This document shows positions 1 through 13,233 of a DNA stretch of 13,233 nt, one piece after another. The position numbers were made by a program, and so were the translations under genes. Origin of the DNA: Azolla caroliniana (lineage: Eukaryota > Plantae > Polypodiophyta); contig JBHGNT010000979.1 of assembly GCA_043228905.1 (NCBI GenBank), positions 1-13,233 on the forward strand. Direction: 5' to 3'. The notes under the pieces were generated by a model, which worked only from the letters and a program-made list of their open reading frames with translations, was not told where the DNA came from and ran no database searches. Positions within the stretch are counted from its first letter, which is position 1. Each line of letters opens with the position of its first letter.

Positions 1-1
1 A

Positions 2-130
2 TAATTCGGCCCTTCTGAGTGTCTCTAAAGCCTTCTTGAAGTCTACAAACGCATGTTGGTTGTGACTTATGTTAATCCCCTTCCATTACCACATGCAAGC
101 GAAGGTGATAGTCAATAATGTAATGTTTAG
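2..130 (-). pseudogene. Degenerate non-LTR (LINE) reverse transcriptase fragment
   Basis: Minus strand reads AFVDFKKALETLRRAEL (~52->2), resembling the LINE RT motif FVDFxKAFDxV. It is preceded in another frame by IIDYHLRLHVVME (like 'TIDHxxTLR'), with a stop and frameshift between. Short, so uncertain. Confidence 0.45.
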
Positions 131-508
131 TGACAGGAACACACGCTCCTGATGAACAACGCTCGGCCACAACCGAGCTTAGAATCAAAACACAGAAAAA
201 AAAACGGGAATGAATGCACGACACAATGGAGAGAAGAGAACACAAGATGTTAACGTGGAAAAACCCAAACTAGGGAAAAAACCACGACAGCCCACAGACT
301 ACAAACTATCACTATGTCAAAATGTACAAATGGTAAAGCACCGAAGCAACGACCTCGAGCTTTCTATCTTCGCCACAGGCGGCGGTTACAACAGAGGCAA
401 CAACCTCTTCCTCTCTCTCACTCTCTCTGTACACAGTTGCGCGCTCTAATCTTGCGCCAACAAGAATGACAACAACTCTCAACCAATGACTAAGTTTGCC
501 CTAAGTCA

Positions 509-516
509 TATTTATA
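509..516 (-). promoter_or_regulatory. Putative TATA box of the copia LTR
   Basis: TATAAATA on the minus strand in mid-LTR, overlapping a 10-bp inverted repeat (503-512 / 519-528). Confidence 0.5.
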
Positions 517-640
517 CTAATATGACTTTTCGGCTATTTACAAATATAGCCCCGATGGACTCTCAGAAAACATATTTACGAATATGTCTCTTCATCCGGT
601 GAGCACTTCTCACCGGGCCTTCACCATCCAACTCTTGCCA

Positions 641-724
641 GGTACTCGTCATCTGGTTCTCACCGGGTCTTCCGTAGCTGGGTACTCCTCATCTGGTTCT
701 CACCGGGTCTTCCGTAGCCGGGTA
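641..724. repeat. 40-bp tandem duplication in the copia U3 region
   Basis: 641-680 and 681-720 differ at 2 positions (GGTACTCsTCATCTGGTTCTCACCGGGTCTTCCGTAGCyG). A partial copy lies at 607-621. Confidence 0.9.
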
Positions 725-812
725 GTCCACATTCGGTTTCAGCCTCGGCCGAGTTTACTCATCAGTACTGTTCTTCTCACTTCCCATCCGGAGGGACCTG
801 TTTCCGAACAAA

Positions 813-826
813 CTCCCCCTTCACTC
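813..826 (-). other. Copia polypurine tract (PPT)
   Basis: GAGTGAAGGGGGAG on the minus strand, 2 nt before the TG of the 3' LTR, overlapping the pol stop codon. Confidence 0.9.
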
Positions 827-3800
827 CGGCATGGGATGTCTTACTAGTCCGATCTGCTTTCGGCATGCATCCAACTTGTCGGGTATCAGTACTTTGGTCA
901 GCATATCTGACCCGTTCTCAGCCGTGTGGATCTTCGTTAACACGAACTTCTGGTCATCTACTCTTTCCCGGATCCAATGATACCTTCGCTGGATATGCTT
1001 CGTCCAGGAATGGTAGGCCGCATTCTTAGCAAGGTGGATGGCACTTTGATTGTCGCAATAGAGTCGATATTCATCTTGCCGGATACCGAGCTCTCCGATG
1101 AAGTCCTTCATCCATAATATTTCCTTGCCGGCTTCCACAGCCGCCATGTACTCCGCGCCTTCGTGGTTGACAGCGCAACCGTCTTCTGCAGCCTCGACTG
1201 CCACGAAACACCTCCCCCTGCATATGTCATTACATACCCGAATGTAGACCGGCTAGTATCCACATCAGCCGACATGTTTGAATCGGTAAAACCGTCAAGT
1301 TGAGGTTTTCCGGAGCCGAATCGAAGACACATATTTGAAGTGCCCTTCAAGTACCGGAGTATCCATTTGACCGTGTTCCAGTGCTCCTTGCCGGGATTGC
1401 TCATAAACCGGCTCACCACTCCGACTGCGTATCCTATATCCGGTCGGGTACACACCATTGCATACATTAAGCTCCCGATGGCAGAGGCATATGGAACCTT
1501 CATCATATCCACCTTCTCTGCTTTTGTCTTCGGTCTTTGCTTACCGGATAACCTGCAGTTTGCCGGAAATGTCGATCCGACCGGTTTCGCATCTGACATG
1601 TTGAACCGCTGAAGCACCTTTGTCATGTATTTCTCCTGTGACAGCCACAATTGCTTCGTTGGCCGGTTCCGGATGATATGCATCCCCAACATCTGTCTTG
1701 CCGGACCCAAGTCTTTCATCGCAAAGGTTCGGTTGAGAGCCTTCTTCAGCATCCGTATTTTGGCTTGGTCCCGTCCGACGATCAACATGTCGTCCACGTA
1801 TAGAAGGAGTATCAGGAAGTCGCCTCCTTCGAACTTCTTCACAAACACACAGTGATCAGCCTGTGTCTTGTGGTACCCTTGATCGGTCATAAGGAGTCGA
1901 ACTTCCGGTACCATTGTCGGGGAGCCTGCTTCAGTCCGTACAGGCTCTTCTTCAACCGAAAAACCAAGCGCTCCTTCCCTTTCTCCACGAATCCTTCCGG
2001 TTGCTGCATGCAGATCTCCTCTTCGAGGTCACCGTGAAGGAATGACGTCTTCACGTCTAACTGCTCTACCTCGAGGTCCATGCTTGCCGCTATACTCAGC
2101 ACCGTCCGGATGGAGGTCATCTTTACTACCGGGGTTCATTATCTTCTTCTCCGACTCCCAGTCGGTGAGTGTCTTGTCCTCCATGAAGATAATATCTCGA
2201 CTCCGGAATACCTTCTTGTCGACCAGGTCCCACACTCGGTAGCCGAACTCATCGTCGCCGTAACCGAGGAATATGCATGGCCGGGTCTTCGGATCTAGTT
2301 TTCCTCTCCGGTCCTTAGCTACATGCACATACGCAAGACACCCGAATACCTTCAGATGCCGGTAGGATACTTCCTTACCGATCCATACTCTCTGTGGCGT
2401 GTCTCCGTCCAAGGGTACTGAGGGTGATATGTTTATCACATATGTCGCCGTTGACATTTCCTCTGCCCAAAACTTCTTGGGTAGTTTTGCATGCGCCATC
2501 ATACTCCGGACCCTCTCCATTATGCTCCAGTTCATCCTCTCGGCCAGCCTGTTTAGTTCCGGCGTCTTCGGCACGGTAAATTTGAGCCGGATTCCCTTCG
2601 AGCGACAATACTGCTCGAACTGCCCCCGGTATTTCACCTCCGTTATCTGCTCGAACCGCCTTCAGCTTCCGGCCAGTTTCTCTTTCCACTCTCGCGTGGA
2701 GCTCTTTGAAGACGGATAGCACCTGATCATTCTTCTTCAACGGTGTGGCCCACAACTTCCGGCTGTGGTCATCTATGAACGTCACGAAGTACTGTGATCC
2801 TGCATGTGACTTCGTGTCCACTTGACACACATCAGTATGCACCAACTCCAGTGGTGCATTACGTCTCATCGGTGGCCTTGGTCGGAAGGAGGTCTGGTTT
2901 TGCTTACCGACCAGACAATTAGTGCACTTCTCTAAGTGCACGTTCTTCACTGAAATGAGGTTGTCGTCTGCAAGCCTCTTCATCCCCTTCTCGCTCATGT
3001 GACATAGCCTTTTGTGCCACAGCTCACCGGCAGTGTCAGATGCCACATTCACTTCCTCCGGACATAACCGGGCATTCATCAGGTACAACATGTTTACCTT
3101 CCGGGCCCGAGCCACAATCAGGCTCCCTTTGCTGAACTTCATAACACCGTTCCGGATGCTACCCGTGTAGCCTTCATCATCTAGCCAACCGACTGATATC
3201 AGGTTCAGACGAACCTCCGGAACGTGTCAGACATCCTTCAGCAGCATCTTGCATCCGGTTGGTGTTGTCAGCCACACGTCTCCTATGCCGACAATTCGGC
3301 ATGTACCTTCATTCCCCATCCGGACAAAGCCGTGATCACCGGCTGAGTAGGATGAGAAGCATTTCCAATCCGGGGTAAGGTGGAACAACGCTCCGGAGTC
3401 GACCACCCAGGTCATCTCGTCACCGGCAAGGTTTATCTCACTCTCCTTGGTGATGAGCATCAACTCTTCTTCACTTGCCGCAATTGTCGTCGTTCCCTTC
3501 CGGTTCGGCCCCCTCCGGTCTTTACTATTTCGGTCCGATGTCTGCTTGGAATCGGTACCGTCGGTTTCCTTGTCTTTTTGGAAATGCCGACAGTTCTTCT
3601 AGAAGTGTCCCGGCTTGCCGCAATAGAAGCAAGTAGGTCTCCCCCTTGACTTTGACCGTATCCCTGACTTTTCCCGGTTTTGGGGACTATGGTTCCTTTG
3701 TCTTCCGCGTTCCAATTCGGTAAGGAGCGCTTTGGAGTCGGAGCTCGTATCCTTATCTTTCCGACGCGCCTCCTCATCTAGCAAGCTCGACTTCACTCTT

Positions 3801-4325
3801 GCTAGGGATAACCGTTTCCCTTCCGGCCCGGCGTTGCCCAAGGTGACAACCAACGTCTCCCAGCTATCTGGGAGGGAACCGAGCAGGAGTAGTGCTAGTA
3901 CCTCATTGGCAAGAGGTACTTCCAATGATGTTGCCTGGTGGATCAGCCCCTGGAAGGCATTCATGTGCTCCGCCATGCTGGAGCCATCTTGGTACCGGAG
4001 TCTTACTAGCTTCCGGAATACCGAAACCTGATTAACAACATTTTTGTTTTAAAACATAATGTCGATCTTCTCCAAGAGCTCATGAGCCTTGCTCTCTTCA
4101 TTGAAGTTGTTGTATAGACTCATGTCGATGAAACACCGTATGTACGCCGTTGTCTTTATGTGCATCACTTCCCATATCGTGGCATCGATTTTGTCCGGTC
4201 TCTTGTCCCCGAACTAAAACCGGCAACCAAAGATCTTTAACCACGAGCATGTCTCTCATCTTCGACTTCCACACCGAATAGTTGGAGCCGGTGAGCTTGA
4301 ACATGCCTCCCAACGAATCATCCAT
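821..4325 (-). pseudogene. Copia gag-pol polyprotein, disrupted by frameshifts, stops and an internal deletion
   Basis: Gag N-terminus KLTGSNYSVWKSKM. Zinc knuckle CFYCGKPGHF*KNC (TAG 3599-3601). Protease WVVDSGA (DSGA 3389-3400). TGA at 3227-3229. Integrase LWHKRLCH..CTNC, HTDVC, RADNGGE, AERMN. RT YVDD (1789-1800). RNase H GFTDS.., CDNQSAI, TKHI. The fragments are spread over several frames. Confidence 0.95.
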
Positions 4326-4340
4326 TTTCTGTGTCGTTTC

Positions 4341-4352
4341 GCTCTAATACCA
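4341..4352 (-). other. Copia primer-binding site (tRNA-iMet type)
   Basis: TGGTATTAGAGC, 3 nt after the LTR-terminal CA. One mismatch to the canonical plant TGGTATCAGAGC. Confidence 0.92.
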
Positions 4353-4355
4353 CTT

Positions 4356-4529
4356 TGACAGGAACACACGCTCCTGATGAACAACGCTCGGCCACAACCG
4401 AGCTTAGAATCAAAACAGAAAAAAAAACGGGAATGAATGCACGGCATAATGGAGAGAAGAGAACACAAGATGTTAACGTGGAAAAACCCAAACTAGGGAA
4501 AAAACCACGGCAGCCCACAGACTACAAAC
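4356..4529 (-). repeat. Copia 5' LTR remnant (3' 174 bp only)
   Basis: Matches 131-306, and similarity ends abruptly after ACTACAAAC (4529). Confidence 0.92.
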
Positions 4530-4887
4530 AACACGTTCGCGTTCACAAGTGGAAGGATCGCGCATAAATGGAAGCATAAGGGAAATTTTAGGGGTTTTTC
4601 AATGATTTTACAAAACACATTGATACCAGTATCATACAAGTTCAAACATACTATGAAAAAGGTTAAAAATCCACTATTTTCGTGATTTAGAAGTAACTAA
4701 AAAAAGACGAATTTCAAAAACATACATTCTCAATTTATATCACAAACTTTACAACCAATGTTATTTTATAAGAAACGATTTTTGGGAAATCATAAGAATT
4801 CAAAACACATGATTTTATATTACTCGATTTGTTACAAGCGGAATGTAGTTACACTTAATAGCCAAATATACATTCATGATCACTCCT

Positions 4888-7668
4888 TTACGGAGAATCA
4901 CTACTATAACTAATATACAATGACGATTCCTCCTCATCATCCTCGGATGTACCAATCAGTGCATTATCTTCGTCATAAACCAAATGGTTTGACTCTAGAT
5001 TATATGTAGCAGATCTCGTTTGCCTTTGACTCGAGCCACCTTGTAGACCTGGTAATTTTTCTTTTATTATATCTATTGTTGACTTCCTTAATCGTCCGGC
5101 TTTTGTAAGTGTGAAGTCGTACACGATGATATCCACATCAGAGATATCAAGGGTCGAGGTGTTACGAATGTTTCGCTTCCTCTTCCTACCTCCCCTTCTT
5201 GTTTGGCATTCAATCATCTCCAATGTATACTTACCTGTAAAAGCATTTGCACTTCTAGTGTTGTACCAATGAACATTTATAGACTTGATCGTGTTTTCTA
5301 TTTCATGCATTAGCACTTCTAGAATTTTACCAACCCAAAATTGGTGGCCATGTGAGTTCTCATCAGCCGGCGTTGCAATCAACATCCCCGCGGTGAGCTC
5401 TTGCAAATTTCCTTGCCATCTAGCTTCAGCTGCTTTGGTCATCCTTGGTCCCACATAAATGTCTCTTTGTTGTGGATGGACCAAGCTGTCATTAATCGCA
5501 TTTACTAGTCGCTCCGGACTTCTATTTACGCGATCATGTTGCAGCGACCATGTGAATGGCGTTTCCAAATTCCAATTATCAACAGATACACAATTGTCTA
5601 TAATTTCTTTCTGATCACTATAAAATACATCCCACCATGACGTGTCTTGTTGTGCGGCATATTTCTTGGCGGCCTCAATATGCTTTCTTTTTTCTTCTAA
5701 GGCTTGGAGCCATGACCGTTTTTGTTCTGATACCAAGTCGCTCTGCAACTGTCCTTTCTTCTCAATTGGCATTTGCTTAGCTCCATGGACAATTGTACTC
5801 GGCATACAAAGTAATAACTGGCAACCACCTTCAGGTTCCCATGTTGTAGAAGATGAATATTGTTTAGCATACAAAACTGTAGAACCACTTATTCCATTTT
5901 TCTTTATCAAAAAAATGTGATTGAAACTTATATTGTTTAACTGAGCAAGCACTTTAACATTCCCACCACCCCCATCTAATATATATCTCTTAAAGTCATA
6001 TACCTCCTTCAAGTGTAACACTTTTGGGCGTGGTGTATATGCATCACAAATGACATCAAATAGTTTAGGTAAAGTGAAAGCATCATGCCGAGACAACTGT
6101 CTGGAGAATGTGCTAAACATCTGATCTATATGGTCATGTGTGTGGCCAACCAAAAGGAAATTGACTTTCACTTTCCTAAACAATTCTAGGTTGACCAACA
6201 TACTTAGATAGCCAAATACAGTTGAATTTTTGTTCTCTCTAGCAGTATTGTCCAATTGAATGTATAGAACAGGGGGGAAAGGTTGTCCCCAAGACATCAA
6301 AACTCGGTGAATCACTGTAACTGTTAGGTTAGGGTCATTGTGAACATTGGGGTAAGTAATGAAGACGTGAGGTCGAACAGACCTATTATAAGCCAAGCAT
6401 CCCACCAAGTGCATTTGAACAAGGCACTCATCATTGACATCTTTGGGGAGCCTCCGCATATGCGGCAAGCATGTCTTCTTCTGGTCCATGCCATCTATCA
6501 TTAAGCACATGTATTGTTCAGGCCTCTTCAAACACTTCTCTCTATGATGCATCGCCTTCCTTCGTTCTAAGGATTGTGCCTCACGATGCTCTTGTAGTAA
6601 CTTCTTACTCGTATCCTTTTCCATTGATGTCTTTGCACCTTTAGCCAAACTTTTAAGATTTGCACAAATGGAGCAATACCCCATACGTACTTTACGAGGA
6701 ATAATAACATTTGAAAACTGAGCTCTCCATAATCTTGTGAATTGGCTATAGGTGATAGACTTATTACGTGAGCCCAGCATTTCAGATCGATAGACATCAT
6801 AAACTTCCCGACGGGTATAATTATCAGAAAGATGCATCCTACCCGTAGTGGGCATTACTTCACAATTTAACTGAAAGTAAGTTTTCATCCAGCCAATAGC
6901 TAGTCTTCCAATTGCACCTTTCATACTTGGAACCTCTTTACAATTGAGCATCTGATCCCCGCTAAGTAGACGTTGTTGTACTCTATGTAGCCGCATGTTA
7001 CTAACACATAACGCAATTTTGAATGCAACTCTACATATCTGTTGCGCATGGAAGATATAATACTCGAATGATACTTTGATCCCCGTACATTTGTTAGATA
7101 CTAGTTGCATATGTGATCCGAGGTAAGTGTCTTGCTCATCACCGGTCATCGAAAAATAGTATCGCCTTAATTCTCGCAACTTTGATTTTCCAATCATAGA
7201 CATACAACCACGGGCACACCATATTTTGTTGACATCAAATCCAATCTGTTTATCTGATGTCACCAAGCTAAATCTAGCCAGACGAATTCTTCGTGGGATT
7301 CTTCTAATATGCATAGGGCTCCCAGATTTCTCTTCCTGCATAGAGGTTGGTGTAACCTTGTTACAGTCTAATTCTCTGTTCTGACCATCGCCAATGTTAT
7401 TCAATGTTTCCTAGGCACTTCCTTCATTCTCGGTATCTTTATTAATATCGTATTCTTCAATAGAGAACTCTTCACATGTGTCATTATTTACATTCCCTGT
7501 AGATGAGCTCAGACAATATTCTTCGATAGAATATGGTGAGTCGGTCGAAAGACAATATTCTTCAATCGAATATGGTGACTCTGTTGACAAACAATACTCT
7601 TCAGTAGAAAACGATGGGTCTGATGACAAACAATATTCTTCAATCGAGAACGGTGAATCTTCACTCAT
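4888..7668 (-). pseudogene. Sola1-like (DUF7869-type) DDD transposase, 926 codons with one in-frame TAG at 7411-7413
   Basis: ORFs 7411-7668 and 4888-7404 share a frame (the latter's start is TTG). Motifs: ICRVAFKIALCVSxxR; CSIC (6664-6675) followed by His; IDGMDQKKT (D 6493-6495); YIQLDNTARENKN (D 6250-6252); FLLVGHTHDHIDQMFS (D 6124-6126); basic NLS-like RRGGRKRKR; acidic tail. Family assigned from remembered motifs. Confidence 0.75.
7510..7665 (-). repeat. 4 x 39-bp coding tandem repeat (13-aa acidic unit, S.(D/E)SP(F/Y)SIEEYCL)
   Basis: SEDSPFSIEEYCL / SSDPSFSTEEYCL / STESPYSIEEYCL / STDSPYSIEEYCL, plus a partial FSIEEY at 7450-7467. Confidence 0.9.
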
Positions 7669-7941
7669 GGCTTAAGGTCTAGAAAGGGCTCTCTAAGTTA
7701 TACTCCTCTCTAACCATATACTCCTCCCTAAACATAAACTTCTCTCTAAACAAGAGCCAAATCAATAGAATGTCTATATTATGTAATATTCTATTAATAC
7801 AATACATCTAAAAACTATTTTTAATAAAGTAATTTAACTTAAATTATCAATCATTATATAAACTAGATCTAAATGATGTTAAATCAAGTAAAATATAAAA
7901 CTAATCATTAACAAGCCTTGAATATGTTGGATTAATGTTAA

Positions 7942-8127
7942 AATCATTGGCTAATTAATGACACCCATTTTGATATAGAACGTCTCACTCATTGGTTCTT
8001 TAATGCTCACCATTTTAAATATTAGACTTATCAATCATTGGTTAATTCATGCCCACATCTTTAATACATAACATTTGAGAGTCATAAAAATTGTTGCTTT
8101 TAGTAATCAATCATTGGTACATTCATG
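7942..8127. promoter_or_regulatory. Degenerate ~45-bp repeats, each with an inverted CCAAT box, between the divergent genes
   Basis: TCATTGG-N5-T(A/C)ATG units with ATTGG at 7946, 7991, 8037 and 8113. A further ATTGG is at 8295. Confidence 0.55.
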
Positions 8128-8339
8128 AACCTCTATCATTGTCTCCTTCATAACCTTTGAAGTGATTGTAGGTTGTTATGACTATAAAAGATTGATCAAT
8201 ATGTTAGTTTGACTTTGTAATCATTAATACAATCATAAGTTACTCTAGTTAATGTGACTATGGTTACCAACTAACTATACTCAAAGTTACCAACATTGGT
8301 TAAGGTGACTATGGTTACTTTAACCATGGGTTCAATCCC

Positions 8340-8347
8340 TATAAATA
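8340..8347 (+). promoter_or_regulatory. TATA box of the plus-strand spliced gene
   Basis: TATAAATA about 25-30 nt before an initiator-like TCACTCA and 151 nt before the ATG at 8491. Confidence 0.6.
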
Positions 8348-8373
8348 GGAAGACCTCATCATATTTCACTCAC

Positions 8374-8457
8374 CAGAGCGTACAGAGCGTACAGAGCACA
8401 CAGAACGCAGAGAGCACACAGAGCACACAAAGCACTCAGAGCACAAAGCACGAAAGC
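8374..8457 (+). repeat. 9-bp minisatellite (CAGAGCACA-like) in the putative 5' UTR
   Basis: cagagcgta x2, cagagcaca, cagaacgca, gagagcaca, cagagcaca, caaagcact, then shorter units. Confidence 0.85.
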
Positions 8458-8490
8458 GCGATCTCCGCCTCCACTTCAACACGATCAACC

Positions 8491-8525
8491 ATGTCTTCAA
8501 AGAGAATCGAGCGCGAGGACTCCAG
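8491..8525 (+). CDS. Exon 1 of an unknown spliced gene (MSSKRIEREDS-R)
   Basis: ATG in AACCATG context downstream of a TATA box. Donor AG|GTAGGC at 8525/8526, phase 2. Confidence 0.6.
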
Positions 8526-8575
8526 GTAGGCCTCTGACACTGTGGACATTTTTGTAAATATGTTTCGTTTCTCAA

Positions 8576-9166
8576 GAACTCGATACGGTGTATCGAGTTC
8601 ATGTATACAATACAAATATTTAAACACGAACTCGATACGCCGTATCGAGTTCGTGTATAAATATTTGTATTGTATACATGAACTCGATACGGCGTATCGA
8701 GTTCATGTTTAAAGTGTAGGTTTTAAACACAAACTCGATACGCCGTATCGAGTTCGTGTTTAAAGTGTAGGTTTTAAACACGAACTCGATACGGCGTATC
8801 GAGTTCGTGTATAAATATTTGTATTGTATACACGAACTCGATACGCCGTATCGAGTTCGTGTATAAATATTTGTATTGTATACACGAACTCGATACGCCG
8901 TATCGAGTTCGTGTATAAATATTTGTATTGTATACACGAACTCGATACGCCATATCGAGTTCGTGTTTAAAGTGTAGGTTTTAAACACGAACTCGATACG
9001 CCGTATCGAGTTCGTGTTTAAAGTGTAGGTTTTAAACACGAACTCGATACGCCGTATCGAGTTCGTGTTTAAAACCTACACTTTAAACATGAACTCGATA
9101 CGGCGTATCGAGTTCCGGTTTAAAGTGTAGGTTTTAAACACGAACTCGATACGCCGTATCGAGTCC
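8576..9166. repeat. Array of 12 palindromes (ACACGAACTCGATACG-C/G-CGTATCGAGTTCGTGT) with two spacer types in both orientations
   Basis: 25-bp cores start at 8576, 8628, 8680, 8731, 8782, 8834, 8886, 8938, 8989, 9040, 9091, 9142. Spacer A = ATAAATATTTGTATTGTAT (19 bp), B = TTAAAGTGTAGGTTTTAA (18 bp). Order A',A,B,B,A,A,A,B,B,B',B (' = reverse complement). Confidence 0.97.
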
Positions 9167-9589
9167 CTGTATATAAGAAGGCTTTGAGAGAGAAAAATCG
9201 TTTATGGGGTGGAAATGATATCAAATTGTCTGGCAAAATCAGTCTTTTTTATGTTGACTTTACTTACTTTTAAAGAAATACATGCTCTAATTATAGGTGT
9301 TTTATGACCTACTTTAGCTTAATAAAGTAGAAAATGATCTACAAATTGCCTTCACTATGGCAAATTCTCCTCAATATAGGTTTAGAATCTATATAAGTCA
9401 TACCTACTATTTAAAAGAATATATAACCCGTTTTACTTATTACGATATATATTTTCTAGGTTGAATAGCCCTGCCTATAATAGATTTTTGAATATGTTAC
9501 TGCTCCTGGAAACTGTTCTTCATTATAATATACAACTTCAATCTACGTGACTGTCTAACTTATGTTTTTGCATATACTTTCTTAAATAG

Positions 9590-9827
9590 GTCGTTTGAGA
9601 ACCTGTCGGACCGACCCGTGAAGAAAATTAAGCTTCGCATACAAGGTTCTCCAATCGAAGCCCAGACCAAGGTAACTCCTGAGACCATGAAGAGAGGAAA
9701 AAAGCTTCTCTTTAACGAAGAGACAAAATCTCAGCCACATAGTGAAGTTAGCCAAAAGAAACTTGTCGCCGTTACTGGAGGCGAAGACCTTCCTGACCGA
9801 GATCTAACGGACAAGGAATTGTCATAA
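9590..9827 (+). CDS. Exon 2 of the unknown spliced gene (NLS-like PVKKIKL), truncated by the gypsy LTR
   Basis: Branch-point CTAAC 9555-9559, T-rich tract, acceptor TAG|G at 9589/9590. AG+G makes Arg, then the frame continues SFENLSDRP into the 9618-9827 ORF. The stop codon lies within the LTR. Confidence 0.6.
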
Positions 9828-9890
9828 CTAGACTCGAACCCATAACCTTTTGTTACACGGGTCGAGACTTTACCATTAGGTTATGAGTTG
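9820..9890 (-). other. tRNA-like module with Pol III A/B-box motifs at the LTR edge (not a functional tRNA)
   Basis: Minus strand CAACTCA-TA-ACCTAATGGTAAAGT-...-AGGTT-ATGGGTTCGAGTCTAGT-TATGACA: 71 nt with tRNA-like spacing. Anticodon and acceptor stems pair poorly. Confidence 0.55.
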
Positions 9891-9942
9891 TAATTTGAAG
9901 GATATTATTTTCATTTAGGTTTTATTAGGAAATTGATGTATA

Positions 9943-9990
9943 TTCCAGATTTCTCTGGAACATTCTAGAAACTTCAGGAGTATTCCTGAA
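9943..9990 (+). promoter_or_regulatory. Heat-shock element array
   Basis: TTCcaGATttCTCtgGAAcaTTCtaGAAacTTCagGAGtaTTCctGAA: 10 in-phase alternating nGAAn/nTTCn units, 7 perfect, ending 5 nt before the TATA box. Confidence 0.8.
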
Positions 9991-9995
9991 GACAC

Positions 9996-10002
9996 TATAA
10001 AA
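9996..10002 (+). promoter_or_regulatory. Gypsy LTR TATA box
   Basis: TATAAAA, 33 nt upstream of the self-primer sequence at 10029. Confidence 0.75.
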
Positions 10003-10109
10003 GGAGGCGCAAGGCATTAGTTCGAACCAAATCGGTTCAACGCCAGTCTTAAGCCTTCTAACTACTGTTGTATATCTTCCGTCATATAATACATATATCT
10101 TTCGCATCA

Positions 10110-10113
<4 letters not shown>

Positions 10114-10167
<54 letters not shown>
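10114..10167. repeat. (TC)27 microsatellite inside the gypsy LTR
   Basis: Uninterrupted TC run. Confidence 0.97.
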
Positions 10168-10171
<4 letters not shown>

Positions 10172-10306
10172 ACTCATTCCTTCTCTCAAAGTTCGACACC
10201 TCTCATAGTACTAATCCTTCTCTGTCTTAGTACTATTCCCCAACAATAGTACTAATCCTTCTTTTAGTACTAATTCCTTCTCTGCCTTAATAGAGTTCCT
10301 GACAGT

Positions 10307-10318
10307 TTGAACCGATTT
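10307..10318 (+). other. Self-priming primer-binding site
   Basis: TTGAACCGATTT is the exact reverse complement of AAATCGGTTCAA at 10029-10040. No TGG-type tRNA PBS is present. Confidence 0.8.
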
Positions 10319-10394
10319 TCCTCCTACTAGTCTCCCTCTTCCTTCTGTCTCTCTCCTTTCCTACTAGTCTCTTATTTCCCTTTTCCTTCATCCC

Positions 10395-11551
10395 ATGGCC
10401 ACCGTTAGCGCTGAAGAGTATCAATCCGTTTTCTCGGAATTTCAATGCTTGAAAGAGAAGTTTCATGCTTTGGAACAAGAAAATCAACGCTTGTTGGGGG
10501 ATCTTCAGCAAATTTCCTTAGAAAAGCAGCAAACGCAACAACAGCATGGGGAACTTGCGTTACGCGTGCAACAACTCGAAGCAACCATCGTAGCAATGCA
10601 ACAACAAGGGCACGGAGCACAAGGGATTCATAAAGAACCCAAGATTGGCCTTCCCACGAAGTTCGATGGAACGCGATCGCAGTTTAGAGGGTTTCTTAAC
10701 CAGGTACGGTTAGTTATTCAAATGCATCCGTCCCGATATCCCACCGATGCATCACGAGTGGGTTTAGTAGGCACGTTGTTAACTGGCTCAGCATTAGCAT
10801 GGTTCGCACCGCTACTAGAAAAGGAATCTCCAGTACTAAATAATTTTGAAGAATTCATAAGTGAGTTTAAAGCATGTTTTGGAGATACTGACAGCATAAG
10901 GACTGCAATCAACAAAATCCGGCGATTACGCCAAGGTGACCGTCCAGCCTCCGCATATGCTGCAGATTTCCGCCTACTCGCCGCCGATATCCCCTGGGAT
11001 GATCAAGCATTGATGGAGCAGTTCCGCTATGGTCTACGCAACGATGTCAAGGATTTACTCTTGACTTTCCCTGAAGAGCCAAAATCATTAACAGAAGCAA
11101 TCAGTCGAGCGGTCAGATGTGACAACCGCCTCTTCGAGCGACGTTCGGAACGACAATTTCAGATGCCGAGGGCAAGATCCGAGCCTACCTATGCCTCAAT
11201 GGTAGCGAAACCTTTTCAAAGGGAGTCACATAATGCGCCTCCAGTAAGTACTCCAACTCCAATGGAAATTGACACTACACGTCGTCGTGGGCCGCTATCG
11301 GAGGAGGAAAAGCAACGACGCCGAACAAACCGATTATGCCTTTAGGGCATATCGCGATAAACTGTCCCCATAGACCAAGAAGGCAGGTAAACCAAGTCAT
11401 TGTTAGTTCTGACTATACTAAACCCGAGTCTATGTCAGTAGGAATCTCTGATAATCCTCATAGTCATAATAGTCCTAATAGTACTAATAGTCCGAATCTC
11501 GCAAACAAATTTGATGTCCTTAGCCAATTAGAAGAAGAGTTAAACGACTAA
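10395..11551 (+). pseudogene. gag: Gypsy gag, with a frameshifting deletion in the zinc knuckle
   Basis: Coiled-coil N-terminus, capsid region (LRQG..ASAYAADFR..W.DQAL..QFRYGL..DVKD) and PMEID motif. The knuckle is split into RLCL* (TAG 11343-11345) and GHIAINCP in another frame that ends at 11551. Confidence 0.9.
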
Positions 11552-13233
11552 GTCCAGCCAAAATAGGAGCCGTTTGGTTGGACAGCCCTAGATCTGTGCA
11601 GCCCATTAGTGGTTCCATTCCCTCTAAGCAAGTTAGTGATGTGTTCGTAGTCCAAGTAGCAGTTAGTACTAAAAGTACCCCTCCAGTACATACCTTAGCC
11701 CTTCTAGATTCCGGAGCTAATTCTTGCTTCATGGATAGGAATTTTGCCCGAGCTCATCAGATATCTCTAAGAAAGCTCCCATGTCCAGCCTCAGTAGTAG
11801 TCATTGATGGTCGTCCCATTGCTTCTGGTAATATCATAGAAGAGTCGGAACCCGTTAATATTGTCCTAGATAACTTAACATGTGTAGTATCATTTAATAT
11901 TATTAGTATTCCAGAACATCCCATAGTTTTAGGATTACCATGGTTCGAGTTACATGACCCAGACATAGATTGGAGGACAAGGGAAATCCGGTTGCGACAA
12001 ACCCAAGGATCTACCCAGAAGGTTGCAACCATTTCGCTACGTCAGTTGCGTGAGGAAGGGCGCAAGGAGGAAATGTTTCTCTTTGCAATATCAGTACAAC
12101 CCTCCAGCACCACCAAAGAGGAGTCCACCGTTCAACTTCCCGAGAAGTATCGTCAGTATGCTGATGTGTTCGATAAAGTACAAGCCAACACACTTCCTCA
12201 TCATCGGCCGTACGACTGCGCCATCGACTTACAACCGGGAAAAGAGCCGCCATGGGGGCCGATCTACAATTTGTCACCAACCGAGCTAGAAGTCCTTCGA
12301 GCCTATATAGAGGAGAATTTGGAGAATGGTTTCATTCGGCATTCGAAATCTCCAGCCGGCGCACCCATTTTCTTCGTCAAGAAAAAAGATGGCTCGCTTC
12401 GACTCGTTGTAGATTACCGTGGCTTGAATAAGGTCACAGTAAGAAATAGGTATGCTCTTCCCCTTATCTCAAGTCTTTTAGAACGGATCAACGGTGCCAG
12501 GTTCTTCACGAAGATCGACTTACGAGGAGCCTATAACCTCGTACGGATCCGACCAGGAGATGAATGGAAGACCACGTTTCGCACCAGATATGGGCACTTC
12601 GAGTATACGGTCATGCCGTTCGGACTCACTAATGCGCCGGCAGTCTTCCAGCACATGGCGAATGATATATTTCGAGACCTCTTGGATGATTTTTTGATCA
12701 TCTATTTGGATGATCTACTGGTTTATTCAAAGACCCAAGAAGAACATGATTCTCATGTACTATTAGTACTAAAACGACTTCGAGAACATGGTCTGTATGC
12801 AAAGTTAGAGAAATGTAGTTTCGGGTGCAACCAAGTGGAGTTTCTCGGCTATGTCATCTCCTCAGAAGGCATATCTATGGACCCAGCCAAGGTCAAAACG
12901 GTGATAGAATGGCACACTCCGCGTTCGGTGCGGGATGTGCAATGCTTCCTAGGCTTTGCAAATTTCTACCGGAAGTTCATACAAAATTACTCAAAAATTG
13001 TGCTGCCTCTCACACAGCTCACCAGGAAGGGACAATCATTCATTTGGTCTAAAGAGACGGACATGGCTTTCGAGAGTCTTAAGAAGGCGTTTACATCAGC
13101 TCCAATTTTAGGTCATGTGGATCCGGAAAAACCATTCATTATCGAAGCTGATGCATCGGATTTCGCATTGGGGAGCATTCTGTCACAACAGGGTAACGAC
13201 GAGAAGCTACATCCTGTGGCTTTCCACTCCCGT
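11524..13233 (+). CDS. pol: Gypsy pol (protease, RT, start of RNase H), open to the window end
   Basis: Frame read by hand with no stop after TAG 11521-11523: LLDSGA (11701-11718), VLGLPWF, LPHHRPYDC, FVKKKDGSLRLVVDYRGLN, MPFGLTNAP, YLDD (12703-12714), FLGFANFYRKFI, EADASDFALG. Missing from the ORF track, probably because it has no stop in the window. Confidence 0.96.
11539..11590 (+). promoter_or_regulatory. Putative -1 programmed ribosomal frameshift signal
   Basis: G_TTA_AAC (11539-11545) in the gag frame inside the gag/pol overlap, then a 6-nt spacer and an 11-bp stem GTCCAGCCAAA / TTTGGTTGGAC (11552-11562 / 11573-11583). Confidence 0.75.

Follow-up and report, generated by a model that had tools for sequence, protein, structure and literature searches.

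The window, which is the whole stretch of 13,233 nucleotides analysed from the fern Azolla caroliniana, contains a dead Sola1-like DNA transposon bounded by a terminal inverted repeat (TIR), and its transposase pseudogene, divergent spliced gene and intronic palindrome array are parts of one mobile element. The accessory protein is predicted, from models of related copies, to combine a ParB-like fold and a DNA-binding domain with a beta-class N6/N4 DNA methyltransferase. The best explanation of the whole is a transposon that, through this fusion, binds and methylates itself; it has about an even chance of being right. The features are as follows.

131..4529, minus strand: degenerate Copia LTR retrotransposon, flank outside the element (LTR copies at 131-306 and 4356-4529; gag-pol fragments)
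4530..4565, no strand: terminal inverted repeat, element end, starting AACAC (homology edge and TIR match)
4888..7668, minus strand: Sola1-like DDD transposase pseudogene (translation; PF25273 DUF7869; homologues)
7510..7660, minus strand: coding repeats of 39 bp (EEYCLS) within the transposase's low-complexity N-terminus (also in P0002-P0004)
7669..8490, no strand: divergent promoter region of 822 bp (sequence features; promoter function predicted)
8491..8525, plus strand: predicted accessory exon 1 (35 nt, MSSKRIEREDS, phase-2 donor; kept in relatives)
8573..9173, no strand: palindrome array in the intron, 12 sites (AACTCGATAC-N3-GTATCGAGTT), spacing 51-52 bp
9590..9819, plus strand: start of predicted accessory exon 2, cut by the Gypsy element (homology to relatives)
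9820..13233, plus strand: Gypsy LTR retrotransposon, flank outside the element (LTR TGTCA...TGACA at about 9820-10304; gag, pol)

The original prediction stated that no termini were visible, yet a TIR starts at 4530. This position is the exact homology edge against 16 loci that share a right terminus of this kind and whose flanks are unrelated except for one pair, and the window TIR matches the opposite end of locus L012 at 35 of 36 bases. The insertion site is the LTR of the degenerate Copia, other copies of which run on past 4529 without the insert (joints). The far junction and target site duplication (TSD) of the window copy were looked for in runs X1 and X2 and not found. Both TIRs, a hallmark of Sola transposons, were present in five related loci (L012, L018, L023, L035 and L041) with elements of 6.0-8.6 kb, TIRs of 34-37 bp and AACA as first bases. 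Among the four loci with both flanks, a 4-bp TSD was found in L023 (AACA) and was absent in L018, L035 and L041; these are short-read assemblies of multi-copy repeats, where the two flanks may stem from different copies. A search for the empty sites of the latter three gave no informative match.

The genes lie head-to-head as claimed, with the transposase frame running from 7668 to 4888 on the minus strand, the plus-strand ATG at 8491 and 822 bp between them. The transposase-like frame of 926 codons is present, but it is not open: an in-frame TAG at 7413-7411 (codon 86) splits it into 85 + 840 codons, while in intact relatives, 86-90% identical to the window copy, it is open over 912-932 aa. 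The plus gene had been thought to end at 9819, where it is in fact cut within exon 2 by the Gypsy LTR, starting TGTCA at 9820. Since a stop at codon 86 breaks the transposase and the Gypsy LTR cuts the plus gene, the copy is dead.

PF25273 (DUF7869) was the only Pfam match of the transposase (E 1e-51). Across 31 homologues, D309 and D429 are invariant and D306 and D387 nearly so; D306/D309, D387 and D429 thus provide the DDD signature of Sola (Sola1) transposases (PMC10741241, as far as its available text goes). PDB sequence searches with the transposase, its C-terminal domain and alignment A1 gave nothing useful, and neither Pfam nor a PDB profile recovered a BAH domain at the C-terminus. The Sola1-like assignment held up on the DDD residues, the TIRs and the match to the description of an Ectocarpus element; the probable Sola1 label itself relies on characteristic motifs and on that match. 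Comparison of the window copy with L003 and L004 gave a dN of 0.05 against a dS of 0.33-0.38. The transposase region is mildly depleted in CpG (0.69) and CHG (0.73), as would be expected of a sequence methylated by the host in the usual way and not of one under lasting protection.

The predicted promoter region contains TATAAATA at 8340 and 9-bp CAGAGCACA repeats at 8374-8445. The repeated CCAAT boxes noted earlier exist as five ATTGG sites, all on the plus strand (1.9 expected, p=0.037). As a family feature they were discarded, a similar cluster being found in one of seven relatives checked (L003).

Splicing of the accessory gene is a prediction from GT-AG sites and conservation; runs X1-X3 contained no splice joint, a result that bears neither way on expression. 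A GT donor after 8525 and an AG acceptor before 9590 keep the frame and give an in-frame KK-rich peptide, in line with the spliced gene originally proposed. The same short exon 1 occurs in L003, L004, L006, L009, L011-L015 and L016. Window exon 2 is 65% identical to L003 and 40-42% to L006, L012 and L013, and in these loci its frame runs on into ParB-like and methyltransferase exons. The L012 gene has six GT-AG exons and an open frame of 975 aa, of which the window copy keeps the first 88 of about 975 codons. The product had been taken for an NLS protein; it is neither a small NLS protein nor a VANC homologue, but a predicted ParB-methyltransferase fusion.

The claim that the three parts form one mobile unit was supported by the shared TIRs, the five two-TIR relatives and linkage in all 14 close loci (transposase identity at least 54%, at least 3 kb of upstream sequence), where the accessory gene adjoins the transposase. 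The palindrome is present in 12 of these 14, single in L033 and L035, and none was found in L031 and L041. In Riccia, the pair occupies neighbouring locus tags R1sor_010795/010796 and 022315/022317, and accessory homologues were found in fern, liverwort and Ginkgo. Transposase and accessory identities correlate modestly (Spearman 0.46), partly from unequal coverage, and L022 and L031 share transposases 99% identical but accessory proteins only 73% identical. ParB and methyltransferase exons gave a dN of 0.03-0.43 with dS saturated or high; judging by these rates, the accessory gene is under purifying selection. The pairing is not universal. A captured host cargo gene beside an unrelated satellite or MITE is very improbable and largely refuted: the distant loci L058, L062 and L068 (transposase 35-40% identical, 4-10 kb of upstream sequence) do lack both accessory gene and palindrome, but the position inside the TIRs is fixed across families with saturated dS, the same three deep clades appear in the transposase and accessory trees (14 rows), and Chara has many divergent copies. 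None of the contrary outcomes named beforehand (copies without the gene or array, an independent satellite or MITE, a single-copy host gene) held in the close clade.

The 12 CpG-rich intronic palindromes were found as described, at 8580-9162, with a CpG observed/expected ratio of 2.8; 0.02 were expected by chance and none of 200 shuffles reached 12. The palindrome AAnYCGATRC-N3-GYATCGRnTT recurs across families, with related arrays in 27 loci, symmetric arms, a free 3-bp centre and conserved AA/TT flanks that lay outside the search pattern. Unit length and number of the intronic tandem array vary between families. Spacings fall near whole helical turns (31, 41, 51 bp), and 154 of 155 spacings up to 65 bp lie at 31-34, 40-43, 50-54 or 62-64. 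The helical-phase test gave p=0.0002 for 16 distinct values and 0.018 for all 29, with spacings drawn from related, tandemly amplified arrays and not independent.

The exon 2 model of L012 matched ParB and Noc with a Foldseek E of 5e-5, PadC with a VIA Z of 9.7 (rmsd 3.0, 98 aligned), pNOB8 ParB with 8.5 (rmsd 4.2, 209 aligned) and the KorB DNA-binding domain with 5.2 (rmsd 4.0, 103 aligned). In this structure model, a ParB/Srx fold is followed by a helical DNA-binding domain, the hallmark of ParB/Noc/KorB clamps. The exon 2 N-terminal domain gave middling PH-like matches (Z up to 5.7), and a PDB sequence search with exon 2 gave nothing useful. The accessory homodimer model scored 0.56 against 0.06 for the best control, with runs sharing at least 42% of contacts at pLDDT of at least 75. 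Among solved homodimers 21 of 30 attained the mark applied, among monomers 0 of 23; the eukaryotic figures are 17 of 29 homodimers and 0 of 30 monomers, with 1 of 7 where no older relative had been solved, so that the signal may stem from resemblance to solved ParB dimers. These proteins appear to lack the Box II arginine of ParB CTPases: the GxxR arginine occurs in none of 29 Box II-like motifs of homologues, in a search whose pattern itself constrained neighbouring positions, and fern copies show GGSHS there, in a register set by eye against the sulfiredoxin motif. A CTP-driven sliding clamp was therefore considered and lowered, static, cooperative binding on one helical face being likelier.

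The methyltransferase domain lies outside the window copy, and its hallmarks (motif order, PF01555, fold) were found in relatives. PF01555 scored 42.1 bits in L012, 32.8 in L018, 38.1 in L035 and 65.7 in Ginkgo P0130 (cut-off 26.7). DIPY was found in 10 of 10 loci where the motif was found and DLFSGTG in six; in the L012 model they stand at 692 and 852, i.e., motif IV before motif I. The folded model is that of the homologue P0138, not the fern protein, and it matched CcrM with a Foldseek E of 9e-12 and a VIA Z of 22.6 (rmsd 3.0, 216 aligned). Since N6A and N4C enzymes match P0138 within a few Z units of each other, the modified base is not readable from the fold. By sequence against the PDB, the methyltransferase exon reached MboIIA and RsrI only at E 0.3. 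A search for longer fused homologues found none, which is weak evidence.

Taken together, the accessory protein would bind as a dimer to phased palindromes in its own first intron, cooperatively and statically along one helical face rather than as a CTP-driven clamp; the docked protein would methylate the element's own DNA, and this would let the divergent promoter stay active in the face of host silencing. Binding to the array is probable, on the circumstantial support of linked, phased palindromes and the homodimer model. Methylation of the element in cis is slightly favoured, and N6-adenine is moderately preferred over N4-cytosine as the target. An anti-silencing purpose is tentative, at somewhat below even chances. 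The fullest version is doubtful: a phage-derived ParB-methyltransferase without a CTP switch, assembled cooperatively on a phased parS-like intronic array, would write 6mA or 4mC over its own element against 5mC silencing and would have stayed together with the transposase in charophyte algae, liverworts, ferns and gymnosperms.

The best-surviving rival, though unlikely, is that the protein, bound to the array in its own intron, works mainly in the manner of KorB and autoregulates the divergent promoter as a brake on copy number or dosage, with methylation switching its binding or repressing the element instead of protecting it. The array adjoins the shared promoter, in the first predicted intron, 90-670 bp downstream of the accessory ATG, and KorB, reportedly a long-range repressor, is among the structural matches together with Noc. 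However, full methyltransferase motifs under purifying selection exceed what a repressor needs, and the element family is multi-copy and diverse.

It is less probable still that the array is there for the transposase, or forms a cruciform or RNA hairpins, and that the ParB-methyltransferase has its targets in other places (the ends of the element, intermediates of transposition, host loci or RNA). All units are perfect inverted repeats whose loop is 3 nt long and whose two arms change symmetrically, a pattern compatible with a hairpin as well, and METTL3-type RNA enzymes share the methyltransferase fold at lower scores (Z about 13). But in no clade does the array motif resemble the TIRs, making the transposase the weaker candidate binder, spacing near whole helical turns suits a protein on double-stranded DNA, and the predicted recognition helix is nearly invariant, as is the CGAT core of the palindrome.

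A catalytically dead methyltransferase domain, leaving the protein as binder or scaffold only, is improbable to a greater degree. Motif IV reads DIPY where DPPY is canonical, DFPC or DIPH stands in several copies from Chara and Ginkgo, and the available text of PMC4738411 proposes such a role for DIRS1 methyltransferase domains; against this, all fern-clade copies that show motif IV and the SAM loop have retained the D, P and Y of the one and the FSGTG of the other.

Turning from these rivals to the self-methylating transposon and its known counterparts (each source being available in part), the system is not undescribed as originally supposed, since the gene pair has already been reported. 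Sola1-1_Ec32 of Ectocarpus (2025, PMC12477816) carries a Sola1 transposase and, on the opposite strand, a gene whose protein joins a ParB-like part to an N4C/N6A methyltransferase. The accessory protein has 1104 aa against 975 aa here, the proteins being likened by description; the termini likewise start AAC (AACCG in Ectocarpus, AACAC here), and a self-modification hypothesis was put forward there too. The Ectocarpus element is from a brown alga, with 21.5 kb and 282-bp TIRs, whereas those studied here are from land plants, with 7.6-8.6 kb and TIRs of about 36 bp, and its available description does not mention a palindrome array. In red algae, Bostrychia among them, the Plavaka PAG2/PAG3 cassette (bioRxiv 10.1101/2025.02.11.637652) also combines a transposon-borne ParB-like protein, a PF01555 methylase and adjacent tandem inverted-repeat arrays, and is proposed to bind and modify its own element. 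It differs in its EnSpm/Plavaka transposase and in its separate fusion genes, one joining ParB with a 2OG oxygenase and the other joining the methylase with a SET domain; helical phasing of its arrays is not mentioned in the text available.

Arabidopsis VANDAL elements have an accessory gene, VANC, and target motifs multiplied as tandem repeats, often in the accessory intron (PMC5735166), a parallel drawn originally that stands: here, too, a target-type motif is amplified in non-coding tandem repeats. They differ in a Mutator-like transposase and a VANC protein (DUF1985, DUF287) that causes 5mC loss and has short non-palindromic motifs (PMC5735166). Pfam scans of the transposase and 11 accessory-gene frames matched DUF7869 and PF01555, and no DUF1985, DUF287 or Mutator-like transposase. 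Bacterial ParB-parS, Noc-NBS and KorB-OB share the predicted dimer, the palindromic site and a ParB fold with a helical DNA-binding domain behind it, and ParB fusions to PF01555 (N6_N4_Mtase) are common in phages (PMC12704722, a study in which the Box II arginine was required for nucleotide binding). In contrast, that arginine appears replaced here, there is no ParA, and the gene is spliced, nuclear and inside a eukaryotic transposon. Marchantia MpDN4MT1 (bioRxiv 10.1101/2021.02.12.428880) and bdelloid N4CMT (8s9n) are eukaryotic examples of the beta-class amino-methyltransferase fold, but MpDN4MT1, with TSPPY, is encoded by the host and serves 4mC across the sperm genome, whereas the present protein has DIPY and a ParB part and is transposon-borne. 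For the gene pair in land plants and the phased site, no description was found in open-access full text; Bao et al. 2009, Iyer et al. 2011, Repbase moss Sola1 entries or bioRxiv supplements may record them.

VANC is given as the only tested case of a transposon binding and modifying its own sequence (bioRxiv 10.1101/2025.02.11.637652, as available). VANC removes a mark, whereas here the transposon would write a bacterial-type mark on itself, as proposed for algal transposons in the portions available. The family offers a defined test: its predicted protein is intact, the candidate site is exact and 23 bp long, there is a spacing rule, and several families with differing half-sites add to it. 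The presence of 6mA and 4mC in land plants is disputed, and the family names places where they should occur, if real. If the proposal is true, land-plant Sola1 elements would carry a complete self-addressed epigenetic writer, from which plant genomes would receive DNA methylation other than 5mC in a sequence-targeted way.

The window is made up of three nested elements, with the Sola1-like element lying inside the Copia LTR and the Gypsy lying inside the accessory gene of that element:

131-4529: degenerate Copia, flank of the element
4530-9819: Sola1-like element
7668-4888, minus strand: transposase frame of 926 codons, with an in-frame TAG at codon 86
8491-8525, plus strand: accessory exon 1 (predicted), 35 nt
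From 9590, plus strand: accessory exon 2, interrupted by the Gypsy LTR
9820-13233: Gypsy

In the X1 contigs compared with the window, the LTR regions of both retrotransposons were covered far deeper than the Sola1-like element. The window copy is itself incapable of binding or methylating; it retains a single terminal inverted repeat (TIR) and a near-perfect palindrome array.

Termini were sought among 79 metagenome loci encoding transposase relatives. Base 4530 is the exact limit of DNA similarity to these relatives, and a matching right terminus was found in 16 loci, with flanks unrelated apart from one pair, so the original prediction's statement that no termini are visible no longer holds. 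Every terminus begins with AACA. The locus L012 carries an inverted copy of the terminus at its opposite end, and five loci have both TIRs:

L012: about 8.6 kb, the contig cutting the right end 9 bp short
L018: 7.8 kb
L023: 7.7 kb
L035: 7.6 kb
L041: 6.0 kb, internally deleted

A 4-bp TSD was present in one of the four loci with both flanks, in assemblies that collapse copies. The L041 element (177-6220) has lost the promoter, the array and the first third of the accessory gene through its internal deletion, and L073 shows another internal deletion.

To assess linkage, counts were made in the 17 loci that extend 3 kb or more beyond the transposase match on its upstream side. The accessory gene was present in 14/14 loci with transposase identity of at least 54%, and at least one palindrome in 12 of these 14, while the three distant loci (35-40% identity) had neither. 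The association of transposase, accessory gene and array is real and linked, and the common termini, two-TIR loci and 14/14 linkage bear out the proposal of one mobile unit. Transposase and accessory-protein trees (14 rows) share three deep clades, the shallower forks of the accessory tree being unsettled, and they disagree for L022 and L031. These two loci have 99% identical transposases and only 73% identical accessory proteins, which may reflect a module swap or an assembly chimera. In L031 (230-3485), the accessory gene is inverted onto the transposase strand and the palindrome is absent.

Regarding the transposase, the predicted length of 926 codons stands and the openness of the frame does not, given the TAG; in close relatives 912-932 aa are open. 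The protein matches PF25273 DUF7869 (E 1e-51). Among named transposases, those of Ceratopteris (54%) and Adiantum come closest, which makes a fern the probable host. We provisionally take it to be Sola1 from motifs known for that group and the Ectocarpus parallel. Its conserved aspartates (D306/D309, D387, D429) are consistent with the DDD triad described for Sola transposases (PMC10741241). A conserved beta-rich C-terminal domain (5056-5448, FWxGK...VHWY), without Pfam or PDB match, is possibly a chromatin-reader fold. In distant transposases (L048, L049, L068 and L078; 34-47% identity) the N-terminus is a long acidic stretch of tandem repeats, paralleling the 39-bp EEYCLS repeats at 7510-7660.

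For the accessory gene, the predicted splicing of exons 1 and 2 was retained, and its end at 9819 was not, since the Gypsy LTR truncates exon 2. In L012, joining six exons predicted from GT-AG sites yields a frame that stays open for 975 aa. PF01555 N6_N4_Mtase was above cut-off in the last exons of the three loci scanned; motif IV (DIPY) precedes motif I (DLFSGTG), which is the beta order, and DIPY is kept in 10/10 loci where the motif was located. Searching exon 2 against 1.84 billion representatives (E up to 0.001) gave 480 matches. Seven of the 10 long matches checked were named (Chara 3, Riccia 3, Ginkgo 1), and PF01555 was above cut-off in 6 of the 25 matches scanned. Judging from tag numbers alone, two Riccia matches adjoin DUF7869 transposases (010796/010795; 022317/022315). 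The Chara protein P0124 is annotated as one 1825-aa protein with two ParB-methyltransferase units; the annotation may have fused elements that are adjacent or nested.

The L012 exon 2 model (pLDDT 75.6) is structurally similar to ParB, Noc, PadC and KorB, their DNA-binding domains included. A model of the full-length homologue P0138 (pLDDT 78.5) resembles enzymes of the beta class, CcrM among them (Z 19-23), a comparison that does not tell N6A and N4C enzymes apart. When the ParB part was modelled as two copies, the score was 0.56 versus 0.06 for the best control, which may reflect likeness to solved ParB dimers; the mark used was reached by 21/30 solved homodimers and 0/23 monomers (eukaryotes, 17/29 and 0/30; 1/7 without an older solved relative). 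Box II reads GGSHS, the arginine described as needed for nucleotide binding (PMC12704722) being apparently absent. In the ParB and methyltransferase exons, dN is low and dS saturated or high. Against the closest relative, L003, the accessory half (9590-9819) diverges faster than the transposase (DNA identity 65-69% vs 87%; pS 0.72 vs 0.27), over an accessory stretch that is short and poorly ordered. An N-terminal beta domain (L012:4880-4330, model residues 68-182, pLDDT above 90) has weak PH/SANTA-like matches only and was not seen in the Chara homologues aligned.

The 12 palindromes predicted in the intron were confirmed, at a spacing of 51-52 bp and with 0.02 expected by chance. The array unit shared by the window and 27 loci is AAnYCGATRC-N3-GYATCGRnTT, with half-sites following clade (AACTCGATAC, AATTCGATAC, AAGTCGATGC, AATCCGATGC), and in every locus where a short exon 1 could be matched, the array lies between exons 1 and 2. 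Its motif is unlike the TIRs. The arrays give 172 spacings, 155 of them ≤65 bp; all but one of the 155 (154) lie within 31-34, 40-43, 50-54 or 62-64, and the phase is zero for a period of 10.25-10.5 bp. When distinct spacings were compared in a draw test, p was 0.0002 for the 16 values that do not exceed 65 and 0.018 for all 29; these values are generous because the arrays are related. The repeated CCAAT boxes are present in the 822-bp spacer (five ATTGG/CCAAT sites, p=0.037), but such a cluster occurs in just 1/7 relatives checked.

Taken jointly, these predictions are most likely read as an accessory protein dimer that would bind the palindromes, pack along one helix face and methylate nearby DNA of its own element. 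A D-x-P-Y motif such as motif IV here would favour N6-adenine as the target. The MpDN4MT1 motif is TSPPY (bioRxiv 10.1101/2021.02.12.428880). The putative methylation may protect the promoter from host silencing, or may restrain the element. Since the transposase gene is mildly depleted in CpG (0.69) and CHG (0.73), its composition does not suggest lasting protection.

The system cannot be called undescribed, as the gene pair is published for Ectocarpus Sola1-1_Ec32, with an opposite-strand 1104-aa ParB and N4C/N6A methyltransferase gene for which the authors propose self-modification (PMC12477816). Likewise, a ParB-like PAG3 adjoins tandem inverted repeats in Bostrychia Plavaka elements (bioRxiv 10.1101/2025.02.11.637652), ParB and N6_N4_Mtase fusions are described as common in phages (PMC12704722), and VANC targets are amplified as intronic tandem repeats (PMC5735166). 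One fern genome paper reports many Sola elements in a passage that mentions no accessory gene (PMC6786969), and no land-plant description of the gene pair or of array phasing was found in open-access full text. The family of the window element is a variant, in land plants, of an arrangement that was reported from algae in 2025. Its content is more interesting than was originally recognised, and the variant offers a defined, testable candidate site.

What the first reader, a model, noticed from the sequence alone, without database searches (positions are those of the whole stretch)
8340..9827. Hidden spliced gene missed by the ORF track
Seen: TATA (8340), AACCATG (8491), GT donor (8526), CTAAC branch point (9555) and AG acceptor (9589) define a 1064-bp intron that joins in frame. 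The product is MSSKRIEREDSRSFENLSDRPVKKIKLRIQGSPIEAQTKVTPETMKRGKKLLFNEE...DLTDKELS* (90 aa). It is charged and probably disordered, with an NLS-like PVKKIKL, SP/TP sites and a KKLLF motif resembling a cyclin-docking site (speculative). I do not recognise the family.
Basis: partly seen in the sequence, partly recalled or inferred. Interest (0 to 1): 0.7.

Follow-up and report, generated by a model that had tools for sequence, protein, structure and literature searches.

The report
Truncated transposon ParB-methylase gene with palindromes
The predicted spliced gene is the cut-off front end of a much longer gene carried by a many-copy plant jumping element; intact relatives fuse a predicted bacterial-type ParB DNA-binding fold to a DNA-methylase domain that likely binds a row of palindromes in the gene's own first intron and would mark the element's DNA, a design already reported in algae.

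Summary
All named signals are present. The 35-nt exon 1 and its donor recur in 2 of 2 relatives long enough to show them, the acceptor in 6 of 7, and exon 2 is under purifying selection. No RNA junction was seen.

The 90-aa product is not real: a Ty3/Gypsy LTR inserted at 9820 supplies the stop. Uninterrupted copies continue; one models as about 974 aa: low-confidence N-terminus, ParB-like fold, beta-class N6/N4 DNA methyltransferase.

The gene lies head-to-head with a DUF7869 DDE-fold transposase inside an element with a 36-bp terminal inverted repeat (Sola1-like). Intron 1 holds 12 copies of a 23-bp palindrome at 51-52 bp spacing, nearly invariant across relatives whose synonymous sites are saturated. 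The ParB region likely binds it (untested).

The design is in print for algae (Ectocarpus Sola1-1_Ec32; Bostrychia Plavaka). I found no land-plant report. This scan has already noted the family on many other pieces of this genome. This copy looks dead.

The parts
4530..4565 (.). Left terminal inverted repeat of the DNA transposon (begins AACAC)
   Evidence: 97% over 36 nt to the reverse complement of L002 4865-4900, which lies downstream of an intact copy of the gene; 37 contigs of run X1 have unrelated flanks (agreement 0.38) before 4530
4888..7671 (-). DUF7869 transposase gene (predicted RNase H DDE/D fold, winged helix, C-terminal BAH-like domain); in-frame stop at 7411-7413 in this copy
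   Evidence: Pfam DUF7869 E 1e-51; homologues of 905-932 aa; near-invariant D306, D387, invariant D429; fold matches Mos1 Z 8.3 (rmsd 3.7, 161 aligned) and integrases; most summed depth at 7413 carries another base
7672..8347 (.). Divergent promoter region: five CCAAT-type boxes and the TATA box at 8340
   Evidence: the TATA context aligns with L007; function inferred
8491..8525 (+). Predicted coding exon 1 (35 nt) of the ParB-methyltransferase gene
   Evidence: same length and AG|GT donor in L006 and L007
8526..9589 (+). Predicted intron 1 (1064 bp; 584 bp in L007, 785 bp in L006)
   Evidence: no RNA junction seen
8573..9173 (.). Array of 12 palindromes (23-bp core AACTCGATACG-S-CGTATCGAGTT) at 51-52 bp period; candidate parS-like site
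   Evidence: 29 units in the window and 5 loci, 13 changes in 638 positions, 10 of them CpG transitions
9590..9819 (+). Remnant of exon 2 (230 nt; the exon is about 1.64 kb in L002)
   Evidence: homologues 62-97% identical; continuation in contigs; L002 model
9820..13233 (+). Ty3/Gypsy retrotransposon inserted into exon 2; its LTR supplies the apparent stop at 9825-9827
   Evidence: begins TG; a contig of X21 aligns from exactly 9820 with another flank, and summed depth jumps beyond 9830; gag and pol Pfam hits
131..4529 (-). Ty1/Copia element whose 5' LTR was the insertion target of the DNA transposon (context)
   Evidence: LTR copies 97% alike up to 306/4529; 17 + 17 contigs continue the LTR behind 4529; Pfam

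Best explanation
The feature is the 5' end of the second gene of a multi-copy plant DNA transposon, cut by a Gypsy LTR at 9820; intact relatives encode a predicted ParB-like fold fused to a bacterial-type amino-methyltransferase domain, which likely binds the palindrome array in its own predicted first intron and would methylate the element's DNA. Shown: conserved exon 1 and splice signals, LTR truncation, an open six-exon-type frame in L002, head-to-head DUF7869 gene, a terminal inverted repeat, and a conserved phased array. Predicted: ParB N-terminal and helical DNA-binding folds, homodimer, nuclear import through the basic N-terminus. Inferred: the dimer recognises the 23-bp palindromes (about 0.6); the methyltransferase is active, more likely N6-adenine than N4-cytosine (about 0.5); the mark, laid next to the shared divergent promoter, helps the family stay transcribed or tells its own copies apart (about 0.3). 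This copy appears dead: the gene is truncated before both domains and the transposase has a stop.
For: Truncation. Splice-site and frame conservation. Full gene: L002 exons 2-6 give 962 aa with no internal stop and four GT-AG introns; introns 2 and 3 sit at the same places in L001 and L003. Methyltransferase: L002 exon 5 hits Pfam N6_N4_Mtase at 35.1 bits, cut-off 26.7; 6 of 28 long homologues pass the cut-off; P0130 matches RsrI, MboIIA and CcrM; motif IV precedes motif I. ParB: 13 Foldseek matches at E up to 0.001, the listed ones all ParB/Noc; VIA PadC Z 9.5 (rmsd 3.1, 100 aligned), pNOB8 ParB Z 7.9 (rmsd 5.3, 210 aligned). Homodimer model 0.50 against best control 0.00, runs agreeing in at least 61% of contacts, pLDDT at least 71; the mark was reached by 21 of 30 solved pairs and 0 of 23 single chains, and a pass may come from memory of ParB structures. 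Element. Array: cores nearly invariant while spacers between loci are 43-77% alike; present in 5 of 5 loci that reach the region; no half-site elsewhere in the window. Riccia locus tags R1sor_010795 (DUF7869) and R1sor_010796 (ParB-MTase) are adjacent.
Against: No binding, activity or expression data. The Box II GxxR arginine of ParB CTPases is absent in 16 of 16 aligned rows, so clamp loading and sliding may not apply. Motif IV is D-[I/F/A/L]-P-[Y/H], not DPPY or SPPY; the first proline acts through its backbone carbonyl and 1 of 3 phage enzymes checked has DVPY, which softens but does not remove the doubt. The DNA-binding-domain matches alone are weak (Z 3.8-4.7). L007 has no DUF7869 match in the 1.7 kb upstream of its promoter, and none of the Chara ParB-MTase locus tags seen is next to the one Chara DUF7869 tag seen. 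No single locus showed both genes and both ends. Retrotransposon DAMs gave no 6mA in E. coli, and plants lack the AMT1-6mA pathway, so a reader of the mark is unknown.
Confidence: 0.6

Rival explanations
1. The protein is an autoregulator or brake: its ParB part binds the intron-1 array just downstream of the shared divergent promoter and represses or limits both genes (as recalled for KorB/SopB), and the methyltransferase is weak or acts only as a SAM/DNA-binding module.
For: The array begins 51-85 bp after the donor and within about 250 bp of the TATA box; KorB is among the top fold matches; motif IV and Box II are non-canonical.
Against: Motif IV Asp-x-Pro-Tyr, QKP and the FxGxG loop are kept from Chara to ferns, which suggests selection on catalysis; the family is very abundant in DNA runs.
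Confidence: 0.2
2. The array is a binding site for the transposase (its winged-helix region) or a host factor and helps pair the ends; the ParB-methyltransferase acts elsewhere or without sequence specificity.
For: The transposase model has a winged helix at 163-241 resembling RFX; the terminal repeat shares a short GAACxCGA stretch with the array unit (read from the sequence, not tested against chance).
Against: The array is inside the ParB gene, 4 kb from the left end, and no half-sites occur near the terminal repeat. In Bostrychia, inverted-repeat arrays accompany ParB genes on an unrelated (Plavaka) transposase.
Confidence: 0.15
3. One reading: a stand-alone 90-aa disordered nuclear protein with cyclin-docking and CDK sites.
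For: The spliced frame is open and ends in a stop; KKIKL and K[KR]LLF are conserved.
Against: The stop lies in an inserted LTR; all examined relatives run on; no RNA evidence.
Confidence: 0.03

Closest known systems
Sola1-1_Ec32 of Ectocarpus (PMC12477816; passages and supplement rows seen; its Fig. 1C not seen)
   Same: [quoted passage not shown]
   Different: Brown alga, 21.5 kb, 282-bp TIR. The main text has no occurrence of 'palindrom'. Here: streptophytes and land plants, about 974 aa, 36-bp TIR core, array inside predicted intron 1. Sequence homology to Ec32 was not tested.
Plavaka accessory genes PAG2/PAG3 of Bostrychia (bioRxiv 10.1101/2025.02.11.637652; passages; supplements closed)
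   Same: Transposon-borne ParB-like protein with adjacent tandem arrays of inverted repeats, proposed to bind its own element; a PF01555 methylase on the same element.
   Different: EnSpm/Plavaka transposase; ParB fused to a 2OG oxygenase, methylase fused to SET in a separate gene.
Phage ParB-methyltransferase fusions of ParB-terminase loci (PMC4738411 passages; example Streptococcus phage Javan93 gene 16)
   Same: ParB_N-like domain followed by N6_N4_Mtase; a likely ultimate source (inference).
   Different: Only the methylase part matches (301 phage records, none covering 80% of the query); ParB parts give no significant pairwise match; the phage example keeps DPPY and GxxR.
Bacterial ParB/parS, Noc, KorB
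   Same: Predicted fold across N-terminal and helical domains, predicted dimer, and a palindrome array.
   Different: No GxxR arginine, no ParA seen, fused methylase; the palindrome has no exact match in prokaryotic genomes or viral contigs.
VANDAL/VANC anti-silencing (PMC5735166; abstract and section list)
   Same: Transposon-encoded protein whose targets are tandem repeats in the element's non-coding regions.
   Different: Unrelated protein and transposase; removes 5mC rather than writing a mark.
Marchantia DN4MT1 and rotifer N4CMT (passages); DAM-carrying retrotransposons (bioRxiv 10.64898/2026.05.21.726589; part 1 of 5 and passages)
   Same: Prokaryote-type amino-methyltransferases in eukaryotes.
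   Different: DN4MT1 and N4CMT have SPPY, no ParB, and are host genes; DAM elements are retrotransposons with an NPP motif.

Membership tests
Transposon ParB-methyltransferase accessory genes (Sola1-1_Ec32 type) | ParB-like domain | tested here: met
   In intact relatives; absent from this truncated copy
Transposon ParB-methyltransferase accessory genes (Sola1-1_Ec32 type) | N4/N6 DNA methyltransferase domain in the same protein | tested here: met
   L002 model and Pfam PF01555 above cut-off; 6 of 28 homologues
Transposon ParB-methyltransferase accessory genes (Sola1-1_Ec32 type) | On the opposite strand to a transposase within a TIR element | tested here: met
   Window layout plus TIR shared with L002; assembled from two copies, no single complete element seen
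Sola1 DNA transposons | RNase H-fold transposase with three conserved Asp (DDD; definition recalled) | tested here: met
   D306, D387 near-invariant and D429 invariant in 77 sequences; fold; which residues are catalytic is inferred
Sola1 DNA transposons | 4-bp target site duplication | not testable with these tools
   The right end is outside the window; no locus held both ends
Sola1 DNA transposons | Sequence similarity to reference Sola1 transposases | not testable with these tools
   No Repbase here; the two defining papers were not held
Sola1 DNA transposons | Termini like those of Sola1-1_Ec32 | tested here: inconclusive
   AAC...GTT shared, fourth base differs
ParABS partition ParB (CTPase clamp) | Box II GxxR motif | tested here: not met
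   G-x-H-[S/T/C/Y] in place of GxxR; no Arg in 16 of 16 aligned rows, 2 of 18 rows gapped; by sequence alignment only
ParABS partition ParB (CTPase clamp) | Helical DNA-binding domain after the N-terminal domain | tested here: inconclusive
   Whole-region matches span about 290 columns; domain-only Z 3.8-4.7
ParABS partition ParB (CTPase clamp) | Cognate ParA | tested here: inconclusive
   None among the ORFs scanned; whole element not seen
ParABS partition ParB (CTPase clamp) | Specific binding to a palindromic site | not testable with these tools
   Array present and conserved; binding needs an experiment
Beta-class amino-methyltransferases | Motif IV before motif I (FxGxG) | tested here: met
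   DIPY at 692, DLFSGTG at 852 of the L002 model; class definition
Beta-class amino-methyltransferases | Canonical (D/N/S)PP(Y/F/W) motif IV | tested here: not met
   D-[I/F/A/L]-P-x throughout; a DVPY variant exists in an annotated phage methylase; activity untested

The most novel reading that the evidence does not exclude
Seed-free land plants and their relatives carry an abundant DNA transposon with a self-addressed epigenetic writer: a ParB-derived dimer loads on a phased parS-like array in its own first intron and deposits 6mA (or 4mC) over the element's divergent promoter, giving site-specific non-5mC DNA methylation in a lineage thought to have lost regulated 6mA, and a programmable-looking reader-writer pair with a 23-bp address.
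Probability: 0.25. Interest if true: 0.8.

Novelty: new member of a known kind. Interest (0 to 1): 0.45.

Why it matters
The ParB-methylase accessory gene has so far been only a prediction in algal genome papers. This family supplies an intact gene model (L002) and a sharply defined, conserved 23-bp candidate target, so binding and methylation can be tested directly. If active, it would be a transposon-written 6mA/4mC mark in land plants, where the AMT1-6mA pathway is reported lost (PMC12695648). For annotation, it gives DUF7869 a transposase-like fold and shows that the 90-aa ORF should not be catalogued as a new small protein.

Tried and rejected
Expression: no RNA holder listed. Guessed-RNA runs X20 and X22 gave no cover of either exon. 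This is no evidence either way. The two read-laying stretches did not span the intron, so a junction could only have shown as loose ends.

No own genome is held, so copy number, both ends and the target-site duplication were not obtained. Summed contig depth is not a copy number.

Pfam found nothing for exon 2 or for the ParB region, nor did PHROGs for L002 exon 2. The alignment profile found no PDB sequence. The Atlas had no usable hit for residues 49-230. Foldseek gave no match at E up to 0.001 for the transposase model; its fold call rests on VIA Z of about 8, which is middling.

No viral-contig relative of L002 exon 5. No exact palindrome in viral contigs or prokaryotic genomes. No Rfam family in 7600-10400, so no known RNA family explains the array.

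A Helitron- or CACTA-type end was considered and rejected: the terminus maps to 4530 (AACAC), not to the CAC at 4532.

My first L002 exon join had the intron-4 acceptor one base off and gave stops; it was corrected to the AG one base earlier.

Literature: no land-plant ParB-methylase transposon appeared in the listings; subscription journals and Repbase are not covered. One search was uninformative. Iyer et al. 2011, cited for green algae, was not read.

Full report
Observation. The gene structure is conserved. The two that extend far enough (L006, L007) have a 35-nt exon 1 ending AG|GT, and 6 of 7 have TAG|GTC before exon 2. Exon 2 differs from these loci at 65-92% of synonymous but 21-30% of non-synonymous sites; L005 is frameshifted. 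Intron DNA near the acceptor is at shuffled identity. Of 9 listed exon-2 variants among close copies, 6 are synonymous; that table was cut. Splicing is therefore well predicted but not shown: no RNA holder was listed.

The 90-aa product is an accident of insertion. The stop lies in sequence beginning TG at 9820 that leads into Ty3/Gypsy gag and pol. In two DNA runs 7 and 11 contigs leave the window after 9819 reading W-C-M-Q-Y, and another contig starts at 9820 with a different flank. All 6 protein homologues, from 63 candidates, continue the same way.

The full protein. L002 holds an uninterrupted copy from within intron 1 onward. Its exons 2-6 give 962 aa without a stop, about 974 with exon 1, and introns 2 and 3 recur in L001 and L003. 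A model of homologue P0006 is confident for about residues 283-593. Its best structural matches are ParB, Noc, KorB and PadC. A two-copy model scored 0.50 against 0.00 for the best of 3 controls, which may reflect memory of ParB structures. The C-terminal part is an N6/N4 methyltransferase of beta order. Two motifs are non-canonical: no GxxR arginine, and D-x-P-Y in place of DPPY. Relatives are named from Chara, Riccia, Adiantum and Ginkgo. With a 54% Ceratopteris match for the neighbouring gene, the host is likely a fern or similar plant (inference).

The element. The divergent DUF7869 gene models as an RNase H DDE/D-fold transposase with three conserved aspartates. Window 4530-4565 is the reverse complement of a stretch 1.15 kb downstream of the L002 gene (97%, 36 nt). 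In run X1, 37 contigs show unrelated flanks before 4530, while 17 + 17 contigs continue the Copia LTR there. The unit is thus TIR, transposase, shared promoter, ParB-methylase, TIR, pieced together from two copies. Adjacent Riccia locus tags support linkage; L007, with no transposase in 1.7 kb upstream, does not. This copy sits in a Copia LTR, is cut by Gypsy, and has a stop in its transposase that most copies lack.

The array. Intron 1 has 12 units at 51-52 bp. All 5 loci that reach this region have it. Over 29 units the 23-bp core shows 13 changes in 638 positions, 10 of them CpG transitions, while spacers between loci are 43-77% alike. Such conservation against saturated synonymous sites points to a protein-binding site, and a period near five helical turns would put all sites on one face (inference). 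The element's own dimeric ParB-like region is the simplest candidate.

Mechanism. I commit to self-recognition and self-marking: import, dimer binding to the array, amino-methylation of nearby element DNA, more likely 6mA since SPPY is absent. Binding is about 0.6, activity about 0.5, an anti-silencing benefit about 0.3. Autorepression and transposase binding are the rivals.

What is known. Ectocarpus Sola1-1_Ec32 has the same two-gene design with similar AAC...GTT termini (PMC12477816, passages and supplement rows). Bostrychia Plavaka elements pair a ParB gene with inverted-repeat arrays (bioRxiv 10.1101/2025.02.11.637652, passages; its supplements are closed and may list more). Earlier scan notes pointed me to the first paper, which my own search had listed unread. 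Those notes report this family on many other pieces of the same genome; they are not independent support. I found no land-plant account. Assignment to Sola1 rests on a recalled DDD definition and the Ec32 parallel; the target-site duplication and Repbase similarity were not testable.

Verdict. A real gene, misread at its 3' end: a dead copy of a new plant member of a known but untested kind of transposon accessory system. Interest 0.45.

Noticed in passing
P0006 residues 255-593 (homologue of the gene at window 8491-9819): Language-model features match fungal DUF3723 clusters at 0.95. DUF3723 is a conserved Starship cargo gene (bioRxiv 10.1101/2021.12.13.472469, passages; 'ParB' does not occur there), so DUF3723 may be ParB-like. 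A lead only.
   Followed up: partly
window 4888-5700 (-), transposase residues 663-780: The C-terminal domain resembles BAH domains (DNMT1 BAH1 Z 6.2, EBS Z 5.9), a possible chromatin reader on the transposase.
   Followed up: no
window 7513-7644: The transposase N-terminus is built of 13-codon repeats (3.4 copies), present in varied form in close homologues.
   Followed up: no
window 7946-8299 and 8374-8445: Five CCAAT-type boxes in the divergent promoter and eight 9-bp repeats in the predicted 5' UTR.
   Followed up: no
window 9820-13233: The Gypsy element has open gag (325 aa) and pol (570 aa to the window end) frames, so it may be young.
   Followed up: no
window 131-4529: Frameshifted Copia element whose 5' LTR was hit by the DNA transposon: three nested elements in 13 kb.
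   Followed up: partly
P0130 (Ginkgo Gb_37443): A seed-plant homologue with ParB-like remnant and methylase (motif DIPH); whether it lies in a transposon was not checked.
   Followed up: no
L006 454: A separate, decayed palindrome unit 228 bp after the main pair.
   Followed up: no
L002 5559-6367: A Copia-like fragment beyond the right terminal repeat, 68% alike to window 1318-2128.
   Followed up: no

Follow-up and report, generated by a model that had tools for sequence, protein, structure and literature searches.

A helically phased palindrome array in a land-plant DNA transposon: candidate sites for a predicted ParB-like protein fused to a DNA methyltransferase

Introduction

In the window analyzed here, a 13,233-nucleotide stretch of Azolla caroliniana DNA, twelve near-perfect palindromes are separated by spacers of only two kinds, and both the palindrome centers and the spacers occur in either orientation. 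How such an array arose, and what it might do, was raised by an initial annotation that described it as CRISPR-looking, attributed it to fold-back template switching or recombination between palindromes, and suggested that it could act as phased dimer-binding sites, as cruciforms or as a hypervariable code between element copies. Missed at that stage were the host transposon and its ParB-methylase gene, whose predicted intron contains the array. Bacterial ParB, Noc and KorB proteins have palindromic sites. Here, we argue that the array probably consists of helically phased, parS-like candidate sites for the element's own ParB-methylase, whose methylase would mark the element.

Results

The array lies within a DNA transposon

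The window is made up of nested plant transposons, whose features are listed below with counterparts in 33 metagenome loci (L numbers). These loci were collected by exact match to the palindrome core and are short-read contigs whose similar names suggest a single campaign as the likely source, including several near-duplicates.

131..4529, minus strand: Copia LTR retrotransposon with RVT_2 and rve domains (Pfam); its LTR copies at 131-306 and 4356-4529 are 97% identical, and the DNA transposon is inserted into the LTR
4530..4565, plus strand: left terminal inverted repeat (TIR), about 35 bp, interrupting Copia LTR copy 4356-4529; the LTR match ends at 4529
4888..7668, minus strand: DUF7869 transposase gene, RNase H-like, DDD, likely Sola1 (Pfam E 1e-51), with an in-frame stop at 7411-7413
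8340..8347, plus strand: TATA-like box of gene 2, inferred from sequence; a similar box lies ahead of exon 1 in L007
8491..8525, plus strand: predicted exon 1 of gene 2, a ParB-like/DNA amino-methyltransferase gene, with an in-frame join to exon 2; the same ATG..CAG/GTAG layout is found in L007 and L031
8526..9589, plus strand: predicted intron 1 (GT..AG, 1064 bp), which contains the array; in 17 of 33 loci the distance from the array to the downstream exon 2 is 245-684 bp
8573..9173, no strand: palindrome array of 12 sites, each with a 23-bp core (10-bp half-site, 3-bp center, 10-bp half-site), 51-52 bp or 5 helical turns apart, with spacers A and B in both orientations
9590..9819, plus strand: start of exon 2 of gene 2, cut off by the Gypsy insertion; 64% identical to the start of the L011 protein
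9820..13233, plus strand: nested Gypsy LTR retrotransposon (gag at 10395-11345) that breaks gene 2 and pushes the right end of the DNA transposon outside the window

The host element was identified as a TIR DNA transposon because its terminal 36 bases (4530-4565) recur as inverted pairs, with both ends on one contig in L005, L008 and L022; overall, they were found as 18 ends with 0-5 mismatches across the window and 14 loci. A 4-bp target-site duplication was seen in none of the three two-ended contigs, which are high-coverage and likely collapsed, and the junction was not recovered by placing read contigs on the LTR. The DUF7869 transposase, which we take to belong to the Sola family, and an AAC terminus as in Sola1-1_Ec32 make Sola1 the likely class of the element. 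Across 54 transposase sequences D385 and D427 are invariant and D307 is nearly so, and Foldseek analysis of the whole protein returned nothing at E <= 0.001, with weak matches to transposases and integrases (best E 1.9e-3). Among named homologues of the DUF7869 protein, the nearest is that of Ceratopteris (54%), ahead of those from Riccia and Adiantum, which makes a fern the likely host. The copy in the window is broken in both genes; the transposase frame of L032 is open for longer, and gene 2 reads openly from ATG 8491 via GT 8526/AG 9589 up to the Gypsy insertion, with the frame at 9819 continuing in other copies in four of four public runs.

Several further features of the element were observed. 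A beta-rich domain at the transposase C-terminus (window 4888-5400, residues about 670-790) was matched by Foldseek to the BAH-domain reader EBS (prob 0.98, E 0.066), which suggests a chromatin-reader domain on the modeled transposase, and the N-terminus (window 7411-7668) carries a 13-residue acidic repeat, encoded by a 39-bp tandem repeat, that is also present in L032. A conserved subterminal motif, which lies at 4620-4636 in the window and some 100 bp inward from each of the 18 element ends, shares GTATC with the array half-site and forms a short palindrome with a 2-bp center at most left ends. Between the divergent genes, ATTGG (CCAAT-like) core repeats occur at about 46-bp spacing, and the predicted 5' UTR of gene 2 holds a 9-bp tandem repeat; window 7939-8127 and 8374-8445 cover both. 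Directly after the splice donor, the motif GTACGGAC is found in 11 of 33 loci (among them L007 3606, L018 865 and L031 1181), with a variant at window 8543-8550.

Array and gene 2 are linked across related elements. Gene 2, transposase or TIR sequences accompany the core in 26 of 33 loci; wherever gene 2 is present (17 loci), the array precedes its exon 2 by 245-684 bp. The near-complete element L007 shares the layout of the window: transposase (minus strand), array, gene 2 (plus strand) and right TIR. Gene 2 lies inside the TIRs and opposite in strand to the transposase in L007, L031 and the window, and the element measures about 9 kb with a 35-bp TIR. In Riccia, the ParB-like/methylase gene R1sor_010796 has a locus tag adjacent to that of the DUF7869 gene R1sor_010795. 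No core was present in viral contigs, no relatives of the transposase or ParB-like domain were confirmed there, and none of the ParB-like domain were confirmed in prokaryote genomes.

Flipped centers and spacers point to template switching

When recomputed from the sequence, the palindromes center on 8588, 8640, 8692, 8743, 8794, 8846, 8898, 8950, 9001, 9052, 9103 and 9154, and their central bases (G,C,G,C,G,C,C,C,C,C,G,C) match the initial annotation exactly. The spacers were likewise reproduced as only A or B, each also found inverted, in the order A',A,B,B,A,A,A,B,B,B',B with periods of 52 (A) and 51 (B). The description of 16-bp arms stood in part: seven of the 12 units pair perfectly along all 16 arm positions, but the remaining five carry point changes, and the unit conserved between families is not the 16-bp arm pair but two 10-bp half-sites around a 3-bp center. 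All 24 half-sites in the 13.2-kb window fall inside the array, and searches allowing up to 5 mismatches in 22 yielded 206 real core sites versus none in a shuffle of 142,382 bases.

The likeness to CRISPR did not hold, as the spacers are not unique and the setting is a eukaryotic transposon. A CRISPR array is ruled out by the two spacer types, both orientations and this transposon context. Among the 20 window ORFs, the five scanned for cas genes were a transposase, a gag, an RT, an integrase and one without a match, and neither CRISPR RNA nor any other Rfam family matched within window 7600-9900.

Among 22 junction readings, all eight possible junction types between center and spacer orientations are present, so the orientation of a center is decoupled from that of its spacer, and slippage alone therefore could not have built the array, as originally argued. 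Template switching or recombination would flip both centers and spacers, and homogenize the arms, because inverted arms flank each palindrome and spacer. Homogenized arms together with inverted spacers are described as a signature of template switching between inverted repeats (PMC8604942). Both were found here: arm positions 12-16 differ between families and yet pair within a site at 0.53-0.68 versus 0.27-0.41 expected, and spacers of opposite orientation coexist in 8 of 33 loci, including low-coverage L002, L007 and L025. Together with the eight junction types, these observations support the fold-back origin proposed at the outset. The suggested hypervariable code fared worse, since conservation lies in the core and in its helical spacing, and near-complete relatives showed no recombinase gene. 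Spacer order does differ among the related contigs L017, L018, L028 and L031, but short-read assembly of palindromes can also shuffle units. The flip-flop is thus likely a by-product of template switching and not a code. Since a symmetric site is indifferent to the direction of its center or spacers, flips could accumulate while selection would retain only core and phase.

The same data bear on the idea that a site-specific recombinase reads the array as an invertible switch or barcode, or that the array is an assembly artefact of the window copy, which we rate as the least probable of the readings considered. The full set of junction types and the variable order among related contigs would be expected from either, and the artefact is also suggested by the absence of any contig spanning the window array. 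In four public runs, all 30 bins of 8250-9850 were covered, and unit order is that of this copy's assembly alone; a joint from 9028 to 9182 in the run contigs was not counted as length variation because the repeats map ambiguously, and summed contig depths were not taken as copy numbers. Two gene starts, 85% and 67% alike, also stand head to head across one array in L028 (547-1301) and L032 (9432-10020), which reflects either copies that recombined at the array or a chimeric assembly; both loci were kept in the counts though possibly chimeric. Against an artefact, mirrored arms of the window array are 94% and not 100% complementary, individual units carry private point changes, and both orientations recur in the three low-coverage loci named above. 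A recombinase switch was rejected, as no recombinase ORF was noticed among the scanned window ORFs or in near-complete relatives and the asymmetry of the core amounts to just 1-3 bp.

The core and its helical spacing are conserved between families

Conservation across 165 distinct sites reaches 92-99% at half-site positions 2-11; the 3-bp center is variable, and no base exceeds 59% at positions 12-18. As sites were called by likeness to the core, this contrast between core and arms is partly built in; identity of the core across families is not. The same core was found in 16 families defined by their flanks, with unrelated spacers. Three loci with perfect cores (L006, L007 and L026) encode transposases separated from that of the window by 1.2-1.3 substitutions per 4-fold site, and outside the array the window intron gave no blastn match to the five related introns tested.

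Spacing was assessed for 206 sites on 34 sequences (the window and 33 loci), giving 172 gaps, of which the 154 of 80 bp or less were used. Neighbor distances cluster at 31-33, 40-41, 50-52, 62-64 and 72-73 bp, and 147 of 154 lie within 1.5 bp of a multiple of 10.3 (28% expected), under a null that treats gaps as unrelated by descent for loci that are not independent. After collapse to 33 spacer clusters or 39 family-by-distance pairs, phasing remained (mean cosine 0.71, p 5e-5 versus uniform spacing), with 32 of the 39 pairs in phase and 7 off phase. Two phases also occur within single families (41 and 51; 31-32 and 40-41), where the spacers are unrelated. Core and helical spacing are therefore what is conserved across elements, and of the functions initially offered it is the phased array of dimer-binding sites, as candidate sites, that gains support from phasing, core conservation and the Noc/ParB fold matches described below.

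These results weigh on two readings in which no protein recognizes the array. A functionless minisatellite, generated neutrally by slippage and template switching, appears very unlikely, even though flips and arm homogenization require no selection (PMC8604942) and the window copy is dead. Such a satellite would not be expected to share its core across 16 flank-defined families whose spacers are unrelated, with no alignment of the remaining intron among the five tested, nor to show helical phasing, and the observed/expected CpG ratio is 2.8 in the array versus 0.45-0.65 in the rest of the element. Core identity, CpG ratio and phasing together largely refute a neutral satellite.

Slightly less improbable, though still hard to favor, is that the array acts as a structure, forming DNA cruciforms or intron-RNA hairpins that could serve as a small-RNA source or decoy or as a splicing brake. 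Single-strand folding of the array is strong (-272 kcal/mol, z = -46, with 0 of 20 shuffles equally stable), and the arms are homogenized beyond the core. However, symmetry would suffice for folding, yet one fixed 10-bp sequence has been kept across 1.2-1.3 substitutions per silent site; moreover, a structural role has no Rfam match and leaves distances quantized at 10.3 bp unexplained.

Gene 2 joins a predicted ParB-like fold to a DNA methyltransferase

Gene 2 is truncated at 9819 in the window, and its architecture was read from relatives, where models predict a ParB-like fold fused to a beta-class N6/N4 DNA methyltransferase. Later exons match N6_N4_Mtase (Pfam, E 1e-8 to 1e-10), and a homologue matches the beta-class enzymes RsrI, MboIIA and CcrM in the PDB. 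Motif IV precedes motif I (FxGxG), which is the beta-class order, with DIPY followed by DLFSGTG in L011, L007, L030, L033, L004 and L024. Eight database homologues have D-I/F/L-P-Y or DIPH (five), DPPY (one) or no motif IV that could be found (two). The methylase may be impaired, because motif IV is mostly DIPY/DFPY/DLPY/DIPH and not DPPY. Homologues in which ParB-like and methylase parts are fused are named from Chara, Ginkgo, Adiantum and Riccia; in gene models of the Chara proteins P0072 and P0073 the module occurs twice in tandem.

On the N-terminal exon of gene 2, Pfam reported no ParB family, and searching PDB sequences with the ParB-like alignment yielded a single match (E 0.76), so that assignment of this part draws on structure prediction. 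The L011 ParB-like segment was modeled from 99 sequences with a pLDDT of 90 and a pTM of 0.83, and all Foldseek matches listed at E <= 0.001 were Noc/ParB chains (best 9.8e-6), with about 290 columns of the N-terminal and helical domains aligned. Comparison of the model with structures (VIA) gave PadC (Z 9.6, rmsd 3.2, 99 aligned), KorB (Z 8.6, 13.1, 168) and pNOB8 ParB (Z 8.4, 4.6, 208). The helical domain alone (147-303) showed a weak ParB-type match to the KorB DBD (Z 4.7, rmsd 4.2, 106 aligned) and ParB DBD (Z 3.6).

A homodimer was predicted through the N-terminal domain, scoring 0.48 versus 0.00 for the best control, with at least 64% of contacts shared between runs and a pLDDT of at least 71. 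Among microbial test proteins, 21 of 30 homodimers but none of 23 monomers attained this mark; among eukaryotic ones, 17 of 29 homodimers and none of 30 monomers did. As only one of seven eukaryotic homodimers without an older solved relative attained it, the predicted dimer may stem from likeness to ParB.

Such a fold invites comparison with a true ParB-parS clamp, which would load at the array, spread with a nucleotide switch, and organize, pair or tether excised transposon DNA, leaving methylation secondary. The roughly 290 columns aligned with Noc/ParB, the dimer predicted through the N-terminal domain and the conservation of R39 and N138 in the ParB-like domain are consistent with this, but we consider it improbable, at about the level of the neutral minisatellite. 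The arginine box of ParB, which binds CTP, is GxxR; in the L011 protein it reads GGSHS, with GGxH 90-93% conserved and then mostly S, not R, in the commonest variants listed. CTP clamp behavior is doubtful because of this alteration. In addition, no ParA-like ORF was noticed among the ORFs of at least 90 aa in near-complete L007, three frames of which were scanned against Pfam.

The transposase as an alternative binding protein

Phasing would suit any bound protein, and the array might instead be an internal enhancer at which the transposase assembles or synapses the transpososome. Internal or subterminal transposase sites exist, as in the Mu enhancer and CACTA subterminal repeats. Here, the shorter motif that shares GTATC with the half-site lies about 100 bp inside both ends, and five deletion derivatives (L005, L008, L021, L022 and L027) lack gene 2 and keep perfect cores, with spacings that are mostly long. 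These derivatives are about 2.9-3.5 kb where both ends are seen, and retain both TIRs or one TIR. Their perfect cores fit use of the sites in trans and also fit a transposase role, and the derivatives were themselves found via the core, which tempers their support for the transposase. The same five loci carry a piece resembling the Gypsy LTR of the window.

Three other observations argue against a transposase enhancer. The TIR lacks the core, and a separate repeated motif, GTGGAA, is found at the ends; the array lies upstream of gene 2 exon 2 in all 17 informative loci; and inverted-repeat arrays adjoin ParB genes in the unrelated Plavaka transposons (bioRxiv 10.1101/2025.02.11.637652). Overall, a transposase enhancer is unlikely, though less so than the structural, neutral, clamp and switch readings above.

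Discussion

The reading that we favor is that a dimer of the ParB-methylase would bind each 10-3-10 palindrome, and that spacing of 3, 4 or 5 helical turns would place neighboring dimers on one face of the DNA and allow cooperative loading. The tethered methylase could then mark the element's own DNA, with 6mA more likely than 4mC because of the D-x-P-Y motif, and the purpose would probably be to counter host silencing or to tune the two nearby divergent promoters. Of the steps that we infer, binding is the best supported, and methylation and its anti-silencing or autoregulatory purpose are less certain.

Parts of this arrangement are already known, as ParB-methylase genes have been published from Ectocarpus Sola1 and inverted-repeat arrays from beside red-algal Plavaka ParB genes. 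Ectocarpus Sola1-1_Ec32 carries an opposite-strand accessory gene with ParB-like and N4C/N6A methyltransferase parts, whose product was proposed to bind the element that encodes it and to modify it (PMC12477816). Compared by description, the two elements share the opposite-strand ParB-like/methylase gene and termini that start with AAC (AACCG in Ectocarpus, AACAC here). They differ in that the brown-algal element is 21.5 kb, with a 282-bp imperfect TIR and a 4-bp TSD, whereas the land-plant element is about 9 kb with a 35-bp TIR; and the description of Sola1-1_Ec32 includes no target site or array, whereas the window element has a defined, phased candidate site. In Bostrychia, Plavaka PAG3 likewise has a transposon-borne ParB-like gene with adjoining tandem inverted-repeat arrays that were proposed as binding sites (bioRxiv 10.1101/2025.02.11.637652). 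That element belongs to EnSpm/Plavaka, its ParB is fused to a 2OG oxygenase with the methylase as a separate gene, and neither phasing nor flipping of orientation appears in the main-text account of the arrays.

Other systems provide more distant parallels. VANC proteins of Arabidopsis bind motif arrays in introns and other non-coding parts of their own VANDAL family (PMC5735166), and the window element would resemble them in pairing an element-encoded protein with arrays of short motifs in introns, binding here being proposed. VANC removes 5mC and its 8-9-bp motifs diverge between families, as described there, whereas the window element has a 23-bp palindrome conserved between families and a predicted protein with a writer domain. 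With bacterial ParB, Noc and KorB the likeness lies in the predicted fold, the predicted dimer and a repeated palindromic site; the differences are an altered arginine box, no ParA seen, a methylase fusion and a eukaryotic transposon with introns. DAM-carrying retrotransposons also place prokaryotic-type amino-methyltransferases (NPP-type DAM) on transposons; they are retroelements, their account describes neither ParB nor a site array, and DAM-LTRs are reported absent from Streptophyta (bioRxiv 10.64898/2026.05.21.726589). ParB-HTH methylase fusions are listed in chlorophytes and chytrids in a review (PMC4738411), and four further sources served as background only (PMC8885841, bioRxiv 2021.02.12.428880, PMC5751038 and PMC4455052). 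Literature searches turned up neither a ParB-methylase transposon from a land plant nor any account of phasing in such arrays, although supplements and Repbase may hold more.

What is new is a defined and conserved, helically phased 23-bp candidate site across deeply diverged elements. Two recent algal genome papers propose self-binding or self-modifying transposons with ParB-like genes and, in the parts describing them, give no site (PMC12477816; bioRxiv 10.1101/2025.02.11.637652); because the candidate site here is a defined palindrome, self-modification becomes testable with one protein and one oligonucleotide, and the system might find use as a compact tool for targeted DNA marking.

A broader reading is that an ancient streptophyte transposon lineage carries into the plant nucleus a bacterial centromere-like system in which a ParB clamp loads on the phased intron array, spreads and writes 6mA or 4mC. 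We regard this as possible but doubtful; if true, land plants would gain a non-5mC mark targeted by sequence, together with a read-write module that is portable. Land plants have been reported to be without abundant genomic 6mA (bioRxiv 10.64898/2026.05.21.726589). Should the methylase be active, these elements would supply land plants with localized 6mA or 4mC and would join VANDAL as a second transposon system that modifies itself.
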